Assembly: GCA_039961735.1 (NCBI GenBank)
Contig: JABRVX010000044.1
Location: forward strand, 3,212 to 67,211
Reading direction: 5' to 3'
Length of the DNA: 64,000 bases
From: Fimbriimonadia bacterium
GTDB lineage: Bacteria; Armatimonadota; Fimbriimonadia; Fimbriimonadales; JABRVX01
In this document: positions 1 through 64,000 of the stretch, piece by piece
How positions within the stretch are numbered: the stretch's first letter is position 1
Layout of the letters: every line of letters starts with the position of its first letter
Program-made: the position numbers and the translations under genes
The notes under the pieces: generated by a model
The model's input: the letters and a program-made list of their open reading frames with translations, nothing else
Told to the model about the DNA's origin: nothing
The model's database searches: none

Positions 1-128
1 GACGTTTGAGAGAGCTGCACGCCGGGATAGGCAGCCTTGAGCAACGCCATACCCTCGGCGTTCGGGGAGCCGAATGAGCTGACTACGAACCACATCAGCG
101 CAAGGATCGTCGAGAGTCCGATGCGCAT
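1..128 (-). CDS. N-terminus of a secreted protein that runs off the window edge
   Basis: Minus strand reads MRIGLSTILALMWFVVSSFGSPNAEGMALLKAAYPGVQLSQT..., which looks like a signal peptide. AAGGGG lies directly before the ATG at 128. Confidence 0.5.
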   Translation of the reverse strand, partial: MRIGLSTILALMWFVVSSFGSPNAEGMALLKAAYPGVQLSQT

Positions 129-422
129 CCCCTTTTCGTATTCTCCTTCCGGACTCACCAGGGCTCCGGCGTAGAATCACATCCGGACCACAACGGCGAC
201 CGCACCGTGCGGTCACCCCCGGACGCGCAAACAGCTGCTGGGACTGTCCCGCCAGCCACTACATCCTAGCCTAAAAGCGGTGATTCGTCAAGGAGGTTAA
301 CCAAAGATTCGCGGACTCGAAGCGAAGAATGGACGCTGCCCAAAACGACTGGTATTCGGCCAGTAACGAAAGTGCCTGGCACCGGACCCGATCGGTGGTA
401 TGGAAAGGAATGCTAGTCGGGA

Positions 423-641
423 CTACACAGCCCGTTGGACCCGGCCTGTCTTGATGCAACGCGTGCAAACGCGCAACTTGCGCCGTGCCCCACCCTGGTC
501 CATGACCGCTCGGAAGGACTGGAGATTCGGCTTGAAGGTGCGCTTGCGGCGCTGTGCCTTCAGCTTCCACTGGCCGGAGTGCTTGTGCCGGATGTGGTTG
601 CCGTGCTGTAGGCCCTTCTGGCAAATGTCGCAGACGTACAT
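423..641 (-). CDS. rpmB: 50S ribosomal protein L28 (Zn-ribbon type)
   Basis: CDICQKG...FKPNLQ...LRVCTRCIKTG motifs. Start moved to ATG 641, which is preceded by AAGGA. Confidence 0.93.
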   Translation of the reverse strand: MYVCDICQKGLQHGNHIRHKHSGQWKLKAQRRKRTFKPNLQSFRAVMDQGGARRKLRVCTRCIKTGRVQRAV

Positions 642-680
642 AATCCTTTTGTCCTTCCGTATACTACAAAGGGGACGGCG

Positions 681-686
681 ATTGTA
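681..686 (-). promoter_or_regulatory. candidate -10 element (TACAAT) for rpmB
   Basis: TACAAT on the minus strand, about 40 nt upstream of the rpmB start, in the short divergent intergenic region. Confidence 0.35.
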
Positions 687-712
687 CCTCATGCCGGCCC
701 CGCGCGCAAGCT

Positions 713-1870
713 ATGCCGGACCCAGAGACCACTATTGCCGCACACGTCCGACGCATTGCTCCGCTCGCACCCGAAAACAGTATCGGCAGCGCGGCGGAGT
801 TCCTTCGCATGGCCGCTACCCCATTCGCGGTGGTCTGCGACGGCAACCGACCCGTAGGGATCATCGGGGAGACCGAACTGAGCGTTGCCGTTGCCACCGG
901 GTGTTCTCCGGAGGAGCCGGTCCGCAATCACATGGCCGTGGACCTGCCTGCAGTGGGCCCCGACGCCAGCCCGGAGCAGGCGGCAACAGCAATTCGCGAA
1001 GCAGGGCGTGGAGCGGCTGCCGTGGTCGGAGAGGAAGGGCGCTACCTCGGGATCGTCACGGCGGGGGACCTCATCAAGCGCTCGCCGCTTCCGCTGCTGC
1101 CCACCTTTATCGGGGGAATGGCTACGCCGTTCGGCGTCTACCTCACCACGGGCTTCGTCTCGGCGGGCCAGGGGTCGTGGGCGCTGGTGGCGACGGGCGC
1201 CCTGCTCTTCGTCCTGTTTCTGGCAGCCAACGCCATCGCTGCGGGGGTGGCTTGGGTCGCCGATTCGCTGCTCGGTGTCGGTGCGCTGGGGCTGTTCACC
1301 GTGGGGACTACGCCGGACCCTTCGCAGTGGCTGCGGTTGGCCGCTCACTCCGTTGTGGCCATAGCATTCCTGCTGCTACTGCGCACTATCCCACTCTCGG
1401 CCATTCACGGCGCCGAGCACAAGGTAGTTCACGCCATCGAGAAGCAGGAGCGACTGAGCTTGGAAGTGGTGAGACGCATGCCTCGGGTGCACGCTCGCTG
1501 TGGAACGAACCTGGCTGCCGGGGCTGCTCTTTTCCTGATGTTGGCGGGTGTCGGGTATGCACCGGAGTGGCAGCCGATCGGTCTCCTGGGCGCTCTCTTC
1601 GCTACGGTGGCGCTGTGGAGGCCGCTGGGGCAGGGGCTGCAGCGCCTCGCCACGACGCGCGAACCCTCCGACAGACAGATCGAACAGGCAATCGAAGCAG
1701 GCAAGGATCTGCTGGTCAAGGCTCGCAAGGCGGGTGACCCGCGGGCGCCCTTCCCGACCAGACTGGTGAACAGCGGCGTGCTGCAGATTCTGCTCGGCGC
1801 GCTCCTCTGCGCTACCGTCGTGGACCTTCTGGAACGCCTCCTGGGCTTCTCTCTGCCCGTGTTGGGCTAA
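713..1870 (+). CDS. CBS-domain / DUF1385 membrane protein
   Basis: N-terminal CBS-like pair (VGIIGETEL, YLGIVTAGDL), hydrophobic helices, and the DUF1385-type HGAEHK...HARCGT motif. Confidence 0.75.
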   Translation: MPDPETTIAAHVRRIAPLAPENSIGSAAEFLRMAATPFAVVCDGNRPVGIIGETELSVAVATGCSPEEPVRNHMAVDLPAVGPDASPEQAATAIREAGRGAAAVVGEEGRYLGIVTAGDLIKRSPLPLLPTFIGGMATPFGVYLTTGFVSAGQGSWALVATGALLFVLFLAANAIAAGVAWVADSLLGVGALGLFTVGTTPDPSQWLRLAAHSVVAIAFLLLLRTIPLSAIHGAEHKVVHAIEKQERLSLEVVRRMPRVHARCGTNLAAGAALFLMLAGVGYAPEWQPIGLLGALFATVALWRPLGQGLQRLATTREPSDRQIEQAIEAGKDLLVKARKAGDPRAPFPTRLVNSGVLQILLGALLCATVVDLLERLLGFSLPVLG

Positions 1871-3741
1871 GGGACCCCGGCCAAGCGAGCCGTCTGTAGG
1901 AACTGCTGGTCGTCAATGAAGGTGTCGAAGCGTTTCACGAGGTTGCCCTCGCCGTCGTAGAAGAACACTGCGGGGTAAGACCGTACCCCGAAGCGCCGCT
2001 CCCACGACGCCACCATCTCCGTACGAGACGTTCCGTCCGCTTTGAACGCAGCCATCTGTCGCAGCGCCTGGCGAACTGCTGGGTGCGAGAAGGTCTTCGC
2101 CTCGATCTCCTTGCACTTCGCACACCAGTCCGCCGTGAAATCCACGATCACGGGCTTGCCCGAGCCGAGCACCTGCTCGAACTGCGCCAAGTCCATCGGC
2201 TGCCAATACACATCCTCGACCTCCGCCTTGCCAAGCGCCGGCTGCAGAGCGATTGCAGCGTAAAACGCAGCCCCCAACGCGAACACGCTCTTCAACGCGA
2301 TCATGCCGGTCTGTGTGCGCCCGGTGTGATCGAAGACCAAAAGGTAAAGCGCTGCGCCGAGCAGGTAGGCAGCCCAGACCCACGCCATCCCCTCCTTGCC
2401 GATCAGCGGGGTGAGGGCAAAGCTGAAGTAGTAGAGGCCCGAGGCGATGACGGCGAGGCCCAGGATGTGCTTCACCGTCACCATCCACTCCCCCGGCCTC
2501 GCGAGCACGCTTAGTGCACCGGTCATGATCAGCACCGCCACCGGCAGGCCGAGGCCGATACCCATGGTGGTGAACGCCAACATCCCGAAGGGAACGTCGC
2601 GTGCCTCGAACACCAAGCTCGCCGTGACCGCGATTACCGGCCCTCCGCACGGCACGGCGGCAACACCGATGAAGCCCCCCATCATAAGCGCGCCGACTAG
2701 TCCTGCCCGACCTCGCAAGCCGCTGCTGAGGCCTGCTGGAAGCGATATCTGATACACGTCGAACATCGCCAGCGCAAGGGCGATCATCAGCACGCCGAGA
2801 CCCACCGTGAACCACGCGTGCTGGTAGAGCGCCCCGAACACCTGTCCCGTGGCGCCGAACAAGGTGCCTAAAGCGCCGAACACCGCTGCAGCCCCGATCA
2901 GAAACGCCAATCCGAATGCCACGCGTCCACCCGGGGCCGTTGTGCTCTGCTTCGAGATGAAGCCTGCAGTGGGCGCGATGATGGGATAGACGCATGGCGT
3001 GAGGTTCAGAATGAAACCGGCCAGCAGGAATCCCGGCAACAGCCACATCCACGCGCCCTCCTTATGCATGCGCGCCAGGCGGGCCGCGAAACTCTCCTCG
3101 AACCCCGGTGCCGCTTGCGTCTGCATAGGCTGCTGCTCGACGGCAGGCTCCGGCTGGCCGACCTGTGGTTCCTGCTCTGCGGCCACCTGCTGATCGGGCT
3201 GAGTTGGGGCCTCCGGCTCTTGCTGCCCCACGGTGGGGTCCGGTGGCGTCGGCTCCTGCGTTGCACTGTCGGGAGGCTTGGGCGCGGGGGATTCCGATTC
3301 GATGGACACCACGGACTGTGCAGCGACTTCACCCGGGCGCAGGCACACGGCATCGTCGCAAAGCTGGTATCGGACGGTGAGGGAAATCGGATGCTTGCCG
3401 GATGCGTCCTTCGGCAGTTCCAGTGTCGCCTGGACGCTGACCGTGCCATCGTATGCTCCGACCTGCTCGCCTCCGAACTCGATCATCTTGCCGGGCGGGT
3501 AGGTCGCAGTCTTCAGAGCTGCGCCAGAGACGCTCGTGACCGCCAGCGGTATCAGGCCTTCGCCGGTCGGCGGGTTGGAGTAGGCGTGATAGCCCTTCGG
3601 GATCGTAACGGACACCGTGGCTTGCACCGTGGCACCCGGCTTTGCCGCGTCCGGGTCGAGCTTCAGCGCGACCTGAGGAGCAGGCTGAGAGAAGACCAGC
3701 GCACCGGCTGTGAGTAGCACGGCGCAGAGCATCTGCCGCAT
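1867..3741 (-). CDS. dsbD: Protein-disulfide reductase DsbD (alpha domain, CcdA-like TM domain, thioredoxin domain)
   Basis: Signal peptide, CDDAVC, TM motifs TPCVYP and VPCGGP, and C-terminal DFTADWCAKC. Confidence 0.88.
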   Translation of the reverse strand: MRQMLCAVLLTAGALVFSQPAPQVALKLDPDAAKPGATVQATVSVTIPKGYHAYSNPPTGEGLIPLAVTSVSGAALKTATYPPGKMIEFGGEQVGAYDGTVSVQATLELPKDASGKHPISLTVRYQLCDDAVCLRPGEVAAQSVVSIESESPAPKPPDSATQEPTPPDPTVGQQEPEAPTQPDQQVAAEQEPQVGQPEPAVEQQPMQTQAAPGFEESFAARLARMHKEGAWMWLLPGFLLAGFILNLTPCVYPIIAPTAGFISKQSTTAPGGRVAFGLAFLIGAAAVFGALGTLFGATGQVFGALYQHAWFTVGLGVLMIALALAMFDVYQISLPAGLSSGLRGRAGLVGALMMGGFIGVAAVPCGGPVIAVTASLVFEARDVPFGMLAFTTMGIGLGLPVAVLIMTGALSVLARPGEWMVTVKHILGLAVIASGLYYFSFALTPLIGKEGMAWVWAAYLLGAALYLLVFDHTGRTQTGMIALKSVFALGAAFYAAIALQPALGKAEVEDVYWQPMDLAQFEQVLGSGKPVIVDFTADWCAKCKEIEAKTFSHPAVRQALRQMAAFKADGTSRTEMVASWERRFGVRSYPAVFFYDGEGNLVKRFDTFIDDQQFLQTARLAGVP

Positions 3742-4041
3742 GAAGAACCCTCCGAGCGTCTCGTGACCTGTGTCATACCCCTAAACGCACGGCACGCGCC
3801 CGCGGTTTCACGGCAGCCCGGTGGCCCGTGTTTCATGCGGTGGAGCCGCAGCAGCTGGGCATCGCCCCCCACACCCACTCGCATCCCAACAGGCGAACAG
3901 TGAGCCTAACACAGTGCCCCTGCGCACACGAAGACCCCCGATGCCCTGCCCTGCGTCCGCCGCGCACTCAAGCCCTCTCCGGCGGGACGCCCGTAAGTTC
4001 GCCGTCCCGGCGTATCCGTCATGTCCGGCGAGACGCCGGAA

Positions 4042-5382
4042 TTACGCCTTCCGACGTAGCATCAGCGGCAGGAGGCAGGTGCCGAGCAGCAGCAGACAAC
4101 TCGGCTCCGGGATAGGCGTGGACAGGTAGATCCACTTCATGTCGCCCTCGGATGTGATCCAGAGCACGTGACCGTTCTCACCGACTGCCATGCCTACGGC
4201 GTAGTGGTCCGGTCCCAGCAGGTCAGCGGAGAGGTCGAAGCCGTTCACGAAGACATGCGCTCGGTGGTTGGTCAGCTCACCGGATCCCCACCATACCGCA
4301 TTCCCGAAGCGGTCAATTCCAACGCCGATCTGCTCATCCATGCTGTTCATCTTGCCTAGCAGCGCCGTTGACAGGTCTTCATGATTCCGGAAAGTCACGA
4401 GTCCGCGGACGGCGCCGCTGCCTTGCCACAGTACGTCACCGGTTGCGCTTACGAACGTATCGGTCTGTATGACGCCATAGGGCTCATCGCCAAACACCGG
4501 AGTCGAGTAGTCCTCGTAGTTCCGCATGAGGCGCGTCACGCTCGGCGATTCGTCGAACATGTACCACCAAAACGTACCATCCTCCTGAAGGGCCTCGGCG
4601 TGGGCCCCGCGGATGCGAGGGTACCGACTAAGCGTCAAGTTCTCACTGTTCAAGAACAGGCATCCCACCCCACCGGTCGCTTCCCCATAGCCGGACCACA
4701 GCACGTTGCCTGCCGCGTCGAGTCTCACTCCACCCAACACACGCCTGTTGGCACCAAGTATCGGCGCAGAGTAGTTCACATCGTTGATGAACATCTCCTT
4801 GTAACGCGCTCCTTGGTCATCCGTCAGCCAGCCGTGCCACGCTGCGACTCCCGCCGCATTCATGTCTTGTAGCGTAACACTAGTCACCGCACGCCCGCGC
4901 GACAGCTCGTCCGTCCCGAGGAACACACGGTCCGGTTGACCGCTGTCACGCCGGAGCCACAGTGGCCGCCCGTCCGCGGTAACAAAGCGCGAGTGATCTT
5001 GGGTCGGCCGGCTCGGGGGGAACAACTCCCTGTAGAAGTCGCGATCCTCTACCATCACGTGCAGCGACCGCTGGGGCTCTGCGTCTAGTGCCCGCCACGA
5101 AACCTGATCGGAAGCGTTGATCGCCGAAACGAGACCCTGAGCCAACGGACCGAAGTAGTGCCTGTTCAGGTTGGTCTTGTACTTCCATGCCTGGTTGCCG
5201 TACCCGTACTCCACAGTGCTGTAGATGGGAACGCCGTTCGGGCTGACGCCGTGATACGTTGGGCTGGAGATCGCCACCCAGAAGTAATCTCCCGCCAGGA
5301 GAAGCTCATGCTTCCACTGCGTCTGTGCCAGTGCGAATGAACACCACGCGAGGACTAGGATGACTGTAAGGATTGATCTCAT
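4042..5382 (-). CDS. PEP-CTERM secreted protein with repeated propeller-like blades
   Basis: Signal peptide; C-terminal PIPEPSCLLLLGTCLLPLMLRRKA; about eight repeats of the form x-x-x-G-x-V-x-W. Confidence 0.85.
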   Translation of the reverse strand: MRSILTVILVLAWCSFALAQTQWKHELLLAGDYFWVAISSPTYHGVSPNGVPIYSTVEYGYGNQAWKYKTNLNRHYFGPLAQGLVSAINASDQVSWRALDAEPQRSLHVMVEDRDFYRELFPPSRPTQDHSRFVTADGRPLWLRRDSGQPDRVFLGTDELSRGRAVTSVTLQDMNAAGVAAWHGWLTDDQGARYKEMFINDVNYSAPILGANRRVLGGVRLDAAGNVLWSGYGEATGGVGCLFLNSENLTLSRYPRIRGAHAEALQEDGTFWWYMFDESPSVTRLMRNYEDYSTPVFGDEPYGVIQTDTFVSATGDVLWQGSGAVRGLVTFRNHEDLSTALLGKMNSMDEQIGVGIDRFGNAVWWGSGELTNHRAHVFVNGFDLSADLLGPDHYAVGMAVGENGHVLWITSEGDMKWIYLSTPIPEPSCLLLLGTCLLPLMLRRKA

Positions 5383-5439
5383 CGGATCTGCCTTTCCAAA
5401 ACGCGGGGAGGCCGCTAAGTGTGGCCCTCCCCTGTAACA

Positions 5440-6944
5440 CTACTTCCCCCAACGGGCGATTACGTACCCGTCGGAGGTAGTGAACACGACGGCGCCATCG
5501 TAGTCAATCGCAAGGTCTTGGCGCGGGATGGTCTTACCCAGGTTGATGGGGAACCCGTAGGGGATCGTGCTCCCTGCGGGCTCCATAACGTAGTACTTGC
5601 CGTTCGTGGTGATCACGTACAGCCAGTTGGTCTCGCCGTTCTTCCGCCAGATGGCGGGCGCGGAGGTGATCTCGTCAGCGTCCCCACCCATCTTGACGCG
5701 GACATACCCCTGGGCCTTGCTCTCGCCGGGGTTCAGGTCGAGGACGCGCACCAAGGTCGGCTTGCCGTTGCCGGACGCGGTGTCCAGCGTGCCTTGGTAC
5801 AGGTTGGCATTGTCGGCCATGTCGTTGCACATGTTCGCAACCAGCTTGCCGATGTCATAGTTCTGCGGGGGATACACCATAGTCGTGCGCATCTGGTCCA
5901 CGCGCCCGTTCGGGTTGTCCTCCCACCGGTTGTTGGAGTCTGGATCGACCGAGTAGATTCGGCCCTTGTAGTTGCCGGCGTTGTACGTCGCGAAGTACAC
6001 ACGTGTGGCGCTCGCGAGCATCGCCCAGCTTTTGCACTCCTGGGTCTCCGATTCGTCGCGCCAGCGCCAGTGTCTGACTACTGTCGAACCCTCATCTTCC
6101 CACAACTCCAGCCGCGCGTTCTCGGTAGTCACGTACAGGTACGCCTCATCCTCGGCCTGAGGTCCCGGCTCGGAAAGACTGAAGGCCACCGCAGGCGTGC
6201 TCACGACAGGCCCGCTCGTCTCGGCATCCCACTTGTAGTCCTGGTTGGCAGGGGTGCCCGAGTAGTACCTGTAGAACCCGTAGACATGGCCCGCGGAGGA
6301 GCCAACGTAGATGCTGGCGCCACCGTGAGCCGGAGCCGTGAGGGTCTCGCCCTGGCCCGTAAGATCCGCCGAGCGCCAGATGCGGTCACCCGTCTCGGCG
6401 TCAATACAGTGCAGACGGCCGGATGTGTCGCTGACGTAAACAGCGCGCGCCGGTGTGTTGCCCGTCGTGACGAGCAAGGGTGTGCCGATGGGGTCGCCGT
6501 CACAGGTGTAGGTCCACACGGGGTCGTCGTCCACCGTGAACACCATTGGTGCGGCGATGCCGCCCGAGTTCACGCGGTAGCAGTAGACCTTCCCGTCGTC
6601 TGCCCCCACGAAGAACTCGTAACCGTAGTCGTCGTCGGACGGCTCCGCTGGGGGTTCCACGGGTATCTCGCTCAGGAAGAGACCGATGGCCACGCCGCCC
6701 GTTGCGACGGCACCGTTAGGGAGCGCCTTGCTCCACTTCTGCGTGCCGGCGACGTAGTTATCGTACTGCCCAGTACCCTCGGACAGCCTTACGAGCCCCT
6801 GCGGGTAGTAGCCGGAGTGAGAATAGTCCTTGCCGCCCATGGGCCATTGTCCCCAAAGGTCGGCGCTAACGGGGGTCAGGAGGAGGGCTGCCCCCCCCCC
6901 CATAGAGTAAGCAAGGCCGCAATCCGAGATTGCATCTCTGCCAT
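5440..6944 (-). CDS. PQQ/BamB-like beta-propeller secreted protein; signal peptide out of frame at a G11 tract
   Basis: Blade motifs (TPLLV, TAPAHGG, VSTPAV, ITSAPAI; YCY/LHCID/YGFY). ATG 6944 frame stops at 6878-6876 unless the G11 tract changes length. Alternative start is ATG 6903. Confidence 0.75.
6891..6901 (-). repeat. G11 homopolymer tract (C11 on plus strand)
   Basis: Eleven consecutive C at 6891-6901, counted directly. Confidence 0.95.
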
Positions 6945-7096
6945 TCACCTTCCAGTTAGGGATGGTCGGTCCGGCCCGGCGGCCGTCCGGCCCCGGTCGG
7001 ACCGTCAGCAATACAGACGTGCATAGGATACACCAAAGTTCGCCGTCCGCAACCTGCTGCCCGACTCTTCTCCACAAGCATGGACTGTTAGCATGG

Positions 7097-8008
7097 CTAT
7101 GCTCTGCTGAGGTCAGGCACTTGGCACGTGCGCTGACGGCGACCGGCGGCGCCCCCGGGCATCCTCCGGAGTGCTGGCACACGTCGCTCCACGCACAGCC
7201 CTTCACTCACCTCCAGGGCGACGCCCAGTTCGGAAGCAAGACGCTCCATCGTTCGCCCGACCTCTCTGCCGGGAAGTGCAGTTGCGTCCGGACCTCGCTC
7301 CCGCAAGTATGCCCGCCGTCGTTGCTCGTAGTAGGGTGGCAACCACGGCTGGTGGCGCAGTGGCATGGCCAAAACCGGCACGCCTATCTTTGCGAACTCG
7401 GTGAGAATGGCTCTCATCGCGCGCTCGGTATCGGTCACTCCCGGCAGCACGGGCGCCCAGAAGATGCTGACGCGGATGCCCGCATCTCGCAGCCTTCGCA
7501 CACACTCCAACCTCCCGGCGGGGGCGGGGGCGTTCGGTTCAAAGGCCCGGCGCACGGCATCGTCCACGAACGGGATAGACACGTTCACCCGCACGTTCGC
7601 GAGCCGGGCCAGCACGTCCACGTCGCGTAGCACCAGTGGCGAGCGAGTGGTAATCGAAACCGGATTGTCGTAGAAGCAGAGCTGTTCGAGAAGCGAGCGG
7701 GTAATTCGGTGGGTCCGCTCCGCGGGCTGATAGGGATCCGTCGCCGTGCCCATGGCGATCCGCTCGCCAGGCTTCACGGCCCGCATCTGGCGCCTCAGCG
7801 TCTCGGCGGCGTTCCCCTTCACTTCTACGTACTCGCCCCAGGACGCGGGCAGCTCCACGCCGAGGCGAGCCTTCATGGCGGGCACGAAGCAGTAGGAGCA
7901 CCCGAACGCGCACCCGCCGTAAGGGTTCACGGTCCAGTCGGCGAAGTCGAGCGGGCACCGGTTGAGGATGGTGCCGCATCGGATGACCTTGAGCGCAGGC
8001 GACCTCAT
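7097..8008 (-). CDS. Radical SAM protein, SplB/Rv2578c-like (DNA repair photolyase-like family)
   Basis: NPYGGCAFGCSYCF (CxxxCxxC), GTATDPYQPAE, TTRSPLVLRD, FEPNAP motifs. Confidence 0.85.
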   Translation of the reverse strand: MRSPALKVIRCGTILNRCPLDFADWTVNPYGGCAFGCSYCFVPAMKARLGVELPASWGEYVEVKGNAAETLRRQMRAVKPGERIAMGTATDPYQPAERTHRITRSLLEQLCFYDNPVSITTRSPLVLRDVDVLARLANVRVNVSIPFVDDAVRRAFEPNAPAPAGRLECVRRLRDAGIRVSIFWAPVLPGVTDTERAMRAILTEFAKIGVPVLAMPLRHQPWLPPYYEQRRRAYLRERGPDATALPGREVGRTMERLASELGVALEVSEGLCVERRVPALRRMPGGAAGRRQRTCQVPDLSRA

Positions 8009-8127
8009 ATAGACAATATAGCACATTATGCAGACATTTGTCTACCTGCAGGTTTTGGCCTTCCCACCCGCTCCGGCCAACTGCTCCCCCGGATCGGTCG
8101 TGAGCATCCAAGGCATCACACCGCACA

Positions 8128-8170
8128 CCCCTCCCCTGACCCACCCTCGCCATCGGGTGAGCGATGGGAG
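8128..8170. repeat. C-rich/G-rich intergenic palindromic element
   Basis: cccctcccctgacccaccctcgccatcgggtgagcgatgggag resembles elements at about 24530, 24955, 25196 and 63672. Confidence 0.4.
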
Positions 8171-8201
8171 CGTGTCACGTGTACCGGTGAAGGCGCCGGG
8201 G

Positions 8202-9293
8202 TTACGACTTGCGCTGGAAGTCCACCATGAACTGTGCTAGATCATCGCAGCCTTTCGCAGGAAACGCGTTGTAGATGGACGCGCGCAGGCCACCCACCGA
8301 CCGGTGTCCCTTCAGCCCAGCGAACCCGGCGGCCGCAGCCTCCGTGATGAACTGCTTCTCCAGGTCCTCCGTGGCCATCCGGAACGTCACGTTCATCAGC
8401 GAACGGCAATCCGGCTGTGCGTGCCCGCGGTAGAAACCGCCGCTCTCGTCAATCACTTTGTACAACACGCTTGCCTTGCGCCTGTTCCGCTCGAACATCG
8501 CCTGCAAGCCTCCCTCTGCCTGCACGTACTTCACTACCAGCCCCACGATGTAGATCGCGAAGCAGGGTGGGGTGTTGTACAGCGAGTCGTTCTCGGCCTG
8601 CAGCTTGTAGTCGAGCATCGAATGCAGCCCCTCGGGCACCTTCTCGAGTAAGTCCTCGCGGATGATAACGACGGTTACACCCGCGGGCCCCATGTTCTTC
8701 TGCGCACCCGCGTAGATGAGGCCGTACTTCGAGACGTCCACCGGCCTGCTGAGGATGTCCGAGGACATGTCGCAGACGAGAGGTGCGCCCCCGCTGTCCG
8801 GCTCCGTGGGCCACTCTACGCCGTGAATCGTCTCGTTGGACGTGAAGTGCACGTATGCAGCGCCCGGCGTCAGCGAGATTGCGGTCGGCAGCCGGTCGAA
8901 GTTCGTTTCCTCGCAAGTGGCGGCGATGTTCACTTTGCCCACTCGCTTCGCTTCCTTCACCGCCTTCTTCGACCAGCTCCCCGTGACGATGTAGTCGGCG
9001 GTGCCGTCTGCTGGCAGGAAGTTCATGGGAACCATGCTGAACTGCAGGCTCGCGCCGCCCTGCAGGAACAAGATGCGGTAGTTGTCCGGAACGCCCATCA
9101 GCTTCTTCAGGTTGTCCTTCGCAGCCTGATGAATGGCGTCGTAGTGCTTTCCGCGGTGGCTCATTTCGAGCACGGACATGCCGGCACCGGGATAGGAGAA
9201 CAGGTCGCGCTGAGCCTCCAGTAGCACCGGCTCCGGGAGCACCGCCGGGCCGGCCGAGAAGTTGTAAACGCGCGTCGTTTCGGGGGAAGCCAT
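8202..9293 (-). CDS. serC: Phosphoserine aminotransferase
   Basis: YNFSAGP, VLEMSHR, YAGAQKN (PLP lysine) and GHRSVGGLRASIYNA. Start taken at ATG 9293. Confidence 0.97.
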   Translation of the reverse strand: MASPETTRVYNFSAGPAVLPEPVLLEAQRDLFSYPGAGMSVLEMSHRGKHYDAIHQAAKDNLKKLMGVPDNYRILFLQGGASLQFSMVPMNFLPADGTADYIVTGSWSKKAVKEAKRVGKVNIAATCEETNFDRLPTAISLTPGAAYVHFTSNETIHGVEWPTEPDSGGAPLVCDMSSDILSRPVDVSKYGLIYAGAQKNMGPAGVTVVIIREDLLEKVPEGLHSMLDYKLQAENDSLYNTPPCFAIYIVGLVVKYVQAEGGLQAMFERNRRKASVLYKVIDESGGFYRGHAQPDCRSLMNVTFRMATEDLEKQFITEAAAAGFAGLKGHRSVGGLRASIYNAFPAKGCDDLAQFMVDFQRKS

Positions 9294-9600
9294 CTTGCCC
9301 TCCAATTGCTTCGAGTGATTAGTAGCCCATTGTTCGACATTCGGCCCCGACGTCCCTGTGCCCCCGAAAATGGGTGGAGGAGAATGGCCTAGAGACATCG
9401 GCTGTGCCGCAACCGCCTTGCTCGCACTTGCGACAGCCCTGTATGGCATGGAACCTGCCGTAGTTCTACGGGCGAGAAGGTGGAACCGTGGTACCGCAGT
9501 CCGGGTTATTACCTGAAGTGGAGGGGTTGCATGCCCTAGGCGCTACCCCCCGCCCAAACGGTGGCCGTTTGTGAACAGCACGGCCCGGGTAAGTGGAGGA

Positions 9601-11574
9601 ATGATGGACAGATTCATAGGATTGCGTGGGCTAGGCAGTCTCACTCTTGCGTTGTTCGTGTGTGCACCTGCCCTGGCGGACCGGGGCACGGAATTCGACG
9701 GATACAGTGCCACGGTTACGATGGACGTGCCGTTCGTGCTCGACGACACGGACGCGATGCAGGCCAGGGAGCATCTTTTCCCTCCGGTGGAGCAGCTCAC
9801 CGTCGTGCCGAATGTGCTGAACCTGTTTCCGCAGCGGCGCGGCCCTCGCTTCGTTGGTCAGAACGATCTGGTGAGCGACCTGTTCGGCAACGGCTACTTC
9901 CCGGGTCCATCCCAAAGCGGCCTCACGCCCGGAGACCCGAACGTCGCAGTCGGACCGGCGCACGTGGTCGGAGTTATCAACGGGCGCCTCACGTTCCACA
10001 CGAAAGCCGGAACCGTCACGTCGAACCTCAACCCTACCAACTTCTTCAGCGGGTTCGGTATCTCGTTCAGCTTGGTGTTCGATCCCCGGTGCTTCTATGA
10101 TCAGTATTCGGGCCGGTTTTTCATCATGTACGCGGCCCTCGAGAGTGGTGCCAATCGCTCATATTACCTGGTGGCCGTGTCCGACGACAGCGATCCGAAC
10201 GGCGTCTGGGCGAAATGGGCGCTGAACTCGACACTAAACGGAAGCACGAACAGCAACACGTGGGGCGACTATCCTGGGTTCGGTTACGACCAGAATGTTA
10301 TCATGTTCACCTCCAACCAGTTCCCTTTCAGCGGCAGCGGCGGATACGGCAAGATTCGCGTATGCCCGAAGCAGCAGTTCCTGGATGGCTCGCCTACCAT
10401 TACGTACACCGACTTCTGGAGTTTCACGAATCCGAGTGGCGGGACGGCATGGAGCCTGCAGCCGGGGCGACACCTCGGCACCAGCAATTTGCCTTACGTG
10501 GTCAACGTTAGTGGCGGCAACCGGCTGAACATCTTCGCCATACAGAACCCCCTCGGTACTCCGACCCTGGCGAAGGTAGGAAAAGCGATTAGCAGTTATA
10601 GTCAGGCAGCCACTGCCGTTCAGAAAGGCTCTAGCACCCGAATAGATACTTTGGACACCCGCATCTATGACGTGTGCGTTCGGGATAACAAGGTTCTGGT
10701 GACCCACAACATCAGCGGCGGAGCCGGCTGCGTAGTGCGCTGGTACGTTGCGGATGCATCTGGCATGCCGAGCAACTTTACTGTGTCCCAGACGGGCAAC
10801 ATTTCGGATGCATCGGCCTACATCTACTACGGCGCACTGCAGATGAACCAATACGGTACTATTGGCACTGGTGTAACCAAGTCTAGTAGCAATGAATATG
10901 TGTCGCTTTACTACACAGGTCGTCTAACCTCCGACGCACCGAACACCATGAAACCGCTCACTTTGAAGCGCGCTGCCACCGTCGGATACAACGGCGAAGC
11001 GAACCCCTGCCGCTGGGGCGACTACATCGGCGGTGCGGTGGACCCGGCAGACGACACCACGTTCTGGGCAATCGGCATGGTACCGGTGGGCACCGGATCG
11101 TGGGGGACGGAGATCTACTCGTACAGCTTGGACCCGACCACGGGACCGCTTTCCGGGCAGATCACGTTGCTCAACTACGTGGCTAGCCCCGCGGGCTTCA
11201 CGGCAAACCTAGAGTTCCGATCGCCTGGTACCACGACGGTGCTGCACAGCTATCCGATCACCCTCGACGGGTCGGGCAACTATAGCCTTCCGAACGTCGC
11301 GCTGGGCACGTTCGATGTAGCTGTCAAGTTCTCGCACTGGCTGCGAAACCTGCAGGGTTCTGTGGTGATCGTGCCGGCGGGCAACACGGTGAACCTGACG
11401 TTGGTGAACGGTGACTGCAACGATGACAACAGCGTCTCGCTCGGCGACCTCAACTACATCCTAACCACTTTCGGCGGCACCGCCTTCATGGGTGACCTCG
11501 ACGGCAGCGGCGTGGTTGACCTCGCTGACCTGAACCTGGTCCTGACCAACTTTGGACTAGCCGGCTCACCGTAG
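9601..11574 (+). CDS. Large secreted protein with C-terminal Ig-like + dockerin-like module
   Basis: GGAGGA before ATGATG; signal peptide; DPNVAVGP...RWGDY core; tail GDCNDDNSVSLGDL...GDLDGSGVVDLADLNLVLTNFG..GSP. Confidence 0.8.
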   Translation: MMDRFIGLRGLGSLTLALFVCAPALADRGTEFDGYSATVTMDVPFVLDDTDAMQAREHLFPPVEQLTVVPNVLNLFPQRRGPRFVGQNDLVSDLFGNGYFPGPSQSGLTPGDPNVAVGPAHVVGVINGRLTFHTKAGTVTSNLNPTNFFSGFGISFSLVFDPRCFYDQYSGRFFIMYAALESGANRSYYLVAVSDDSDPNGVWAKWALNSTLNGSTNSNTWGDYPGFGYDQNVIMFTSNQFPFSGSGGYGKIRVCPKQQFLDGSPTITYTDFWSFTNPSGGTAWSLQPGRHLGTSNLPYVVNVSGGNRLNIFAIQNPLGTPTLAKVGKAISSYSQAATAVQKGSSTRIDTLDTRIYDVCVRDNKVLVTHNISGGAGCVVRWYVADASGMPSNFTVSQTGNISDASAYIYYGALQMNQYGTIGTGVTKSSSNEYVSLYYTGRLTSDAPNTMKPLTLKRAATVGYNGEANPCRWGDYIGGAVDPADDTTFWAIGMVPVGTGSWGTEIYSYSLDPTTGPLSGQITLLNYVASPAGFTANLEFRSPGTTTVLHSYPITLDGSGNYSLPNVALGTFDVAVKFSHWLRNLQGSVVIVPAGNTVNLTLVNGDCNDDNSVSLGDLNYILTTFGGTAFMGDLDGSGVVDLADLNLVLTNFGLAGSP

Positions 11575-11591
11575 CGCAGCTTCTGTACCCT

Positions 11592-11619
11592 GCGGCCCTC
11601 CGATGCCCCGGAGGGCCGC
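11592..11619 (+). terminator. GC-rich hairpin after the secreted-protein gene
   Basis: 11-bp stem gcggccctccg/cggagggccgc; only a weak T tail. Confidence 0.5.
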
Positions 11620-11708
11620 TTGTCATCTACATGGACCAGTCCGTCGGTTGTCACGTAGTTTCGCCTCTCGGCGTAACATCGCCAGCACTCCGACAGGCGC
11701 GATGGAAC

Positions 11709-11815
11709 CGCCACACCGAGCCTGTCGCAGCGTACTTATGCACTTGGTGAATGGAGCAGCGTAAAGGGATGGCACGCCACACACGACTGCACGCCTCGAC
11801 AGGCTCAGCGTGACG
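11709..11815. repeat. 107-nt REP-doublet/MITE-like element (degenerate copy)
   Basis: Arms cgccacaccgagcctgtcgcagcgt and acgcctcgacaggctcagcgtgacg enclose a 57-nt interior. Confidence 0.6.
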
Positions 11816-11965
11816 TGAGCGGGCCACCGCTCCAGAACATCAGGGCTGTGAGTTGCCCCAGAGGGTACTCATACCTCAAGGGAACCAGTCACCAGGGCGA
11901 ACTCGGGGGACTAGGGTTGTATGGCATGGACCCTGTCGCTCAGGTGGCAGCGCTCAGAGTTCACG

Positions 11966-13384
11966 CTAATCCAGGTTCGGGGGGGTCCACGATGGATTCA
12001 GTTTGCGTCGCTCCCTGAATACATCCGCTCGGGCGTTCATCGTGGCTTGCAGCGAGGATTCGTCGTGCACGAGGCCCTGCCGGAGCCACGGCACGTTCAT
12101 CATCAGCGCGCCAAGTTGTTTCCAACCGCCACTCGGGGCTCGATCTACCACGTCGAGGGCAGGTCGGATCCTCTCCAGGTCCTGTGTGAGTTGGCTGCGC
12201 GCCGCGGTCACCGCCTCCATCAAGAGAACAGTATAGAAGTCCGGCCACAGCCAGAAGCGAGGTCGCATGTATCTGCGAGCGGCATGCGCGGCGAGAGCCT
12301 CTACTGCAGTCCGACGAACCTGATAGGGTAGTAGCACACGCTCTCGAATGGTCGAGAGTTGATTGGCGAAGCTGCGACCGAAGGTTTCCAAGAGACTCTC
12401 GAAGCGCTCCTGGGCTTTCCGGAGCGGTTGCATTTTCCACTCTTCGGCGAGTGCGCCGCCAGTTAGCGCGCCGACGATGCCTACCAGGATGGCCCCGCCC
12501 AGAGCACCGATTGGTCCGAGGAACCAACCTAAGGCCCCACCCAGCTTCGCACCTGCAATGACACCGACACCGCGGCCGACACTCTCCATTGCAGTGTGTT
12601 TCACAGCAGTGAGCGGATCCTGATCGTAGTCCCGGACCAGTTTGTAGTTTCTGTACGCCGCGAAAGCGAAGGTGATCCAGGGAAGGTGCATACCCAGCCC
12701 GTGTGCTGCGATCTCGCCCTTGGCACCGGCGATTGCCTCCTTTGTCGCCTCTTTCGCGGTGTCGTGGCTGAAGCCAGGCAGAGGGATGATGTTCTCGCCG
12801 ACTTCGCCGTGGGCGTCTTGGGGGACATAGTAGGTCACTCCCGGGTTAGCCGCAGCCTCGCCTTTGATAGCAGCGATATCGGCTACCGTCTTGATGTTTG
12901 CCGGGTGCCCGTCTACCAGCAGATCCCACACAGGCTGATTGGCCTCCGCCGCGACCTGAACAGCGTGTCCTTGGTGCGCCAAGAGGTCCGCCGCCTGCTG
13001 CTCGCCGACGTAGCCGACCAGGCGGTTCAGGAATCCTTCCTTCGCCGCGGCGTCGAGCGACTCGTAGTGCTGGTGGATGTAGTGCGCAAAATCGAGGCCG
13101 CTATGAATCTCGGCTGTCGAAGAGAAGTCGGCCGCGGCGGTCACGTCCGGGTCGATCATTGCCCACGCGGCTACGTACTCCGCCCCGGTCATGGCAGAGT
13201 ACGAAGCGAGCTCCGCCGGCGAAATCTTGCTTCTATACAGCCGCGAAGCCAGCCTAGAGGACCACTTGCGCGCTGGACCGTCCAGATGAATGCGCTCTTT
13301 GGCACGCTTACGTAGTACGGTGAAGGCGATGAGCCAAGCCATGAGCCACACGACCGCGCCGATCCCGAGTACGTAGTATATCAT
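11966..13384 (-). CDS. Membrane-anchored hypothetical protein with a PD-(D/E)xK-like motif and a glycine zipper
   Basis: N-terminal TM helix; GYVGE...WDLLVDG..NIK; GVIAGAKLGGALG...GAILVGIVGALTGG. Confidence 0.7.
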   Translation of the reverse strand: MIYYVLGIGAVVWLMAWLIAFTVLRKRAKERIHLDGPARKWSSRLASRLYRSKISPAELASYSAMTGAEYVAAWAMIDPDVTAAADFSSTAEIHSGLDFAHYIHQHYESLDAAAKEGFLNRLVGYVGEQQAADLLAHQGHAVQVAAEANQPVWDLLVDGHPANIKTVADIAAIKGEAAANPGVTYYVPQDAHGEVGENIIPLPGFSHDTAKEATKEAIAGAKGEIAAHGLGMHLPWITFAFAAYRNYKLVRDYDQDPLTAVKHTAMESVGRGVGVIAGAKLGGALGWFLGPIGALGGAILVGIVGALTGGALAEEWKMQPLRKAQERFESLLETFGRSFANQLSTIRERVLLPYQVRRTAVEALAAHAARRYMRPRFWLWPDFYTVLLMEAVTAARSQLTQDLERIRPALDVVDRAPSGGWKQLGALMMNVPWLRQGLVHDESSLQATMNARADVFRERRKLNPSWTPPNLD

Positions 13385-13485
13385 GCTGACCCCGTTCGAC
13401 TATGACGCTCCAAACATACCATTGGGTCCACAAGCATTATACATGCCTTCAGGGAGGCCGGTTGCACCGAATCCGGCTTGCGCGC

Positions 13486-13743
13486 CTAGCTACGGGGGAG
13501 GCGCAGCAGAACGTCGGCCTTCAACCCCTCGACGCGCACCCGCTTGCTGCGCGAGGAAGAACCGGAGAGAATGGTGATGGAGGTCTTCGGCACACGCAAT
13601 TCGCGAGCGAGGGCCTCGATTACCGCTCTGTTAGCCTGCCCGTCGGCGGGAGGGGCGGTCACCCGCACATGCAGCACCCCGTCCGGCCCGAGGGTAACCT
13701 CGTTACGGCTCGCGCGGGGCGTCACTCGCAGCGACAGTTCCGT
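13486..13743 (-). CDS. DUF167/YggU family protein, apparently starting at ACG
   Basis: LRVTPRASRNEV...VRVTAPPADGQANRAVIEALA...I.SG..SR.K. AGGAGG lies 6 nt before ACG 13743. Confidence 0.85.
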   Translation of the reverse strand, partial: TELSLRVTPRASRNEVTLGPDGVLHVRVTAPPADGQANRAVIEALARELRVPKTSITILSGSSSRSKRVRVEGLKADVLLRLPRS

Positions 13744-14248
13744 CTTCGACCTCCTGCACCGGCACGCTAACCGCGGCCGTGGCGGGCATGAACGTCTCGA
13801 GCCGCGCAGCAAACCCCTCCAGCATCGCGCGCAGCCCCGCGACTAGCCCTTCGCGCTCGGCGTGCAAGCGGGCCACCTCCTGCCGTATCTGCTGCACCTG
13901 GAGTTCGGCGTCCTGCTGAAGCTGTCGCGCCAGCGCGCGGGCCTCCGAGAGCACCGCGTCCGCCTCACTATGAGCCGCAGCCCGCGTCTCGTCTGCCGCG
14001 CGCTGGCCTAACAACACAGCCTCTTTCAGCGCCGTCTCCAACTCACGGAAGCGGCCGACCTCGGAAAGCAGCTCGCGCTCGGACTGCTCCAGTTGCCGCA
14101 CCCTTTGCACCAGGCGCTCCATCTCCTTGCCCACGTCGCGCCGAAATGCGTCCACCGCCTTGCGATCGTAACCGAATGCCCGCCGGGGAAAGACGGTCTT
14201 TTCCACCTGCAGTGGTGTTAGGCGTGGTTCCGCGATGTTCTCGTTCAT
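13703..14248 (-). CDS. DivIVA domain protein
   Basis: LTPLQVEKTVFPRRAFGYDRKAVDAF followed by a coiled coil; TGATG coupling to yggT. Confidence 0.85.
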   Translation of the reverse strand: MNENIAEPRLTPLQVEKTVFPRRAFGYDRKAVDAFRRDVGKEMERLVQRVRQLEQSERELLSEVGRFRELETALKEAVLLGQRAADETRAAAHSEADAVLSEARALARQLQQDAELQVQQIRQEVARLHAEREGLVAGLRAMLEGFAARLETFMPATAAVSVPVQEVEDGTVAASDAPREP

Positions 14249-14580
14249 CAGAGCAGACCCCCTATCACCGCCCGCAGCGCCCCCTGCAAAACCGAGAGGC
14301 ATATCAGTGCTACCAAGGGTGTCAGGTCCAACAAGGCGTATCCCATACGAACGGGACGGATGAACCGCTTCAATGGCATTGTCACCGCATCGCTGACCCG
14401 TTCCACGGTTCGCGTAAACCCGTTGTACGGCACCCGACCACCCATGTGTTGCACGAAGTCCAGCACCACGCCGAGCAGGATGGTGACCGTGAGCAGCCCT
14501 AACGCGTTGTACGCGACGGTCAGGGGCAGCACGTAGATGGGGTCGAAGAGAAAGGGCATGAAAACTCGCCCGATGATCAC
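14248..14580 (-). CDS. YggT family membrane protein
   Basis: Hydrophobic; PLKRFIRPV...LDLTPLVAL motif; upstream of divIVA. Confidence 0.8.
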   Translation of the reverse strand: MIIGRVFMPFLFDPIYVLPLTVAYNALGLLTVTILLGVVLDFVQHMGGRVPYNGFTRTVERVSDAVTMPLKRFIRPVRMGYALLDLTPLVALICLSVLQGALRAVIGGLL

Positions 14581-15155
14581 GGCTCCCCTCCCGCTTTCTC
14601 CTTCTCTAACATCTCCTCGACACGCTTCAGATTCATCATCGCCACGTCGTTCTTCGGGTCCACCTCGAGCGCTCTCTTCCAGGTAGCGATGGACTTCGCT
14701 AACTGTCCGGAACGCTCATAGCAGTGGGCCACTAAGTGATATGCTGTCGGCATCGGCTTGAGTGCCAGCATCTGCTCTCCGATCATCGCACCCTCGGCGT
14801 AGCGCTTACGCATGTAGTAGAAGAAGGTGAGGTCGTGCTTGCACTCCCACCGAGCAGGGTGCGCCTGCACCGCCCTTTTATACACCTGCTCTGCGTAGTC
14901 ATAGTTCTGCAGTCCCGCCTCGAGGATGTACCCGGTCGTAGAGAAGGCCTCGGTGTTGTCGGGATTCACCTCGATCCAGATGTATCCCACGCGAGCCACC
15001 ATGTCGTACTCGCCTTGGTGCCACGCGAGGTCGGACGCCTTGACTAGCTGCCACTCGAGCGAGTCCCACACGGCGTTCAGGGCATCGCGGCTTTGGGCCG
15101 GCGTCCCGGTCGGCCAGGTCACCGATACGAGCGCAGACAGAACCACTGCTATCAT
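14577..15155 (-). CDS. Exported TPR-repeat protein
   Basis: ATG 15155 overlaps the gatB stop (ATGA); short hydrophobic leader; TPR-like helices ([11 protein letters not shown]). Confidence 0.75.
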
Positions 15156-16600
15156 TCCCTCTCCAGCTCCTCTCGAAGGATCTCCTGTACCATCTTCGGG
15201 TTCGCCTTGCCGCCCGACGAGCGCATCACGTGTCCGACGAAGAAGCCGATCACGTTCCGATGGCCTGCCCTGTACTTCGCGACTTCCGACGGGTTTGCCT
15301 CGAGCGCAGCGCGGCACCAGCGCAGCAACTCCTCCGAGTCCGACACTTGCGCGTCGCCCCGCTCTGCCACGATGGCCCGGGGCGACCGTCCATCCGCAAA
15401 GCACGCCGCCAACACATCTTTCGCCATCGTGGAGCTCAGGGTTCCCGCTTCGACCAGGTCTTGCAGCTCACGAAGGTGCTCCGGCCGCACTTTGAGGTTC
15501 GCGATCTGCACGTCCGACTCTTTCATCAGCCGCGTGAGTTCGCCGGTCAACCAGTTGCACGCCCGCTTTGCATCGCAACCCGCCTGCACGCACTGCTCGA
15601 AGTATGCCGCGGTTGCCGGGTCCGCGACGAGCTGATCGGCGTCCTTCGCAGGCAGCCCGAGCTCCCGACGATAGCGCGCCCGCTTGGCTGCAGGCAGTTC
15701 CGGCAGTTCGGCCCTCAGGCTCTCCAGCCACTCGCGCGCGATCCGCATGGGTGGAAGATCGGGGTCGGGGAAGTAGCGGTAATCGTTCTCCTCTTCCTTC
15801 ACGCGCATCACGTAGGTGCTTTCTCGCTCCTCGTTCCAGCCGCGTGTCTCCTGTCTCAACGTCTCGCCTCGTCTCATGGCTTCGATCTGACGTGCAACCT
15901 CCGACTTAACGCCGAGGTACACGGCCTTTATGGACCCGAGGTTCTTGATCTCCGTCTTCACACCGAGTGTCGCGCTACCCTCCGGCGCGACCGAGATGTT
16001 GGGCTCGCCCCGCAGGCTCCCTTCTTCTATCTTGCCGTCGCACACTCCGAGATAGAGCAGCAGAAGGCGCAACTCAGAAAGGTAGTCCCGAGCTTCCTCG
16101 GCGGAGTGTATATCCGGTGGGAACTCGGTGACGATCTCCATCAGCGGCACGCCGCTTCGGTTGTAGTCAATCCCGCTCTCCCCGCCCGGCAGGTGGATTA
16201 GCTTGCCCGTGTCCTCTTCCAGGTGCACCCTTCGGATACGGACCTTCTTCGTGCCTTCATCGGCGGGAAGCTCGAGGTAACCCGAATAGCCGAGCGGGTT
16301 GGTCTCCTCGTACTGTGATATCTGATAGCCCTTCGGCAGGTCGGGGTAGAAGTAGTTCTTGCGGTGGAAAACGCTGCGTTCCGGCACCGTGCAGTTGAGC
16401 GCCAACGCCGTCCGAAGAACCATCTCGATGGCTCCTCTGTTGGGCACGGGGAGCGCCCCGGGCTGGCCCGTGCACACGGGACAGATGCGGGTGTTGGGCT
16501 CTCCGCCGAAGCCCACGGGGCAGCCGCAAAACATCTTGCTCCGCGTGCTAAGCTCCGCGTGAACCTCCATGCCGATGCTGGGAATGTAGCCCTGGGTCAT
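15152..16600 (-). CDS. gatB: Asp/Glu-tRNA amidotransferase subunit B
   Basis: [47 protein letters not shown]. Confidence 0.98.
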
Positions 16601-16722
16601 CCGTGTGCTTCTCTAGGTTCCGATTGTGGCATACACGCTAGCCCCCCTCGATGTACCGGGACGGCAATCGGGACGAGCCCATGCGAGTCGCCGCCTGAGG
16701 CACCCTGCGGTACACTGCCTCC

Positions 16723-18060
16723 GTGGACTTTCGACAGGCGGTGGACTATCTAAGCAGCCTGCAACGGTTCGGCATCCGACCCGGCCTCGGACGAATGCGC
16801 GCCGTGCTGTCCCGCCTGAACGACCCGCAAGACCGCTGGTCCTCCATTCATATCGCTGGCACGAATGGCAAGGGCTCGGTGACCGCGTTCTGCGCATCCA
16901 TCCTTGGCGCCGCTGGGCTGCGGGTGGGCCGATATCACTCACCCTATGTGTTCGACCTGTGCGAACGCATTCTGGTGGGCGGAGAGAAGATCCCCCGGCA
17001 GCGGTTTGCCTCCATCATGTGCCGGATCGTTCCATTGTGCGAGGAGCTGGGCGACACCGAGCTAGGACCGGTCACGGAGTTCGAGCTGAAGACACTGGTC
17101 GCGTTCAAGTTCTTTGCCGAAGAGGCGGTGGACTGCGCGGTGGTGGAAGCCGGGATGGGCGGCCGGCTGGACGCGACGAACGTCATCCTGCCGCGAGTGG
17201 CCGCCATCACCAATGTGGGTCTGGACCACACCCCGATCCTGGGTGAGACCGTGGAACAGATTGCCAGGGAGAAGGGCGGCATCATCAAGCCCGGAGTGCG
17301 ATTCATGACGGCGGCGCAAGACCCGTCGGCACTCGAGGTGCTGTCGGCGCTCAGCCGTGAGATGATGGCAGGCATTACGCACGTGCGCCATGCGTCCACC
17401 AGACCCTCAGTGTACGGGCGCTCTGTCGTGTGGTGGGAAGACGGCAACGCGCTGCACGTGCGGACTCCCCGCATGTACCTAAAAGGCTTGCATGTTAAGA
17501 TGCTAGGGGCCCACCAGCGTGAGAACGCGGCGCTGGCAATCGCCATCACCGAGGGCTTTGCCGACTCCTGGGGCTTCGACATTCCCGAGGAAGCCTATGC
17601 CGAAGCCGTAGCCACCACGGAGATGCCGGGACGGATGCAGGTGGTGGCTCAGAAACCGACGATCGTACTGGACGGCGCCCACAATCGCGATGCGGCGGCC
17701 GTGCTTCGTCCAGCCGCGCTGGCCTTGGCCCGGTCGGGCAAGCTGCACGTCGTGCTAGGAATGACGAAGGGACACGATCCCCGTCGCTTCCTTGCCGCGA
17801 TGGCACCGATCCCGGGGAAGCTCATCCTGACGCAACCACTGGACGAGAGGCGGCTGCCTCTCGACGCGCTGTGCGAAGCGGCCGAGGACCTCGGCCTAGA
17901 CTTCCTGCGGGCCGAGAACGCGCTGGAGGGCATCGAACTGGCCCAGCGCGAAGCCGACCCAGACGACACCATCCTGGTTACCGGCTCTTTCTACTTGGTA
18001 GGCGACTGCGCCCCGTTGCTAAAGGGCCGAAGAGGACGTTCTAGGCAACGAGTGCCCTGA
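16723..18060 (+). CDS. folC: Dihydrofolate/folylpolyglutamate synthase
   Basis: HIAGTNGKGSV, EAGMGGRLDATN, PGRMQ, LDGAHN, TGSFYLVG. Confidence 0.95.
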   Translation: MDFRQAVDYLSSLQRFGIRPGLGRMRAVLSRLNDPQDRWSSIHIAGTNGKGSVTAFCASILGAAGLRVGRYHSPYVFDLCERILVGGEKIPRQRFASIMCRIVPLCEELGDTELGPVTEFELKTLVAFKFFAEEAVDCAVVEAGMGGRLDATNVILPRVAAITNVGLDHTPILGETVEQIAREKGGIIKPGVRFMTAAQDPSALEVLSALSREMMAGITHVRHASTRPSVYGRSVVWWEDGNALHVRTPRMYLKGLHVKMLGAHQRENAALAIAITEGFADSWGFDIPEEAYAEAVATTEMPGRMQVVAQKPTIVLDGAHNRDAAAVLRPAALALARSGKLHVVLGMTKGHDPRRFLAAMAPIPGKLILTQPLDERRLPLDALCEAAEDLGLDFLRAENALEGIELAQREADPDDTILVTGSFYLVGDCAPLLKGRRGRSRQRVP

Positions 18061-18190
18061 CAACTGGGTGGCGTCGTCCCTGCTCAACGGGTCCACCAGC
18101 GGTCTCATCGCTGCCCTCCGGCACCACTGGCGGGAGCAGATGCCAGAATCCGTTGCGTAACTTAGGTGAAACCGGTAATCGGAGGTCGAG

Positions 18191-19261
18191 TTGAGAGCCT
18201 TGTTTTGTGTTTGGGCGCTGGTAAGTGCGGGATTGGTCTGGGCGCAGTCGGGGGACGAAATGTCCCTCGCCGAGGCCAAGCGGATGCTAAAGGGCCAGCA
18301 GCAAGCCTTCGTTGCGGTAGCCAAGCAGGTCACGCCCTCGGTCGTGTACATCGAGGTGGAGCGTGAGCAACGAACGGGCGGATGGTCCCTTTTCCCTGAC
18401 TTCGATGACTTCTTCGGAAGAAGCAGTCGCCGCGTCATCGAGACGGGCAGCGGGGTGATCATGCGCTCCGACGGGCTGATTGTCACCAATAACCACATCG
18501 TACGCGGCGCCGACGTCTGTCGCGTGCGCTTGGGGGATGGACTACTAGTAGACGGCAAGGTGCTAGGAACCGACCCTGCGACGGACATCGCCGTCGTCAA
18601 AGTAGAGGCGAACAACCTGCCCGCTTTAAAATGGGGAGACAGTGATAAGCTGCAAGTGGGCGAGTGGGTGATCGCGGTCGGAAACCCATTCGGGCTGGAG
18701 CGAACCGTGACTACCGGCATCGTCAGCGCGAAGGGTAGGCAGGACCTGGGGGTGCTGGCACTAGAGGACTTTATTCAGACCGACGCGGCAATCAATCCGG
18801 GGAACTCGGGTGGAGCACTCGCAAACGTAGATGGAGAGCTCGTCGGCATCAATAGCATCATCTACACTCAGTCGGGTGGCAGCCAGGGCATAGGCTTTGC
18901 AGTGCCCTCGAACATGGCACGAAAAATCGTGGAAGAGATCGTGCGTAATGGCAAGGTGGAGCGCGGGTGGATCGGTTTCCTGCCACTGCGCGACAACAGC
19001 ACGGGAGCACGGGTGTATAGGGTGTACCGGAACGAGCCGGCTGACTCGGCCGGCCTGATGCCGGGTGATCTGATCCAGAAATATGGTGACAAGACAATCA
19101 GCTCCGCCGCGCAGCTACGGAAGTTAGTGGTAACGGACAAGCCAGGCTCGACGGTTACGCTGACCGTGCGAAAGCAGCAGACCGGCAAGACGGAAACCGT
19201 ACGAGTCAGGTTGGGAAGCGTCCCGATTCGCGACGACGGCACACCATACCCGGGCATCTGA
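18191..19261 (+). CDS. HtrA/DegQ-family serine protease with one PDZ domain
   Basis: TNNHIV, DIAVVK, IQTDAAINPGNSGG catalytic triad motifs; C-terminal PDZ. Confidence 0.92.
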   Translation: MRALFCVWALVSAGLVWAQSGDEMSLAEAKRMLKGQQQAFVAVAKQVTPSVVYIEVEREQRTGGWSLFPDFDDFFGRSSRRVIETGSGVIMRSDGLIVTNNHIVRGADVCRVRLGDGLLVDGKVLGTDPATDIAVVKVEANNLPALKWGDSDKLQVGEWVIAVGNPFGLERTVTTGIVSAKGRQDLGVLALEDFIQTDAAINPGNSGGALANVDGELVGINSIIYTQSGGSQGIGFAVPSNMARKIVEEIVRNGKVERGWIGFLPLRDNSTGARVYRVYRNEPADSAGLMPGDLIQKYGDKTISSAAQLRKLVVTDKPGSTVTLTVRKQQTGKTETVRVRLGSVPIRDDGTPYPGI

Positions 19262-19294
19262 GGCGAAAGCCTGCACGCCCGTCCCCTGTGCTAC

Positions 19295-19321
19295 GTGCTC
19301 CTCCTTCGGTAGGAGGGGCAC
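19295..19321 (+). terminator. hairpin downstream of the HtrA gene
   Basis: gtgctcctcct-tcggt-aggaggggcac; no T tract. Confidence 0.35.
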
Positions 19322-19571
19322 TCCCCATGCCCTGCTACATCCCGACCAGACTTTAGCAAGTCCGTAAGGGCTGTAGGCCCAGTCCCTCAGGACACGCCAT
19401 CCAGCCTTACCTGCCTCTGCGGGGTGGTAGCGACCCTCACCGCCGGTAGCGGGACACCTGTTCAGTATGCGGCTTGAGGTTCACACAAGGCAGCAGCGGT
19501 CGGAACCTCCAGTCGCCCAATCGGAGGGCGGATGGATTGATAGGGGCATCTTACCTAACGCAGATCGTGAC

Positions 19572-19678
19572 CGTCATGCCGAGCTTGTCGAAGCATGACG
19601 GGTGCTTCGACAGGCTCAGCATGACGTTAGCTTCGGCAGGCCCGGCATGACGTTTGCTTCGACAGGCCCGGCATGACG
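19572..19678. repeat. REP-arm cluster: one forward arm plus three tandem 26-nt reverse arms
   Basis: cgtcatgccgagcttgtcgaagcat, then units ending gcatgacg at 19601, 19627 and 19653. Confidence 0.85.
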
Positions 19679-19734
19679 GGTGACAGGATGAGCCGTGATA
19701 GCAGAGAAGCGGGCGCCTCGACGCTTGGCTGATG

Positions 19735-20937
19735 CTACTTCGTACCAGCGGTCACCGGCTTCCCCAGGAGTGTCAGGCGGGCGGCCTCGATAGCTTCGTC
19801 CGGTTGGCCGGGTGTAGGGCGAACAACCTCCCGGCTCAACTCGATGTCCGGCTTCACCCCATTGCCCTCCAGCCGCACCCCGTCCTTCGTCTTGTAATCC
19901 TGTAGTGGCACTTGCAGGACATACCCTTCGCCGACCGGGATGTAGGTGGACGACAGCACCGCTCCTGCCGTCTTGCGGCCCATCAGCGTGGCCCGCCCCG
20001 TCTCGCGCAGTGCGGCAGCCGAAATCTCGCTCGCGCTTGCCGAGCCTTCGTCGATCAGCACCACCATCTTGCCCTTGTATCGGTTCTTCTCGCTTCGTCC
20101 CACCACCACGGGCCGCTCGATCAGCTCGTCCTTGCCTTCGCCTTTGCTTAGAAAGGCCCCAACCCTGGTCCGCTCGGGCAGGAAGCGACTGAGCAGGTCG
20201 GACATCCACATCACCGAGCCTCCGCCGTTCAGTCGAAGGTCCAGGATCAGCCCGTCCGTGTCCTTCAGCGTTTCGAGCGCCGCTGCCACTTCCTTCGAGG
20301 AGTAGCGCATGAAGGACCAGACGCGAAGGTAGCCGATGTTGCCGTCCAGCTTCTGCACCACCAGCGGCTTGTCGGTCTTGAACTCTTGTCGAACGACCCG
20401 TCGCTGGTGCACGGTGCCGTCCGCGGTGCGGTACTTCAGGCTGAAGGTGGTGCCGACCGGGCCCGACGCCCCCTTCTGCCGGTCGTACTTCTCCCCATCA
20501 ATTTCCAGGATGACGTCGCCGGGCTGAAGGCCGATCTTGTCCGCGCCGGAGCCGGGGAACACGTGCACGACCTCTGGCTCTCCCTTATCGAAGCGTAGCT
20601 CTACGCCTAGGCCCACCATCGAACCCTGAGTGCGTCGCTTAGCCTCGGCAGGAGCGAGCAGGTCTAGGTGGGAGAAGCCCATAGTGCGGAACCACGCGTC
20701 CACTCGCCGCTGAAACTCGACATCCGATTCGGCAGAGAGAATGCTCGCTCGCTTTTCCTCCACCATGGCGTCGAGGCGCTCGGACGTGACATCCGGTAAG
20801 TAAGCGGTCTTCTTCATGACGGAAACCATCTTGTCGAAGATGGCCTGCCTGCTCTCCTCGGACAGGTCTGCGGACACGCCGAGAGCCAACGCGGTCACCG
20901 TCAACACGAAGGTAAAAATCAATACGGTTCGTCTCAA
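19735..20937 (-). CDS. S41 family C-terminal processing peptidase with PDZ domain
   Basis: Signal peptide; GLGVEL PDZ; IGYLRVWSF, LDLRLNGGG, SASASE, GNGVKPD. Confidence 0.9.
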   Translation of the reverse strand: MRRTVLIFTFVLTVTALALGVSADLSEESRQAIFDKMVSVMKKTAYLPDVTSERLDAMVEEKRASILSAESDVEFQRRVDAWFRTMGFSHLDLLAPAEAKRRTQGSMVGLGVELRFDKGEPEVVHVFPGSGADKIGLQPGDVILEIDGEKYDRQKGASGPVGTTFSLKYRTADGTVHQRRVVRQEFKTDKPLVVQKLDGNIGYLRVWSFMRYSSKEVAAALETLKDTDGLILDLRLNGGGSVMWMSDLLSRFLPERTRVGAFLSKGEGKDELIERPVVVGRSEKNRYKGKMVVLIDEGSASASEISAAALRETGRATLMGRKTAGAVLSSTYIPVGEGYVLQVPLQDYKTKDGVRLEGNGVKPDIELSREVVRPTPGQPDEAIEAARLTLLGKPVTAGTK

Positions 20938-21015
20938 CTCGGTCCCCCTGGATTCCTATTCGCCATATACCATGTTACTACGCTGGGACGGAGCGCGAAT
21001 GTCGGCGAAAACGCC

Positions 21016-23307
21016 TCACGGCCCCGCTGGTACCCGCCGTTCCACCGTCTCGCCCGCCTCGAGAATGGCCACACCGTCTGGAAAGTGCACGGGAACGGTA
21101 GCCGAATCGAACCGACTAACGACGCGAACGGTCTTTTGGTTCACCACCAGAGCCATCGCCAGGCCGTGCCAGCGGAAAGGCATCTCGATCTTCGACCAGC
21201 CAGGAGGCAGAGCGGGCCAGCCATCGAAGACCACTCCCTCCAGCGTCAGGCGCAGCTTGCAGAACCCATGCGCAATCGCCAGCCATGCGCCGCCGAGGCT
21301 AGCAGCGTGAATGCCGAGATTCCAGTGCGGTCCCGCCGCGTCCAGGTCGATGTGCGAGGTGTGGATGTAATACTTATACGCCCAGTCCATGCGCCCGACG
21401 TCGGCAGCAACCAGCGAATAGGCCATAGGGCTGAGCGACGACAGGTGCGCCGTGCGAGGCTCGTAATACTCCCAGTTCGCCTTCTTGGCCTCCGTATCGT
21501 ACTGGTCGCGGAAGAGGTATAGCAGCATTACCACATCGGCCTGCTTACTGTTCTGCGACTTCTGAAAGGGGCCGTTCACACCGGCGAATCGATTCTCCGG
21601 CTTCTCGAACTCGCGCAGCGTGACCTGGAGTGGTACGTCCGGCAGATCGAAGAAGCCATCGAATTGGGGGATCAGCATCGTCTGGGAATCGGGCTGCGGG
21701 ACGTACAGCTTGTCCGCGAAGTTCCGCCACTCATCTAGTTCTTCTCCATCCACTCCGAGAGCTGCTGTGCCCACGAGTTCGGCTATCAGCAAGGCACGGC
21801 GAACGGCATGACGAGCCATCATGTTCGTGAACGCGTTGTTATCTATGCGCTCGTGGTACTCGTCGGGCCCGAGAACGGTACGCAGCTCATAGCGCTTCTT
21901 CTCTTCGTTCCACACGGCTCGTGAGACGAAGAACCGTGCCACCTCGGCAGCCACACGCGCACCTCCATCATACCAAATACTAACATCGCCGGTTGCCTCG
22001 TAGTACTGCCACATCGCGTATACTACGTCAGCAGAGATATGGATCTGCTCGTCGGCGAAGTAGGACCTTACTTTCTCGCCCGTGACGGGGTTCGTGAAGA
22101 CGTACAGGTCGCACTGCTCGTCCCCCGTTTCCTGACTCTGCCACGCATAGTAGGCGCCGCGATAGCCGAGAGCGGCAGCCTTTCGCAATGCACCTTCCAG
22201 AGTGTGCACCCGATACATCAGAGCGTTTCGCGCCGCTTGCGGCTGCGTGTACGCTAACATGGGCAGCACGAATATTTCGAAATCCCAGAAGATGGATCCG
22301 TAGTAGTCCTGCCCCTGCAACCCCCTCGCGGGCATGCTGATGCGGTCGTTGTGGTAGGGCGCCGCGGACAGCAGGTGGAACTGCGAAAAGCGTATGCCTA
22401 ACTGCGCCGCAGCGTCCCCTTCGATCTGTACGCCGGCCTGCGACCAAAGCTCCGCCCAGCGCTCGGCATGAAGTCTTCGCACCTCGCCGAAACCGAGCGC
22501 TGTTACTTCGTCGAGGTCGCGCGAACACGCCTCGAGATGGTCGCCTTGTGTGAATCGATTCTCACGCAGCGCGGCCCACTTCGTGAGCGTTATGCTCTCG
22601 CCGACGCGCAGGTGCAACCGATACTGACGAAGCACGCGCCGGCCCTCTGGTGGCAACTGTGACATCTCGACTGAGGAGCCTGTCGTGACGTATTCTCTCG
22701 TCGCCACACCGATTCGGAAGCCAGGGTCGAAGGTGTCGGTTTCGACGTACACGCCGTCCGAGAGATGCCGGCATCGGACATCCCGGAAGTGCTCTGCCCA
22801 ACGGTTGTTCACGTCGCCGTCAACGCCGGACAGCAGCTCGAGATCTAGATCCGTTTCCGCAGTCAGTCTCCACCGTATGCCGCCCACCGTGGGATGTGTC
22901 ATAGATAGCAGTCGTTCACTCTCCACCGACACCATCGCGCCCGAGGGCGATGTCCACCTACCACCCCACATCATCGTGCCCTCACGCATATTCAGCTCGC
23001 GTCGGTAGTCGGCGAGCGAGCCCGTCGTGAAGTCCAGCGGGTCGCCGTCGACTACCGCCTGGATCAGGGTCCAGTCCTGCACGTTCGGCATCTCGCGCTC
23101 GGTCAGCAGACCCTTAGGCGTATCGTAGATTCCGTTGATATAGGTGCCTTTCACGCCTTCCAGCTTGGGTGACAGGTACTCCGGCGCGCCGCGGCAGCCG
23201 AACACACCGTTGGCCAGCGCGAACACGGTTGCCCGCGAGCTCTCTTCCTCGGGTACGTACTGCTTCTCACGCAGCACCCATCCATCCAAGAACTGATACC
23301 AGCTCAC
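21016..23307 (-). CDS. Glycoside hydrolase family 65 (alpha-glucoside phosphorylase)
   Basis: FALANG..GCRG, ARGL, FWDFE, GPDEYHE, KQADVV, HLSSLS. Confidence 0.92.
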   Translation of the reverse strand: MSWYQFLDGWVLREKQYVPEEESSRATVFALANGVFGCRGAPEYLSPKLEGVKGTYINGIYDTPKGLLTEREMPNVQDWTLIQAVVDGDPLDFTTGSLADYRRELNMREGTMMWGGRWTSPSGAMVSVESERLLSMTHPTVGGIRWRLTAETDLDLELLSGVDGDVNNRWAEHFRDVRCRHLSDGVYVETDTFDPGFRIGVATREYVTTGSSVEMSQLPPEGRRVLRQYRLHLRVGESITLTKWAALRENRFTQGDHLEACSRDLDEVTALGFGEVRRLHAERWAELWSQAGVQIEGDAAAQLGIRFSQFHLLSAAPYHNDRISMPARGLQGQDYYGSIFWDFEIFVLPMLAYTQPQAARNALMYRVHTLEGALRKAAALGYRGAYYAWQSQETGDEQCDLYVFTNPVTGEKVRSYFADEQIHISADVVYAMWQYYEATGDVSIWYDGGARVAAEVARFFVSRAVWNEEKKRYELRTVLGPDEYHERIDNNAFTNMMARHAVRRALLIAELVGTAALGVDGEELDEWRNFADKLYVPQPDSQTMLIPQFDGFFDLPDVPLQVTLREFEKPENRFAGVNGPFQKSQNSKQADVVMLLYLFRDQYDTEAKKANWEYYEPRTAHLSSLSPMAYSLVAADVGRMDWAYKYYIHTSHIDLDAAGPHWNLGIHAASLGGAWLAIAHGFCKLRLTLEGVVFDGWPALPPGWSKIEMPFRWHGLAMALVVNQKTVRVVSRFDSATVPVHFPDGVAILEAGETVERRVPAGP

Positions 23308-24035
23308 GACACCCTCCCAGCGTTCAGGATCCTCGACAGCTCGACCTCATCGAGATCGCGTACCACCCAGTCCGCTCCGGCGTCGTTCAGAAGCTGCTCG
23401 TCCCCCACCCGTGCGACTCCTATGCACGACATACCTGCGGCCTTTGCTGCTTGCACTCCAGATGGGGCGTCCTCGACTACCACGCATCTTTCGACGGGTA
23501 CTCGAAGCGCATCGGCAGCGGTTAGGAATATCTCGGGGTGAGGCTTGCCATGTCGAAGGTCACGACCACAAACGTTCGCATGGAAGAGATCCACGAGCAG
23601 CGAGGCCTGCTGTGGCACGTGCACCCGCGCCATCATTTCGTTGGCATTCTTGGATGAAGACGCCGCACAAATGCGGAGGCCACGATCGAGACACGCGCAC
23701 AAGAACCGTAGTGCATCATCGAAAACGACGAAGCTACCAGCCTCTACGAGCTGCATCAGAACGCCCTGCTTCACAGCAGACAACTCCTCGGCACGGCGCC
23801 CACTCGGATCCTGCACGCCGAGCCCCCGAAGCATGTCTCGCGCTCCCGCTACACGCGGCTTACCAGCAACGTGCTGTTGATAGAATGCCGTCGTAAAGGC
23901 GTCTGCCGTCACCCCGCTCGTTGCCGAGTCCTTCCAACTCGTACTCAGCATCTGCCGAAGCGCGTGTCTCCACGCCTCCTCGTGAGGCGAGTCGACCAGC
24001 ACTCCATCTACGTCGAAGACGACGGCTTCGATCAT
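23304..24035 (-). CDS. Beta-phosphoglucomutase-like HAD phosphatase
   Basis: FDVDGV, SSSKNA, GKPHPEIF, EDAPSG. Stop overlaps the GH65 GTG start; start taken at ATG 24035. Confidence 0.88.
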   Translation of the reverse strand: MIEAVVFDVDGVLVDSPHEEAWRHALRQMLSTSWKDSATSGVTADAFTTAFYQQHVAGKPRVAGARDMLRGLGVQDPSGRRAEELSAVKQGVLMQLVEAGSFVVFDDALRFLCACLDRGLRICAASSSKNANEMMARVHVPQQASLLVDLFHANVCGRDLRHGKPHPEIFLTAADALRVPVERCVVVEDAPSGVQAAKAAGMSCIGVARVGDEQLLNDAGADWVVRDLDEVELSRILNAGRVS

Positions 24036-24104
24036 GGGTCCCACGATCTTACCGGCTGCGGCATCTCGCGTGCGGACACGGCACAATCCGGGTATTGTCT
24101 CGTC

Positions 24105-24479
24105 GTGGCCGAAGACACAGAAGAAACCAAGCAGCAGGAGCCCGAAGAGGACGCCACAGAAGCGGCGCGCGAGGAGCTGTTGGAGCGGGTGAAGACCGCT
24201 GCATCCTCGCCGCTGCCCGAGGTGCCGGAGTGGGAGTTCAAGCGCCCGGCACCCAAGGTGGAGCCTGGGGGCAGCGTGAGCGCGCGCGGCTTTAGTCTCG
24301 GCTTCGCTGCGCTCTACTCGCTGGTGGTGCCTACGGTTGGCGGTCTGCTCATCGGCTGGCTCGTGGACGAGCGGCTGGGAACCGGCCCCACGTGGCTGAG
24401 TGTGGGGTTCCTCGTCGGCGCACTTGCCGGGTTCGTTAGCCTTATCCGTATCGTAGTGCGCCTGGGGCGAGAGGATTAG
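24105..24479 (+). CDS. AtpZ/AtpI (ATP synthase gene 1)-like membrane protein
   Basis: G....G.LIGWLVDERLGTGP.W..VG.LVG...GF motif; acidic N-terminus; GTG start inferred. Confidence 0.7.
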   Translation: MAEDTEETKQQEPEEDATEAAREELLERVKTAASSPLPEVPEWEFKRPAPKVEPGGSVSARGFSLGFAALYSLVVPTVGGLLIGWLVDERLGTGPTWLSVGFLVGALAGFVSLIRIVVRLGRED

Positions 24480-24583
24480 GGCGAGCTCCGTGCTGACGTG
24501 GCAACTACGAGGTACGCGCTTGATGTGTCGCCCCCTCTCCCTCCCAAAGGAAAGGGCCGGGTGAGGGTTGACACACCCGCCGG

Positions 24584-24613
24584 CTATTCCTCCCACTTCG
24601 GGTGGTGAGGAAG
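24584..24613. repeat. degenerate copy of the TTCG-loop hairpin at 63937-63975
   Basis: ctattcctcccacttcgggtggtgaggaag compared with ctattcttcaccacttcgagtggtgaggaatag. Confidence 0.6.
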
Positions 24614-24637
24614 ACGAATCAACAAAGACTTCTTCCC

Positions 24638-24744
24638 CATCATGCTGAGGCCGTCGCAGCATGTAGCCGAATGCCAGCATGGTAGTGCCATTCGCCGTGA
24701 CCACGTGACTCACGATGTCATGCTTCGACAATCTCAGCATGACG
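24638..24744. repeat. 107-nt REP-doublet/MITE-like element
   Basis: Arms catcatgctgaggccgtcgcagcat and atgcttcgacaatctcagcatgacg; 57-nt interior. Confidence 0.8.
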
Positions 24745-24840
24745 GTACTAGTGTTCGCCGACAGGCTAAACATGCGGGCCAAATCACTCACCCAGCACGA
24801 GGTGACCTATAGCTGGGTCCACCTTCGGATGGCGTGTTGC

Positions 24841-24889
24841 AAGAGACGGCTGTCGCTCACCACGTAGCCCACGCCACATGGTACACCAT
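24841..24889 (-). pseudogene. possible remnant of an IS200/RAYT-type Y1 transposase N-terminus
   Basis: MVYHVAWATW* followed, out of frame, by RQPSL resembles the YH-x-x-W-x-T-K-x-R motif. The match is very short. Confidence 0.2.
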
Positions 24890-25072
24890 GACATTGATCG
24901 CTCCATCCACCCTCCAGGGTGGTTCAGTGACGAGCCTCCTCGGTTGGCATATCGCCCCCCATCCCAGCCCTCCCCCTTCCGCTTCGTACGAGAGGGGGAG
25001 TTATGAGTAACTCACACCTGCTCACGCGTGGAGCGCGATCGTAGTCGGTGCATGTGCCGTCCAACAACCAAG

Positions 25073-25103
25073 CTGTCATTCCTCGCTTCGCTCGGAATGA
25101 CAG
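25073..25103. repeat. palindromic intergenic repeat
   Basis: ctgtcattcc-tcgcttcgctc-ggaatgacag hairpin. Confidence 0.6.
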
Positions 25104-25337
25104 GAGGAAGGCAGGAGCTGGAAGCACTCGTCTCAATCCCTTCCGTTTGCTCTGGTACCGACAACATGAATAGCATCGGCAGATAGCCCACGCAACCCGG
25201 CCCTCTCCCCGGAAGTCGGGGGCGAGGCGGGTGCCGTCTAGGCGACCACCGCGTACACCAGCGGCATCGGGCCTAGCTCGAGCCGGGTCGGGCCGCCGGG
25301 GCCTGTGGAACAGGTATCCTCTCGTCCCGGGGATGCC

Positions 25338-26441
25338 ATGTTAGAGAATGTGGTGCTTGACCGCGATAGGGTGACGCGGCTTACTTTCGAGGAGATTGCG
25401 GAGAAGGTGCTGGCCGGAGAGCGTCTCACGCCGGAAGAGGGCGTGTGGTTGTTCGGTTTCCCCGACCTGCCCCGGCTCGCTGCCCTAGCCCACGCCCGGC
25501 GCTGCGCGGTCTCCGACCCAGAAACCGTGACATACGTTATTGGGCGCATCCTCAACTACACCAACGTGTGCTGGGTGCGATGCAAGTTCTGCGCCTTCTA
25601 TCGCCCACCCAAGCACGACGAAGGCTACCTGCTCTCGGACGAGGAGATACTGCAGAAGGTGGACGAGCTGGTGCGGCTGGGCGGCGTGGAGCTGCTTTTC
25701 CAGGGCGGGCTCAACCCCTCTCTGAAGATTGACTATTTCGAGCGCACCTTCCACCTAATCAAACAGCGCTACCCTGGCGTCATCCTGCACGCACTCTCGC
25801 CCGCCGAGGTGATGTACATCGCGCACATCTCGCGCCTGAGCCTGCGGGACTGCCTGATCCGACTGAAGGAAGCGGGCCTGCACTCCCTACCCGGCGCAGG
25901 CGGTGAGATCCTGGTGGACCGCGTTCGGGCGCAGATTGCCCCCTACAAGGACACGACCGAAGAGTGGCTGGAGTGCATGAGAACTGCGGCCGAGGTGGGA
26001 CTGCGCAGCACCGCGAGCATGATGTTCGGCCACGTGGAGACCATGGAAGATCGTGTGGAGCATCTCGTCCGCATCCGCGAGCTTCAAGATCAGTGCGAGC
26101 CCTTCCGCGCATTCATCGCATGGAACTTCCAGCCGGAAGACACTGCGCTACCCATTCCGAAGAAAGCGACAGGCTATGACTACCTGCGTACGGTTGCGGT
26201 AGCTCGCCTGATGCTGGACAATGTGCCCAACCTTCAGTGCTCCATCCTGACCCAGGGGCCGAAGATCGCCCAGCTCTCGCTAGGCTATGGAGTGAACGAC
26301 TTCGGGTCGGTGATGATCGAGGAGAACGTGGTGTCGGCGGCAGGCAGCAAGTTCATCCTGAACGCCGAGGAGATCGAACGACTGATCCGGGACGCGGGCT
26401 ACATGCCGCGCCGCCGGAATACACGCTACGAGCTGGTCTGA
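25338..26441 (+). CDS. mqnC: Cyclic dehypoxanthinyl futalosine synthase (radical SAM, menaquinone futalosine pathway)
   Basis: NYTNVCWVRCKFCAF, SLPGAGGEIL, MMFGHVET, DFGSVMIEENVVSAAG. Confidence 0.85.
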   Translation: MLENVVLDRDRVTRLTFEEIAEKVLAGERLTPEEGVWLFGFPDLPRLAALAHARRCAVSDPETVTYVIGRILNYTNVCWVRCKFCAFYRPPKHDEGYLLSDEEILQKVDELVRLGGVELLFQGGLNPSLKIDYFERTFHLIKQRYPGVILHALSPAEVMYIAHISRLSLRDCLIRLKEAGLHSLPGAGGEILVDRVRAQIAPYKDTTEEWLECMRTAAEVGLRSTASMMFGHVETMEDRVEHLVRIRELQDQCEPFRAFIAWNFQPEDTALPIPKKATGYDYLRTVAVARLMLDNVPNLQCSILTQGPKIAQLSLGYGVNDFGSVMIEENVVSAAGSKFILNAEEIERLIRDAGYMPRRRNTRYELV

Positions 26442-26707
26442 GCCGCCTGTGCCGCTCGGTTGGCCGCCCGCATCAAGCGCGACTTGCGCCGAGCTGCTTG
26501 GTTCTTGTGGATAATGCCGCGCTCAGCCGCCTTGTCCAGGTTCTTCACCGCCTCGAGCACGCGCACGGTGGCGTCCTCAGAGTTCTTCTCTACGGCCATC
26601 CTGGCCTTCTTGATGTAAGTTTTCAGCGCGGAACGGGTGCTTCGATTCCGAAGGTGCCGTTTCGCGTTTCGGCGCAGGTCCTTCTTCATGGACCGGATGT
26701 TCGGCAT
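26426..26707 (-). CDS. rpsT: 30S ribosomal protein S20
   Basis: MPNIRSMKK...N...RSALKT...LDKAAERGIIHKNQAARRKSRL. Confidence 0.97.
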   Translation of the reverse strand: MPNIRSMKKDLRRNAKRHLRNRSTRSALKTYIKKARMAVEKNSEDATVRVLEAVKNLDKAAERGIIHKNQAARRKSRLMRAANRAAQAAQTSS

Positions 26708-26738
26708 AGATGCAATCCTCCAAGTTCAGAGCGCGGCC

Positions 26739-26749
26739 ATTATGGCACA
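26739..26749 (-). promoter_or_regulatory. extended -10 promoter (TGTGCCATAAT) for rpsT
   Basis: TGnCATAAT about 30 nt upstream of the rpsT ATG. Confidence 0.55.
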
Positions 26750-26757
26750 CGCGCTCT

Positions 26758-28581
26758 CTACTTCTTCGCGTACTTCCTTTTGGACTTGTCGGCGCCTTGC
26801 TGCACCTTCTTCGCGTCGTAGTGCCACACTGGCGAGCCTGCCCGCTGGTAGAAGCAATGATAGCCGGATAGGATGGACGCGATCATGCTGCGGGTCACCC
26901 GCCGTACCACGTTGACCTCGGTCACGATGGTGATGAAGTCTGCGCCCTTGTTGTAGCGCGACATCACCTCGGCCAGAATCTCGAAGGTGGAGAGCGTGTC
27001 CGCCCGTTCCTGCAAATCCCGAAGCTCCTCCATCCGCTGGAAGCTGATGAAGCAGAGCGGATCGGGCTCCTCCATCCAGCGGAAGAGCAGCCTGTTGGGG
27101 TCCCCGGTCTTATGCAGGGTGAAGACGGCTCCCGATTCGATCTCCTGCTCCAGGTACCACGGGAAAAGCCCGAACATCAGTCGCAGCTCGGTGTTGACCC
27201 ACACGGGCAGCCTCCGACCCTTGGGGTCCTCTAGGATGATCTCCTGCAGCTTCGGCTCGGCAGGCAACCAGCCATTCGGTATTTGGGCAAGCGGGAAGGT
27301 GCCGAGTTCCTTGTGGTGCGCCTTCACCACGCATCGCACCTCGTCCGCCAGATGCTTGTGAACCGGGCCGACCTCGTCGTCTAGAACATCTTGGGCAAGA
27401 GCGTGCCCGAGTTCCTTGCGAAGCGAAGATGAGAAGGCCTCGGGTTCCAGCTCGAGGTCGATCTCGACGCCGTCGTCATCATAGAACTCGTACTTCTCGT
27501 ACCGGAGGATCTCCGGCACTTCGTGCACGTAGAGTGGCTCGGTTCCCGGCTTCCGGAAGCGGATGCCGCCGACCCAGAGCACCTCAGGGCGGCTCCGCAG
27601 CGCCTCCACCACGGTATTCAGATCATCGGCATAAGTGCGCGAGCCCGGCTCGACCCCGTACATGTCCGCCAAAAGATCCGATGCCAGCGTCGCATCTTCG
27701 CTCGAAAGGACCCTGGCGACCATCTGGTCCAGCTCGTCCGGTTTGACTTCGAGCGGCGTGGCGTCCTCGATTTCGATAGTCGATTCGAGCTTCTTCAGCA
27801 GGCGGGTGGCCGCGGCCAGCCACTTCTTGGCATCGGCAATAGCGTGCCACTTACCGTCCGGGCCATAGACGTATTCGTCGGACGAATACACGGTATCGAA
27901 TACCTTCACGGCGTCGTAGCGCGGGGGAACGTATGGGTCGGACGAGCGCAACGCCCTAGACGCAAAGTAACCAACCACCCGAGCGTCTACGGGCTCGCCC
28001 ACCGCTCGCAAGAACACCAGTGGCGCATTCAGTTGCTCCCAGTCCACGCTCGCGGCAGCTTCGCGATACGGATCGACATCCGACCACTTCAAGTCGTTGT
28101 AGAACAGGTCGTCGTCATCGTCCTCGGACTGCTCGACGTACAGCCACGCCGTGAGCCCGACGTGATCTCCCTTACAGAAAAACAGGTCGTCACCCTTCAA
28201 GACCAACCTGCGCAGATAGGTCTCGAAGTACTCCTTGGGCCGGCCTAGCATGTTCGCGCACTGCACGGCGAGCAACTTGAGGGTCATCGGGGCGCCGAAG
28301 CCCTGAACCAGCCCCACGACTGCCGCCGCCGTGGCCACACGCTCGTGTGCCGCTGCGATATTGGCAGCCCAGCGCCGGTCGTGGTTTACGAACCGGTCCG
28401 GGTTCGTGGCCATCAAAGTGTAAATCTCGTTGGTGTCCAAGCCCGAGCTGGCAAGGTGGTCGGCGATATCGGTGAGCCGCGCTATGCCGTCCAGCTCGCC
28501 TATAGCGGTGAGCACGAGCCGGACCGCGTAATCGCGCCCGAGCGCCTCCTGCTTAGTCGCAGTAGCCGTTGATGTAGACAA
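26758..28581 (-). CDS. Conserved-looking hypothetical cytoplasmic protein (607 aa)
   Basis: Long open frame with acidic composition and a basic C-terminus; no family recognised. Confidence 0.75.
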   Translation of the reverse strand: MSTSTATATKQEALGRDYAVRLVLTAIGELDGIARLTDIADHLASSGLDTNEIYTLMATNPDRFVNHDRRWAANIAAAHERVATAAAVVGLVQGFGAPMTLKLLAVQCANMLGRPKEYFETYLRRLVLKGDDLFFCKGDHVGLTAWLYVEQSEDDDDDLFYNDLKWSDVDPYREAAASVDWEQLNAPLVFLRAVGEPVDARVVGYFASRALRSSDPYVPPRYDAVKVFDTVYSSDEYVYGPDGKWHAIADAKKWLAAATRLLKKLESTIEIEDATPLEVKPDELDQMVARVLSSEDATLASDLLADMYGVEPGSRTYADDLNTVVEALRSRPEVLWVGGIRFRKPGTEPLYVHEVPEILRYEKYEFYDDDGVEIDLELEPEAFSSSLRKELGHALAQDVLDDEVGPVHKHLADEVRCVVKAHHKELGTFPLAQIPNGWLPAEPKLQEIILEDPKGRRLPVWVNTELRLMFGLFPWYLEQEIESGAVFTLHKTGDPNRLLFRWMEEPDPLCFISFQRMEELRDLQERADTLSTFEILAEVMSRYNKGADFITIVTEVNVVRRVTRSMIASILSGYHCFYQRAGSPVWHYDAKKVQQGADKSKRKYAKK

Positions 28582-28622
28582 AGATTCGTAGCCTCCGGAA
28601 GCTGCGCTGTGGGTGAATGCTG

Positions 28623-28633
28623 ATTATGGCACA
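28623..28633 (-). promoter_or_regulatory. extended -10 promoter (TGTGCCATAAT) for the 607-aa gene
   Basis: Same 11-mer as the rpsT element, about 40 nt upstream of the start. Confidence 0.55.
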
Positions 28634-28769
28634 AAGCGGGTTCTGCGCGGGCCGGATCGGCCCCACAGGCGCAGCCTGCAAAAAATACGGTAAAAAGCGC
28701 CGGCGGGCCTAAAGGACTTCCCCTAACCCGCCGAACATATCAAACGGATCGAGTTCACCTTCCTTCCTT

Positions 28770-28815
28770 GGGGGTGGCAGGCTTTGCTCTCCTTTCACTG
28801 CCGCCCTCTTTTTTT
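28770..28815 (+). terminator. intrinsic terminator with no plus-strand CDS upstream
   Basis: gggggtggcag / ctgccgccctc stem followed by T7. Confidence 0.65.
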
Positions 28816-29114
28816 GCCTCGCACCGAGACTCCAGGGCACCTTTCCAGGTAGCGCCTCGAGCCAGCCGTCCTATCCCAACGGACCGTCCGGGGCCGGTCG
28901 GGCTGTGGACAGGCTGCGCCCCCATGCGTTATCATGGGAGCGTGGTGACGCAGGGAGCAAGCAGACTCGAGTGCGAGCAGCTCGCCCGACGGAGGCGCCG
29001 CAGCCTGCTGTCGCTTCCGCAGGAACCGCTCGAGGACAACTCCCAGTCTCCGGCCCCCGGCGGAGCGACAGATCGCTGATGCTCTCCTCTGCACCCGACG
29101 GCCCAGAGCCGACC

Positions 29115-29798
29115 ATGACGCTCGAAGATTCAGCCGGATCTTCGGGTGCCCGAGCCGCCCCCGAGCATGCCGGACCGCTCCAACGACTAATCTACATCGC
29201 TCGGCTGCCGATGCACCCGATCAGGCGCCTATACGACTGGACCATTCGATGGGCAAGAACAAGGCACGCGCCCTACGCACTGTTCGCTGTGGCCTTCGCC
29301 GAGAGCTCGGTATTCCCCGTTCCGCCAGATGCGCTCCTCATTCCCATGGTGCTCAGCCGACCCAAGGCGTGGATTCGAATCGCGGCCATCTGCACCATCG
29401 GCTCGGTGTGTGGAGCCGTGCTCGGCTACTGCATCGGATGGGCGTTCTACGAATCCGTCGGTCGCCAGATCGTGGACGCGTACAACTTGCACGAACCGAT
29501 GAAGGCCATTGGCGACAGCTACTCACGGAACGCCTTTCCGACCGTGCTGACTGCCGCTTTCACCCCGATCCCGTATAAGGTAATCACCATTGGTGCCGGA
29601 CTCTACAACGTATCCCTTCCCACGGTGATCGTCGCCTCGCTCTTAGGCAGAGCCGGCAGGTTCTTCCTGGTCGCTGGCCTGCTTCGAATCTTCGGCGAGC
29701 GCATCGGGACCTTCGTGGAGAAGTACTTCGACGCCTTGGCACTTGCCTTCGCCGCCCTGCTGATTGGCGGCTTTCTCGCCATCAAGTACCTCTTCTAG
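29115..29798 (+). CDS. YqaA/DedA (VTT domain) membrane protein
   Basis: AFAESSVFPVPPDALLIPM, FTPIPYKV, GRAGRFF. Start is at 29115 or 29211. Confidence 0.88.
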   Translation: MTLEDSAGSSGARAAPEHAGPLQRLIYIARLPMHPIRRLYDWTIRWARTRHAPYALFAVAFAESSVFPVPPDALLIPMVLSRPKAWIRIAAICTIGSVCGAVLGYCIGWAFYESVGRQIVDAYNLHEPMKAIGDSYSRNAFPTVLTAAFTPIPYKVITIGAGLYNVSLPTVIVASLLGRAGRFFLVAGLLRIFGERIGTFVEKYFDALALAFAALLIGGFLAIKYLF

Positions 29799-29834
29799 CG
29801 GGGATCAGAGCAAGTTTTCGTCTTGCCCGGTCAG

Positions 29835-30002
29835 GTGCCGCCGATCCACTGCCGCAAAGCAGAGCCCGAACATCTGGGCAACATCTGCCTGCGACTGGGT
29901 GGTAGGCGGCTGGAGTGGGACCCTGTGAAGGAGGACTTCCGGGCAGACGCCGAGGCGAGCCAGATGGTCGCCCGCACGATGCGTGGGGCCTGGAGCGTGT
30001 AG
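29835..30002 (+). pseudogene. C-terminal fragment of a Gfo/Idh/MocA oxidoreductase
   Basis: HLGNICLRLGGRRLEWDPVKEDF..DAEA..M..R..RGAW* with no catalytic domain upstream. Confidence 0.7.
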
Positions 30003-30121
30003 CGCGACCGGCCTCGTCGCCACTCACAGCGGCGGAGTAGCAGTGCTGTGTCCATCCGAGGGCGGATGGGCACATGGGTAACTTCCAACCCACACCGTCA
30101 TCGCGTCGTCACCGCCGACAG

Positions 30122-30225
30122 CGTCATGCTGAGCCCGTCGAAGCAAACGTCATGCTGAGCCCGTCGAAGCAAACGTCATGCTGAGCCCGTCGAAGCAAAC
30201 GTCATGCTGAGCCCGTCGAAGCATA
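30122..30225 (+). repeat. Four tandem 26-nt REP-arm units
   Basis: cgtcatgctgagcccgtcgaagcaaa three times plus a fourth copy ending gcata; no spacers. Confidence 0.95.
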
Positions 30226-30277
30226 CAGCCGTAAGCCGCGAACGTGGCACCGGAAGACGATATCGTTCGGCACGTCC

Positions 30278-30383
30278 CGTCATGCTGAGCCCGTCGAAGC
30301 ATGCGTTCGCAGGCAGCACGTCACGCCTTCAGGTGCTACGGAGGCGGCATCCGGCGTCATGCTTCGACGGGCTCAGCATGACG
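30278..30383. repeat. 106-nt REP-doublet/MITE-like element
   Basis: Perfect 25-nt inverted arms cgtcatgctgagcccgtcgaagcat with a 56-nt interior. Confidence 0.9.
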
Positions 30384-30592
30384 AGCTAGGCAAAGGCCAC
30401 AGGAGCCGTATACCTTCTTCCACTGCGTCTGCGATGCCTCCACTGCCCCTGTGGTGGAGGCCAGCCCGCACTTGCACGCCTCGATGTTTCGCCTGCCAGG
30501 GTTGTGTGCAGACGACAGCGTCCCGTGCCGGTCCGTCGGGATCAAAGGCTGCCGCGTGCGGGGCGAGCGAGCTGTGCGAAGGCAGCCGGGTG

Positions 30593-31327
30593 TTAGCCGT
30601 AGATGCCCAAGGGTATACCGATGGCACGAGCCTTCTCATCGGGCATCCAATACTTCAGGCGCTCCCCGCTGCAGTAGTCGGGGGTACTCGGTCGGCCGTT
30701 GAGATGCGCTGGAGGCATGAGCCGCACACCCCGCAGCTTCCTCTTGCGAAGCACGCGTGCAGCTTGCTCCGTAACCCAGAGGTACGCCGTCAATGGATAC
30801 ACCCTGAAGAAATCGCTCCCGTCCCACTGCGACCAATCTACCAGCTTCGTAGCGTCCTGCTCGGCCGTGTACTTGCGGGAACCGCAGCCCGGGCACCTTT
30901 CCACCAACCGAATGCCCGACTGCTCCGGCGCTACACCACCCCAACCCGTCACCACGAACTCCCACAGCTTCGGTATCGCCGCAGACTCAGCATCCTCCGG
31001 CCGTAGACCCGGATTGTCGTCACACCAATCCCGCTCCTTCGCACGGACCTTGAAACGAACCGCGGGCACCTCCCGGACCTCGTAGCCCGTGAAGCCCATC
31101 TCCCGGAACTACTGCAGAACGTGGTCTTGAATGAAGCATTCGCTGGTCCAAGCCCACACCACGTCGGGCACGGGCCGCCGGGTCAGCAACAACTCGTACC
31201 AGATTCTGCGGCCAGTGACATTGTGGCGCGGGTTGATGGGGCAGCCCTTACCTTTCTCATAGCGGCTGCCCTCCACCTCGGCAAGACCCCGCGTCGAGGC
31301 CGGCTTGTAGAAGTGGTAGAAGTTCAT
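30593..31327 (-). pseudogene. Immunity-like protein (double-CXXCG / WDGSDFF type) split by an in-frame TAG
   Basis: ORFs 31327-31109 and 31099-30593 share a frame; TAG at 31111-31109; motifs GCP, RCPGCG, WDGSDFF. Confidence 0.7.
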
Positions 31328-31328
31328 G

Positions 31329-31882
31329 CTACCAGTCCAATCCGAACCATTTCTTCATCTTCTCTAACTGGTCCATCACCTCGTCTATATCGAGGGCGGG
31401 ACCTTGCGAGGCTGCTCCCAGAACTCCTTCCACCACTTGTTCCAGTGCTCGGGACCCGTGTGCAGTCCTCCCGGCTTCAGGCGGTGCTTCTCCTTCGGCA
31501 CACGCAGAATATACGTGTCTATGTCAATCCCCATCGCACGGAACCGCTCCCTGAACTGCTTTGGGAACAGGTGATGCGCCTCTCCCGGTCCACCGCGTGC
31601 TGCCACAGCCGGGCTGCCAGGTCCGTGAGGCGTTCCTCGCCTTTGCCGAGGTGACGAAGGTTGCGTAGCGCATCGATGCCCTCGTCGTAACAATTCCGGA
31701 CAACGCTGCCCAGCCAGTCGGCAACCTTGTTGTGGGAGAGTGCCTACTCGGGGCCGGTGAAGCTCGTCCTCGCGAATGCGGGGATACGTGTGTGGGCCCT
31801 CTACCGAGAGGTTGTATACCAGCGCAGGACCGGAGAGGCGGGAGACGGAGGTGACCTCCCCCTCGCCCGTACGCGGCAGACG
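31329..31882 (-). pseudogene. Pretoxin-HINT C-terminus plus DUF2380-like nuclease toxin domain, frameshifted
   Basis: EVTSVSRLSGPALVYNLSVEGPHTY; ALSHN in another frame; HHLFPKQF..GIDID.Y...H.L...LHTG...WNKWW..F; C-terminal EVMDQLEKMKKWFGLDW* in a shifted frame. Confidence 0.75.
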
Positions 31883-31924
31883 TCAGCCGCAACGTCTGGG
31901 TATGGGAACTGCTGAGGCACCGAG

Positions 31925-32621
31925 TTACTCGATACGATCGTGCTTAGCCAGATTGTGCCGCGCGCAGAGGAGCTGGATGTTGTCCGCAACGAGGGATGAG
32001 CCGCCTTTGGAATACGGGATGATGTGGTCGAAGTGCAGGTTGTCGGTAGCCCCACACAGACGACATCTCCCACCATCCCTCTTCCAGACTGCCTGTTTCA
32101 CGCTCGGGGGGATCAGGCGGGTGTGCTCGAGGTCCCGCATAACACTGTTCTGTGTCAACGGCGGCTCACGCTCGCGAAGTGTGAGGCGGAACCGACACAC
32201 CGCGCGTCCACCGACCTCTTGGAGCCAGGCATCTCGCAAATCGAACACCCCGTTGAACACCCATATCCCCCGTCTGAGCTTCTCGTAGACATGGACCGGG
32301 TGCGGAGGGGCTAACCCGCACTTATGGCGGTGTGCTGCGTCCCAGAAGCGGCCATTCTGGGTCGGCTGTCCGGCGGGGGTAGTGAGGGGTTGGTCCTGGG
32401 TCTTCGGGTCAGGACCGCCTCGCGTTCTTGGTGCGTCGTGACTCGTAGATGAGGGTGCATCCGTCGTCTTCGATTCGGTCCCGATACGGAGCATCAGAAC
32501 GTCGGGACATGAGGATGACGCTGTGGTCGGCGTGAATTCGGAAGTTCATGCCCTGCTGGAGGTTTTTGCCCTCGAGTTGGCACATCTCTAGGTAGGTAAG
32601 GATATCGCCTTGGCTGACCAT
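31925..32621 (-). pseudogene. HNH endonuclease with an N-terminal domain, frameshifted at 32441
   Basis: IYE-(G)-HDAP junction reads GAG T CAC; C-terminal CRLCG..HFDHIIPYSKGG...NIQLLCARHN. Confidence 0.85.
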
Positions 32622-32724
32622 ATCGGTGGTTTAGAGGCCTTCGTCATTGTAGCCCAGGCGCAATTTGTCAGTGCGATACTGGGGCTTGACAAGGGGACGG
32701 CAAGGGCGAGAACAGAGCAGACGA

Positions 32725-32811
32725 ATGTCTACCATGATTCATCTGCACCTGCATTCGGTGGCAAGCTTTTTGGACGGGGCCGACTTCATCGAGAACCTCG
32801 TGGCCCGGGCG
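32725..32811 (+). pseudogene. N-terminal PHP-domain fragment of DNA polymerase III alpha (DnaE/DnaE2-like)
   Basis: HLHLHSVASFLDGA..IENLVARA matches the start of DnaE-type PHP domains. Confidence 0.6.
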
Positions 32812-32925
32812 GACTTCCTGTTGCCTCCCCCTGACCCCGGAGCCGACGTGAACTGCGATGGCTGGGTGAACACGCTCGACTTGAACGTCGTGCTCAAGAA
32901 CTTCGGGATGGTTGGTGAACCCCAG
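32812..32925 (+). pseudogene. Orphan dockerin-like C-terminal fragment
   Basis: ADVNCDGWVNTLDLNVVLKNFGMVGEP resembles the ends of the genes at 9601-11574 and 47047-48549. Confidence 0.65.
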
Positions 32926-33051
32926 CGGGTGCGGATGACCGGCGGGGCCAATCGTGGGGCGCCCGCCGGTGTCGAAAGCCCCAGCCTGCGAAGGTCCGAT
33001 ACGCTCCACGTCGAACGGACACCCATTCGCGACTTCCAAGGAGTTCTGCTC

Positions 33052-35106
33052 GTGCCCACCGTCCGAGTCCGAGACCGACGAATCTACGTTGACGACACCC
33101 CCATTCCGCTCATCTCCGGAGAAGTTCATTACTGGCGACTCGCGCCTGCGAGATGGCGCGCGATATTGGAGCGCGTGCGCGAGATGGGCCTCGACACTAT
33201 CGCCACCTATGTGTGCTGGGAGTACCATGAGCTGGAGCCGGGAAGGTATGACTTCACTGGCGCGACCGAACCGCAGCGTGACTTAGTGGGTTTCCTCGAT
33301 CTGGTGCGCGAGATGGGCTTCTGGCTCTTCATTCGCCCGGGGCCCTACATCTATTCCGAGTGGCAGAACGCTGGGGTGCCGGATAGGGTTGCCACCTACC
33401 ACCGTCTGTCACCCGAGTATCAGGCCGAGGCACGGCCCTGGATGGAAGCCGTCGCCGCTGTGATCAAGCCCTACCTGGCTACGCACGGCGGCCCAATCGT
33501 GGCATTCCAGCCCGACAACGAGATGGACCTTTTCACGCACTGGTTCGAGGACGAACTGGGCCTGCGCGGCGGTGACGGGCTGTTTCAGCGATTCCTACGC
33601 CAGAGATATGGGACCATCGAGGGACTTAACAACGCATGGCAATGCAGCTATGTGGACTTCGCAGAGGCACGGGCATATGCCGAGCTACCACCCGGAGCGA
33701 CTGCGGGCGAACGAGCGAGAGTGCTGGACTACTGGCGATTCCAGCACTGGTCGGTGGCAGAGTGCGTTCGCTGGCACGTCGAAGTGTATCGGGAGTGCGG
33801 CATTGATGTTCCCATCTATCACAACTACTACTATGGCGGCGATGTTCAGAACTGGCGGGAGCTGTCTGCGCACTGCGACTTCCTCGGGATAGACGTCTAT
33901 CCGGGGAACGAGTTCGAGCAAACCGGATACCCAGGCGATCAACGCCTGTGCCTCGATGTGTGTAGATGTCAGCGGAACGTATCACCCATTCCTTACATCG
34001 CCGAGTTCGAAGCGGGTGCATGGCACGGCCTCCACGAGATGGCAGGGGTGATGTCCCCCAATCACTATCGGCTTATCTGCTTCACCGCTCTCGCGGCAGG
34101 CATCGCAGGTTGGAATTGGTATATGTTGGTCAACAGGGACAACTGGTACTACTGCCCGATCCAGGAGTGGGGACGAATTCGACCCGAGATGTATAGTGTT
34201 TTTCATGACATCGTGAGGGTGTACGGCGAACTCGACCCGCCATCGCTGCAGAAACTAACAGACACCTCGGTGGTGATAGATCCGCTGCAGATCGCCGCCG
34301 ACCGGAGCCTCAGGAAGAACGCAATTCTAGACGCCCTATATGCCGCGGACCTGGACTACGAGACGCTGGATCTCGTCACAGGCGAGACGCCGAAGCCACT
34401 CATCATCTACGCAGGCTCGGAGTGGCTCGGAAAGCGTGAGCAAGAAAAGCTCGCCGAGCTAGTGGATCAGGGCGCGACTCTGGTAGTGTTCAAGAGCGCG
34501 CCAGTCCTGGACGACTCCCTACAGCCACTCAACCTGTTAGACGTGGCAAAGCCGATCGGAATCCTGTCGGCATTAGGTAAGCGCGTTGTCCTGAACCTAG
34601 GCAATGAGAGACCCGTCGTCGAGGGTGCGCTGTTCGAGTACGAACGCGCAGGCACTTATCGAGAGTGGATCGAGGCGGAGCAGACGCTGGGTGAATTGCA
34701 GGCGGTGGAGAACAGCGACCTACTGGCACTCCGGTATCAGGGCAAGCGGTTCACGGTCGGGTATGTCGAGCCGCGCGGTAGGGGCAAGCTGGTGGTACTA
34801 GGGATCGAGCCAAACGCCGACGTGATGCGTGCGCTACATCGCCGGTTCGGTGTCCGCACGTACGCGACGACCGATGCCACGGGAGTGATCACAGCGCTCT
34901 TCCAGCGTGGGGACGAGCACTACCTCGTCGCCACGAACAACGCGAACGAGGAGCAAACTTTCCGGGTGCGACTGGACGTTCTCGGTATCACAGGGGCTTA
35001 TAGGGTTACCGACCTATGGGCCGGCTGCACCGATACGTTCGCCGGCGACCCGGTCCTGCACCTCGAGCGCAAGAGCGGCAGCGCGTGGCGGATTCATGCA
35101 GGGTAA
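33052..35106 (+). CDS. Beta-galactosidase-like glycoside hydrolase, GH35-type
   Basis: AGGAG before GTG 33052; SGEVHYWR, TYVCWEYHE, RPGPYIYSEW, QPDNE, IAEF. Confidence 0.85.
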   Translation: MPTVRVRDRRIYVDDTPIPLISGEVHYWRLAPARWRAILERVREMGLDTIATYVCWEYHELEPGRYDFTGATEPQRDLVGFLDLVREMGFWLFIRPGPYIYSEWQNAGVPDRVATYHRLSPEYQAEARPWMEAVAAVIKPYLATHGGPIVAFQPDNEMDLFTHWFEDELGLRGGDGLFQRFLRQRYGTIEGLNNAWQCSYVDFAEARAYAELPPGATAGERARVLDYWRFQHWSVAECVRWHVEVYRECGIDVPIYHNYYYGGDVQNWRELSAHCDFLGIDVYPGNEFEQTGYPGDQRLCLDVCRCQRNVSPIPYIAEFEAGAWHGLHEMAGVMSPNHYRLICFTALAAGIAGWNWYMLVNRDNWYYCPIQEWGRIRPEMYSVFHDIVRVYGELDPPSLQKLTDTSVVIDPLQIAADRSLRKNAILDALYAADLDYETLDLVTGETPKPLIIYAGSEWLGKREQEKLAELVDQGATLVVFKSAPVLDDSLQPLNLLDVAKPIGILSALGKRVVLNLGNERPVVEGALFEYERAGTYREWIEAEQTLGELQAVENSDLLALRYQGKRFTVGYVEPRGRGKLVVLGIEPNADVMRALHRRFGVRTYATTDATGVITALFQRGDEHYLVATNNANEEQTFRVRLDVLGITGAYRVTDLWAGCTDTFAGDPVLHLERKSGSAWRIHAG

Positions 35107-35121
35107 CCTAGCCGAAAAGCC

Positions 35122-36342
35122 ATGCGTATTCTGGTGCTCGCCAACGCCGACCTGTACCGCCCGCGGGGCGGCTCGCAGCTCTATTGCTACAATCGCTGGC
35201 GACGCATCGCCCGCAATCATCGTCTCACCGTTCTCCTCACCGACACCGTCCCACACGAGCCGGACCCAGCCTTCGACCCACCCGAGAGCTGGTGCGAGAA
35301 GGTGTACACCGTGCCCGACCGACCGGCATCGTTCGGGCTGCGACTGGAACGCAAGTTGCGACGGTGCATGCCCTGGAGATCCAGCCAGATGGGCCAGTGG
35401 CTGAACCGGGAAGCCAAGTTTCTCGCCCATCGCTTGCTGCGTGAGGAGCAATTCGACCTTCTGCACGTCGAGGGCTTCTCCATGTGGTGGCTGCTCCCAC
35501 GCCGGCTCGAACTGCCCGTGAGTCACACAGCCACCGATATCGTTTCCCGCTTTGCCGAGAACAATCCACAGCCGGGCGACCCGTGGCTGAAGAACTTCTT
35601 CGCCGCCCGTCGCCACGCTCAACTCAGGCGGATGGAACCGCCGACTTGGCAGCGCGCAAACCTAATCACTACGATCACCACGGTGGAGCGCGACTGGATC
35701 GCGAAGGAGGCACCCGGCGTGCCGGTTGTGGTCATCCCGAACGGGATTGACAGGCAGTACTTTGCGCCTTCCGATGAAGAACCCGCGCAGCCCCCCGAGT
35801 TGTGCTTCACCGGCATCATGCTGTACCGCCCGAACATAGACGCGATGCTCTACTTCTGCCACGAGGTGCTGCCCCTCATCCGCGCCGAAGTCCCCGAAGC
35901 GCGTCTGAACATCGTCGGGCGCGAACCCTCCCCCGAAGTGCAGCGGCTGGCCGACATCCCCGGTGTTACGGTCACCGGCTCTGTGCCTGATGTGAGACCG
36001 TATCTGCGGCGAGCGAGCGTAGTGGTCGCACCTGTGCGACTAGGCGCAGGAATGCGGGGCAAACACCTAGAGGCGATGGCGATGCGAAAGCCGGTGGTCG
36101 CAACCACATTTTGCGTGGAGGGTACGGCCTGCACCCACGGAAAGGACATCTTGCTAGCCGACGACCCCAAGACCTTCGCACAGCACACCTTGTCCTTGCT
36201 TCGAGATCGCGCCTATGCCGATTCTATCGCCCAGGCCGGCATGGAACTGGTCCATCGCGAGTACGACTGGGACATCAACGCCGCACGCATGGAAGAGCAC
36301 CTGGTGAGGTGCGTGGCAGATTACCGAGCGAGGCAAAGGTGA
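35122..36342 (+). CDS. GT4 family glycosyltransferase
   Basis: IPNGID, FTGIMLYRPNIDA, KHLEAMAMRKPVV. Confidence 0.88.
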   Translation: MRILVLANADLYRPRGGSQLYCYNRWRRIARNHRLTVLLTDTVPHEPDPAFDPPESWCEKVYTVPDRPASFGLRLERKLRRCMPWRSSQMGQWLNREAKFLAHRLLREEQFDLLHVEGFSMWWLLPRRLELPVSHTATDIVSRFAENNPQPGDPWLKNFFAARRHAQLRRMEPPTWQRANLITTITTVERDWIAKEAPGVPVVVIPNGIDRQYFAPSDEEPAQPPELCFTGIMLYRPNIDAMLYFCHEVLPLIRAEVPEARLNIVGREPSPEVQRLADIPGVTVTGSVPDVRPYLRRASVVVAPVRLGAGMRGKHLEAMAMRKPVVATTFCVEGTACTHGKDILLADDPKTFAQHTLSLLRDRAYADSIAQAGMELVHREYDWDINAARMEEHLVRCVADYRARQR

Positions 36343-37472
36343 AGATCGTCGAGGTTTTCGATGCACCGTCGGTCAACCCGTACTTCTCGTACATTCACCG
36401 TCCCATGGCACTGCGCAGGGCACTGCGCGAAGCAGGCGTGCAGTTCGAGGACATCTGGCTGTGGGACTATCCCCACAAACGCCCGGCGATCCGAAGGCTG
36501 CGCAACGCCTCACTGATTCGCGAGCGGCTGAAGGGTGCGGACCTCATCATTGGCAATCAGTCGGTCGGTGCAGCGACTGCGGGTTTAGCGGCGAGGGGCC
36601 TCGGCGTCCCAGTGGTGTTCGACGTGCACACGTTGTGGGCACCCGAGGCCAAGGCGGTATGGAAAGTGGCGCCATCACGCCGCAATCTCGTGGACTACCT
36701 CATGGCAGCATGGGTCGAGCCCATAGCTCGCCGGCACGCGAATCACTTCCTCGTGGTCTCCAACGTGGCGAGGCGGCACTATGAAAGCAAAGGCGTACCG
36801 CCCGAGCACATCACCTTGGTCCGCAACGGAATCGAACCCGAGCTGTTCCCTTTCACACCGCTGCCGCCGGAGGGCAAGCGACGCATTGTCTACGGCGGGG
36901 CAATGCAAGACTACCAAGGTATTCCGTTCCTTACGGGTGCGTTTGCCGAGCTGGTCCGCCGCAAGCCCGAGCTTCCGCTCGAGCTATACCTGGTGGGGTT
37001 CGGGCGCGATCAGGCCAAGCGGCGAGAATGGTGCGAGAGCGTCGGTGAAGGCCGAATCCTGACTCACGGCTATGCACCCAGAGAGCAGTTCATCGCCGAG
37101 CTGCAGACGGCCCACTGGGGCACGCTCGCCTTCCCACCCGTAGTCACCCGCCTGCGTCGAGACGCCTTCCCCTACAAGTACGCCGAGTACATCGCACTCG
37201 GCAGGCCTGTGGTCATGACCGACAGCAACGAAACGGCAGACTTCTGCCGGGAGTACAGGACGGGGATCGTGGTGCCCGCGACGCATGAAGACCTGATGCA
37301 TGGATACGAGCAAGCCGCCTCGACCCCGAGGGCCGAGATGGAAGCGATGGCTGAGCGCGGTCGTCACCTAGTAGAGACCCAGATGACTTGGGCACACATG
37401 CAATCGGCGATGTACGAAGGGCTGAAGAAGCTGGGCCTAGACGTCTCACCGTACGTAGGTTGCAGTAGTTGA
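36339..37472 (+). CDS. GT4 family glycosyltransferase
   Basis: GTGA overlap with the upstream stop; VRNGIE, YGGAMQDYQG, FPYKYAEYIALGRPVV. Confidence 0.85.
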   Translation: MKIVEVFDAPSVNPYFSYIHRPMALRRALREAGVQFEDIWLWDYPHKRPAIRRLRNASLIRERLKGADLIIGNQSVGAATAGLAARGLGVPVVFDVHTLWAPEAKAVWKVAPSRRNLVDYLMAAWVEPIARRHANHFLVVSNVARRHYESKGVPPEHITLVRNGIEPELFPFTPLPPEGKRRIVYGGAMQDYQGIPFLTGAFAELVRRKPELPLELYLVGFGRDQAKRREWCESVGEGRILTHGYAPREQFIAELQTAHWGTLAFPPVVTRLRRDAFPYKYAEYIALGRPVVMTDSNETADFCREYRTGIVVPATHEDLMHGYEQAASTPRAEMEAMAERGRHLVETQMTWAHMQSAMYEGLKKLGLDVSPYVGCSS

Positions 37473-37476
37473 GACC

Positions 37477-38571
37477 CTAACTGCGCATGCAATACTCGAC
37501 TGCATCGAGGTACTTAGCGCGAAGTACCGGCCAGGCGAACTCCTGCTCGGCAAGCGACCGCGCGCGATCCCCCATTGCCTGAAGCTCGCTTCTCGGCATG
37601 TTCGCAAATGCCTCGAGCGTAGTCCGAAGCCCGCCCGGACGCCAGTCCGACACCAGTCCGGAGCCATGCTTGCGAATCAGGTCTGCCGTCTCGTCTACGT
37701 CGTTCACCAGAACCGGTCGCCCCAAGGCACTGTACTCGCCGAACTTGGTCGGCATCGCCACGCGCACGGCCGGGTGAGGCAGCCGCGGGATCACCAGCGC
37801 ATGACACTCGCGCAAAAGTCCGACCATCCGCTCGCGAGGCATCGCGTCCCATAGCTCTGCTCGAGCGCCCAGCTTCTGCTCGAACTCGCGCTTCAGTGCC
37901 GCATCGCCTGCTCCGAACCCGATGACCCGCAGGCGAAGCGGTGAGCCTCGCAGGGCCGAGAACTCCTTCAGCAGGTGCGGCAGCCCTTGCCAGCAATGCG
38001 TACCACCCGCGTATCCGATCCACCGCTCACCCTCGGGCCCGTCGGGTGGCACTTCCGAGGGGGCGAACAGGTCCAGGTCTACCCCGTTTCGAACTAGGAA
38101 CAGCCGCTCACCCGGCAATCCGAGCCGGAGGTACAAATCCTTCGAAGGCTGCGAAACCACGAGGAGCGCTTTGGCCCCGCGCCGCGCCACCCTGTCGAGA
38201 TAGGGCATGGTCAGCATGGCGGAGGCAGAGTACGTACTTCTCTTGGTGCTCCACTCCAATCGCGCCTCCGCAGCAGCGTCGCCATGCACGTCGTACAGCA
38301 CGGGCGTTTGCCCACGGGCTCCGCGGAGTGCCGCGGCGGCGGCGATGCAGTTGGCCGCATGAATCAAGTCGGCCCCTTGGAGTTCGGCTCGGAAGCGGGA
38401 CCCCAGCAGAGCCCGGCAGACTGACGGCTTCATCGTGCCCCGGTCCAACAGGTAGAGCATCGAGACCTCGTGCCCTTGAGCCCGCACCGCCTCCGTGAGC
38501 ATCCGCACGCGAAGCAGGTATGCGTTATCCGCGTCGGATGAATGCCCGTCCACCAATGCTACGAGCCTCAA
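37477..38571 (-). CDS. GT4 family glycosyltransferase
   Basis: VRNGVD, YAGGTHCWQG, PTKFGEYSALGRPVL. Confidence 0.85.
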   Translation of the reverse strand: MRLVALVDGHSSDADNAYLLRVRMLTEAVRAQGHEVSMLYLLDRGTMKPSVCRALLGSRFRAELQGADLIHAANCIAAAAALRGARGQTPVLYDVHGDAAAEARLEWSTKRSTYSASAMLTMPYLDRVARRGAKALLVVSQPSKDLYLRLGLPGERLFLVRNGVDLDLFAPSEVPPDGPEGERWIGYAGGTHCWQGLPHLLKEFSALRGSPLRLRVIGFGAGDAALKREFEQKLGARAELWDAMPRERMVGLLRECHALVIPRLPHPAVRVAMPTKFGEYSALGRPVLVNDVDETADLIRKHGSGLVSDWRPGGLRTTLEAFANMPRSELQAMGDRARSLAEQEFAWPVLRAKYLDAVEYCMRS

Positions 38572-38690
38572 GATGTTCCTACCCTATTGCCTGATCGCTG
38601 AACCATCACTCCTATTGTGGGCCCACCGAGCCGCCGAGCAGAAGTTGGCAGGCCAAACTGGGACGCTACGCTGCGGGTATCCTGCTCCGC

Positions 38691-39545
38691 GTGAGCGAGC
38701 AGATGTCGCCAGAAGAACTGCGCCGCTGGTACGAGCTAGAGAAGCGCTTGGCCAAGCGCGTGATGGAGTCCACGAAGGAGAACCGGGCGCAAGTGGTCAA
38801 GGAAACCTACGCAGAGCTATTCCGCGAGGTGCCGAACCATCCGCAGGTGACGCTCGGCGGCACCGAGCAGGCAATGCACCGCATTCAGATCGGCTTCTAC
38901 CGCCAGGTACTCGGGCGAGGGCTCCGGGTACTGGAGGTGGGCTGCGGCATCGGCGTTCTCGCCAAGGCGCTCGCCCCCCAGTGCGAGCACTACGTGGCTC
39001 TCGATGCCACCGAAGACGTCTTGAAGCTCGCGGGCTCCGGGCATTCGAACCTCGAGTTCGTGCTCGGCGACGCCGTGGAGCCGGACTTCCCGCCCAACTC
39101 TTTCGATGCCGTGATCAGCGGACAGGTCATCGAGCACCTTCATCCCGACGACATCCCCGACCACCTGGACGCCGTATGGAGACTGCTCAGGCCAGGAGGG
39201 CGCTATCTCTTCGACACGCCCTGTGGGCTCACGGGACCACATGACGTGTCCCGGCACTTCGATGAGGTCGCTACGGGATTTCATTTGAAGGAGTGGCGGT
39301 ACCGAGAGATGGTCCCGCTGCTGCTGCAACACGGGTTCACCCGTGTGCGCTCACCGATGCTGGTTCCGAGACTGATGAGCCGAGCGGGACCTCTCCTCTC
39401 CATTCTGCTATGGCCTGCCGGAGCAAAGATCCGCTGTGAAGCGGTACTCGAGCGAGTAGGCAATCGCAAAGTCCGGCGGGTCCTGGCAAAGGCGATCGGC
39501 GTGGACAACCTCTGGATCATCGCGACCAAGGCTGAAAGGCGCTGA
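38691..39545 (+). CDS. Class I SAM-dependent methyltransferase
   Basis: VLEVGCGIG, GDA, FDAVISGQVIEHL, LRPGG. Confidence 0.88.
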   Translation: MSEQMSPEELRRWYELEKRLAKRVMESTKENRAQVVKETYAELFREVPNHPQVTLGGTEQAMHRIQIGFYRQVLGRGLRVLEVGCGIGVLAKALAPQCEHYVALDATEDVLKLAGSGHSNLEFVLGDAVEPDFPPNSFDAVISGQVIEHLHPDDIPDHLDAVWRLLRPGGRYLFDTPCGLTGPHDVSRHFDEVATGFHLKEWRYREMVPLLLQHGFTRVRSPMLVPRLMSRAGPLLSILLWPAGAKIRCEAVLERVGNRKVRRVLAKAIGVDNLWIIATKAERR

Positions 39546-39571
39546 GGGCGGTTCGGCTCCTCGCTTCCCGA

Positions 39572-40087
39572 CTAGCGGCTTAGCGAGACTAGGTGCTGCC
39601 TGAGCAGCCGGCGAGCGGCGCTTAGCTCGTTCGTGAGATGAGATTTGGTCAGCCCTCGACCCTGGCAAATCTCGCGATAGCTGTAACCATGAATGTAGTG
39701 GCTGCAGACGAGCAGGCGAAGTGGCACCGGCAAGCGCCTGAGACATTCACAGAGGTCCATGCTTCTCAGGGCCACATCCTCGAGCCCCTCGACCACGGGC
39801 CCATCCTCCCCCTTCGAAAGGGATATGCTGGGTATGGCTTGAGATCGCCAGTGAGCGTAGGCGCGCTGCGCGATCCGACACAACCAGGTGCTCAGCCTCG
39901 CGTCACCCCGAAAGCTGGGCATTGAGCGCAGCGCCACCAAGAGCGTATCCTGCACTAGGTCCTCGGCATCCTCGACCGACGCGCCGAGACTACGGAGGTA
40001 GCGGACAACATACGGCCGGCACGCAACTAGGGCCGCCACTGGCTCGACGGAGTAGGGCACCCGTACTGCTGCACTCGCCTTGGACAT
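39572..40087 (-). CDS. ECF (group 4) sigma factor
   Basis: [22 protein letters not shown], region-4-like GYSYREI; AAGGGAG before ATG 40087. Confidence 0.8.
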
Positions 40088-40252
40088 CGCGGCCAACTCC
40101 CTTTTGGCTGGACCGTACCCCAAAAAATGCCTGCAAGCCACCGAGCGGGTTAAAACATCTCGGTTCTAGACCGCTCTAACTAGTGTACCAAAGTATTCTC
40201 CTGTTTGCCACCTCCTGGACGGAATCTGAGTGCTCAGCAGACGGGAGGACTT

Positions 40253-40885
40253 ATGACAGTCCGAATGAAAGGTCAGATGATCGCGCTGGCCGCGATTGTG
40301 CTATTGCCCTTGACGGCACAGGCCTATTTCGACAAGGTCCTGGACTCGCGGGACAACCTCGATCCGAGGTTCCCCATTACGCAGCCGATCTCCACGTGGT
40401 GGCACGAGCTGTGGCCAAACTACAGCAACGTGTATCACTTGAGTAGCTGGTATGACAATGGGGATGGGTACCTCAGCGAGAGTGACATCATAGATATCAC
40501 CGACGCAACCGGCATCGTTAGCTGGTGGCACGTCGACCTGGTCACCATCACCATTTGGCTCACACCAAAGGGTGGAGGTCCTGGTGGGCCCTGCGACTTC
40601 ATGGGTGACGGTAACCTGCGTGATATCATGCACAATCCGGTCAGCTCGTGGTGGGAGTGGATTCCCCCGGGCAGCGGCGGATTCCACCTGTCGTCCTGGG
40701 ACGACAACGGAGACGGGTATCTGTCCGAAAGCGACCAGATTGATATCTATGAGAACGGCCAGATTACGTACTGGCACGTCGATCGGGTGACCACGAACAT
40801 CTGGATCTCCCCTGAGCCTAGCAGCTTTGCTGCAGTCGGAGCGGGACTTCTCGGTCTAGTGGCCCTTCGCCGACGGCGCAAGTAA
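40253..40885 (+). CDS. PEP-CTERM protein with a duplicated HLSSWxDNGDG domain
   Basis: GGAGG before ATG; signal peptide; two repeats; ISPEPSSFAAVGAGLLGLVALRRRK tail. Confidence 0.85.
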   Translation: MTVRMKGQMIALAAIVLLPLTAQAYFDKVLDSRDNLDPRFPITQPISTWWHELWPNYSNVYHLSSWYDNGDGYLSESDIIDITDATGIVSWWHVDLVTITIWLTPKGGGPGGPCDFMGDGNLRDIMHNPVSSWWEWIPPGSGGFHLSSWDDNGDGYLSESDQIDIYENGQITYWHVDRVTTNIWISPEPSSFAAVGAGLLGLVALRRRRK

Positions 40886-41015
40886 CAGCGGAGCACGTCG
40901 GCCTCACGGTCACTGCGCTAGCCGGGCCGCAGACGCCGATATCGGAGTATGCATAGACGATTGGGACGACCTCGTGTCGTCCCAATCGGGTTCGTGTGTG
41001 TAAAGGGGTAGAGCG

Positions 41016-43049
41016 ATGAGACTGATGGGAGCCATTCTGTGCACGGCGGTGGCTGCGTGCCTCTGTGCCGACGGGTACCTGTGGATCAGTTGCGAGCACG
41101 CGGCACCCTACTCCATCTACCGCTACAACCTCCGCACCCGTACGATCGACCGTATCGTCACCCTCAGCCTCGTCGAAGCCCGCGTATATAACAACTTGAC
41201 CTACGACGGTACGCATCTATATGCTGGCACGAACTCCACCGACTTGTTCGCCAAGCTGAACCCCTACACGGGCAGGGTGCGGCAGGTGTCATCCTACAAT
41301 CCACCGCAACCGTACCTCGCTTATGAGGACGGTGCCTACAACCCCGCCACCGACACGCTATGGCGTGCCGGCATGGACTTGATCGAAACAGACAGGCAAG
41401 GCAACGTTCTACGCATCTACCCCTACACGGGCCAGCTGTACGGGCTCGCATGGGTCAACGGCACGCTTTGGGCTACGGACTTCACACGACTTGGGTATCT
41501 CACGCTCGACACTGGCAGCGTGGTCTTCAACCCGGTCACCGTAGCAGGCCTGCCGGGAATCAAGGTAGCGCTCGCCTACGATCCCACCGAGCGACTCCTG
41601 TACATGACATCGCTCGACTGGCCCACACAGATGATGACTCTGCACGCCATCAACCTGGACACAATGACATCGTGGCAAGCGACCAACCTGAGCTATCTCG
41701 GCTACCCGGTGGGCTGGAACAACGCCGATGCTATGGACTGGGTACCACCGGAGCCACACGATTGGGCCGCACGCTACGACGGGCCCCTAAGCAACTGGGA
41801 CCGTCCGTCGGACCTGGCCGTAGACTCCAAGGGTAACTCCTACATCACCGGCTACGTCACCGTTGGCACCGGTGACTGGGACATGGTCACCGTCAAGTAC
41901 GGGCCGGTCGGCAACTTGCTGTGGCAGACGACCTACACCGGGGCGGGCTCCGATGCTGGCTCCGCGGTGGCTTTGATGCCGGATGGAGGAGCAGTGTCAG
42001 TCGGTCGCTCGGTCGGCAACGGCACGGACTGGGACGTAGTGACAATCCGCTACTCGCCGACCGGGCAGGAGCTGTGGGTACGTCGGTACGACGGACCGAC
42101 GAGCGAAGTGGACTTCGGCACGGCAGTCACCACGGACGCCGACGGAAACGTGTACGTCGCGGGCCACTCGATGGGCGATGACAGCGGCCCGGACTACGTG
42201 GTCCTCAAGTACGATGTCTTCGGCAACCTCCTGTGGGAAAGACGCTACACGAACGGTGCGCGTGATGTTCCCATTGCCATCGCGCTCGACCCCGACGGCA
42301 ACGTGCTCGTCGCGGGATGGAGCGGCAGTGTAAACGGCCTCGACTACTTGGTCGTGAAGTACTCCAACGAGGGCGATCCGCTTTGGCAGGCGCGCTATGA
42401 CGGACCCGGGCACTGGGACGATGTACTCCGCGCAATGGTGATTGACGGAGCAGGCAACGTATACATCACCGGCCGAAGCTGGGGCGACGGCGTGAGTTGG
42501 GACTTCGGCACTGTCAAGTACTCTCCAAATGGCGACGAGCTGTGGGTGCGAAGAGTAAACGCGAATGGCGCGAATCCTGACGAGGCCAACGATCTCGCCC
42601 TCACGCCCGATGGAGTGGTAGTGACGGGTTGGAGCACTACCACGAATCCAGACATCTGGACCGTCAGCTACAGCGCAACCGGTGACCTGCTTTGGGAGCG
42701 AAGCTGGAAAGGCCCTGTGGACGGCTACGACCGCGGCGAAGCAGTTGCCGCGGATGCAGACGGCAATGTGTACGTAACGGGGCGATGTCAGGGCGTGCTG
42801 GGCGCGCAAGACTGGGATGCGGTGACGCTCAAGTACAACCGGATGGGCACACTGATATGGGCACGGCTGTACAACGGTCCCGGCGACGCAGACGATGGAG
42901 CAGAAAAGATCGCCCTAGGCCCCAGTGGGCACGCCTTCGTGTGCGGCTCGAGTCAGGGCGACGGAACCAGCTTCGACTGGCTTCTCTTGCGCTACTCGGA
43001 TAAGCCCTACGTGGGTATCGGCAAGTTCCCGCCACCTGCCGCGAACTAA
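41016..43049 (+). CDS. Secreted double beta-propeller protein with SBBP-like repeats
   Basis: Signal peptide; repeated DxxGNVYVxG / D..T.KY...G..LW...Y.G blades in the C-terminal half. Confidence 0.8.
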   Translation: MRLMGAILCTAVAACLCADGYLWISCEHAAPYSIYRYNLRTRTIDRIVTLSLVEARVYNNLTYDGTHLYAGTNSTDLFAKLNPYTGRVRQVSSYNPPQPYLAYEDGAYNPATDTLWRAGMDLIETDRQGNVLRIYPYTGQLYGLAWVNGTLWATDFTRLGYLTLDTGSVVFNPVTVAGLPGIKVALAYDPTERLLYMTSLDWPTQMMTLHAINLDTMTSWQATNLSYLGYPVGWNNADAMDWVPPEPHDWAARYDGPLSNWDRPSDLAVDSKGNSYITGYVTVGTGDWDMVTVKYGPVGNLLWQTTYTGAGSDAGSAVALMPDGGAVSVGRSVGNGTDWDVVTIRYSPTGQELWVRRYDGPTSEVDFGTAVTTDADGNVYVAGHSMGDDSGPDYVVLKYDVFGNLLWERRYTNGARDVPIAIALDPDGNVLVAGWSGSVNGLDYLVVKYSNEGDPLWQARYDGPGHWDDVLRAMVIDGAGNVYITGRSWGDGVSWDFGTVKYSPNGDELWVRRVNANGANPDEANDLALTPDGVVVTGWSTTTNPDIWTVSYSATGDLLWERSWKGPVDGYDRGEAVAADADGNVYVTGRCQGVLGAQDWDAVTLKYNRMGTLIWARLYNGPGDADDGAEKIALGPSGHAFVCGSSQGDGTSFDWLLLRYSDKPYVGIGKFPPPAAN

Positions 43050-43849
43050 CCCGAGACCCTAAGCACCCAGGGAAACAGATCTTCGCCGAACTCCGCCCCA
43101 TCCTCGAGATGGATGTGCTTCTTCAAGTAGTGCTCGCCCGCCGCTCGGTAGCGACAAGCTCCCGACATGTAGTGCCCAATCACCGCCCGTCTCGAACGGT
43201 CCGTCCGGTTGATAGAGGTGCCATGGAAAGTGAGTGCGTGATGGAACGTGCAATGGCCGGCCTTGGTCGGTAGCGCCACGATCTCCAGCTTCTCGCCCAC
43301 CGGCGCGTTCGCCTCGCGCAGCAACGACTCGAAGTCACTGCCGAAGTCCACGGTCGGGAAGAGACCCCACGTGTGACTGCGCGGCACGAACAGCATGCAG
43401 CCGTTCTCCTCGGTGGCATCGTCCAGCGGCATCCAGCAGGTAACCATCTCGGGACGGTCCACGATCTGCCAGTACATGTAATCCTGGTGCCACGGAACCA
43501 CGTTGCCGCCGCCGGGTGGCTTGATGAGAATCTGGTCGTGGAAAAGCCGCAGTTCATTTGCCCCCAGTAGCTGAGCACACGCCTCAGCCACTCTGCCTCC
43601 GAGGATATGATCCCGAATGACGCCGTCCGCCTGCCAAGCATTCAGCGTCTGCGTCACCGCCTTGGCCTCTAGGCCTTCCTTGGTCGGCAGTCCGACCGTG
43701 TACTCCGCCTGTCGCTCCGACTCGCCTCGCAGCACGCGGGCGACAGCGTCGCGCATAGCCTCCAACTGCGAATCATCGAGCAGCTTCGGCCCTTGAACGA
43801 AGCCGTTCTCACGAAAGAAAGCAACCTGCTCAGCACTCAGCATTCGCAT
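43046..43849 (-). CDS. Phytanoyl-CoA dioxygenase-family Fe(II)/2-oxoglutarate oxygenase
   Basis: WHQD, WMPLDDATEENGCM, HHALTFHG (HxD...H). Confidence 0.87.
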   Translation of the reverse strand: MRMLSAEQVAFFRENGFVQGPKLLDDSQLEAMRDAVARVLRGESERQAEYTVGLPTKEGLEAKAVTQTLNAWQADGVIRDHILGGRVAEACAQLLGANELRLFHDQILIKPPGGGNVVPWHQDYMYWQIVDRPEMVTCWMPLDDATEENGCMLFVPRSHTWGLFPTVDFGSDFESLLREANAPVGEKLEIVALPTKAGHCTFHHALTFHGTSINRTDRSRRAVIGHYMSGACRYRAAGEHYLKKHIHLEDGAEFGEDLFPWVLRVSG

Positions 43850-43907
43850 CCCCCCTCTGAGCGAATGAGGCCAAAGATACCCCGACGGCAAGGGGCGATG
43901 CGACAGC

Positions 43908-46391
43908 TTATCCACTACTCTCGCCGGGCTTGGTCCTCTGCTCCTCGATATCCTTCACTGCCTGCAGTGCGGTCTCGTTGTCCGGGAAACGCTCCAGCAC
44001 CTTGCGGTAGACATCCAGGGCTTCCAACGGCTTCCCGTTCTCACGCAGCAAGTTGGCGTATTTCAGCATTGCCCACGAGTCGTTCGGGTGGTTCTCCGAG
44101 TACAGCCTGAACGCATCGAGAGCCTGCTGCGGAGTACCGCGCTCCTCGGCCAGCAGGCAATACGCGCGGAGAGCAGCGATGTTCGTCGGATCCATTCGGG
44201 ACGTTCTTGCATAGGCTTCTATCGCCTCGGGCCACTGCTCGAGATTGACGTGCGCCTTTGCCAACGCGAGCCAGGCTCCGCGAGAGAGCGGCGCGGCGTC
44301 TACGCGGCTCTTCGCGACCGCGAGTGCCTCCGCCTCCTTGCCGACGGTCGGAGCGAAGTCAGCAAGCCGCTGGACGGCCACGTCCTCCGGGCTGCCCTTT
44401 CGTGCTCGCGGCAAAAGCTCGTTCCAGAAACCCAGATTGTCTCCGCGCGCCGCGTAGTAGCGGGACAGCAACGTATAACCACCCAGCTCGTCCGGTGCGA
44501 TGTCGAGCAGCTCGCGAGCCTCTGCAAGCCACGCACCCAGCTTCTTCTGCTGCTCATAGATCTCCGCCAGGCGCATTCTGGGGTAGGAGTTGCGGGGTTC
44601 CAGCCGCTTGATTTCCGCAAACTGGGCTGCCGCCCCATCGAGGTCCCCATCGCTCATCAGAAACACGCCGTAGCCGCTGCGCAGAAGCGTATCGTTCGGC
44701 TGGGTGGCAACCCGCTCCGCCCATACCTTCTTCGCCTCTTCCTTGCGACCGCTGCGGTACAGCAAGTTCGGGATTTGCGGAAAGTCGGCAGAGGGGTTCT
44801 TTGAGGTGGAGAGCAGATCCCACGCGTATTTCACCGCGCCGTCCACGTCGCCCATGCGCTCGAGCACACGCACGAGCTGCGCCAGCACGATCTCGGTCCT
44901 TTTGTGACCGAGCGACTCCTCATAGACCGCCTTGGCCTTGTCGAGTTGATCGGCACGCTCGTAGTAGGCTCCCAGCGACAGCCACGGAGACGGATCCTGC
45001 GGGTTCTTCTCCGCCAAAGAGCGCAGGTGAGCGATTGCCTCGTCTGTCCTGCCCGCTTTGATCAGCACCTCGCCAATCGAAACCTGTGCGGCTCGGTCCT
45101 GCGGATCGAGTCGTGCAAGCCGCCGGAGCTGCGCAAGCGCGGCGTCGTAGTCCCCTCTCGCCTCGGAGAAGAGCGCGAAAGCCCTCAGACCTTCGACATC
45201 GTTGGGGAAGGCCTCGAGGTGTCGCCGGTACTCACGCGCAGCCGCAGCGTCGTCCCTCCCTTGCCTGTAGATCTCGCAGACCTGGCGGGACGGATACGGG
45301 TCCTGCGGCACGTTCTCCATCCATTTGCGATAGAGGCGGATGAGTGGGCTGTGCGCCTGCGCCTTGAGATGTAGCTCTTCGAGCCCTAAGTACGCTGCAG
45401 TGTTCCGCGGGTCCACGAGAAGAACCGCTTCGAACTGCTCCTTGGCCTGTTCGGTGCGCCCGAGCTTGACGGCGACGACGGCCAGCCGGTTCTCGATCTC
45501 CGGATTCCGCGGGCTCAGTTCTCGAGCCACGAGATATTGCGTCTCCGCCTCGGCCCACATCTCACGGCGTGCAAAGACGTCTCCTTGCTCGATTCGAAGG
45601 AGCCTGTTGCGAGGGTAGGTGCGGATCATCTTGGCCAGCAACTGCACGGCGTCTTCGATGCGCTCCGACTGCTCGTACAACCGAGCGAGCAGTACGGCAA
45701 TCTCGATGTTCTCGGGCATCAGCGCGTGCGCTTTCTCCAGAGCGGCGACCCCTGCAACGGTGTTACCGCCTCCGAGGTGAGCCTCTGCGAGCGCCTGCCA
45801 TATGACGGGCTCCTTCGGGTTCCGCTGGCCCGCCTTCGTCAGAAGGGCAATCGCCTCGTTCCTCATACCCAAGTGAAGTTGGACAGACGCGAGCAGGAAC
45901 AACACCTCTACGTCATCGGGAGACTTCCGGTGCGCCGCCTGCAAGTCGGAAAGCGCACCCTTCATGTCGCTTCGCCCGATCTTGATGGCAGCACGAACGT
46001 ACAGGTAGCTGGAGCTGCTCCGCAGGTCCTTCGGTACACGGGACAGCGCCTGTTCCGCCTCATTCACACGTAGCGCCTGAGCATGGACCGACGCGATCTT
46101 CAGCCACACGTGGCCGTTGTTCGGCTGCAATGCCGCCGCTCGACGAAGGTGATACGCGGACTTGTCCGCCTCCCCATTAGCCACATAGGCGGACGCCAGG
46201 TTCAGGTGAGCCGGCACGTAGCTCTCGCGCGCATGGAGCAGCTTGCGGTACTGAGTTATGGCGGTCGGGAAGTCGCCTACACGCTGTGCATTGACTGCGG
46301 CATCGTACAGACTCTGCTCGGCGCTCGTCAGCTTCTGCGCGAAGGCGCAGGCGGACAGACACAGTGCGGCGATGAGCAACCCACGAATCAT
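43908..46391 (-). CDS. Secreted multi-TPR protein (827 aa)
   Basis: Signal peptide followed by many TPR-like units along the whole length. Confidence 0.85.
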   Translation of the reverse strand: MIRGLLIAALCLSACAFAQKLTSAEQSLYDAAVNAQRVGDFPTAITQYRKLLHARESYVPAHLNLASAYVANGEADKSAYHLRRAAALQPNNGHVWLKIASVHAQALRVNEAEQALSRVPKDLRSSSSYLYVRAAIKIGRSDMKGALSDLQAAHRKSPDDVEVLFLLASVQLHLGMRNEAIALLTKAGQRNPKEPVIWQALAEAHLGGGNTVAGVAALEKAHALMPENIEIAVLLARLYEQSERIEDAVQLLAKMIRTYPRNRLLRIEQGDVFARREMWAEAETQYLVARELSPRNPEIENRLAVVAVKLGRTEQAKEQFEAVLLVDPRNTAAYLGLEELHLKAQAHSPLIRLYRKWMENVPQDPYPSRQVCEIYRQGRDDAAAAREYRRHLEAFPNDVEGLRAFALFSEARGDYDAALAQLRRLARLDPQDRAAQVSIGEVLIKAGRTDEAIAHLRSLAEKNPQDPSPWLSLGAYYERADQLDKAKAVYEESLGHKRTEIVLAQLVRVLERMGDVDGAVKYAWDLLSTSKNPSADFPQIPNLLYRSGRKEEAKKVWAERVATQPNDTLLRSGYGVFLMSDGDLDGAAAQFAEIKRLEPRNSYPRMRLAEIYEQQKKLGAWLAEARELLDIAPDELGGYTLLSRYYAARGDNLGFWNELLPRARKGSPEDVAVQRLADFAPTVGKEAEALAVAKSRVDAAPLSRGAWLALAKAHVNLEQWPEAIEAYARTSRMDPTNIAALRAYCLLAEERGTPQQALDAFRLYSENHPNDSWAMLKYANLLRENGKPLEALDVYRKVLERFPDNETALQAVKDIEEQRTKPGESSG

Positions 46392-46579
46392 GCTCGGGTC
46401 ATCCTTTCCATCGAGAGTCAGACGCTCGTGCGCCCCTGCGGGTTCGGCTGGGAGCGGCGCTACTCGCTCGGACTGTGGATGCTACCCGACCGAACCTTCG
46501 ATTGCTCTCTCGTTCTGTCGGTCCGACCGATTCCGCTACGGGAAGATGCAAATCGGCAGCGGAAGACCGATATTTAGGT

Positions 46580-46585
46580 TATAAT
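46580..46585 (+). promoter_or_regulatory. consensus -10 (TATAAT)
   Basis: TATAAT about 55 nt upstream of the small ORF at 46641. Confidence 0.5.
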
Positions 46586-46640
46586 GAGTAAGTACCTTCG
46601 GCAATGGGGCCTGGGTATGTGCACGAAGGAGGTGCAATAG

Positions 46641-46838
46641 ATGGATACCGCTCGAAACGGACAACACCGGCAGAGGCCCACTGTCCCATTCTCAGCGGCC
46701 TCCGCGGGCGTACGCGACGACGCGTGTCTGGCCCCGCAGAACATTGGGAACGCATCGGTGATCGGCAGAGACTTCGACCTGCGAGAGGAGCTTCGAAAAC
46801 GTCGCCTAGCCGCGGCAAAGAAGGCTGCGAGCGGCTAG
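46641..46838 (+). CDS. Small hypothetical protein (65 aa)
   Basis: AAGGAGGT 7 nt before the ATG; upstream TATAAT; basic C-terminus. Confidence 0.5.
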   Translation: MDTARNGQHRQRPTVPFSAASAGVRDDACLAPQNIGNASVIGRDFDLREELRKRRLAAAKKAASG

Positions 46839-47046
46839 GCGCTTCACTCCTCTGGGACCGAGGGGCTCTGGCAAGGAGTTTCACACAGCCTGCGCAACAC
46901 CGAAGCGGCGGTGCCACACCGCCGCTTCGGGCTGTGCGTTCACGCTCTATGCCTTGACGTTTGGGCTGCCGACTTGTCGCTCTGGCCACGGTCAGCGAGC
47001 CTCAGCAGCCGAACGCCGGGCTTATCTCACGTATGATGCCTGCCCC

Positions 47047-48549
47047 CTACGGATCGCCCTCCTTGCCGAAGTTCAGCAGCACGATGTTCAGGTCGGACAG
47101 CCCGACCACGCCGTCACCGTTCAGGTCCGTCCCGGGATTGCTCGTACCGAACTGCAGGAGGATCATGTTCAGGTCGGACAGGCCGACCAGGTTGTCGCCG
47201 TCCGGGTCTCCGTTCGTCTGGGTGAAGTTCGCCACGTTGGTGCCGAGGATGATGACCTTGTTGGCGCTCACTTGCCTCAGGAAACCAGGGAACTTGAGGG
47301 CAAGGTCGAAGGTGCCCTGTGCTACGCTCGGCACGCTGTAGTTGCCGCTGCCATCCAGTGTGATGCCGTACGAGTGCAGCACCGTCTGCGTGCCGGGCTG
47401 GCGGAACTGGAGCGTAGCGGTGCGGCCCGTCGGGTCTGCAAGGAAGGTCAGGCTTACGTTACCGCTTAGCGACGCAGTCGTCGCACCCTGGAGCTTCGTG
47501 TAGTACCACAGATCGTCCACACCTCGAATGAACACCACGTCGTTCACTCGCACGATGCGTCCGGTATAGTGAACGTCACCCGGCAACTTCCCCACCGTCC
47601 ACTGGAGCGTGGTTAAGTTCAGCCGTGCCCAATCGTCGGTCGGGTCTCCCCAACCCTCGTGGGACACGTCGCCCGTCGAGCCACGGATGAGCCAAAGCTC
47701 GGGATGACCGCTGGGCGAAAGGCTGGCGGGGATGTACTCGATGGACTGGCCATATCCGCACTGCCAGTCGTACGGCTTGTCCACCAGCTTGTCAACGCTG
47801 TTGTCTTTGGCCACACCGGTCCAGGTGTAGATGACTTCGCCCGAGCTGACGCCGGGCTCCCAGTCGTTGTGTGTCGCGTAGTAACGACCGTTGCCGTCGG
47901 TCGCGAGATCCTCGTTGCGGGAAACCCACTTGGGAGCACTGACACCTTGGAAGCCCAGGTTGTACCAAGTGTTCATATAGTTGTTGTCATACGTCTGGGC
48001 ATTCCAGTCGAACTGGACCCACCAATCTCCCGCGTGCCACACACCGACGCCGACACCTGGGTTGGCAGGGTCCATGTGCAGCGCATTGCCCGTGTGGTTC
48101 ATGGCCGTGAGGTCGTAGCCGGGGTTCATCGGATCCTCCAGCACTTCCCACGTGTCGTAGTTCGTGTCGTATCGCATCACGCACCGTCGCCAATCGCCGG
48201 CAGGGTGGTTCTGCGAAGCACCGATCGTATAGAAGTAGCCGTCCTGATACGCCAGTTTGCCGGTCACGCCGCCCGCCCAAGGCACCGTGATCGGTCGTGG
48301 GGGGTCGGAGAGCTGAGTCCAAAGACCGTAGCTCGGGTCGTTGGGATCGAAGTCGTACCGGTAGAACTTGCCTTCGCGGACCCATTCTTGGTCGAACACG
48401 ACGAAAAGCGTAGTGCCGTCAGTGCCGATGCGGTTCACCTTGTAGCCAGGGTCGCTCAGGGCTCCGTAAAGCACGTCCCAGGTGACATCGGCGGCTGCGA
48501 ACTGGACCGGCATCAGGGCGAGGCCGCACAGCAGGTGCAAAGGTCTCAT
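47047..48549 (-). CDS. Secreted Kelch-like propeller protein with Ig-like + dockerin-like C-terminal module
   Basis: MRPLHLLCGLALMPVQFAAA leader; RYD...W blades; tail GDPDGDNLVGLSDL...DLNGDGVVGLSDLNIVLLNFGKEGDP. Confidence 0.82.
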   Translation of the reverse strand: MRPLHLLCGLALMPVQFAAADVTWDVLYGALSDPGYKVNRIGTDGTTLFVVFDQEWVREGKFYRYDFDPNDPSYGLWTQLSDPPRPITVPWAGGVTGKLAYQDGYFYTIGASQNHPAGDWRRCVMRYDTNYDTWEVLEDPMNPGYDLTAMNHTGNALHMDPANPGVGVGVWHAGDWWVQFDWNAQTYDNNYMNTWYNLGFQGVSAPKWVSRNEDLATDGNGRYYATHNDWEPGVSSGEVIYTWTGVAKDNSVDKLVDKPYDWQCGYGQSIEYIPASLSPSGHPELWLIRGSTGDVSHEGWGDPTDDWARLNLTTLQWTVGKLPGDVHYTGRIVRVNDVVFIRGVDDLWYYTKLQGATTASLSGNVSLTFLADPTGRTATLQFRQPGTQTVLHSYGITLDGSGNYSVPSVAQGTFDLALKFPGFLRQVSANKVIILGTNVANFTQTNGDPDGDNLVGLSDLNMILLQFGTSNPGTDLNGDGVVGLSDLNIVLLNFGKEGDP

Positions 48550-48783
48550 TCGCGTCTCCTTATCCTCGTCTGCGTCCCACTCCGCCGCTGCCTTCGACGA
48601 GCGAGACTTCCACTCCATTATCACGCGGTTTTCTGAGTTCGGCAAGTCCCGGGCCCCTTTGCCTCGTGATTCCGCCGCAGCGCTCGAGACGCGACTCCGC
48701 AAGACAGCCAGCAAATCCTGGGATGACAGGCCACACATGTCTCGGCCCCCCACGGGCCGCGGAGTGGTTCGGCGGACGCCGCA

Positions 48784-49572
48784 CTAGCTGCTCGCCGAGG
48801 TGTAGTAGCGCAGGGCGAAGCGCCAGAACCAGCGGCAAGCGATCACCGCAGCGAGGCTCCAACCCACACCCAACCAAATCACCCACGTCTCCGCCTGCCC
48901 CCAAAGTGCACGCGTGGGCACCGTGGCAATGAACGCGAGGGGAATCGCATAGAGGAACAGCTTCTGCAGGAGCGCCGGGAAGATGTCCAACGGAAACCGC
49001 GCCACCTGAAACACCGACTCACCAACCACCCAGAGGTTCTCGACCCGAACGAGCCATATCCCCAACGTCATCAGCACGAACTGCAACGCATAGAATAGTA
49101 GCAGTGCCGCAACCGTCAGGACGACGTATACCAACACTTGGTGCGGGCTCGGAGACAGGTTCTCCAGCCGGAGCCCATACGCCAGCAACCCGAATGATGC
49201 CGCCACCGTGCCCACTTGGTCGAAGTTGAACAGCCTGACACTCACCCAGAACTGACTGTCCACCGGCTTCACTAACACGTAGTCGAGCGTGCCCAATCGC
49301 ACCATGGTCGGCAACTCCACCACGGACATACCGAATACCGCTCCCGCCACCGATCCCATCATGTAGCAGGTAGCGAACAACAGGAACGATTGCCCCTCGC
49401 TCCACCCTGCAATGCTGTCGGTCTGGCCGTAGAACACCTTCAGAATCGCGATAAAGAAGCCCATCCACACCAGGTTCTGCGCCACCTTCGCCCAGAAGTT
49501 GGCGCGAAACTCGATCTCTCGCTGCAAGCTGGCGAGCACCATAGCACGGTACAGCCGCAGGTAGCGTCTCAC
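48784..49572 (-). CDS. ABC-2 family transporter permease (DUF990-type)
   Basis: GTLDYVLVKPV, ARFPLDIF, IPLAFI..VP motifs; GTG overlaps the upstream stop. Confidence 0.82.
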   Translation of the reverse strand: MRRYLRLYRAMVLASLQREIEFRANFWAKVAQNLVWMGFFIAILKVFYGQTDSIAGWSEGQSFLLFATCYMMGSVAGAVFGMSVVELPTMVRLGTLDYVLVKPVDSQFWVSVRLFNFDQVGTVAASFGLLAYGLRLENLSPSPHQVLVYVVLTVAALLLFYALQFVLMTLGIWLVRVENLWVVGESVFQVARFPLDIFPALLQKLFLYAIPLAFIATVPTRALWGQAETWVIWLGVGWSLAAVIACRWFWRFALRYYTSASS

Positions 49573-50372
49573 ATCCCCACCCCGGTGTAGGTCTTCAGCC
49601 CGGTGCGCCACAGCACCCAACCCACTCCCGACATCAGCGCGATCCAGCAGAGCTGCGCCCCGATCCCCACTAGCACCGCCTCATCGCTCACTCTCCCCAA
49701 CATCATCTCTACGGGGAAGGCCACCGTGTATCGAAACGGCGTGAACATCGCGCCGGTAGCAGCCCAATCGGGAAGCATGGCAAGGGGAAACAGCCTGCCC
49801 GAAAGGAACATCTCTGGCAGGTAGTAGAGGCGAATGATGGAGTATGCCTCTTGTGTGCGGAGCGCGATCAGACCTAAGGAGAAAGCGTTAACGAAGCTGA
49901 GCGTATGTCCGAGAATCATCACCACGATCAGCAGCGGCGATACATGCACCTTTGCCCCGATTAGCAGCGAGTGGTAGCCTACCAGCATCGCCACGAATAG
50001 CGGTAGGAACATGATCAGCTTACCCACTCGCCATGCGATGTTACGGACGAACTGCGACCAGAAGTAGTTCATGGGTCGCACCAGATACGCCGAGAAGATA
50101 CCCTCGCGTATCTCGTATGCGATGTCCCACATCATGTGGCTGACGACGAACTGTGACAGCACGAGGGCCGCAACATAGTAGAGAACGATCTGTTGTACGC
50201 TCAATCCCCCGACGTACCCCTCACCACTCGCGGCCGCAATCCACACCAGGGGCAGCACTAGCGCCGTCATGCTGTCGGCGATGATCCACAGGAACGCAGC
50301 GCCGCGATAGATGAACATCTCCGTGAGGATGATGCGGAAGTAGGCGTAGCTCTTACGGGCGAGCGCGATCAT
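49569..50372 (-). CDS. ABC-2 family transporter permease (DUF990-type)
   Basis: IREG..S.YLVRP, LSGRLFPL..LP, PF.Y....P motifs. Confidence 0.82.
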   Translation of the reverse strand: MIALARKSYAYFRIILTEMFIYRGAAFLWIIADSMTALVLPLVWIAAASGEGYVGGLSVQQIVLYYVAALVLSQFVVSHMMWDIAYEIREGIFSAYLVRPMNYFWSQFVRNIAWRVGKLIMFLPLFVAMLVGYHSLLIGAKVHVSPLLIVVMILGHTLSFVNAFSLGLIALRTQEAYSIIRLYYLPEMFLSGRLFPLAMLPDWAATGAMFTPFRYTVAFPVEMMLGRVSDEAVLVGIGAQLCWIALMSGVGWVLWRTGLKTYTGVGM

Positions 50373-52087
50373 CCCGTGGAGAGATGCTCCTTCTCCCTAG
50401 CCAACAGATCGGCTGCCACCTTCGCAGCGTCGGCCAGCGGCACCGGTCTCCTAGCCCGCTCTCGACGCAGCCCGACCTCCACGTTGCCCTCCGACAGACT
50501 CTTGCCGACGACCACCTGCACAGGCCAGCCGATCAGATCGGCATCCTTGAACTTTACACCTGCACGCTCGTCCCTATCGTCCAACAGCACCTCTACACCA
50601 AGGGCTCTTAGCTCGGTGTAGAGACGCTCGGCAGCCTCTAACACGGCAGCGTCCGGCGACGCGGGAATCACTACTACTTCTAGAGGTGCGATGCTCGCAG
50701 GCCACGCTAGCCCGTCTGCGTCGTTGTGCACCTCGGCCACGGCGGACATGCATCGGGAGATGCCGAGGCCATAGCATCCCATTACGGCAGGACGTTCCAC
50801 ACCCTCCGCATCCACGATGTTAGCATCTAGGGACGCGGAATACTTGATCCCTAACTGGAATATGTGTCCCACTTCGATACCACGCACCTCGGTGTACACG
50901 CCACCTGCCAGGGTCGGGTCCCCTGCGACGGCCACACGCAGGTCCGCCCATTCGTTGACCGGGAAGTCTCTACCATGACACACGTGCACAGTGTGCGTCT
51001 CGTCCTTGTTCGCGCCGACCACGAAGTCACGCAGGGTCTTCAACTCGTAGTCCGCGATCAGGCGCACCCCGTCCAGGCCGATGGGCCCAGCGAAGCCGAC
51101 CGGAGCACGGCTGTGCTTCTCCACCTCGGCGGGTTCCATCATGCGTATCTCTTGCGCACCGAGCGCCCGACGGAACTTGCCTTCGTTCAAGTCCCGATCC
51201 CCTCGAATCAACGCTCCTACCGGTTTGCCGTCTGCCATGTACAGCAGCGTCTTCACGATTCTAGTGGGTGCAACGCCGAGGAACGCTGCCACTTGCTCCA
51301 CTGTATGCGCACCTGGGGTAGCGACGTCCTCGTGAGCAGGCGAGTCGCCTGGCTCGACAGGGGAGGCAGTGCCGTCAGGTAGCTCTGCACGCTCGGCGTT
51401 CGCCGTGTATCCGCTCACTGTGCACTGCAACACGGTGTCCTCGCCAGCAGGAGTAACTACCATATACTCCTTGTTCTCGCTACCGCCGATGGCTCCAGGA
51501 TCGGCATCGCAGATCAGCGTGTCGAGGCCCATCCTTCGGAACGAGCGTGTGTAAGCCTCGCCGATTCGACGATAGGTCTGGTCCAGACACTGCTCCGTTA
51601 GGTGAAAGCTGTAAGCGTCCTTCATGATGAACTCGCGAGCACGGATGAGACCCGCTCGCGGTCTCGGTTCGTCCCGGAACTTCGTCTGAATCTGGTAGAG
51701 GGTGAGAGGCAGGTCCTTGTACGAGTGGACGGTATGGCGGAAGATGTCGGTGATGATCTCCTCGTGGGTGAATCCGAGGGAGAAAGGACGGCCCTGGCGA
51801 TCGTGCACCTTGAAGAGCACGTCCACGGTATGGCGCCCGGTCTGTTCGAGCAGCTCCCAGGGCACCAGGGCTGGCATCAGCAGCTCCAACGCACCCGTCC
51901 GGTCCATCTCCTCGCGCACGATCTGTTCGAGCTTCCTCAACACGCGCCAGCCGAGCGGCATGTAGGTGTAAACGCCCGCTGCCTGCCGTCGGATAAACCC
52001 CCCGCGAACCAACAGCCGATGGCTGATTAGCTCTGCATCCGTGGGAGCCTCTCGCAATGTAGGTAGATAACTCTGTGACGCCCGCAA
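50369..52087 (-). CDS. proS: Proline--tRNA ligase (bacterial type with editing domain)
   Basis: SHRLLVRGG, YQIQTKFRDE.RPR.GL.R.REF.MKDAYSF, KTL editing domain, EVGHIFQLG, MGCYG.G.SR. Confidence 0.97.
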   Translation of the reverse strand: MRASQSYLPTLREAPTDAELISHRLLVRGGFIRRQAAGVYTYMPLGWRVLRKLEQIVREEMDRTGALELLMPALVPWELLEQTGRHTVDVLFKVHDRQGRPFSLGFTHEEIITDIFRHTVHSYKDLPLTLYQIQTKFRDEPRPRAGLIRAREFIMKDAYSFHLTEQCLDQTYRRIGEAYTRSFRRMGLDTLICDADPGAIGGSENKEYMVVTPAGEDTVLQCTVSGYTANAERAELPDGTASPVEPGDSPAHEDVATPGAHTVEQVAAFLGVAPTRIVKTLLYMADGKPVGALIRGDRDLNEGKFRRALGAQEIRMMEPAEVEKHSRAPVGFAGPIGLDGVRLIADYELKTLRDFVVGANKDETHTVHVCHGRDFPVNEWADLRVAVAGDPTLAGGVYTEVRGIEVGHIFQLGIKYSASLDANIVDAEGVERPAVMGCYGLGISRCMSAVAEVHNDADGLAWPASIAPLEVVVIPASPDAAVLEAAERLYTELRALGVEVLLDDRDERAGVKFKDADLIGWPVQVVVGKSLSEGNVEVGLRRERARRPVPLADAAKVAADLLAREKEHLSTG

Positions 52088-52268
52088 CGTTACACTCCTT
52101 GGCGCTAACCTGCTGGGAATGAACGATGATACCGCAGCGGCAGGATAGGTCGTCGTTTTGCTATTCGAGACTAGACACAGTAGGCCTGCGGTGCGATGGG
52201 ACGCTGAGACATGGCAAATGATCTAGCGAGGGACGAGGGATGCGCTTGTGTGGTGATGAGAACGAGGG

Positions 52269-52937
52269 ATGAAGAGCATAGACAAACTGGGGCGGCCGAC
52301 GGACGAGGCTATGTGGCCGCTGGCTGAAACGCGTGCCGCCCGCGGCAGGCTCGAGCGCAGAGTGACCGAGGAAGGTACCTTGCCACCGCCCCCTACGGCA
52401 TGCGAGCGCTATGCCGGCGGTGCGCTCCCACTGGTGGTTAGTCGGCAAGAGGCGCTCGCGGTCCTCGATGAATACCAAAAACATGCGTGGCAGACCGGGG
52501 TCCTGTTCTCGGTGCTGTTCGTTGACGTAGACGCTCTCAATAACTACAACCATCGGTTCGGGCAAGAAGCCGGAGACGAGCTATTGACCCGTCTCGGGGA
52601 CCTGCTTCGTGCATCGGTGCGGCGGAGCGATCTCGTGGCACGGTGGGGCGGCGACGAGTTCCTGGTAGGACTGCGTGGAGCGAACCTGGAAACGGCGGAG
52701 GTCGTGGCAGAGCGACTTCGCCTGAACCCGGCACTAATGGACGCCCCGCTCGGCCCGTTTACCGTAAGCATTGGGGTGGCCGCCTGGCGGTCCGACCTCG
52801 CGGACACGCAGCATCTGGTTGCCGAGGCGCAAATGGGGCTCCACAACGCCAAGAAGTGCGGCGGGAACTGCGTGCGCAGAGCCTCCACTTACGAGCCAGC
52901 ATATCTCAAGCATCTGCACGCCAGCCCAAGCACGTGA
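52269..52937 (+). CDS. Stand-alone diguanylate cyclase
   Basis: DVD.L..YN..FG...GD; RxxD I-site followed by WGGDEF; TVSIGVA. Confidence 0.85.
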   Translation: MKSIDKLGRPTDEAMWPLAETRAARGRLERRVTEEGTLPPPPTACERYAGGALPLVVSRQEALAVLDEYQKHAWQTGVLFSVLFVDVDALNNYNHRFGQEAGDELLTRLGDLLRASVRRSDLVARWGGDEFLVGLRGANLETAEVVAERLRLNPALMDAPLGPFTVSIGVAAWRSDLADTQHLVAEAQMGLHNAKKCGGNCVRRASTYEPAYLKHLHASPST

Positions 52938-53037
52938 AAACCTATACCCTGGCTCGAGTGCGCCAAGTGATGGCTACCCACGGTCTGTGCCACACCTAAG
53001 GACCACGCCGAGTGCAGTGCCATCCTCGACACGCTCG

Positions 53038-53922
53038 CTAGTCGAGGCCCAGTTCGTGCAGCGTACCTGGGCGCTCGCGCCAGCCTTGCTTCACCTTGAC
53101 CCAGAGGTCCAGATACACGGGCTGCTGCAGCATCTCCTCGATCCCTTCGCGCGCCGATGCGCCGATGGACTTCAGCATCTGGCCGCCCTTGCCGACGACA
53201 ATGCCCTTGTGCGCCTCACGGTCCACGTAGACGGTCGCTCCGATGTACACGTGACCGTCCGGGCGCTCTTCCCATCTCTCTGTCAGCACGGCGGTGCTAT
53301 GCGGCACCTCTTGGCGGGTACGCAGCAACACCTGCTCACGGACCAGCTCGGCAGCCAGGAAGCGCATCGGCGCGTCGGTGATCTGATCTTCCGGGTAGAG
53401 CGGTGGTCCTTCTGGGAGCAGGGGGACCAGGAGGGCTAGCAGCCGATCGAAATTGTCACGCTTTCGGGCCGAGACCATCATCCACGGGCAGCCGGGCGCC
53501 AACGCACAGTGTGCATCGTAGTGGCTCTGCACGTTCTGTGGCGGAAGTCGGTCCATCTTGTTGAGCACCAACAGCTTCGCCGAGTCCACCCGCTCTAGCA
53601 TCTTCGCCACACGCCAGTCGAACTCACCGGGAAGTCGAGAAACGTCGGTTACGAACATCACGGCGTCGGCCGAGAGGAGCGCCTGATGTGCTGCCTGTAC
53701 CATGCGCGCCCCCAGGAGATGCTTCGGATGGGACACGCCCGGCGTATCCACGAAGGCGATCTGGTAGCCGGGTTCGGTCAGCACCCCGAGGAGGTTCCGC
53801 CGCGTGGTCTGTGGCTTTGGTGAAACGATCGCGATCTTTTGCCCGAGCAGGGCGTTCAGCAGAGTGCTCTTGCCGACGTTCGGTGCTCCGACCACTGCCA
53901 CCGTGCCGCAACGATGCTCCAT
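53038..53922 (-). CDS. era: GTPase Era
   Basis: GAPNVGKSTL, PQTTR, DTPG, NKMD, KH domain. Confidence 0.97.
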   Translation of the reverse strand: MEHRCGTVAVVGAPNVGKSTLLNALLGQKIAIVSPKPQTTRRNLLGVLTEPGYQIAFVDTPGVSHPKHLLGARMVQAAHQALLSADAVMFVTDVSRLPGEFDWRVAKMLERVDSAKLLVLNKMDRLPPQNVQSHYDAHCALAPGCPWMMVSARKRDNFDRLLALLVPLLPEGPPLYPEDQITDAPMRFLAAELVREQVLLRTRQEVPHSTAVLTERWEERPDGHVYIGATVYVDREAHKGIVVGKGGQMLKSIGASAREGIEEMLQQPVYLDLWVKVKQGWRERPGTLHELGLD

Positions 53923-53925
53923 CCC

Positions 53926-56841
53926 CTAGGTCTTCTTGCGAAAGCGATAGGCAACCGGCGGTTCTTCGTCAACCGGCTCGATGGGAGGTGCCAGTGCAGG
54001 CTCGCGCTTCGTCGGTCGGCGTCGCCGAACGGGCTTCGACACCTTGCCCCGCTCTCTGCCGTGAGGGTGAAAAGTCGGACTCGCCCCCTCGGATCGAGTC
54101 GCGACTGCAGCGGACTCTGCAGATGGCTCCTCGGTGTCGAGCAGAAAGACCGGCTCGGCAGGTTTGCTTCGTCTCGAAGGGGGCGGGCCGGGAGCGGTTT
54201 CCTGCAGAGGCGGTGCAAGGGCAGGGGCTGCAGGCATCGGCAGGCTACTCAGGTGATCCAGCGTCTCGGGCGGGCCGATCAGCAGCACTCGCGTCTCGCC
54301 GTCCCGCAGTTCTGCCGAAGGGTCTTGGAGCGGCTCGTCGGTCAGGGCATCCCGCACTTCGTAGCCATCTGGCACCGCCAGCTCGCGCCTACCTCCCTTC
54401 GCCACGTGGAGTGTTAGGAAGGGCGGTCGGACGTGCACCACATCGCCTGCCGAAGAGTAGATCGGAACTCCCGCTAGCCTACACAGCCCCCTGACCAGCC
54501 CTGGCGAGATGAACGGCTCTCCCAGGAAGACCGTGCGCCACGATGCCTCGCTTCGGCCCGGCAACCGGACCTGGCGAGTTACGAACGACGGCAGCCCCGT
54601 GTCCGTGTACACGCCTAGCTGCTCGGCCTCATCGTCCACGGCGAAGTAGGTTGGCTCGTAGACATCTTCCGTGGTAATTGTCGAGCCTTCGAGAGACGAG
54701 GTAAGCGGATGCTGGTGTTGCGTAATCGTGGTGCCGGGGCGTGAAGCAAACGGCTGGGCTTTGAGCGCGATCCCAATGACCTGCTTCATCGTCTCGGGTG
54801 CCGGTCTGTGGTATTCGAGCAGGGCCGCTGCATACCACCACACCAGCGTCTTCCCGTTTCGGTGCAGCTTCTCGCGAATCGCCGCGCGGACTTGGGCTCC
54901 GATATCCCAGGCGTTCAGAAACAGATAGAGGCTGCAGTCCGGGAAGTCCCGACGGGTGAGATCGGAGAGCAGGTAGAAGCCCGCGCAAACTCCCGCTCGC
55001 AGAACCGCCTCTCGCGCCTTGGAGACGAGGTTGACGGCGAGGCGAGAGTCCTGGAGCATCGTCATGCTACGCTCATCAATCAGGACCGCGACGTCGGGCG
55101 CAGGCGGCTCAGCATTCAGCCGCATGGTGAACAGCGAACGGGCCTTCTCGGCACGGCTCCAAATGCCCGGGCTGTTCAACCATCCGCTACCCCACGTATC
55201 CATCCACGAAACGCCGCACGTATGGGCCAGCGCCATTCCCAGACCGCGCCAGTGGGCAGTCTCGAGGTCCTTCGGACCTTCCAGAACCGGGTTGAAGTCA
55301 TCCCGCTCACCCTTGCGTCCGAGGCTCGTCTTGTAGTCCTCCTCCAGGATGAACAGCTTGCCTGCAAGCGCGATGGAATCGATCGGACCTGCGAAGGGAC
55401 ATGCGCCGCCCGGCAGCCTCGACGAGTAGGATGGCGGCCCCGCAATGAGGTCTATATCCGGGCACTTCAGCAGCCGTGCGAGCGAAAGGTGGCCCGAGTG
55501 CGGGTGCGAGAACTCGAACGTGTAACCATAAGAACACGCAACCAACACGGCCCCTTTGGCCGCCTCTTTCACCACCCTGGCAAGAGACCCGACCCGCTCG
55601 ACGTACGCATCGGAAAGGAAGTCGTGATAGTCCACATTGCGGCGTTCTCGGCGCTCGGTCAGGATCGCCGCCTGAATGTCCTGTGGTGGCAGGTAGTCGG
55701 GGATCTTGAGTGTGTCGAACGATGCCGAACCGTCGTGCCAAGACGCACGGAGCGCCACCTCATCCCCAAAGTAGCGCGTTCGAACCCACTCACGGAAGGC
55801 TGTGAGGGCCGCAGGGCTAGTGTCGTAGCCGTCATCCGGACCATTGAACCACTCGCCACGCTCGATGTGGTAGCCGATGCAGCGCTTGCCAGACTTGCGG
55901 CGAGCGACATCGGTTACCAGCTTCTTCAGGCACTTCTCCGCTTCACCCCACCATGTGTTAGAGCATATGGAAGGGTCGGCCTGGGAGCCGTCGGGGTGTC
56001 GGTATGCGGCGTCGGGGTACTTCTCGACCCAGCCTTCGCTCGGCACGAACACCACGCGAAACATCACCCAAGCATCGGGGTCCACGGCAAGCACGCTGTC
56101 GAGGAGTCGGACCGCCTCCTCCGCAGGCGGCTCGTCGGGCTTCGGGTCCACGGGAAGCTCGAGGTAGAGGCAGAACAGATGCACGCCCTTTTCGGCAGCG
56201 AGTTTGATCTCGGCCAGCACCGCCTTCTCCGACGCCTCGGAGCTGATGTTTCCGAAGAAGAAGTGCGGCGCAACGACCTGCTCTTCGATGATCAGAACAG
56301 GTTGACCGTTGACTATGCCTATTCGCGGGGCACCGGAAGGCGTGGGGATCGGACGCGGCCACCGCTCTTTGGTGCGACGAGAGCGCACGCGCTTGCCTTC
56401 CGTCTGGAACTGGGCCTGCAGTTCCTCGAGCGTGATCCTCGGGCCAAGGTCTTCGAGCGGGGTCTCGGCCTCGATGCGCTCGCGTACCGGACGTCGGTGT
56501 CGCGGCTCGCGCTTCGCCACGGCCGGACCGTCCCCGGGAGTTCGCTTCTTCCGTTTGGGCTTCTCCTCAGAGGTCCTGACATGGTGCAGCGAAGCTTCCA
56601 CGACACCCGGAATCTCGGGCGCATCGTCAGGCACGGTCACTCTGCGTCGCCTCGTGCCGGTTGCCCTCTCCGGGGCTACTGCCTCAGCCGTGGGCTGCTC
56701 GGCTGCGAGCTGGACCACCGCTTTCGTGCTGCGTCGTCGCCTCTTGGCCGGAGCAGCAGGTTGTTCGGACGCATTACCACCGTCACCTCGCTCTTGTGGC
56801 GAGGGCTCTGGCACGGGGTCCGTTTTTTTCGTTCTTCGCAT
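53926..56841 (-). CDS. GH42-like/beta-galactosidase-like protein with long basic low-complexity termini
   Basis: TIM-barrel-like core (GYH...GEWF, GP.SY..R, EED), class I glutamine amidotransferase-like segment; no signal peptide. Confidence 0.6.
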   Translation of the reverse strand: MRRTKKTDPVPEPSPQERGDGGNASEQPAAPAKRRRRSTKAVVQLAAEQPTAEAVAPERATGTRRRRVTVPDDAPEIPGVVEASLHHVRTSEEKPKRKKRTPGDGPAVAKREPRHRRPVRERIEAETPLEDLGPRITLEELQAQFQTEGKRVRSRRTKERWPRPIPTPSGAPRIGIVNGQPVLIIEEQVVAPHFFFGNISSEASEKAVLAEIKLAAEKGVHLFCLYLELPVDPKPDEPPAEEAVRLLDSVLAVDPDAWVMFRVVFVPSEGWVEKYPDAAYRHPDGSQADPSICSNTWWGEAEKCLKKLVTDVARRKSGKRCIGYHIERGEWFNGPDDGYDTSPAALTAFREWVRTRYFGDEVALRASWHDGSASFDTLKIPDYLPPQDIQAAILTERRERRNVDYHDFLSDAYVERVGSLARVVKEAAKGAVLVACSYGYTFEFSHPHSGHLSLARLLKCPDIDLIAGPPSYSSRLPGGACPFAGPIDSIALAGKLFILEEDYKTSLGRKGERDDFNPVLEGPKDLETAHWRGLGMALAHTCGVSWMDTWGSGWLNSPGIWSRAEKARSLFTMRLNAEPPAPDVAVLIDERSMTMLQDSRLAVNLVSKAREAVLRAGVCAGFYLLSDLTRRDFPDCSLYLFLNAWDIGAQVRAAIREKLHRNGKTLVWWYAAALLEYHRPAPETMKQVIGIALKAQPFASRPGTTITQHQHPLTSSLEGSTITTEDVYEPTYFAVDDEAEQLGVYTDTGLPSFVTRQVRLPGRSEASWRTVFLGEPFISPGLVRGLCRLAGVPIYSSAGDVVHVRPPFLTLHVAKGGRRELAVPDGYEVRDALTDEPLQDPSAELRDGETRVLLIGPPETLDHLSSLPMPAAPALAPPLQETAPGPPPSRRSKPAEPVFLLDTEEPSAESAAVATRSEGASPTFHPHGRERGKVSKPVRRRRPTKREPALAPPIEPVDEEPPVAYRFRKKT

Positions 56842-56855
56842 CTGGCAAATCCTAT

Positions 56856-57536
56856 CTAGAGGTCTCGGCACCAGGCGAGCAAGTCCCTGGGCTCTCGGAA
56901 CAGCATGTCTGGCATCGCCTGCACCAGTCGCTGCTCGTCTTGCGCACCCCAGAGCACCGCACCCACCGCACACCCTGCCGCGTGTCCGGACTGGATGTCG
57001 TAGTCGGTGTCTCCAATAAAGACGGCCTCGCCGGGATCCACTCCCAGCCGCTCCAGCGCCCTCATCACGGGCTCCGGATGGGGCTTCGTGTGCACGCAAT
57101 CCGTCGCTGTGACGGTCGCGTGCAGCGCTCCGTCCAATCCCATTCGCGGCAGAGCGAACGCCAGCTCCTCGGCATCCTTGCTCGTTACCAACGCCGTCGA
57201 GATGCCCTTAGCAACGCATACACGAACGGACTCGAGGGCCTCGGGCACCGGGCGCTCCAGGTGCTTGTGCTGCTCGTACAGCTCAATCTGAAATCGCTTC
57301 ATCTCTTCATAGTCAGGACGCCGATCCGTTCGGTCCTCGAAGTAGCGCACCTGAACATCGAGGGGCAGGCCGATGATGCTGCGAATGTCTTCCGGCGGGA
57401 TTTCGACACCGATGTAGCGACGGTACATCTCACTCATCGTCAGGATGATCATGGAAACGGTGTCAATGAGAGTCCCGTCTACGTCGAATAGAACGGCCTT
57501 CGGCGGCAGCACGAGTTGCCGGCCCTGTGGTGACAT
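56856..57536 (-). CDS. HAD-family phosphatase (PpaX-like)
   Basis: FDVDGTLIDT, TSK, KPHPEP, IGDT..DI. Confidence 0.88.
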   Translation of the reverse strand: MSPQGRQLVLPPKAVLFDVDGTLIDTVSMIILTMSEMYRRYIGVEIPPEDIRSIIGLPLDVQVRYFEDRTDRRPDYEEMKRFQIELYEQHKHLERPVPEALESVRVCVAKGISTALVTSKDAEELAFALPRMGLDGALHATVTATDCVHTKPHPEPVMRALERLGVDPGEAVFIGDTDYDIQSGHAAGCAVGAVLWGAQDEQRLVQAMPDMLFREPRDLLAWCRDL

Positions 57537-57597
57537 GGATAACGATTCTGGCAGAACCCGCCCATCGAATGCTACCCGCCCTCTCGCAGGCGGCCGG

Positions 57598-58602
57598 TCA
57601 GATGGAGCGAACGATGTCGAGTAAGTGGGGTTCGACGAGCGCGCGTAGCTGTTCGTTCGCATAGCCGGCCCAACCGACGGGCGTCGTGGTGTCGAGCGAG
57701 AAGTCGAGTGTCTGCCCGTCGAGCCCCGTCACAATGACCCCCGCCTCGCGGGCGATCATCTCCGTGCAGAGGTCGTAAGGATGCGGGCAGAGCCCGCCCC
57801 TACCCTCTCGCGCGAATAGCACCGACCGGATGTCGGCCACGAATAGGTCATGTCCCACAATCAGTTCGTATAGCTGCCCACCGCTGGACACGTATTGGTC
57901 GTCGAAGACGCGATCCGTGGCATTTGGGGGCAACACACGCTGGAACAGCTCCCACTCCAACTCCGCAATCCTGGTCTTGCCTTCCGGAAAGAACTTGGCA
58001 AAGCCCGCGAAGCCGTTCTGCAACCCGCTCGCTCGGCTCGGTCGCGGCTCGAACCCGGAAACATGACCCGTGCGAAGGTCGTGCATCTCTGCAGTCGTTC
58101 CGCCGCCAGCTACCGCCCAGATCTGAGCCGCGAGGCACTGGCGCGTGGTCGGAATCTCGGTCTGCACGGCAACTCGGATGTCGCGCGAGGTAGGCATGCC
58201 CTCCGACGGCATTGGGGCCACGGCGCACAAAGTCCACGCTGCCCTCTTGTCGAACATCAGGGAGCGCGTACCGTCCACGGGGTCCACGATGAGCACGAAC
58301 TCGGCCTCGCCTTCGTGTGCCGAGTGCGGAAACACCTCGCGACCTCCGGGCAATCCCTCCGCAACCAGGACAAAGGACCGCTCCCTGCCCCATTCCGCGC
58401 AGAACTCAGCCAACACCCCTTCGACGCCTTCGTCCAGACGATATATTGTATCGTCCTCCGACTCCCGGGCAACCTGTTGTAGGAGCTCCGTGTTCTGCCC
58501 AGCGAGAGCCGTAGAAGCTGATCCCCTGATTCGCAGGCCTAGCTCCCGCAGCTTCTCAACGTAGTACCCATCATCCCAGTCTCGCACGAACACCAGGTTC
58601 AT
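57598..58602 (-). CDS. Inositol monophosphatase / FBPase superfamily protein
   Basis: DPVDGT motif; HPYD; EAG..VT. Confidence 0.7.
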   Translation of the reverse strand: MNLVFVRDWDDGYYVEKLRELGLRIRGSASTALAGQNTELLQQVARESEDDTIYRLDEGVEGVLAEFCAEWGRERSFVLVAEGLPGGREVFPHSAHEGEAEFVLIVDPVDGTRSLMFDKRAAWTLCAVAPMPSEGMPTSRDIRVAVQTEIPTTRQCLAAQIWAVAGGGTTAEMHDLRTGHVSGFEPRPSRASGLQNGFAGFAKFFPEGKTRIAELEWELFQRVLPPNATDRVFDDQYVSSGGQLYELIVGHDLFVADIRSVLFAREGRGGLCPHPYDLCTEMIAREAGVIVTGLDGQTLDFSLDTTTPVGWAGYANEQLRALVEPHLLDIVRSI

Positions 58603-58668
58603 GCGGATGCCTCTGGGTCCTGCAGCCGCAAGCAGGAAACGGGACGGGCGCGGCGAATGTGTATCAGG

Positions 58669-59574
58669 ATGATTCGGCTCCTTGCGCGGTTGGATAGGCT
58701 GGACCGCCGTTGGCTCTACCTCACGCTGGTGGTGGCGGTTGCCTTTCCGCTATTCGTGGATGTGAAGCTCCCGAGCCGGATGGGTCACGAGGCACGGGGA
58801 CTGTATGACGCCATCGAGCGGCTCGACACGAAGAGCATCGTTCTGGTTCACAGCGACTGGGATGCGGGAACCCTCGGCGAGCTGAAAGGCCAGTTCACAG
58901 CCATCATTGCCCACCTCTTCCGGAACAACATCAAGTTCGCGGTGATCTCCGCCATCCCGCAGGGTCCCGCTTTCTCGGACGAGGTGGTGGACCGCCTCGC
59001 CGCTAAGTACGGGAAGAAGTACCTCGATGACTGGGTCCAACTCGGCTATCGCATCCCGACGAGCAACATCGCACAAGGTATCCAATCCCTCTCGAAGGAC
59101 TTCCGCGGTACCGCACCAACCGAGATTCGTGAGAACCGGGACGTGAGCACGATCCCTTGGCTGGCGCAGGTCAGCAACTGCGGAGACTTCGATCTCCTGA
59201 TCAGCGTCTCCTACGCACCGTATCTCGAGTACATCCAGTTTGGCTATGAGGTGTACGGTACGCCCTACGTGGCCGGCGTGTGCAGCATCAGCACCACCAA
59301 CATGTACCCGTTGATGGACGCTGGGCAACTCAAGGGAATGCTCGTCGGCGCGCGGGGCGGCGCGGAATACGAGGGCATTATGGGGCTGCCCGAATACGAT
59401 GCCCAGATGAAGGCCACAGAAAAGGAGCGAAAGAAGCGCTGGAGTGACCTTTCCTACGCGACAAAGGTGATCAAGTCACAGAGTTGGGCGCATCTGTTGC
59501 TGATCTTCGGGGCTATCGCCGGCAACATCGGCGCGTGGGCGCGAATGAAGGAAGAGGGTAAGAAGAGCAGATGA
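58669..59574 (+). CDS. Uncharacterised membrane-anchored protein
   Basis: N- and C-terminal hydrophobic helices around a soluble domain ending in G...GL.GARGGAEYE; ATGA coupling to the next gene. Confidence 0.75.
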   Translation: MIRLLARLDRLDRRWLYLTLVVAVAFPLFVDVKLPSRMGHEARGLYDAIERLDTKSIVLVHSDWDAGTLGELKGQFTAIIAHLFRNNIKFAVISAIPQGPAFSDEVVDRLAAKYGKKYLDDWVQLGYRIPTSNIAQGIQSLSKDFRGTAPTEIRENRDVSTIPWLAQVSNCGDFDLLISVSYAPYLEYIQFGYEVYGTPYVAGVCSISTTNMYPLMDAGQLKGMLVGARGGAEYEGIMGLPEYDAQMKATEKERKKRWSDLSYATKVIKSQSWAHLLLIFGAIAGNIGAWARMKEEGKKSR

Positions 59575-60440
59575 CCCCTCGCCGAAGGCTGACTCTGGTG
59601 ATTTGGGGCGTAGTGATTATCGTACTGCTCGCCCTGGGCATCCCGCGCTGGATCAAGTACGGATACGCCGAGATCGGCGTGTGGGTGGCAGCGCTCAGCA
59701 CTCTCGCCATCTTCAGCTTCCTGTACGAAGAGAACGCCGCATACCGGCTGGCCGAGCACCTGATGCTCGGCACATCCATCGGATTCGCTATCGGAGCGAC
59801 CATCATGGACATCCTTCGGCCGAACTGGTGGGTGCCGATGCTGCAGGGCTTCGAAACCCTGTTCGGCGGCACGGGCGGCAGCGCCGAGGTCTGGGGGGCC
59901 GCCGGGGCCATCTTCTTCGGCGTCTCCGCAGGCGTGATCGGCCTCCTGTGGTACGGCCTGTTTCATCCGAAGACCCTGTGGCTCTCCCGATTGGTGATGG
60001 GCATCGTGATGGGCGGTGGCGCCGGCCTTGCCATCAAACAGCAGTTCGTGTTGAACGTGCCGCAGGTCACCGCATCGTTCAAGTCACCCATCGTGCTGAA
60101 CGACGTCGGCGGCTTCGACGCCGCGGCTAGTATCAACAACACCATCTTCCTGGTCGCGCTGCTGCTCACCATCAACTTCTTCTTCTTCAGCTTCGACCAC
60201 AGCCGGAAAATCGGTGAATGGGCCCAGGGGCTCTTGGACCGCTTCCCCGTAGGTCTGCGGTGGGCCCCGGGGCTGGTGTTTATGCTGTTCTCGGGGCGGT
60301 TCTGGCTTATGCTCGCATTCGGGGTGTTCTTCGGCAACACCGTAATGACCCGACTCTCCGTATTCATAGAGAGGGTGTGGTATCTGGTGGACACGTGGGC
60401 ACGGCCGCTGTTCTCGGGCGTGTCACCGGTAGGACAGTAG
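59571..60440 (+). CDS. Uncharacterised polytopic membrane protein
   Basis: Many hydrophobic helices; TLAIFSFLYEEN..YRLAEH motif. Confidence 0.78.
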   Translation: MTPRRRLTLVIWGVVIIVLLALGIPRWIKYGYAEIGVWVAALSTLAIFSFLYEENAAYRLAEHLMLGTSIGFAIGATIMDILRPNWWVPMLQGFETLFGGTGGSAEVWGAAGAIFFGVSAGVIGLLWYGLFHPKTLWLSRLVMGIVMGGGAGLAIKQQFVLNVPQVTASFKSPIVLNDVGGFDAAASINNTIFLVALLLTINFFFFSFDHSRKIGEWAQGLLDRFPVGLRWAPGLVFMLFSGRFWLMLAFGVFFGNTVMTRLSVFIERVWYLVDTWARPLFSGVSPVGQ

Positions 60441-60510
60441 GACCTGCTACCTCCGAGGTACCGGATCCGCCAATAAGGTAATATCCCGGCACGAGGCACC
60501 TACATTCCCC

Positions 60511-63500
60511 ATGCTGAACGACCTTTTCCGACGCTGGTTCGATACGAGTGACAAGGAAATCAAGGCGGCTGAGCCTATCGTCGCCGCCGTGAACGCGCTC
60601 GAGCCCGAGATGCAGGCGCTGAGCTTGGCTCGCCTTCGGGAGAAGTCGGACGAGTTCCGAAAAAGGCTGCAGGACGGCGAGACCACCGATGACTTGTTGG
60701 TCGAGGCCTTCGCCGTTTGCCGTGAGGCTGCACGGCGAACGCTGAACATGAGACACTTCGACGTGCAGCTCATGGGCGGGGTGGTGTTGTACAAGGGAAT
60801 GATCGCCGAGATGAAGACCGGCGAAGGCAAAACCCTCGTGGCAACGCTTCCCCTTTACCTCATCGGCCTCGAAGGGCGGGGCGCCCACCTCGTCACGGTC
60901 AATGACTACCTCGCCCGCCGTGACGCGGTCTGGATGGGAGCCATCTACCACGCCCTGGGGCTGAGCGTGGGTGTCATCCAGGGGCAAAGTGCCGAGTCGG
61001 ACGAGTTAGGTGGCTCCTATCGCTATGTGCCCGGCTACGAGGCTGCAGACCCCCGATATAACAATCTGGAGCCATGCACTCGCCGCGAGGCCTACGAGTG
61101 CGATATCACCTACGGCACTAACCATGAGTTCGGGTTCGACTACCTTCGCGACAACATGGCGTTCGACAAGTCGCAGCTCAACCAGCGGGAACTTCACTAC
61201 GCCATCGTGGACGAGGTTGACAGTATTCTGATCGACGAGGCACGAACCCCTCACATCATCTCGGGTATCGCCTCGGAGGACGTATCGGTCTACGGGAAGA
61301 TTGACAGCGTGGTCAAGCGGCTCGTGAAGGACCAGCACTTCACAGTAGATGAGAAGTCGCACCAAGTTTCGCTCAATGACTCCGGCTACGAACGCATTCA
61401 GGAGCTGTTAGGCATCGCGAACCTCGCCGAGCATCCAGAGATGATGCACTACGTGAACGCCGGGTTGAAGGCACATCATCTCTTCCACCGAGACGTCGAG
61501 TACGTAGTGAAGGATGGCGAAGTGGTGATCGTGGACGACACCACCGGACGCCTGATGTTCGGAAGACGATTCTCGGATGGCTTGCACCAAGCCATCGAAG
61601 CAAAGGAAAAGGTGCCGATCCGACACGAGAGTCAGACCGTCGCCGTTATCACCTTCCAGAACCTCTTCCGCCTTTATCACAAGCTGGCAGGCATGACAGG
61701 TACTGCGAAGACGGAAGAGGACGAGTTCCGCAAGATCTACGGCCTCGAAGTGGTAGTGGTACCGACGTACAAGAAGATGATCCGGACCGATCATCCGGAC
61801 GTCGTGTACAAGTCCGAAGAACAGAAGTTTCGCGGGATTGCACGCGAGATACTACGCCTCTATGTGAAGCAGCAACCCGTTCTGGTAGGCACCCGCTCCA
61901 TCGAGATGTCGGAGAAGGTCTCAGGCAGGCTCACCGCAGACAAGCTGCAGACACTGATCCTGATTGACCGCATCCGCGACAAGATTCAGGGTGACAAGTC
62001 GATCTCCAAGCAGGATCGCAGTGAGATTCTCGAGGTCATCAACCGCCCGCTGGAACCGCCGACTGAAAACTCCCAGCTCCCGGGACAGCAAGTGAAGAAA
62101 GCTCCTCGCGAGCTGCTGAAGCGATCCGATCTGCACGACATCCTTCGTCGCTTCGGGATTGCAACCGACCCGCTTGCTCCCGAACACGGGGAGTGGTTCG
62201 TCAACCAACACGGTCTGCCTGCCGAGAACATCGAGCACTTCGACGAAGCCATCCGCCATGGCATCCCACACAACGTTCTGAACGCGAAGTTCCATGAGAA
62301 GGAAGCGCTTATCATCGCCGAAGCCGGGCGCAAGGGTGCTGTCACCATCGCTACTAATATGGCAGGTCGTGGCGTGGACATCCTTCTCGGTGGAAGTATC
62401 GCCAAACAGGAGGACACGCAGAGCGTCGAGCAGCAGGAGGCAGAGGCGAAGGAGATTGCTGCGGGCACCTTTGTCAGCCACCGACGCGGGGGCAAGCAGC
62501 GTGCCGCACCACCATTGCCGCTCTCCGAACAGGAACGCTCGGAGCTTGCCGCCGAGGTGGTGAAGCTAGGTGGGCTCTACATCCTCGGCACCGAAAGGCA
62601 CGAGAGCCGTCGCATCGACAACCAGCTCCGAGGGCGCTCCGGCCGTCAGGGCGACCCGGGCGAGAGCCGCTACTTCGTGTCACTGGAAGACCGTCTTTGG
62701 CAGGTGTTCGGCGCAAACATGCTCGCAAACCCCTTGCTGAAGAGCTGGCCAGAGGACGAGCCAATCGAAGTCAAGTTTCTCAGTAACACCATTCGCAAGA
62801 TTCAGGAGCGCATCGAGTTCCACTTCTTCGAATACCGCAAGCACGTGCTGGAGTACGACGACGTGATCAACGTGCAGCGCGAGAAGATCTACTCGGATAG
62901 GCGCAAGGTGCTGTTAGGCGCCGACATGCGCGATAAGGTGCTGGAAGACCTCGAGACCGAAATTGAATTGCGGCTCGACGCGTTCTTCGACCCCGAGACT
63001 AACGAGTGGAACTACGAGGGCGTGTATCGTAGCATGAACGAGCTGTTCCCACTCGTTCAGTACGTACCGCTCGAAGAGATTCAGGGGCTAAAGCGCGAGG
63101 AACTGTACGATAAACTCGTCTCGACGATGCATCGGGCCTATGAAGACCGCGAGCGAGAGTTGGGGACGGAGACCGTAAGGATGTTGGAGCGCATGATCGT
63201 GCTCCGTGCCATCAACGACAAGTGGATGGAACACCTCGCAAGCATTGACCAACTGCGTGAGGGCATCGGCCTGCGCGGCTACGCACAGCAGGATCCACTA
63301 ATCGCGTTCAAGAAGGACTCGCACGAACTGTTCCTGGAGACGTTGGCAAACATCAGTCGCATGGTGGCGATGTGGGCCTTCCACGTTCAGGTGCAACGCG
63401 AACCGGTGACGCCGAGACAGATGGTACGACTGGACGAACATCCTGCCGGCTCGCAGGCCTCGCCGCCCGAGGCGCTGGCCGGACGCCCGACGAACGACGG

Positions 63501-63630
63501 GCGCCGCGACGGCGTAGATAAGCCCCGTGCGATCACCCCATCTTCCGGCGGCAAGGTCGGGCGCAACGATCCGTGTCCGTGCGGGAGCGGAAAGAAATAC
63601 AAGTTCTGCTGCATGCGCAAGGCGGTGTAA
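60511..63630 (+). CDS. secA: Preprotein translocase ATPase SecA
   Basis: EMKTGEGKT, VDEVDSILIDEARTP, TNMAGRG, RRIDNQLRGRSGRQGDPG, SEC-C motif GRNDPCPCGSGKKYKFCC. Confidence 0.99.
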   Translation: MLNDLFRRWFDTSDKEIKAAEPIVAAVNALEPEMQALSLARLREKSDEFRKRLQDGETTDDLLVEAFAVCREAARRTLNMRHFDVQLMGGVVLYKGMIAEMKTGEGKTLVATLPLYLIGLEGRGAHLVTVNDYLARRDAVWMGAIYHALGLSVGVIQGQSAESDELGGSYRYVPGYEAADPRYNNLEPCTRREAYECDITYGTNHEFGFDYLRDNMAFDKSQLNQRELHYAIVDEVDSILIDEARTPHIISGIASEDVSVYGKIDSVVKRLVKDQHFTVDEKSHQVSLNDSGYERIQELLGIANLAEHPEMMHYVNAGLKAHHLFHRDVEYVVKDGEVVIVDDTTGRLMFGRRFSDGLHQAIEAKEKVPIRHESQTVAVITFQNLFRLYHKLAGMTGTAKTEEDEFRKIYGLEVVVVPTYKKMIRTDHPDVVYKSEEQKFRGIAREILRLYVKQQPVLVGTRSIEMSEKVSGRLTADKLQTLILIDRIRDKIQGDKSISKQDRSEILEVINRPLEPPTENSQLPGQQVKKAPRELLKRSDLHDILRRFGIATDPLAPEHGEWFVNQHGLPAENIEHFDEAIRHGIPHNVLNAKFHEKEALIIAEAGRKGAVTIATNMAGRGVDILLGGSIAKQEDTQSVEQQEAEAKEIAAGTFVSHRRGGKQRAAPPLPLSEQERSELAAEVVKLGGLYILGTERHESRRIDNQLRGRSGRQGDPGESRYFVSLEDRLWQVFGANMLANPLLKSWPEDEPIEVKFLSNTIRKIQERIEFHFFEYRKHVLEYDDVINVQREKIYSDRRKVLLGADMRDKVLEDLETEIELRLDAFFDPETNEWNYEGVYRSMNELFPLVQYVPLEEIQGLKREELYDKLVSTMHRAYEDRERELGTETVRMLERMIVLRAINDKWMEHLASIDQLREGIGLRGYAQQDPLIAFKKDSHELFLETLANISRMVAMWAFHVQVQREPVTPRQMVRLDEHPAGSQASPPEALAGRPTNDGRRDGVDKPRAITPSSGGKVGRNDPCPCGSGKKYKFCCMRKAV

Positions 63631-63671
63631 GACCCCGCACCCCGCGCTCACAACCACCACCACTCGCTACG

Positions 63672-63708
63672 CCCTATCCCTGACCACTGCGAGTGGTCAG
63701 GGATAGGG
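63672..63708. terminator. 17-bp perfect hairpin after secA
   Basis: ccctatccctgaccact-gcg-agtggtcagggataggg; no T tract, so it may be a repeat element rather than a terminator. Confidence 0.5.
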
Positions 63709-63755
63709 GCGAGAGGGTGGTCCGGTACGCTTTGGATATGACCTACACCTGTCCC

Positions 63756-63862
63756 CGTCATGCTGAGCCCGTCGAAGCATGAGGCCGGGAGCTGCCATGG
63801 TAGTCCCCGACGCTATCAGCATGCGGCTTGCCCGGGCATGCTTCGACGGGCTCAGCATGACG
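63756..63862. repeat. 107-nt REP-doublet/MITE-like element
   Basis: Perfect 25-nt inverted arms with a 57-nt interior. Confidence 0.9.
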
Positions 63863-63936
63863 GGTACGTCGTCCTTCGTATGCAAAGCACAAGATATGCA
63901 TAACGCCAGGCCGAGAGACATTATCAACCAGGGAAC

Positions 63937-63975
63937 CTCCTATTCTTCACCACTTCGAGTGGTGAGGAATAGGAG
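63937..63975. repeat. 18-bp hairpin (second palindrome family)
   Basis: ctcctattcttcaccact-tcg-agtggtgaggaataggag. Confidence 0.65.
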
Positions 63976-64000
63976 CGAGAGGAGACCGTCCTCACGATCA

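What the first reader, a model, noticed from the sequence alone, without database searches (positions are those of the whole stretch)
6876..6944. G11 tract puts a signal peptide out of frame: candidate phase-variable surface protein
Seen: from ATG 6944 (GGAAGG upstream) the frame reads MAEMQSRIAALLTLW-GGG-QPSS-stop. With G9 or G12 in place of G11 it reads MAEMQSRIAALLTLWGG(G)AALLLTPVSA|DLWGQW..., a well-formed signal peptide fused to the ~500-aa propeller. Established: poly-G slippage drives phase variation in contingency genes. Inference: the gene is in the OFF state. The downstream PEP-CTERM gene could be affected if the two are co-transcribed.
Basis: partly seen in the sequence, partly recalled or inferred. 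Interest (0 to 1): 0.75.

Follow-up and report, generated by a model that had tools for sequence, protein, structure and literature searches.

The report
Poly-G switch in secreted propeller gene
A run of 11 G's inside the export-signal code of a secreted beta-propeller gene in an uncultivated wastewater bacterium (Fimbriimonadales) really does break the reading frame, and the run has a different length (9 to 12 G's) in near-identical strains from other samples. It therefore most likely works as the slippage-driven on/off switch known from pathogens, seen here in a new phylum and a new protein family.

Summary
A G11 tract lies on the minus strand at 6891-6901 and is the longest homopolymer in the 3.2-Mb genome. 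It separates the start codon and first half of a signal peptide (MQSRIAALLTLW) from the second half (AALLLTPVSA|D) and a 466-aa PQQ-like 8-bladed beta-propeller.

G11 is not an assembly error:
- Independent re-assemblies, a JGI contig and an RNA contig all carry it.
- A control G9 tract and the G8 tracts in housekeeping genes are stable and in frame.

Orthologues carry the intact leader with G5, G6 or G9. On near-identical flanks the tract reads G9, G10, G11, G12 or G12+A in different studies. Only G9 and G12 are in frame.

At least five other secreted-protein genes in this genome carry G/C8-9 tracts at the same place in their leaders, and four of them are out of frame. The mature protein is under purifying selection (dN/dS 0.13), yet it sits as a 17%-divergent allele between identical flanks.

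Best reading: a slipped-strand contingency locus of the PilC design, OFF in this genome. The switching rate, reversibility and any effect on the downstream PEP-CTERM gene are untested. Two sister lineages carry extra inactivating mutations, so gene decay remains a real rival. I file it as a new member of a known kind.

The parts
7016..7042 (-). Conserved upstream motif GAACTTT-N16-CGTCT. It may be a promoter of the ECF-sigma type (low confidence).
   Evidence: The motif is conserved in C44, paralogue C57, G001 and the P0002 allele. The strict motif occurs at only these two loci in the genome. No sigma-70 consensus promoter was found. That it resembles ECF promoters is my own recollection and was not tested.
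6984..6998 (-). 5' ends of the metatranscriptome contigs, marking the approximate 5' boundary of the transcript
   Evidence: RNA contigs end at 6994 (X10), 6998 (X24) and 6984 (X27).
6946..6953 (-). Shine-Dalgarno-like GGAAGGTG
   Evidence: Read directly. It is conserved in all alleles and paralogues aligned. It lies 10-12 nt before ATG 6935.
6933..6935 (-). Conserved start codon ATG (MQSR...)
   Evidence: This is the only ATG conserved in G001, C57 and L017, and it is the called start of the intact protein P0002.
6876..6935 (-). Truncated 19-codon reading frame made in the G11 (OFF) state: MQSRIAALLTLWGGGQPSS, then TGA
   Evidence: Translation.
6891..6901 (-). G11 homopolymer, the length-variable switch. 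Lengths of 6, 9 or 12 are in frame.
   Evidence: The length varies between samples.
6862..6891 (-). Second half of the signal peptide (AALLLTPVSA). Cleavage is predicted after VSA, between 6862 and 6861.
   Evidence: The -3/-1 rule (V, A) and the hydrophobic core were checked heuristically. The segment is conserved in the orthologues.
5440..6861 (-). Mature PQQ-like 8-bladed beta-propeller (about 473 aa) plus its stop codon
   Evidence: Pfam PQQ_2 scores 40.5 bits against a cut-off of 27.6. The AF2 model has pLDDT 78 and pTM 0.84. The best PDB folds are YxaL and BamB. dN/dS is 0.13 against the P0002 allele.
4042..5382 (-). Downstream partner gene: a 446-aa secreted protein with a PEP-CTERM-type tail (PIPEPSCLLLLGTCLLPLMLRRKA). 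It starts 57 nt after the propeller stop.
   Evidence: NCBIfam PEP-CTERM hits are weak and confined to the tail. A paralogue of this gene follows every propeller paralogue. An exosortase is present in the genome.

Best explanation
The G11 run is a slippage-prone homopolymer inside the signal-peptide code of a secreted PQQ-like beta-propeller gene in a Fimbriimonadales (Armatimonadota) bacterium from wastewater and anammox reactors. Gain or loss of single G's, by slipped-strand mispairing at replication, changes the reading frame. Tract lengths that are multiples of three (G6, G9, G12) join the start codon ATG 6935 and the first half of the leader (MQSRIAALLTLW) to the second half (AALLLTPVSA|D) and the propeller, so an exportable protein is made. 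Every other length makes translation stop after 19 codons at TGA 6878-6876. This genome carries G11 and is OFF. The gene is still transcribed. The locus belongs to a small family of leader-tract genes in this genome, so the organism probably varies its secreted and surface proteins stochastically. Shown here: the anatomy of the site; the intact leader in orthologues; tract-length polymorphism on near-identical backgrounds; a stable control tract; the same design in paralogues; purifying selection on the mature protein; and transcription. Inferred: the slippage mechanism, a high and reversible switching rate, actual export, and any selective benefit.
For: - Anatomy.
- Orthologues carry an in-frame leader with a shorter tract: G001 with G6, the G002 orthologue with G5, and P0002 with G9 starting at MQSR.
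- Tract length on (near-)identical flanks, DNA: G11 in X1, X2, the own MAG and the JGI contig L027 (0 differences in 1.9 kb). G12+A in four runs of study P3 and in an NCBI MAG (10 differences in 1.9 kb). G10 in X20. G9 in four runs of study P6 and in a JGI contig.
- Tract length, RNA: G12 (X10) and G11 (X24) in one study, and G9 (X27).
- Low-depth assemblies break exactly at the tract (X3, X7, X19).
- Controls: a G9 tract elsewhere (C10:35819) is identical and assembled through in X4, X8 and X3. G8 tracts in the housekeeping-type genes I examined (about five) are in frame.
- Family pattern: C57 (G9), C39 (G8), C4:143272 (G8), C5:84065 (G8) and C19 (C9) carry tracts at the same place in their leaders, and four of these five are out of frame. 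Relatives show the same with C8 (G001) and G7 (G002). That makes 6 of 26 G/C tracts of 8 or more in leader code, with a binomial probability of about 1e-4 to 1e-7 depending on the assumed leader fraction.
- Frame A is the conserved coding frame upstream of the tract: changes between paralogues are synonymous there, and frame C has a stop in C57.
- The own ORF is intact over 478 codons and dN/dS is 0.13.
- The design matches Neisseria pilC, which has a poly-G tract in its signal-peptide code and switches at 1e-2 to 1e-4 (PMC2193922). G11 exceeds the poly-G/C threshold of 9 or more used for phasome calls (PMC5953494).
Against: - Only assembled contigs were available, not raw reads. Heterogeneity within a single population was therefore not measured, and neither was the switching rate or reversibility.
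- All three DNA populations that carry this exact propeller allele are OFF (G11, G12+A, G10). The in-frame G12 is seen only in one low-depth RNA contig.
- The G12+A allele contains a non-slippage change (an inserted A).
- The G9 tract of paralogue C57 is identical, and OFF, in two studies.
- Sister lineages carry extra lesions: a TGG>TAG nonsense mutation with G7, and a 1-nt deletion in G001. The gene is therefore dispensable and sometimes decays.
- MutS and MutL are present, so there is no mutator background.
- The X20 call of G10 rests on depth 2.
Confidence: 0.7

Rival explanations
1. Gene decay. The frameshift is one step in irreversible loss of a dispensable gene, not a maintained switch. 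The tract-length differences would then be neutral drift in a dying leader.
For: - The L017/L018/X15/X31 lineage has G7 (out of frame) plus a TGG>TAG nonsense codon at 6734.
- The G001 orthologue has a 1-nt deletion near 6382.
- All DNA populations with this allele are OFF.
- The OFF state of paralogue C57 is fixed in two studies.
- Paralogue C6 has an internal TGA and lacks the leader.
Against: - The own ORF is intact over 478 codons. dN/dS is 0.13 at dS 0.67.
- In-frame alleles G9 and G12 exist with a 100% identical leader.
- The tract has expanded from G5-G7 in relatives to G9-G12 here, and the same design recurs in at least five other leaders. Random decay does not predict that.
- The gene is transcribed.
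Confidence: 0.17
2. Recoding. The G11 template is expressed anyway, because RNA polymerase slips on the G run (or the ribosome shifts by -1). Part of the transcripts or translations would then be in frame, and the tract would set a dose rather than an on/off state.
For: Two RNA contigs from the same metatranscriptome study carry G12 (X10) and G11 (X24) on otherwise identical sequence. Four of the five OFF leaders in this genome need +1 nt.
Against: - No DNA from the same samples is available, so DNA heterogeneity explains the RNA result equally well.
- C57 and the G12+A allele need -1, so no single shift direction serves all loci.
- Four of five needing +1 is not significant.
- Orthologues are simply in frame.
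Confidence: 0.07
3. Assembly or sequencing error. The true tract would be G12 or G9, and the gene would be intact in this organism.
For: Long G homopolymers are error-prone on Illumina chemistry, and several low-depth assemblies break at the tract.
Against: - G11 is reproduced by two Logan re-assemblies at depth 13-18, by a JGI assembly, and by an RNA contig from an unrelated study.
- The control G9 tract assembles identically in three runs.
- The G8 tracts examined in housekeeping-type genes are in frame.
Confidence: 0.05

Closest known systems
Neisseria gonorrhoeae / N. meningitidis pilC1/pilC2 (poly-G tract in the signal-peptide coding region; Jonsson et al. 1991, as cited in PMC2193922; tract G9-20 in PMC5953494)
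   Same: In both, a poly-G run inside the leader-peptide code sets the frame of an exported protein, and +/-1 slippage gives ON or OFF. Both organisms have paralogous copies and keep their mismatch repair genes.
   Different: The protein is unrelated: there is no PilC/PilY1 Pfam hit and the fold is a YxaL/BamB-like PQQ propeller. The host is a free-living or biofilm Armatimonadota bacterium rather than a host-restricted pathogen. The switching rate has not been measured. The gene is paired with a PEP-CTERM gene instead of pilus genes.
Neisseria opa family and Mycoplasma vlp/vsp-type families (repeat in or near a conserved leader, with variable mature parts)
   Same: Both are multi-copy families in which the promoter, 5'UTR and leader are far better conserved than the mature protein. 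Here the leader is 77-100% identical in nucleotides while the proteins are 36-86% identical. Each copy has its own slippery tract, and recombination produces mosaic alleles.
   Different: The repeat is a homopolymer rather than a CTCTT pentamer. There are only about six copies. No evidence exists for surface exposure or for antigenic pressure.
Poly-G/C contingency loci of Campylobacter jejuni, Haemophilus influenzae and Helicobacter pylori
   Same: Both involve intragenic G/C tracts of 8 or more in surface-related genes, with tract-length polymorphism between near-identical strains.
   Different: Campylobacter and Helicobacter lack MutS/MutL-type repair, whereas this genome has both. This genome holds far fewer tracts: 26 G/C runs of 8 or more in 3.2 Mb at 62% GC.
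YxaL (Bacillus velezensis) and BamB: secreted or periplasmic 8-bladed PQQ-like beta-propellers
   Same: The predicted fold matches (Foldseek E 1e-12 to 1e-13, TM 0.70-0.74 normalised on the target). The protein has a Pfam PQQ_2 hit and an N-terminal signal peptide.
   Different: Sequence identity is only 12-17%. The protein falls far below the BamB equivalog cut-off (31.7 against 285 bits). It is about 100 aa larger because of insertions. Its function is unknown.

Membership tests
Slipped-strand (simple-sequence-repeat) phase-variable contingency locus | A repeat tract at or above the length empirically linked to phase variation (poly-G/C of 9 or more in PhasomeIt; PMC5953494) | tested here: met
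   G11 at 6891-6901. It is the longest homopolymer in the genome.
Slipped-strand (simple-sequence-repeat) phase-variable contingency locus | The tract is placed so that a change in length switches expression (inside the ORF or in the promoter) | tested here: met
   The tract lies between codon 12 of the leader and the rest of the signal peptide. Only lengths divisible by 3 are in frame.
Slipped-strand (simple-sequence-repeat) phase-variable contingency locus | Tract length is polymorphic among otherwise near-identical strains or samples | tested here: met
   G9, G10, G11, G12 and G12+A occur on identical or near-identical flanks in different studies. The control G9 tract is invariant.
Slipped-strand (simple-sequence-repeat) phase-variable contingency locus | Mixed tract lengths within one clonal population, with high-frequency reversible switching | not testable with these tools
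   All runs were available only as assembled contigs. The one hint is G11 and G12 in two RNA samples of one study.
Slipped-strand (simple-sequence-repeat) phase-variable contingency locus | The product is a surface or secreted molecule | tested here: inconclusive
   The restored leader has a positive n-region, a hydrophobic core and V-x-A before the cleavage site (heuristic check; SignalP was not available). The fold is like secreted YxaL and periplasmic BamB. Export itself has not been shown.
PilC/PilY1 family | Homology to the PilC/PilY1 C-terminal propeller domain | tested here: not met
   The Pfam scan lists only PQQ_2 and Beta-prop_ACSF4. The PDB fold hits are YxaL and BamB, not PilY1.
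BamB (outer membrane protein assembly factor) | A score above the equivalog cut-off (TIGR03300) | tested here: not met
   31.7 bits against a cut-off of 285.2. Only the fold class is shared.
PQQ-like repeat beta-propeller (Pfam PQQ_2) | A Pfam gathering-score hit and a propeller fold | tested here: met
   PQQ_2 scores 40.5 bits against a cut-off of 27.6. The AF2 model is an all-beta propeller with pTM 0.84.
PEP-CTERM/exosortase substrate (downstream gene 5382-4042) | A C-terminal PEP motif, a transmembrane helix and a basic cluster, with an exosortase in the genome | tested here: inconclusive
   The tail PIPEPSCLLLLGTCLLPLMLRRKA fits the motif by eye. NCBIfam PEP-CTERM models hit only the tail, at E 0.01-0.05 and below their cut-offs. 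An exosortase EpsH homologue is present (167 bits).

The most novel reading that the evidence does not exclude
The locus may be one unit of a combinatorial surface-variation system (a small 'phasome') in a free-living Fimbriimonadales bacterium. On this reading, several two-gene cassettes (a secreted PQQ-like propeller plus a PEP-CTERM partner) and other secreted-protein genes each carry their own poly-G/C gate inside the leader code. They share a conserved promoter, 5'UTR and leader cassette. Their mature-coding parts are swapped by recombination: the propeller allele differs by 17% in nucleotides between flanks that are 100% identical. The population would then hold many ON/OFF and allelic combinations, plausibly under pressure from phages or grazers in reactor biofilms. 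This would be an opa/vlp-like strategy outside host-associated pathogens.
Probability: 0.3. Interest if true: 0.65.

Novelty: new member of a known kind. Interest (0 to 1): 0.45.

Why it matters
Homopolymer-driven phase variation is textbook biology for host-adapted pathogens, but it is hardly documented for uncultivated environmental phyla. This case shows a PilC-style switch in Armatimonadota from engineered wastewater ecosystems, with several sister switches in the same genome and a recombining, hypervariable target gene.

It has two consequences. First, apparent "frameshifted pseudogenes" at G/C runs in MAGs can be real OFF alleles, which matters for annotation. Second, stochastic surface variation may be a general strategy in dense, phage-rich biofilm communities.

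The many public time-series metagenomes of anammox and sludge reactors that contain this organism make the hypothesis directly testable by counting reads.

Tried and rejected
- **Uniform recoding.** I asked whether all OFF leaders need the same shift, which would suggest programmed frameshifting or a systematic undercount. C44, C39, C4:143272 and C5:84065 need +1, but C57 and the G12+A allele need -1. I rejected it as a uniform rule.
- **ATG 6903 as the real start.** It would give MGGGAALLLTPVSA. There is no SD before it, the product has no charged n-region, and the ATG is absent in C57 and G001. Rejected.
- **Frame C start (TTG) for the 13-nt allele.** Frame C holds a TGA in C57. Rejected as a conserved frame.
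- **Promoter.** The sigma-70 scan found nothing. The conserved GAACTTT-N16-CGTCT motif occurs only at C44 and C57, so it is not a regulon signal.
- **Within-study variation in P3.** Read laying described X4-6 and X8 differently, but the contigs themselves are the same G12+A allele. I withdrew the apparent variation.
- **Paralogue C57.** Its G9 tract shows no variation between studies P1 and P3.
- **JGI metagenome pattern scan.** It returned only the contig already known.
- **Other searches.** The PDB sequence search found nothing. The protein search found only three related clusters. The literature search for phase variation in Fimbriimonadales returned 0 papers.
- **Mutator background.** MutS and MutL are both present.

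Full report
**1. Observation.** On the minus strand the window reads ...GGAAGGTGAATGGCAGAGATGCAATCTCGGATTGCGGCCTTGCTTACTCTATG(G)10CAGCCCTCCTCCTGACC....
- The G run is 11 long (6901-6891). It is the only G/C run of 9 or more in the window and the longest homopolymer in the 3.2-Mb, 62% GC, 77-contig genome.
- From ATG 6944 the frame gives MAEMQSRIAALLTLWGGGQPSS*.
- The long frame gives MGGGAALLLTPVSADLWGQWPMGG... for 487 aa.
- The description is exact. By composition alone about 0.2 runs of 11 or more are expected in this genome, so the tract is notable for its place, not for its mere existence.

**2. What the gene is.**
- The long frame hits Pfam PQQ_2 above the cut-off.
- An AlphaFold2 model built on eight family members (pLDDT 78, pTM 0.84) is an all-beta propeller.
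- Its best PDB matches are designed 8-bladed propellers, the secreted Bacillus protein YxaL, and BamB. It is far below the BamB equivalog score, and no PDB entry matches by sequence.
- The next gene starts 57 nt downstream (5382-4042). It encodes a signal-peptide protein ending PIPEPSCLLLLGTCLLPLMLRRKA, a PEP-CTERM-type tail. The genome has an exosortase.
- The same-genus relative is titled "Fimbriimonadales bacterium AMX-MBFR-61". The runs that hold the sequence are sludge, biofilm and anammox-type bioreactor metagenomes.

**3. The true N-terminus.** Three relatives carry an intact leader:
- the same-genus orthologue (G6): MQSRIAALLSLWGATLLLTPVSA|DLWGLWPMGG;
- the sister-genus orthologue (G5): MVRLIALLMIGGAMASSSSFA|QLWGTWPMGG;
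- a metagenomic protein, P0002 (G9): MQSRIAALLTLWGGAALLLTPVSA|GLWGQWPMGG.

The frame upstream of the tract is therefore real coding sequence. Between paralogues C44 and C57 the changes in that frame include two synonymous ones. The other two frames take only replacements or a stop. ATG 6944 is not conserved, so the start is ATG 6935. The restored leader has a positive n-region, a hydrophobic core and V-S-A before the cleavage site (heuristic check).

**4. Is G11 real?** Yes.
- Two Logan re-assemblies (X1, X2; depth 13-18) and a JGI contig with no differences over 1.9 kb carry G11.
- An RNA contig from another study (X24) also carries G11.
- A control G9 tract elsewhere in the genome is assembled through and is identical in three runs from two other studies.
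- The G8 tracts examined in housekeeping-type genes (coaX, cheA and UDG-like genes, among others) are in frame.

**5. The tract is unstable.** The table lists the tract on identical or near-identical flanks.

| Tract | Where seen | Frame |
|---|---|---|
| G11 | study P1, own MAG, JGI contig; RNA X24 | OFF |
| G12+A | all four runs of study P3 and an NCBI MAG | OFF |
| G10 | study P4 (depth 2) | OFF |
| G12 | RNA contig X10, same study as X24 | ON |
| G9 | four runs of study P6, a JGI contig, RNA X27 | ON |
| G7 | more distant lineage | OFF |
| G6 | G001 | ON |

Low-depth assemblies break exactly at the tract. Read laying worded the P3 allele in two ways, but the contigs show it is one allele.

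**6. Family context.** Six genes in this genome share the N-terminal WPMxGxDxxHTG motif.
- C57 (G9) and C39 (G8) are out of frame at a leader tract.
- C19 has an in-frame C9 tract.
- Contig C46 ends exactly at the tract position.
- Two unrelated secreted-protein genes (C4:143272 and C5:84065) also have G8 tracts that split a leader.
- Relatives show C8 (OFF) and G7 (ON) at the same place.
- In total, 6 of the 26 G/C tracts of 8 or more lie in leader code, with P about 1e-4 to 1e-7 depending on the assumed leader fraction.
- C44 and C57 share 77% nucleotide identity over promoter, 5'UTR and leader, although the proteins are only about 30-36% identical.
- Every propeller paralogue is followed by a paralogue of the PEP-CTERM gene.

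**7. Selection and mosaicism.** I compared this genome with the G9 allele (L014).
- The 5'UTR and leader (7008-6909) and the body of the PEP-CTERM gene (5311-4112) are 100% identical.
- The propeller between them is only 69-90% identical, with dS 0.67 and dN/dS 0.13.
- The protein is therefore functional over evolutionary time, and whole alleles are exchanged by recombination.

Against this, one sister lineage combines G7 with a TGG>TAG nonsense codon, and G001 has a 1-nt deletion. The gene is dispensable and sometimes decays.

**8. Mechanism and rivals.**
- **Best reading (0.70): a slipped-strand contingency switch of the pilC design, OFF here.** Poly-G in the PilC signal-peptide code switches at 1e-2 to 1e-4 (PMC2193922), and G9 or longer is the usual threshold (PMC5953494). 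MutS and MutL are present, as they are in Neisseria.
- **Rivals:** irreversible decay (0.17), recoding by transcriptional or ribosomal slippage (0.07), and assembly error (0.05).

What is missing is read-level heterogeneity within one population and a measured switching rate. Only contigs were available.

**9. Novelty.** A search of the held literature for phase variation in Fimbriimonadales found nothing. Earlier notes of this scan report the same design in other uncultivated phyla. Those are leads, not evidence, but they suggest the habit is widespread. I file this as a new member of a known kind, of moderate interest.

Noticed in passing
window 5312-6830 compared with L014: The propeller gene is a mosaic island. 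It is 69-90% identical in nucleotides to the allele in SRR28719891. The leader and 5'UTR (7008-6909) and the PEP-CTERM gene body (5311-4112) are 100% identical. The break points fall just after the signal peptide and about 70 nt into the PEP-CTERM gene.
   Followed up: partly
L024:373-380 (G000:C4:143272-143279, minus strand): A G8 tract splits another signal peptide, MKHVFVTLITGWGG | GVGLIFLPALASA|QE, in an unrelated 250-aa secreted protein. It has the same 'TGG GGG GG' design and needs +1.
   Followed up: partly
G000:C5:84065-84072 (minus strand, near the contig end): A G8 tract lies between MAELSGG and GTALVGLLLPSSLWG..., at the start of a 754-aa protein with a dockerin-like tail. It is probably another out-of-frame leader tract.
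   Followed up: no
L012:3060-3068 (G000:C57:12559-12567) and G000:C39:333-340, C19:2844-2852, C46 contig end: Paralogous propeller genes carry G9 (OFF), G8 (OFF) and C9 (ON) tracts in their leaders. Contig C46 stops exactly where the tract would be.
   Followed up: partly
L013, about window 6382 equivalent: The same-genus orthologue (Fimbriimonadales AMX-MBFR-61) has an in-frame leader (G6). It also has a 1-nt deletion outside any homopolymer that splits the propeller at residue 174/175. This is either a pseudogene or an assembly error.
   Followed up: partly
window 6734 (L017, L018, X15, X31): A sister lineage has TGG>TAG (W to stop) in the propeller together with a G7 out-of-frame tract, and it is still represented in an RNA run.
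   Followed up: partly
window 7016-7042, minus strand: The motif GAACTTT-N16-CGTCT is conserved upstream of C44, C57 and the G001 copies. From memory it resembles ECF-sigma promoters. RNA contigs begin 20-30 nt downstream of it.
   Followed up: partly
L012:3383-3429: A short stretch (about 45 nt) upstream of the C57 cassette is repeated on many contigs: depth jumps from 14 to 83 in X4, with many loose ends. This is probably a dispersed repeat element.
   Followed up: no
versus 68/70: read laying wrote one and the same G12+A contig allele in two ways: 'CC put in + C>T' and 'TC put in'. Indel wording at homopolymers should be checked against the contig itself.
   Followed up: yes

What the first reader, a model, noticed from the sequence alone, without database searches (positions are those of the whole stretch)
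11709..11815. Family of 106-107 nt elements with fixed geometry (copies at 11709, 24638, 30278, 63756)
Seen: four elements with 25-nt inverted arms (consensus cgtcatgctgagcccgtcgaagcat) enclosing 57, 57, 56 and 57 nt. The 24638 and 63756 interiors align without gaps at 32 of 57 positions by my count, sharing catggtagt at the same offset. The 30278 interior matches them in reverse orientation. Arms and length are conserved while the interior drifts. Established: REP doublets (REPINs) are mobilised by RAYT Y1 transposases. Inference: an undescribed REPIN/MITE family whose arm spacing is under selection.
Basis: partly seen in the sequence, partly recalled or inferred. Interest (0 to 1): 0.7.

Follow-up and report, generated by a model that had tools for sequence, protein, structure and literature searches.

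The report
Hairpin-repeat doublets of an Ssn-like nuclease
The 107-base elements are real: they are inverted pairs of a hairpin repeat that also brackets a single small GIY-YIG (Ssn-like) nuclease gene elsewhere in this genome, so they are a new variant of a repeat-plus-nuclease system described in 2025, not a transposase-driven REPIN family.

Summary
The 25-nt arm occurs 12 times in the window (0 expected) and 232 times in the 3.2-Mb genome. Of 52 convergent neighbouring arm pairs, 32 are exactly 57 nt apart and 42 are 56-59 nt apart. Arms are 93% alike between copies; interiors are 43-48% alike.

The RAYT reading fails. The only Y1 transposase gene is flanked by a different repeat. Instead, one 388-bp unit on another contig (C45:54698-55085) has the same inverted arms around a single-copy 93-110-aa GIY-YIG nuclease gene. 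Homologous genes in many phyla are bracketed by the same core (CTGAGCNNGTCGAAG) in 38 of 80 loci, and the stem bases covary. This is the architecture published for Ssn nucleases and their "Ssn-related motifs" (Chenal 2025). However, this arm class does not fit the published degenerate motif.

The 107-nt elements are gene-less doublets of that motif and resemble REPINs. I saw no movement: there is no target duplication, no empty site was found, and several sites are shared with the sister species. At one shared site the arms stayed at 92% identity and changed symmetrically, while the interior drifted.

Verdict: a new variant of a known kind, of moderate interest.

The parts
11709..11815 (.). 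Decayed doublet. The arms are the ACGCT..AGCGT variant (7 and 4 mismatches to the consensus) and the interior is 57 nt. It lies between convergent ORFs, at a point where synteny with the sister species inverts.
19572..19626 (.). Two arms in inverted orientation separated by only 5 nt, that is, a doublet without an interior. At the orthologous site G001 has a full 57-nt doublet followed by tandem partial repeats.
19627..19680 (-). Two decayed arms on the minus strand, in tandem with 26-27-nt period, continuing the right arm of the hairpin at 19572-19626.
24638..24744 (.). Doublet with a 57-nt interior and 3 mismatches in each arm. The orthologous G001 spacer holds only two decayed arms.
30122..30224 (+). 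Tandem array of four arms with 26-nt period. All four point inward, toward the doublet at 30278.
30225..30277 (.). Interior-type segment related to the interior of the doublet at C41:34401. It runs directly into the next arm.
30278..30383 (.). Doublet with perfect arms and a 56-nt interior. The interior is oriented opposite to those of 24638 and 63756. The doublet is part of a block that is duplicated at C30:15075.
63756..63862 (.). Doublet with perfect arms and a 57-nt interior, 126 nt downstream of the ORF that ends at 63630.

Best explanation
Each arm is a hairpin-forming repeat of the kind published as an 'Ssn-related motif'. It is the cognate DNA site of a small single-domain GIY-YIG nuclease. 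In this genome that nuclease gene (called ssnB here) is single-copy, at G000:C45:54749-55027, and sits between two inverted arms in a 388-bp cassette.

The 107-nt elements are the gene-less form of that cassette. They consist of two inverted arms, about 15 nt of weaker sub-terminal inverted repeat on each side (G..CCG...GCCGC), and a linker of about 27 nt that is free to drift.

By analogy with the characterised Ssn enzymes, the nuclease would bind the arm only when the DNA is single-stranded, and would nick a few bases 5' of it. Because a doublet carries one 'sense' arm on each strand, either strand would be a substrate.

The doublets are old residents of gene 3' intergenic regions and show no sign of recent movement. 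Their arms are kept alike at fixed sites, either by selection for nuclease recognition or by hairpin-templated correction or gene conversion. The linker drifts. Local tandem amplification and decay reshape the clusters.

Shown: the anatomy, the copy numbers, the gene-arm association here and across phyla, stem covariation, retention at orthologous sites, and symmetric arm changes.

Inferred: that this nuclease binds and cuts this arm; how the doublets arose and multiplied; and why the 57-nt spacing is kept.
For: 1. Gene between arms. The same arm brackets, in inverted orientation, a 338-nt segment encoding a GIY-YIG protein (Pfam PF01541, E 3e-12). The cassette is flanked by further arm arrays. 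The gene is single-copy.

2. Catalytic positions. Y7, Y17, R27 and E64 are invariant in the alignment with two homologues. The published Neisseria meningitidis (Nm) SsnA mutants that abolish cutting are Y6A, Y17A and E64A.

3. A canonical system in the same genome. A second small GIY-YIG gene, 37% identical (C48:85482-85772), is flanked by TGTCATTCCCGCGAAGGCGGGAATCCAG. That is the published Neisseria NTS (the Ssn target repeat) almost letter for letter.

4. Association across phyla. In 38 of 80 loci encoding ssnB homologues, the core CTGAGCNNGTCGAAG is present. Typically one + copy lies 45-60 nt upstream of the start and one - copy lies at the 3' end of the gene. About 0.004 matches are expected by chance. 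The two bases on each side of the core covary (CC/GG, TC/GA, GC/GC, CA/TG, TG/CA), which indicates a hairpin with the 11-nt loop GAGCYYGTCGA.

5. Co-distribution. An ssnB orthologue (79% identity, with an arm 44 nt upstream) and the arm family occur only in this genome and its sister species, not in 39 other relatives.

6. Shared sub-terminal sequence. The sub-terminal 25 nt of the cassette scores above all 5000 random genomic 25-mers against the profile of the doublet interior ends.

7. In-situ conservation. At the orthologous site C4:163701 / G001:C2:17557, each arm is 23/25 identical. Both arms changed CT to TC symmetrically. The interior is about 60% identical with a 9-nt deletion.

8. Arm covariation. 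Genome-wide, the left and right arms of one element share variants (p <= 0.0015 at positions 9, 14 and 15).

9. Published biochemistry. Ssn enzymes bind their flanking hairpin repeat as ssDNA only and cut upstream of it (PMC11893778).

10. Placement. Doublets lie at gene 3' ends: 20 between convergent genes, 19 between tandem genes, 2 between divergent genes. Only 20 of 232 arms fall inside crude gene calls.
Against: - The arm does not match the published SRM degenerate sequence, and neither do any of the 80 homologous loci.
- Here the CGTCAT lead is part of a 9-bp stem. In the NTS it is an unpaired 5' flank. Recognition and cut position may therefore differ.
- Membership of ssnB in CDD family cd10448 could not be tested. 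Its best hits among solved structures are UPF0213 proteins.
- A distant genome, G323, has 121 arm-core matches but no detectable homologue. Its assembly is fragmented (370 contigs).
- No biochemical, expression or movement data exist for this organism.
- The variant C at arm position 9 keeps pairing between the two arms but breaks the hairpin within the arm. That fits a long inter-arm hairpin better than two separate nuclease sites.
- The mechanism that would hold the spacing at 57 nt is unknown.
Confidence: 0.7

Rival explanations
1. Host-selected structural elements, in the manner of BIME/REP repeats. On this reading the doublets persist because their long hairpins protect mRNA 3' ends, terminate transcription from both directions, or bind nucleoid proteins at a fixed spacing. 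The nuclease gene would merely have landed in, or captured, one copy.
For: - Doublets are strongly enriched between convergent genes: 20 of 41 classified doublets, against 18% of all gaps. They avoid divergent gaps (2 of 41, against 17.5%).
- Sites and arms are retained between two species.
- Compensatory changes keep the pairing between the two arms.
- Predicted hairpin energies are -42 to -79 kcal/mol.
- The constant length would fit a protein-binding spacer.
Against: - No T-run follows any doublet (0 of 94 flanks), so they are not canonical intrinsic terminators.
- The interior has no excess fold (mean z +0.29) and no conserved central sequence.
- This reading does not explain why the same core brackets homologous nuclease genes in 38 of 80 loci across phyla. 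It also does not explain why the arm and the gene are co-distributed.
- The two readings do not exclude each other.
Confidence: 0.17
2. A classical REPIN family mobilised by a RAYT (Y1/HUH) transposase.
For: - The doublets have fixed spacing and compensatory arm changes.
- One RAYT-like gene with HLH and YRWSS motifs exists in the genome.
Against: - That gene, at C59:226-546, is flanked by a different repeat (GGACCGCGCCGGGGC, 11 copies) and by 40-nt tandem repeats.
- The nearest arm is more than 20 kb away.
- No second Y1_Tnp match exists in a 98.9%-complete genome.
Confidence: 0.04
3. An actively transposing MITE derived from the nuclease cassette. On this reading the conserved arms reflect only recent copying from masters that have intact ends.
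For: - Homology between copies stops at the arm ends.
- Some interiors are 88-98% alike at unrelated loci, for example C41:34401 against C10:141653 at 95.6%.
- The interior ends resemble the sub-terminal sequence of the cassette.
Against: - There is no target-site duplication and no conserved target beyond a C at position -1.
- No filled-versus-empty polymorphism appeared in contigs of four metagenome studies.
- All orthologous sites examined in the sister species carry arms or relics.
- The identical interiors of C30:15075 and window 30278 lie in a segmental duplication.
- GIY-YIG enzymes are not known to perform strand transfer (my own knowledge).
Confidence: 0.07
4. A family of structured small-RNA genes.
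For: A stable hairpin is predicted.
Against: - There is no Rfam match in the window.
- The element is symmetric, with no promoter or terminator logic and no T-run.
- The interior is unconstrained.
- Interiors occur in both orientations.
Confidence: 0.02

Closest known systems
Ssn nucleases and their Ssn-related motifs (NTS/SRM), Chenal et al. 2025, Nat Commun 16:2388 (PMC11893778)
   Same: - The nuclease is a single-domain GIY-YIG protein of about 95 aa with the same catalytic positions.
- Its gene is bracketed by inverted hairpin repeats of 20-50 nt.
- The same repeat is dispersed in hundreds of mostly intergenic copies.
- The motif begins with CGTCAT.
- A canonical NTS-type system coexists in this same genome.
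   Different: - The arm has an 11-nt loop (GAGCYYGTCGA) and a 9-bp stem that includes the CGTCAT lead.
- It does not fit the published degenerate SRM sequence, and neither do any of the 80 homologous loci (0 of 80).
- In the sections I read and in a term search of the main text, the paper does not describe gene-less inverted doublets with a fixed spacing, symmetric co-variation of the two arms, or Armatimonadota.
- Activity of this enzyme is untested.
REPINs and RAYTs (Bertels and Rainey 2011, PMC3116915; my own knowledge)
   Same: - Two short palindromic repeats lie in inverted orientation at a sharply defined spacing.
- Compensatory changes keep the long hairpin.
- There is one single-copy partner gene flanked by the same repeat.
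- The elements are vertically persistent and lie in intergenic regions.
   Different: The partner is a GIY-YIG nuclease, not an HUH/Y1 transposase. The genome's only RAYT has its own, unrelated REP family.
Neisseria intergenic mosaic elements (NIMEs: RS units of 50-150 bp flanked by dRS3 inverted repeats; Parkhill 2000, my own knowledge)
   Same: Variable units of about 50-150 bp lie between inverted copies of the repeat that Chenal et al. redefined in part (nearly half of dRS3 copies) as the Ssn target NTS. They also form mosaic and tandem clusters next to genes.
   Different: The arm sequence is different. The phylum is different. Here a single sharp interior length (57 nt) dominates.
Correia elements (NEMIS) and other bacterial MITEs (my own knowledge)
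   Same: Total length is about 105-155 bp with terminal inverted repeats of about 26 bp. They are intergenic and present in many copies.
   Different: Correia elements have conserved interiors, a TA target duplication and insertion polymorphism. None of these is seen here.

Membership tests
Ssn / SRM system (PMC11893778) | The partner is a small single-domain GIY-YIG protein of about 90-110 aa. | tested here: met
   Pfam PF01541 at E 3.3e-12 over residues 5-75 of a 93-110-aa ORF, with no other domain.
Ssn / SRM system (PMC11893778) | The catalytic Tyr, Tyr, Arg and Glu are intact. | tested here: met
   Y7, Y17, R27 and E64 are invariant in alignment A1. The published inactivating SsnA mutants are Y6A, Y17A and E64A.
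Ssn / SRM system (PMC11893778) | The gene is flanked on both sides by inverted hairpin repeats of 20-50 nt. | tested here: met
   Arms lie at C45:54698-54722 (+) and 55061-85 (-). The same layout occurs at homologues in many phyla.
Ssn / SRM system (PMC11893778) | The same repeat is dispersed in many, mostly intergenic, copies in the genome that holds the gene. | tested here: met
   There are 232 arms, of which 20 lie inside crude gene calls. Gene and arms are co-distributed in 2 of 41 relatives.
Ssn / SRM system (PMC11893778) | The repeat fits the published degenerate SRM sequence HGTCWYN(0-2)YYVSBRHN(0-5)WNVSBRGN(0-2)RNCYNB. | tested here: not met
   The arm does not match. The regex does match the canonical NTS-type repeats beside the second GIY-YIG gene. 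None of the 80 ssnB-like loci matches.
Ssn / SRM system (PMC11893778) | The protein belongs to CDD family cd10448, in the clade of Nm SsnA. | not testable with these tools
   Only proxies are available. The protein is 37% identical (E 4e-9) to the NTS-flanked paralogue at C48. Its best hits among solved structures are UPF0213 proteins 1zg2 and 1ywl.
Ssn / SRM system (PMC11893778) | The enzyme binds the motif as ssDNA only and cuts just upstream of it. | not testable with these tools
   This needs purified protein and oligonucleotide substrates.
REPIN / RAYT | Inverted repeat doublets at a fixed spacing, with compensatory arm changes. | tested here: met
   32 of 52 convergent pairs are exactly 57 nt apart. 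Left and right arms covary with p <= 0.0015. A symmetric CT to TC change occurred at an orthologous site.
REPIN / RAYT | A RAYT (Y1/HUH) gene is flanked by the same repeat. | tested here: not met
   The single PF01797 hit, at C59:226-546, is flanked by a different repeat.
MITE (including Correia type) | Terminal inverted repeats with a target-site duplication. | tested here: not met
   Inverted ends are present, but no direct repeat flanks any of the 47 doublets. The only flank signal is C at position -1 in 55 of 94 flanks.
MITE (including Correia type) | Insertion polymorphism: filled and empty sites between strains or close species. | tested here: not met
   No 107-nt skip appears in contigs of four metagenome studies. 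Contigs of two of them span the 11709 and 24638 copies unchanged. Nine orthologous sites in G001 that could be read all carry arms or relics. Two more hold unexamined inserts of 1.0-1.25 kb. Four could not be compared.
Rfam RNA families | A match at gathering score. | tested here: not met
   There are 0 matches in the window.

The most novel reading that the evidence does not exclude
Ssn-type GIY-YIG nucleases may have their own equivalent of REPINs. These would be inverted doublets of the nuclease's hairpin site, offering a 'sense' site on both DNA strands. The two arms would be kept identical at fixed chromosomal sites by hairpin-templated correction or nuclease-triggered conversion, not by transposition.

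The arm would belong to a pan-bacterial class of Ssn target with the loop GAGCYYGTCGA. This is the source of the 'FDKLR/LSLSK' junk peptides seen in many annotations (that link is my own recollection). The published SRM motif misses this class entirely.
Probability: 0.35. Interest if true: 0.6.

Novelty: new variant of a known kind. Interest (0 to 1): 0.45.

Why it matters
Ssn nucleases were described only in 2025, as the first site-specific nucleases that cut single-stranded DNA only. Each enzyme-motif pair is a potential ssDNA tool, and the biology of the repeats outside Neisseria is open.

This locus contributes four things:
- It supplies an enzyme-motif pair with a recognition hairpin that the published search motif does not detect. 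That hairpin is shared by homologues in Alpha- and Gammaproteobacteria, Bacteroidota, Nitrospirota/Nitrospinota, Chloroflexota, Lentisphaeria and others. Surveys based on the published motif may therefore under-count the family.
- It shows that such repeats can organise into REPIN-like doublets with a lineage-specific spacing.
- Comparison of two species shows arms conserved and co-varying at fixed sites while the linker drifts. This argues for maintenance rather than movement, and it bears on whether these repeats are selfish, domesticated or both.
- The genome holds two Ssn systems side by side: a canonical NTS type with about 10 repeats, and this type with about 230. That is a natural test of specificity.

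Tried and rejected
- RAYT/IS200 partner. One PF01797 hit exists, flanked by an unrelated repeat.
- Known RNA family. The Rfam gathering scan of the window found nothing.
- Structured interior. Interiors fold no better than dinucleotide shuffles (mean z +0.29). Mirror-position pairing is only about 43% against 33-39% for shifted registers.
- Target-site duplication or target motif. None found.
- Canonical terminators. 0 of 94 flanks have a T-run.
- Decayed nuclease genes in the longer (194-235 nt) interiors. tblastn found no GIY-YIG remnant. These are a third arm variant (ACGCT..AGCGT) with an unrelated interior of about 200 nt.
- Recent transposition from the identical interiors at C30:15075 and window 30278. 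They lie in a segmental duplication that extends into the neighbouring gene end.
- Empty-site search. The 20-kb window query and a joined-flank query for 12 doublets, followed by alignments, gave no clean empty site. Synteny simply ends at the 30122 cluster.
- Population polymorphism. Metagenome contigs from four studies show no skip of an element, and contigs break at the arm clusters.
- Literature search for the core sequence gave only chance primer matches. A search for later Ssn papers gave nothing relevant beyond Chenal 2025. That paper's supplementary tables are not held.
- Universal geometry. Rejected, because G323 and Parasphingorhabdus doublets have other spacings.

Full report
**1. 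The observation**

The window is C44:3212-67211 of a 3.235-Mb draft genome with 77 contigs and 62% G+C. It is 98.9% complete. It occurs in bioreactor and sludge metagenomes. Earlier notes of this scan call it an Armatimonadota/Fimbriimonadia bacterium; I did not check that.

The consensus arm CGTCATGCTGAGCCCGTCGAAGCAT matches 12 times in the window at 3 or fewer mismatches, against 0.00 expected. The copies at 24638, 30278 and 63756 are as described. The copy at 11709 has the right geometry, but its arms are decayed and belong to an ACGCT..AGCGT variant.

Genome-wide there are 232 arms at 5 or fewer mismatches. Of 52 convergent neighbouring pairs, 32 are exactly 57 nt apart and 42 are 56-59 nt apart. 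Between copies, arms are on average 93% identical. Interiors are 43% identical, or 48% once each is oriented.

The arm also occurs in other arrangements. There are 37 singletons. There are tandem arrays with 26-nt period, always outside a doublet and pointing inward. There is also an arm-arm hairpin with a 5-nt loop.

**2. Anatomy**

The oriented interior has this consensus: G.c.cCGc..GCCGCatG.T.tCg.cttc.g.TgC.ACg.TcGCGGC...CGgc.gC.
- The conserved boxes are mirror-symmetric: G1/C57, CG/CG and GCCGC/GCGGC. The inverted repeat therefore really extends about 40 nt on each side.
- The central 27 nt or so carry little information.
- Taken alone, the interior folds no better than shuffled sequence (mean z +0.29).
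- The arm plus the next four bases (GACG) can form its own hairpin: a 9-bp stem CGTCATGCT/AGCATGACG with the loop GAGCCTGTCGA.
- The two arms can also pair with each other. Whole-element energies are -42 to -79 kcal/mol.

The left and right arms of one element share variants far more often than chance. At positions 9, 14 and 15 the permutation p is <= 0.0015. Mean mismatches are 1.02 within an element against 1.67 between elements. The C9 variant preserves pairing between the arms but not the hairpin within the arm.

Flanks are unrelated between copies, with no target duplication and only a C at position -1 in 55 of 94 flanks. Homology between copies stops at the arm ends.

**3. Genomic context**

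I made crude gene calls from ORF length and the GC3-GC2 difference. With these, 20 doublets lie between convergent genes, 19 between tandem genes, 2 between divergent genes and 3 inside calls. Among all gaps, 18% are convergent and 17.5% divergent. Only 20 of 232 arms fall inside called genes, although coding density is 82%. No doublet is followed by a T-run (0 of 94 flanks).

**4. The partner gene**

The genome has one Y1_Tnp (RAYT-like) gene, at C59:226-546. It is flanked by another repeat (GGACCGCGCCGGGGC, 11 copies) and by 40-nt tandem repeats, not by the arm.

I then listed all arm pairs 100-3500 nt apart. One pair, at C45:54698-55085, encloses 338 nt that encode on the minus strand the protein MKSPAVYILRCIDGRFYTGVT...EKQIKGWRREKKLALIE... 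This is a single-domain GIY-YIG protein (Pfam PF01541, E 3e-12) whose reading frame runs on through the arm as ...CFDRLSMT. The gene is single-copy.

**5. What is known about such genes**

Earlier notes of this scan pointed me to Chenal et al. 2025 (PMC11893778). That paper shows the following:
- Small single-domain GIY-YIG proteins (CDD cd10448, named 'Ssn') are site-specific nucleases that act on ssDNA only.
- They bind a hairpin repeat and cut a few bases upstream of it.
- Their genes are typically flanked on both sides by that repeat. The repeat is called NTS in Neisseria and SRM in general.
- The repeat is dispersed in up to hundreds of copies.

The Neisseria NTS is CGTCATTCCCGCGMAVGCGGGAATCYRG. 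The arm here shares the CGTCAT lead and the hairpin layout.

The same genome also has a second small GIY-YIG gene (C48:85482-85772, 37% identical to ssnB). It is flanked on both sides by TGTCATTCCCGCGAAGGCGGGAATCCAG, a canonical NTS that matches the published degenerate SRM sequence. The arm does not match that sequence. The sister species G001 also has both systems.

**6. The gene-arm link is general**

A scan of one genome per species for ssnB-like proteins returned 80 loci from many phyla: Lentisphaeria, Alpha- and Gammaproteobacteria, Nitrospirota, Nitrospinaceae, Chloroflexota, Bacteroidota, Ignavibacteria and others.
- The exact core CTGAGCNNGTCGAAG occurs in 38 of the 80 loci.
- Most often one + copy lies 45-60 nt before the start codon and one - copy overlaps the 3' end of the gene. 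This is the same geometry as in the C45 cassette.
- I expect about 0.004 chance matches in that much sequence.
- The two bases on each side of the core covary (CC/GG, TC/GA, GC/GC, CA/TG, TG/CA, GG/CC), and the stems extend to 9-12 bp.
- None of the 80 loci matches the published SRM expression.

Within the relatives of this genome, an ssnB orthologue (79% identity, arm 44 nt upstream) and the arm family occur together in the two species of this genus. They occur in none of 39 other genomes of the family and order. Elsewhere in the phylum the arm core is sporadic. One distant genome, G323, has 121 copies but no detectable homologue; its assembly has 370 contigs.

**7. Relation of the doublets to the cassette**

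The cassette carries the same sub-terminal boxes as the doublets. These are GACACCGATCCCCGC on the 3' side of the gene in G000, and GACCTCGGCGGCCGC on the 5' side in G001. The 25 nt next to the G000 arm score above all 5000 random genomic 25-mers against the doublet profile. The doublets can therefore be read as the cassette without its gene.

The geometry is specific to the lineage:
- 57 nt in G000 and G001. In G001, 39 of the 49 listed doublets have it.
- 48 nt between cores, with a nearly invariant interior, in G323.
- About 110 nt between core starts in a Parasphingorhabdus locus.

**8. Do they move?**

I found no evidence that they do. Contigs from four independent metagenome studies show no joint that skips an element. 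Contigs of two of them (X1, X3) span the 11709 and 24638 copies unchanged.

I compared 15 sites with the sister species, which is about 80-85% identical in genes.

| Site in G000 | G000 | Orthologous site in G001 |
|---|---|---|
| C4:163701 | doublet, 57 nt | doublet, 48 nt |
| C21:7991 | doublet, 56 nt | doublet, 57 nt |
| C24:9364 | single doublet | five tandem copies |
| C4:123566 | doublet | element present in the gap |
| window 19572 | interior-less hairpin | doublet plus partial tandem repeats |
| window 24638 | doublet | two decayed arms |
| C27:850 | doublet | decayed relic |
| C38:12964 | doublet | single arm |
| C1:7006 | doublet, 48 nt | eight co-oriented arms |
| C2:6314 | doublet | unexamined 1.0-1.25-kb insert |
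| C34:38991 | doublet | unexamined 1.0-1.25-kb insert |
| C3:102179 | doublet | only one flank found |
| C40:20604 | doublet | only one flank found |
| C17:13280 | doublet | flanks on different contigs |
| window 30122 | arm cluster | synteny ends there |

A sixteenth site, window 11709, coincides with a rearrangement relative to G001. No clean empty site appeared anywhere.

At C4:163701 each arm is 23/25 identical between the species. The only differences are the two loop positions, which changed from CT to TC in both arms. The interior is about 60% identical and has a 9-nt deletion.

The arms are therefore held at fixed sites, and the two arms of an element change together. Clusters evolve by tandem amplification, deletion and decay. 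The one pair of identical interiors at different loci lies in a segmental duplication. A few interiors that are 88-96% similar at unrelated loci show that some copying did occur in the past.

**9. Mechanism**

Most likely (0.7), the arms are the recognition hairpins of the ssnB nuclease, and the doublets are gene-less derivatives of its cassette. By analogy with SsnA, the enzyme would bind the sense arm in single-stranded DNA (a replication intermediate, transforming DNA or conjugative DNA) and nick just outside it. An inverted doublet offers a sense arm on either strand.

Arm conservation and symmetric change could come from selection for recognition. They could also come from correction within a long inter-arm hairpin, or from break-induced conversion between copies. 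Which of these operates, how the copies multiplied, and why 57 nt is kept are all inferences.

With pairwise interior divergence of about 0.9 substitutions per site, I would expect several indels per pair if length were free. Yet 68% of copies have exactly 57 nt. That argues for a length constraint, or for descent from 57-nt masters.

The main rival (0.17) is a host-selected structural role at gene 3' ends.

**10. Novelty**

The kind of system, an Ssn nuclease with a cognate hairpin repeat, is published. Three things I could not find in the papers I searched:
- this motif class, with its 11-nt GAGCYYGTCGA loop, which is missed by the published motif but widespread;
- the REPIN-like doublet organisation with a lineage-specific spacing;
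- the two-species evidence for symmetric conservation of the arms at fixed sites.

I therefore rate it a new variant of a known kind, of moderate interest.

Noticed in passing
G000:C48:85200-86000 (outside the window): A second small GIY-YIG gene (C48:85482-85772) is flanked on both sides by canonical Neisseria-type NTS repeats, TGTCATTCCCGCGAAGGCGGGAATCCAG. About 10 such repeats occur genome-wide. Two Ssn-type systems with different motifs therefore coexist in one genome, and G001 has the same pair.
   Followed up: partly
window 25076-25102, compared with L020:661-690 (G001): A third GTCAT-type hairpin repeat, GTCATTCC-GAGCGAAGCGA-GGAATGAC, sits at an orthologous position in both species. Its 11-nt loop is reverse-complemented in G000 (TCGCTTCGCTC) relative to G001, while the stem is unchanged. 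This looks like an in-place hairpin-loop inversion.
   Followed up: no
window 24588-24616, 63680-63716, 63925-63980; also left of G000:C4:123566: Another repeat family: a hairpin CC(A/T)CCACTTCGGGTGG..(A/T)GG followed by GGAATAGGAGCGAGAGG. It is present three times in tandem at C4:123300-123560, and often lies within 100 nt of the arm elements.
   Followed up: no
window 19520-19545 and 30050-30075; L020:270-290: A short hairpin, TCCATCCGAGGGCGGATGG(A), recurs about 50-70 nt upstream of arm clusters in both species.
   Followed up: no
G000:C59:1-1000 (outside the window): The only RAYT-like Y1 transposase gene (with HLH and YRWSS motifs) lies at a contig start. It is flanked by its own REP (GGACCGCGCCGGGGC, 11 copies genome-wide) and by four to five tandem 40-nt repeats (CGGCGACAGCCGACCGGGACGCGGGCCAGGGCATGGATCG).
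   Followed up: partly
G000:C25:88-331, C39:4777-5037, C42:46864-47148: A third arm variant, CGTCACGCTGAGCCTGTCGAAGCGTG, in which the stem is changed in a compensated way. It encloses a shared interior of about 200 nt with no GIY-YIG remnant. The decayed window copy at 11709 has this arm type.
   Followed up: partly
window 11629-11978: Synteny with the sister species (G001:C8) switches strand exactly in the spacer that holds the decayed doublet at 11709. The doublet may mark an inversion breakpoint.
   Followed up: no
window 29890-30390, compared with G000:C30:15075-15560: A segmental duplication of about 500 bp covers a gene end plus the arm cluster. The flank is 95.6% identical. The number and placement of the tandem arms differ between the two copies.
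   Followed up: partly
L008:9050-10750, L019:160-600, L113:350-730 (G001): In the sister species the doublets are often embedded in larger tandem repeats with periods of about 57, 120 and 325-370 nt. They are preceded by arrays of a 17-nt unit (GACGTCATGGTGACACT) that resembles the left half of the arm.
   Followed up: no
G323, many contig ends (for example C1:30-107, C66:9-86): A distant genome of the same phylum carries a nearly invariant 78-nt doublet built on the same core, at the ends of dozens of contigs. No ssnB homologue was detected there. This could be a recently expanded repeat, possibly the end of a larger element that breaks the assembly.
   Followed up: no

Follow-up and report, generated by a model that had tools for sequence, protein, structure and literature searches.

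A very probable pseudogenised toxin–immunity cassette, truncated within its Hint domain, in a Fimbriimonadales genome

The locus described here raises the question of whether the minus strand around position 31600 conceals a toxin gene that ORF prediction has missed, and, if so, whether such a gene could still work. An earlier note, made from the letters of the window (the whole 64,000-nucleotide stretch of DNA that was analysed), had picked out peptides resembling the end of a Hint domain, a histidine-rich toxin and a displaced tail, lying in different reading frames. We located these peptides by three-frame translation of the minus strand of 30500–32700, and all of them (VYNL, ALSHN, HHLFP... 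and the tail) lie where the note had placed them. Our reading is that 31894–30593 on the minus strand is very probably a pseudogenised orphan toxin–immunity cassette of a polymorphic toxin system, comprising a Hint remnant, a linker, a toxin core, a terminal helix and an immunity gene. The cassette is 5′-truncated, headless and dead, and is an ordinary spare part rather than a hidden working system.

From 31894 to 31329 the minus strand encodes, spread across three frames, the end of a Hint domain, a linker of about 50 aa, a core of the DUF2380/SitA6 type and a terminal helix. In frame 2 we find GEGEVTSVSRLSGPALVYNLSVEGPHTY, where VYNL begins at 31819; frame 0 reads ...FTGPE, a stop codon and then ALSHNKVADWLGSVVRNCYDEGIDALRNLRHLGKGEERLTDLAARLWQHAVDRE, which contains ALSHN and places the dipeptide HN at 31734–31729. 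The toxin peptide EAHHLFPKQF...HRLKPGGLHTGPEHWNKWW is in frame 2 (the fuller reading of this frame being GEAHHLFPKQFRERFRAMGIDIDTYILRVPKEKHRLKPGGLHTGPEHWNKWWKEFWEQPRKV), and ALDIDEVMDQLEKMKKWFGLDW follows in frame 1, where it runs into a stop codon at 31331–31329. A single base separates this stop from the ATG of the immunity gene at 31327, the junction reading TAG-C-ATG. The match of these peptides to a Hint–toxin cassette is far beyond chance.

The toxin core (GEAHHLFPKQF...HRLKPGGLHTGPEHWNKWWKEFW; 31388–31585, minus strand, frame 2) was delimited using PF09533, the alignment A2 of ten toxin domains from named genomes, and the indel pattern of a related contig, L023. The 66-aa piece belongs to the Pfam family DUF2380 (PF09533), scoring 34.6 bits against a cut-off of 26.3 (E = 1.6e-8), and it matches the SitA6 model TIGR02269 with E = 4e-8, although at 32.9 bits it does not reach the equivalog cut-off of 85.75 and the match covers only model positions 124–180 of 209. 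The kinship with DUF2380/SitA6 that the earlier note had proposed is thus borne out at the level of the domain; the N-terminal part of a SitA6 lipoprotein is absent, and the carriers in relatives are RHS/Hint proteins. A HMMER scan of 1.84 billion representatives returned 422 homologues at E <= 0.001, the best about 57% identical, and in all homologues listed the domain is C-terminal and ends ...QLxKMKxxFGL. The conserved pattern examined in A2 was HH...F...F...HR...G.H...N..W, and the window copy keeps 10/10 of these invariant family residues (HH, F, F, HR, G, H, N, W).

The last part of the domain (ALDIDEVMDQLEKMKKWFGLDW and its TAG stop; 31329–31397, minus strand, frame 1) was assigned from the ends of the homologues, the frame of L023 and an AF2 model. 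Homologues end ...QLEKMKKDFGLE, which matches the tail; their common ending is ...QLxKMKxxFGL, and what frame 1 encodes is therefore the genuine terminus of the domain, which a frameshift has displaced. As the earlier note had noticed, this helix-like tail abuts the immunity gene. The AF2 model of a homologue (pLDDT 91.6) has a helix at residues 67–80, at the place of the displaced tail, and in this prediction the C-terminal helix is a confidently packed part of the domain.

As to what the domain does, a His-Me/HNH nuclease fold is a candidate, and DNase activity of the family would follow by analogy with the pair pMF1.20/pMF1.19. In vitro, the DUF2380 protein pMF1.20 acts as a DNase, an activity that pMF1.19 inhibits (PMC6091211), and SitA6 and SitI6 correspond to PF09533 and PF09535 (PMC12077181). 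The label AHH for SitA6 comes from PMC8546572; 0/10 of the toxin domains in A2, the window's included, match Pfam AHH (PF14412) even at E <= 10. A Foldseek search of the AF2 model against the PDB gave nothing significant (best match a Cas9 chain, E = 3.1), and a PDB sequence search with the toxin profile gave chance matches only (E >= 0.3).

Upstream of the toxin lies the C-terminal remnant of a pretoxin-Hint (PT-HINT) domain at 31729–31894 on the minus strand, reading VYNLSVEGPHTY...FTGPE, stop, ALSHN. The Hint ORF of L023 (37.3 bits against PF07591), used as a tblastn query, aligns with 31894–31742 at 61% identity. The remnant corresponds to roughly the last 45 profile positions and terminates in the HN cleavage dipeptide, after which come the linker and the DUF2380 core, so that HN stands before the toxin at the C-terminus; the same layout of HN block and then toxin is found in P0081, P0131, L039 and L043. 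It is truncated at its 5′ end, with homology beginning at about 31894 (about position 90 of 137 in the profile) and with no start codon, and a TGA lies within it at 31885–31883. The N-terminal Cys and blocks A and B of a complete domain are missing, and the sequence upstream of about 31894 is unrelated to Hint and is part of an HNH gene.

The window's 47-aa Hint piece has no match to PF07591 at E <= 10, and the only profile it touches is TIGR01443 (intein_Cterm), at 15.3 bits against a cut-off of 15.6. The assignment therefore rests on homology to the Hint fragments of L023 and a second contig, L028, because the window's own piece falls below every profile cut-off. Those two fragments score 37.3 and 32.5 bits against PF07591 (cut-off 27.7, profile positions 57–136), and compared with the intact fragment on L023 the window's piece shows 75% identity at the DNA level (E = 2e-31) and 61% at the protein level (E = 3e-11), so that the Hint terminal motifs which the note had recognised are real. 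Judged by this homology, the window's piece is the tail of a pretoxin-Hint domain. The linker, or pre-toxin stretch, that follows HN (31586–31728, minus strand, frame 0; KVADWLGSVVRNCYDEGIDALRNL...AVDRE) has no family match and is common only to L023 and L028.

Two sequencing runs, X9 (DNA) and X20 (RNA), contain a contig matching the Hint remnant; it departs from the window exactly at 31673, within the minus-strand linker between ...YDEGI and D. Beyond this point its letters are unrelated: either another module stands downstream in that population or part of the sequence has been deleted there. In X9 an additional base is present behind 31796.

L023 (JGI metagenome contig Ga0308414_1066162) and L028 (Ga0308414_1084867), from the same sample, are close relatives of the cassette. 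L023 carries, in order, a REP-like element, a toxin 3′ end, an immunity gene and a Hint fragment. Its toxin end is in one unbroken frame (...IDEVMDYLEEMGKHFGLDW and stop), its immunity gene is intact, and the Hint fragment follows about 195 nt further on (...LEATPSHPVWRVGSGWTQVGELQAGDRLATRTGEVEVGSVSRLSGPALVFNLSVEAPHTYFTGSEQVLSHN, then KVADWL...). The window is 80% identical to it over 913 nt (toxin end and immunity gene) and 75% over the Hint part. In L028 the same Hint fragment stands behind a different gene, and the two contigs are 92% identical from a shared starting point in mid-Hint, behind two different upstream genes. The window's cassette and the fragments of L023 and L028 all begin inside the Hint domain, which upholds the view of the earlier note that orphan cassettes start at a conserved junction.

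The immunity gene (30593–31327, minus strand, 244 codons) lies at the periphery of the PF09535 double-CXXCG/SitI6 family. The only interruption of its frame is an amber codon (TAG) at 31111–31109, codon 73, where relatives such as P0151, and the strains X4 and X5, have TGG (Trp); P0151, an intact 244-aa metagenome protein, is 83% identical to it. The window protein itself has no match to PF09535 and reaches 11.7 bits (E = 0.12) against TIGR02264. Its identity is 35% (E = 1e-21) to the product of the gene that immediately follows the RHS–DUF2380 toxin of G006, a genome from the same taxonomic order, and 38–52% to many other proteins, several of which (those at 44–47%) are annotated as PF09535; the homologue P0159 scores 26.9 bits against a PF09535 cut-off of 25. 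Membership of PF09535/SitI6 thus holds, by sequence comparison, only through intermediate homologues. The second CXXCG motif is present (CPGCG) and the first is CPxxPxH; the latter occurs throughout the subfamily, intact homologues included, and is therefore not a sign of decay.

Members of this immunity family also lie directly downstream of a DUF2380 toxin in G006, L024, L031, L035, L037, L039, L042, L043 and L051. The dN/dS of the window's gene relative to L023 is 0.18, so it was under purifying selection in the past. Within the species we count four non-synonymous changes and one nonsense change against one synonymous change.

Intact versions of the whole architecture exist. In an Asticcacaulis MAG (L043, NZ_JBQCGA010000053.1) a single 1589-aa protein combines a signal peptide, RHS repeats and an RHS core with a complete PT-HINT domain (72 bits) and DUF2380, and the gene that follows belongs to the same immunity family as the window's. 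G002, from the same family as the window genome, has an RHS protein of 1657 aa that is intact and bears PT-HINT twice in tandem; the first of these domains shares 51% identity with the L023 fragment, and a double-CXXC immunity gene lies downstream. At this locus (L062; G002:C13, 9184–4211, minus strand) the two complete PT-HINTs lie about 30 residues apart and are followed by a small KHHV... toxin. The tandem arrangement may have arisen when a cassette was inserted through recombination within the Hint domain. PT-HINT scores above its cut-off in 17 of 201 genomes of the order (Fimbriimonadales), and with the G002 protein this substantiates the earlier suggestion that the lineage has a Hint-released polymorphic toxin. 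In two other genomes of the order, G006 and G016, DUF2380 is attached directly to RHS proteins, and orphan arrays follow.

Among the best 150 of the 422 toxin homologues, a regular-expression search found about 7 with the Hint C-terminal motif just upstream and about 27 with the RHS DPxGL core; the combination of PT-HINT and DUF2380 is confirmed by Pfam in P0081, P0140 and P0142. When named genomes were scanned with the immunity alignment, the toxin–immunity pair turned up in Chloroflexota, Planctomycetota, Nitrospira, Gemmatimonadota, Acidobacteriota and Alphaproteobacteria, and a scan of the contigs of named genomes with a read-through composite query found nothing. Orphans that begin in mid-Hint recur, in L023, L028 and several short matches such as P0131 and L039. 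The earlier note had offered no delivery route; as intact relatives carry the Hint–toxin tip on RHS/YD proteins with signal peptides, the route is an RHS/YD protein.

The PT-HINT class, in which RHS/YD polymorphic toxins have a pretoxin-Hint domain before the toxin, was reportedly recognised by Zhang, Aravind and co-workers in 2012. As in the window, the Hint (ending in HN) precedes the toxin, and the toxin the immunity gene, in the RHS–PT-HINT toxins of Asticcacaulis, G002 and L029; the window, G002 and L029 have the Hint block VxNLSVExPHTYFxGSxQVLxHN in common, and the toxin and immunity families of the window are those of the Asticcacaulis protein. These examples are full-length (1589–2170 aa) and combine a signal peptide and an RHS shell with a complete Hint, whereas the window keeps about 45 Hint residues and has lost its frame. 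In enterobacteria, orphan cdiA-CT/cdiI and rhs-CT/rhsI modules are displaced toxin tips that lie behind the main gene. Like them, the window's tip is 5′-truncated, keeps a pre-toxin homology arm and has its own immunity gene behind it, and arrays of such modules occur in the relatives L021, L023 and L028. Its homology arm, however, is the distal half of Hint rather than the VENN or PxxxxDPxGL region, and the copy, which has decayed, stands by itself in a variable slot rich in REP elements rather than behind a main gene.

The systems that share both protein families are SitA6/SitI6 of Myxococcus xanthus and pMF1.20/pMF1.19 of M. fulvus, in which a toxin of the same family (PF09533, with the conserved His) is directly followed, as in the window, by a gene of the same immunity superfamily (PMC6091211, PMC12077181). 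SitA6 proteins are lipoproteins of about 200 aa passed on by TraAB outer-membrane exchange, whereas the window has no lipoprotein part; the domain there forms, or once formed, the tip of a Hint/RHS protein, and the copy is now a pseudogene. Unlike SitI6, the window's immunity protein has CPxxPxH, not CXXCG, as its first motif.

The lesions were defined relative to L023 and L028. Upstream, all homology to these contigs ceases at about 31894, a point some 30 nt away from the HNH stop codon. A 22-nt insertion (TCCCCGCATTCGCGAGGACGAG; 31763–31784, minus strand, placed to within 2 nt) lies between HTY and FTG of the Hint block; it is absent from L023 and L028 and shifts the frame from 2 to 0, and the X1, X3 and X5 assemblies all contain it, with no indel differences. 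An amber codon (TAG) follows in the Hint remnant at 31744–31746 on the minus strand (FTGPE, stop, ALSHN), where relatives, X5 and X9 have CAG (Gln). The frame changes from 0 to 2 at about 31600–31577, near the border of linker and toxin; as no close relative covers that stretch, this change, near 31590, is inferred from the frames alone. A further change, from 2 to 1, falls at about 31411–31395, where a net 4-nt length difference relative to L023 leaves the last helix out of frame.

Strains were compared using Logan contigs from four studies that cover the stretch. X1 and X3 show 0 differences from the window, and X5, from another study, shows 33 SNPs and 0 gaps across 2201 nt; independent assemblies thus reproduce every indel, and the lesions are not assembly errors. 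In X4 the Hint TAG is already present while the immunity site is still TGG, X5 reads CAG and TGG, and X9 reads CAG at the Hint site. Given that sister strains have sense codons at both amber positions, decay has been stepwise and recent: the shared indels are oldest, the Hint amber came next, and the immunity amber is last and confined to the window's strain.

We propose that the cassette descends from a large secreted protein with RHS/YD repeats, of which it formed the C-terminal tip. The pretoxin-Hint domain of that protein would, from established knowledge of Hint domains, have cleaved itself after the terminal His-Asn, freeing the linker together with a small, His-rich nuclease domain of the DUF2380/SitA6 type, a presumed DNase that would kill neighbouring bacteria. 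The double-CXXCG-type immunity protein encoded by the next gene would bind and neutralise the toxin in the producer. The window copy kept only the last third of Hint, putatively the conserved junction at which spare cassettes recombine into the main gene. With no start codon or secretion part, it has since decayed in steps, the shared 22-nt insertion and the two frame changes preceding the Hint amber, and that codon preceding the amber of the immunity gene.

The cassette occupies a slot of 3.15 kb flanked by a conserved DedA-like gene and a GH35 gene. In G001, a genome of the same genus, the region L053 (G001:C8, 4301–7604) is the syntenic slot of window positions 29807–32956 and holds lipB, long REP arrays and a RAYT-like (IS200-type) transposase gene instead of the cassette and the HNH pseudogene. 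The content of the slot has thus been replaced in G001, and the cassette lies in a variable, REP-rich junk region; the ancestral state of the cassette is not readable from that genome. The long genes neighbouring the cassette in the window are intact.

The REP array of the window includes, at about 30425–30461, a REP-like hairpin (GCCTCCACTGC...GCAGTGGAGGC) that recurs inverted at L023:7–43, which is the point of truncation of the L023 toxin. REP elements seem to take part in breaking such cassettes.

Could the cassette nevertheless serve as a usable silent spare, recombined through its Hint homology into an RHS–PT-HINT parent that lies in an assembly gap, giving that protein a new tip? The recurrence of mid-Hint orphans (L023, L028, P0131, L039) is in keeping with such use, as is the state of the RHS genes elsewhere in the genome. 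Contig C63 (3733 bp) consists entirely of one RHS/YD frame of 1243 aa, open at both ends, and it ends in RDGLGHVRGLMNTSKSITDRYVFDAYGN, the junction at which orphan cassettes start in the RHS orphan arrays on C7 and C39, so the main RHS gene has been split by repeat collapse in the assembly. Contig C7 has a second DUF2380-type tip (WVKHHLFPKALANKF...) at 749–1153, behind a broken RHS-core junction and among RHS orphan cassettes; the next frame, at about 1203–2040, has CDVCG and CEQCK motifs and is likely a double-CXXCG immunity gene. The intact parent that the earlier note had thought might exist elsewhere in the genome was not found: neither a six-frame search with PF07591 at E <= 1 nor tblastn with three Hint queries detected a PT-HINT parent in the assembly (77 contigs, 98.9% complete), although, with RHS genes at contig ends, a Hint-bearing parent could lie in a gap. 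Even with such a parent, any recombinant would be broken by what it took over downstream of the homology arm, three disruptions of the frame and a stop codon; the cognate immunity gene carries an amber codon. We therefore consider a usable spare improbable.

Only a little less probable is that a product of the internal ORF (73–102 aa), which has the HH...HR...H...N motif but not the last helix, is itself toxic and forms a small toxin–antitoxin pair with the immunity protein. The residues of the catalytic motif are all intact, the ORF was predicted by gene callers (P0001, P0002) and the immunity gene was under purifying selection for most of its history. The 73-aa ORF (P0001) spans the catalytic motif, and in formal terms a truncated product may be made from it. 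Such a product would, however, lack the C-terminal helix that is confidently packed in the modelled domain, and no conserved start or ribosome-binding site is evident. Moreover, the window's strain tolerates the amber at immunity codon 73, which argues that the remnant is harmless. We judge a functional short toxin to be unlikely.

A third alternative is that the Hint fragment is the degraded tail of an intein, with the HNH gene upstream as its homing endonuclease, and unrelated to the toxin. The HNH pseudogene (31925–32621, minus strand, in two frames; Pfam HNH, E = 6e-10) lies outside the cassette, its stop being about 30 nt from the 5′ breakpoint, and the TIGR01443 intein_Cterm model, at its 15.3 bits, is the sole profile that the window's piece touches. 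Yet the intact relatives of the fragment score above the cut-off for PT-HINT, while Intein_splicing is below its own. Intein splicing needs Cys, Ser or Thr after HN, and the residue at +1 is Lys in the window, L023, L028 and G002. What follows HN is a toxin domain and not an extein, and in L043 and G002 the domain sits between the RHS core and the toxin. In L023 and L028 the same fragment comes after immunity genes, not after an HNH gene; the window's HNH gene has its own stop, homology to the relatives at the DNA level ends before it, and no host gene with two halves flanking an HNH–Hint unit is seen in relatives. An intein origin is accordingly very improbable.

The two frames of the HNH pseudogene read ...DDGCTLIYE and HDAPRT.... 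X9 and X20 carry two extra bases behind 32442 that join them, so the window copy has a 2-nt deletion; since X20 is a metatranscriptome, an intact HNH variant may be expressed.

Equally improbable is that the frameshifts are sequencing or assembly artefacts in a gene that is intact in the living cell: the genome is indeed a metagenome-assembled draft of 77 contigs, but the indels recur in X1, X3 and X5, the neighbouring long genes are intact, and neither a 22-nt insertion nor a net 4-nt difference is a homopolymer error.

The reading that we prefer is thus that of a dead orphan cassette, and its practical consequence is for annotation, as the ORFs of 73 and 168 aa predicted here by gene callers are pseudogene fragments. 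The cassette adds little new biology; its architecture is known in intact form from public genomes. Two modest points deserve mention: the orphan junction in mid-Hint, and the stepwise decay resolved between strains, which provides a dated example of the death of a cassette: the toxin failed at the outset and the immunity gene at the end, the latter in some strains only. More broadly, the DUF2380/SitA6 domain, best known from myxobacterial lipoproteins of outer-membrane exchange, also occurs as a Hint-released RHS tip in Armatimonadota and at least six other phyla. We put forward, tentatively and as a possibility rather than an expectation, that in Fimbriimonadales and other phyla the distal half of PT-HINT, and not the RHS core, may act as the recombination handle through which RHS proteins exchange their toxin tips, of the DUF2380 type and others. 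The double Hint of G002 would then be a footprint of this exchange, and the immunity genes of dead cassettes may be maintained by selection as free-standing protection against the toxins of neighbours until they too decay.
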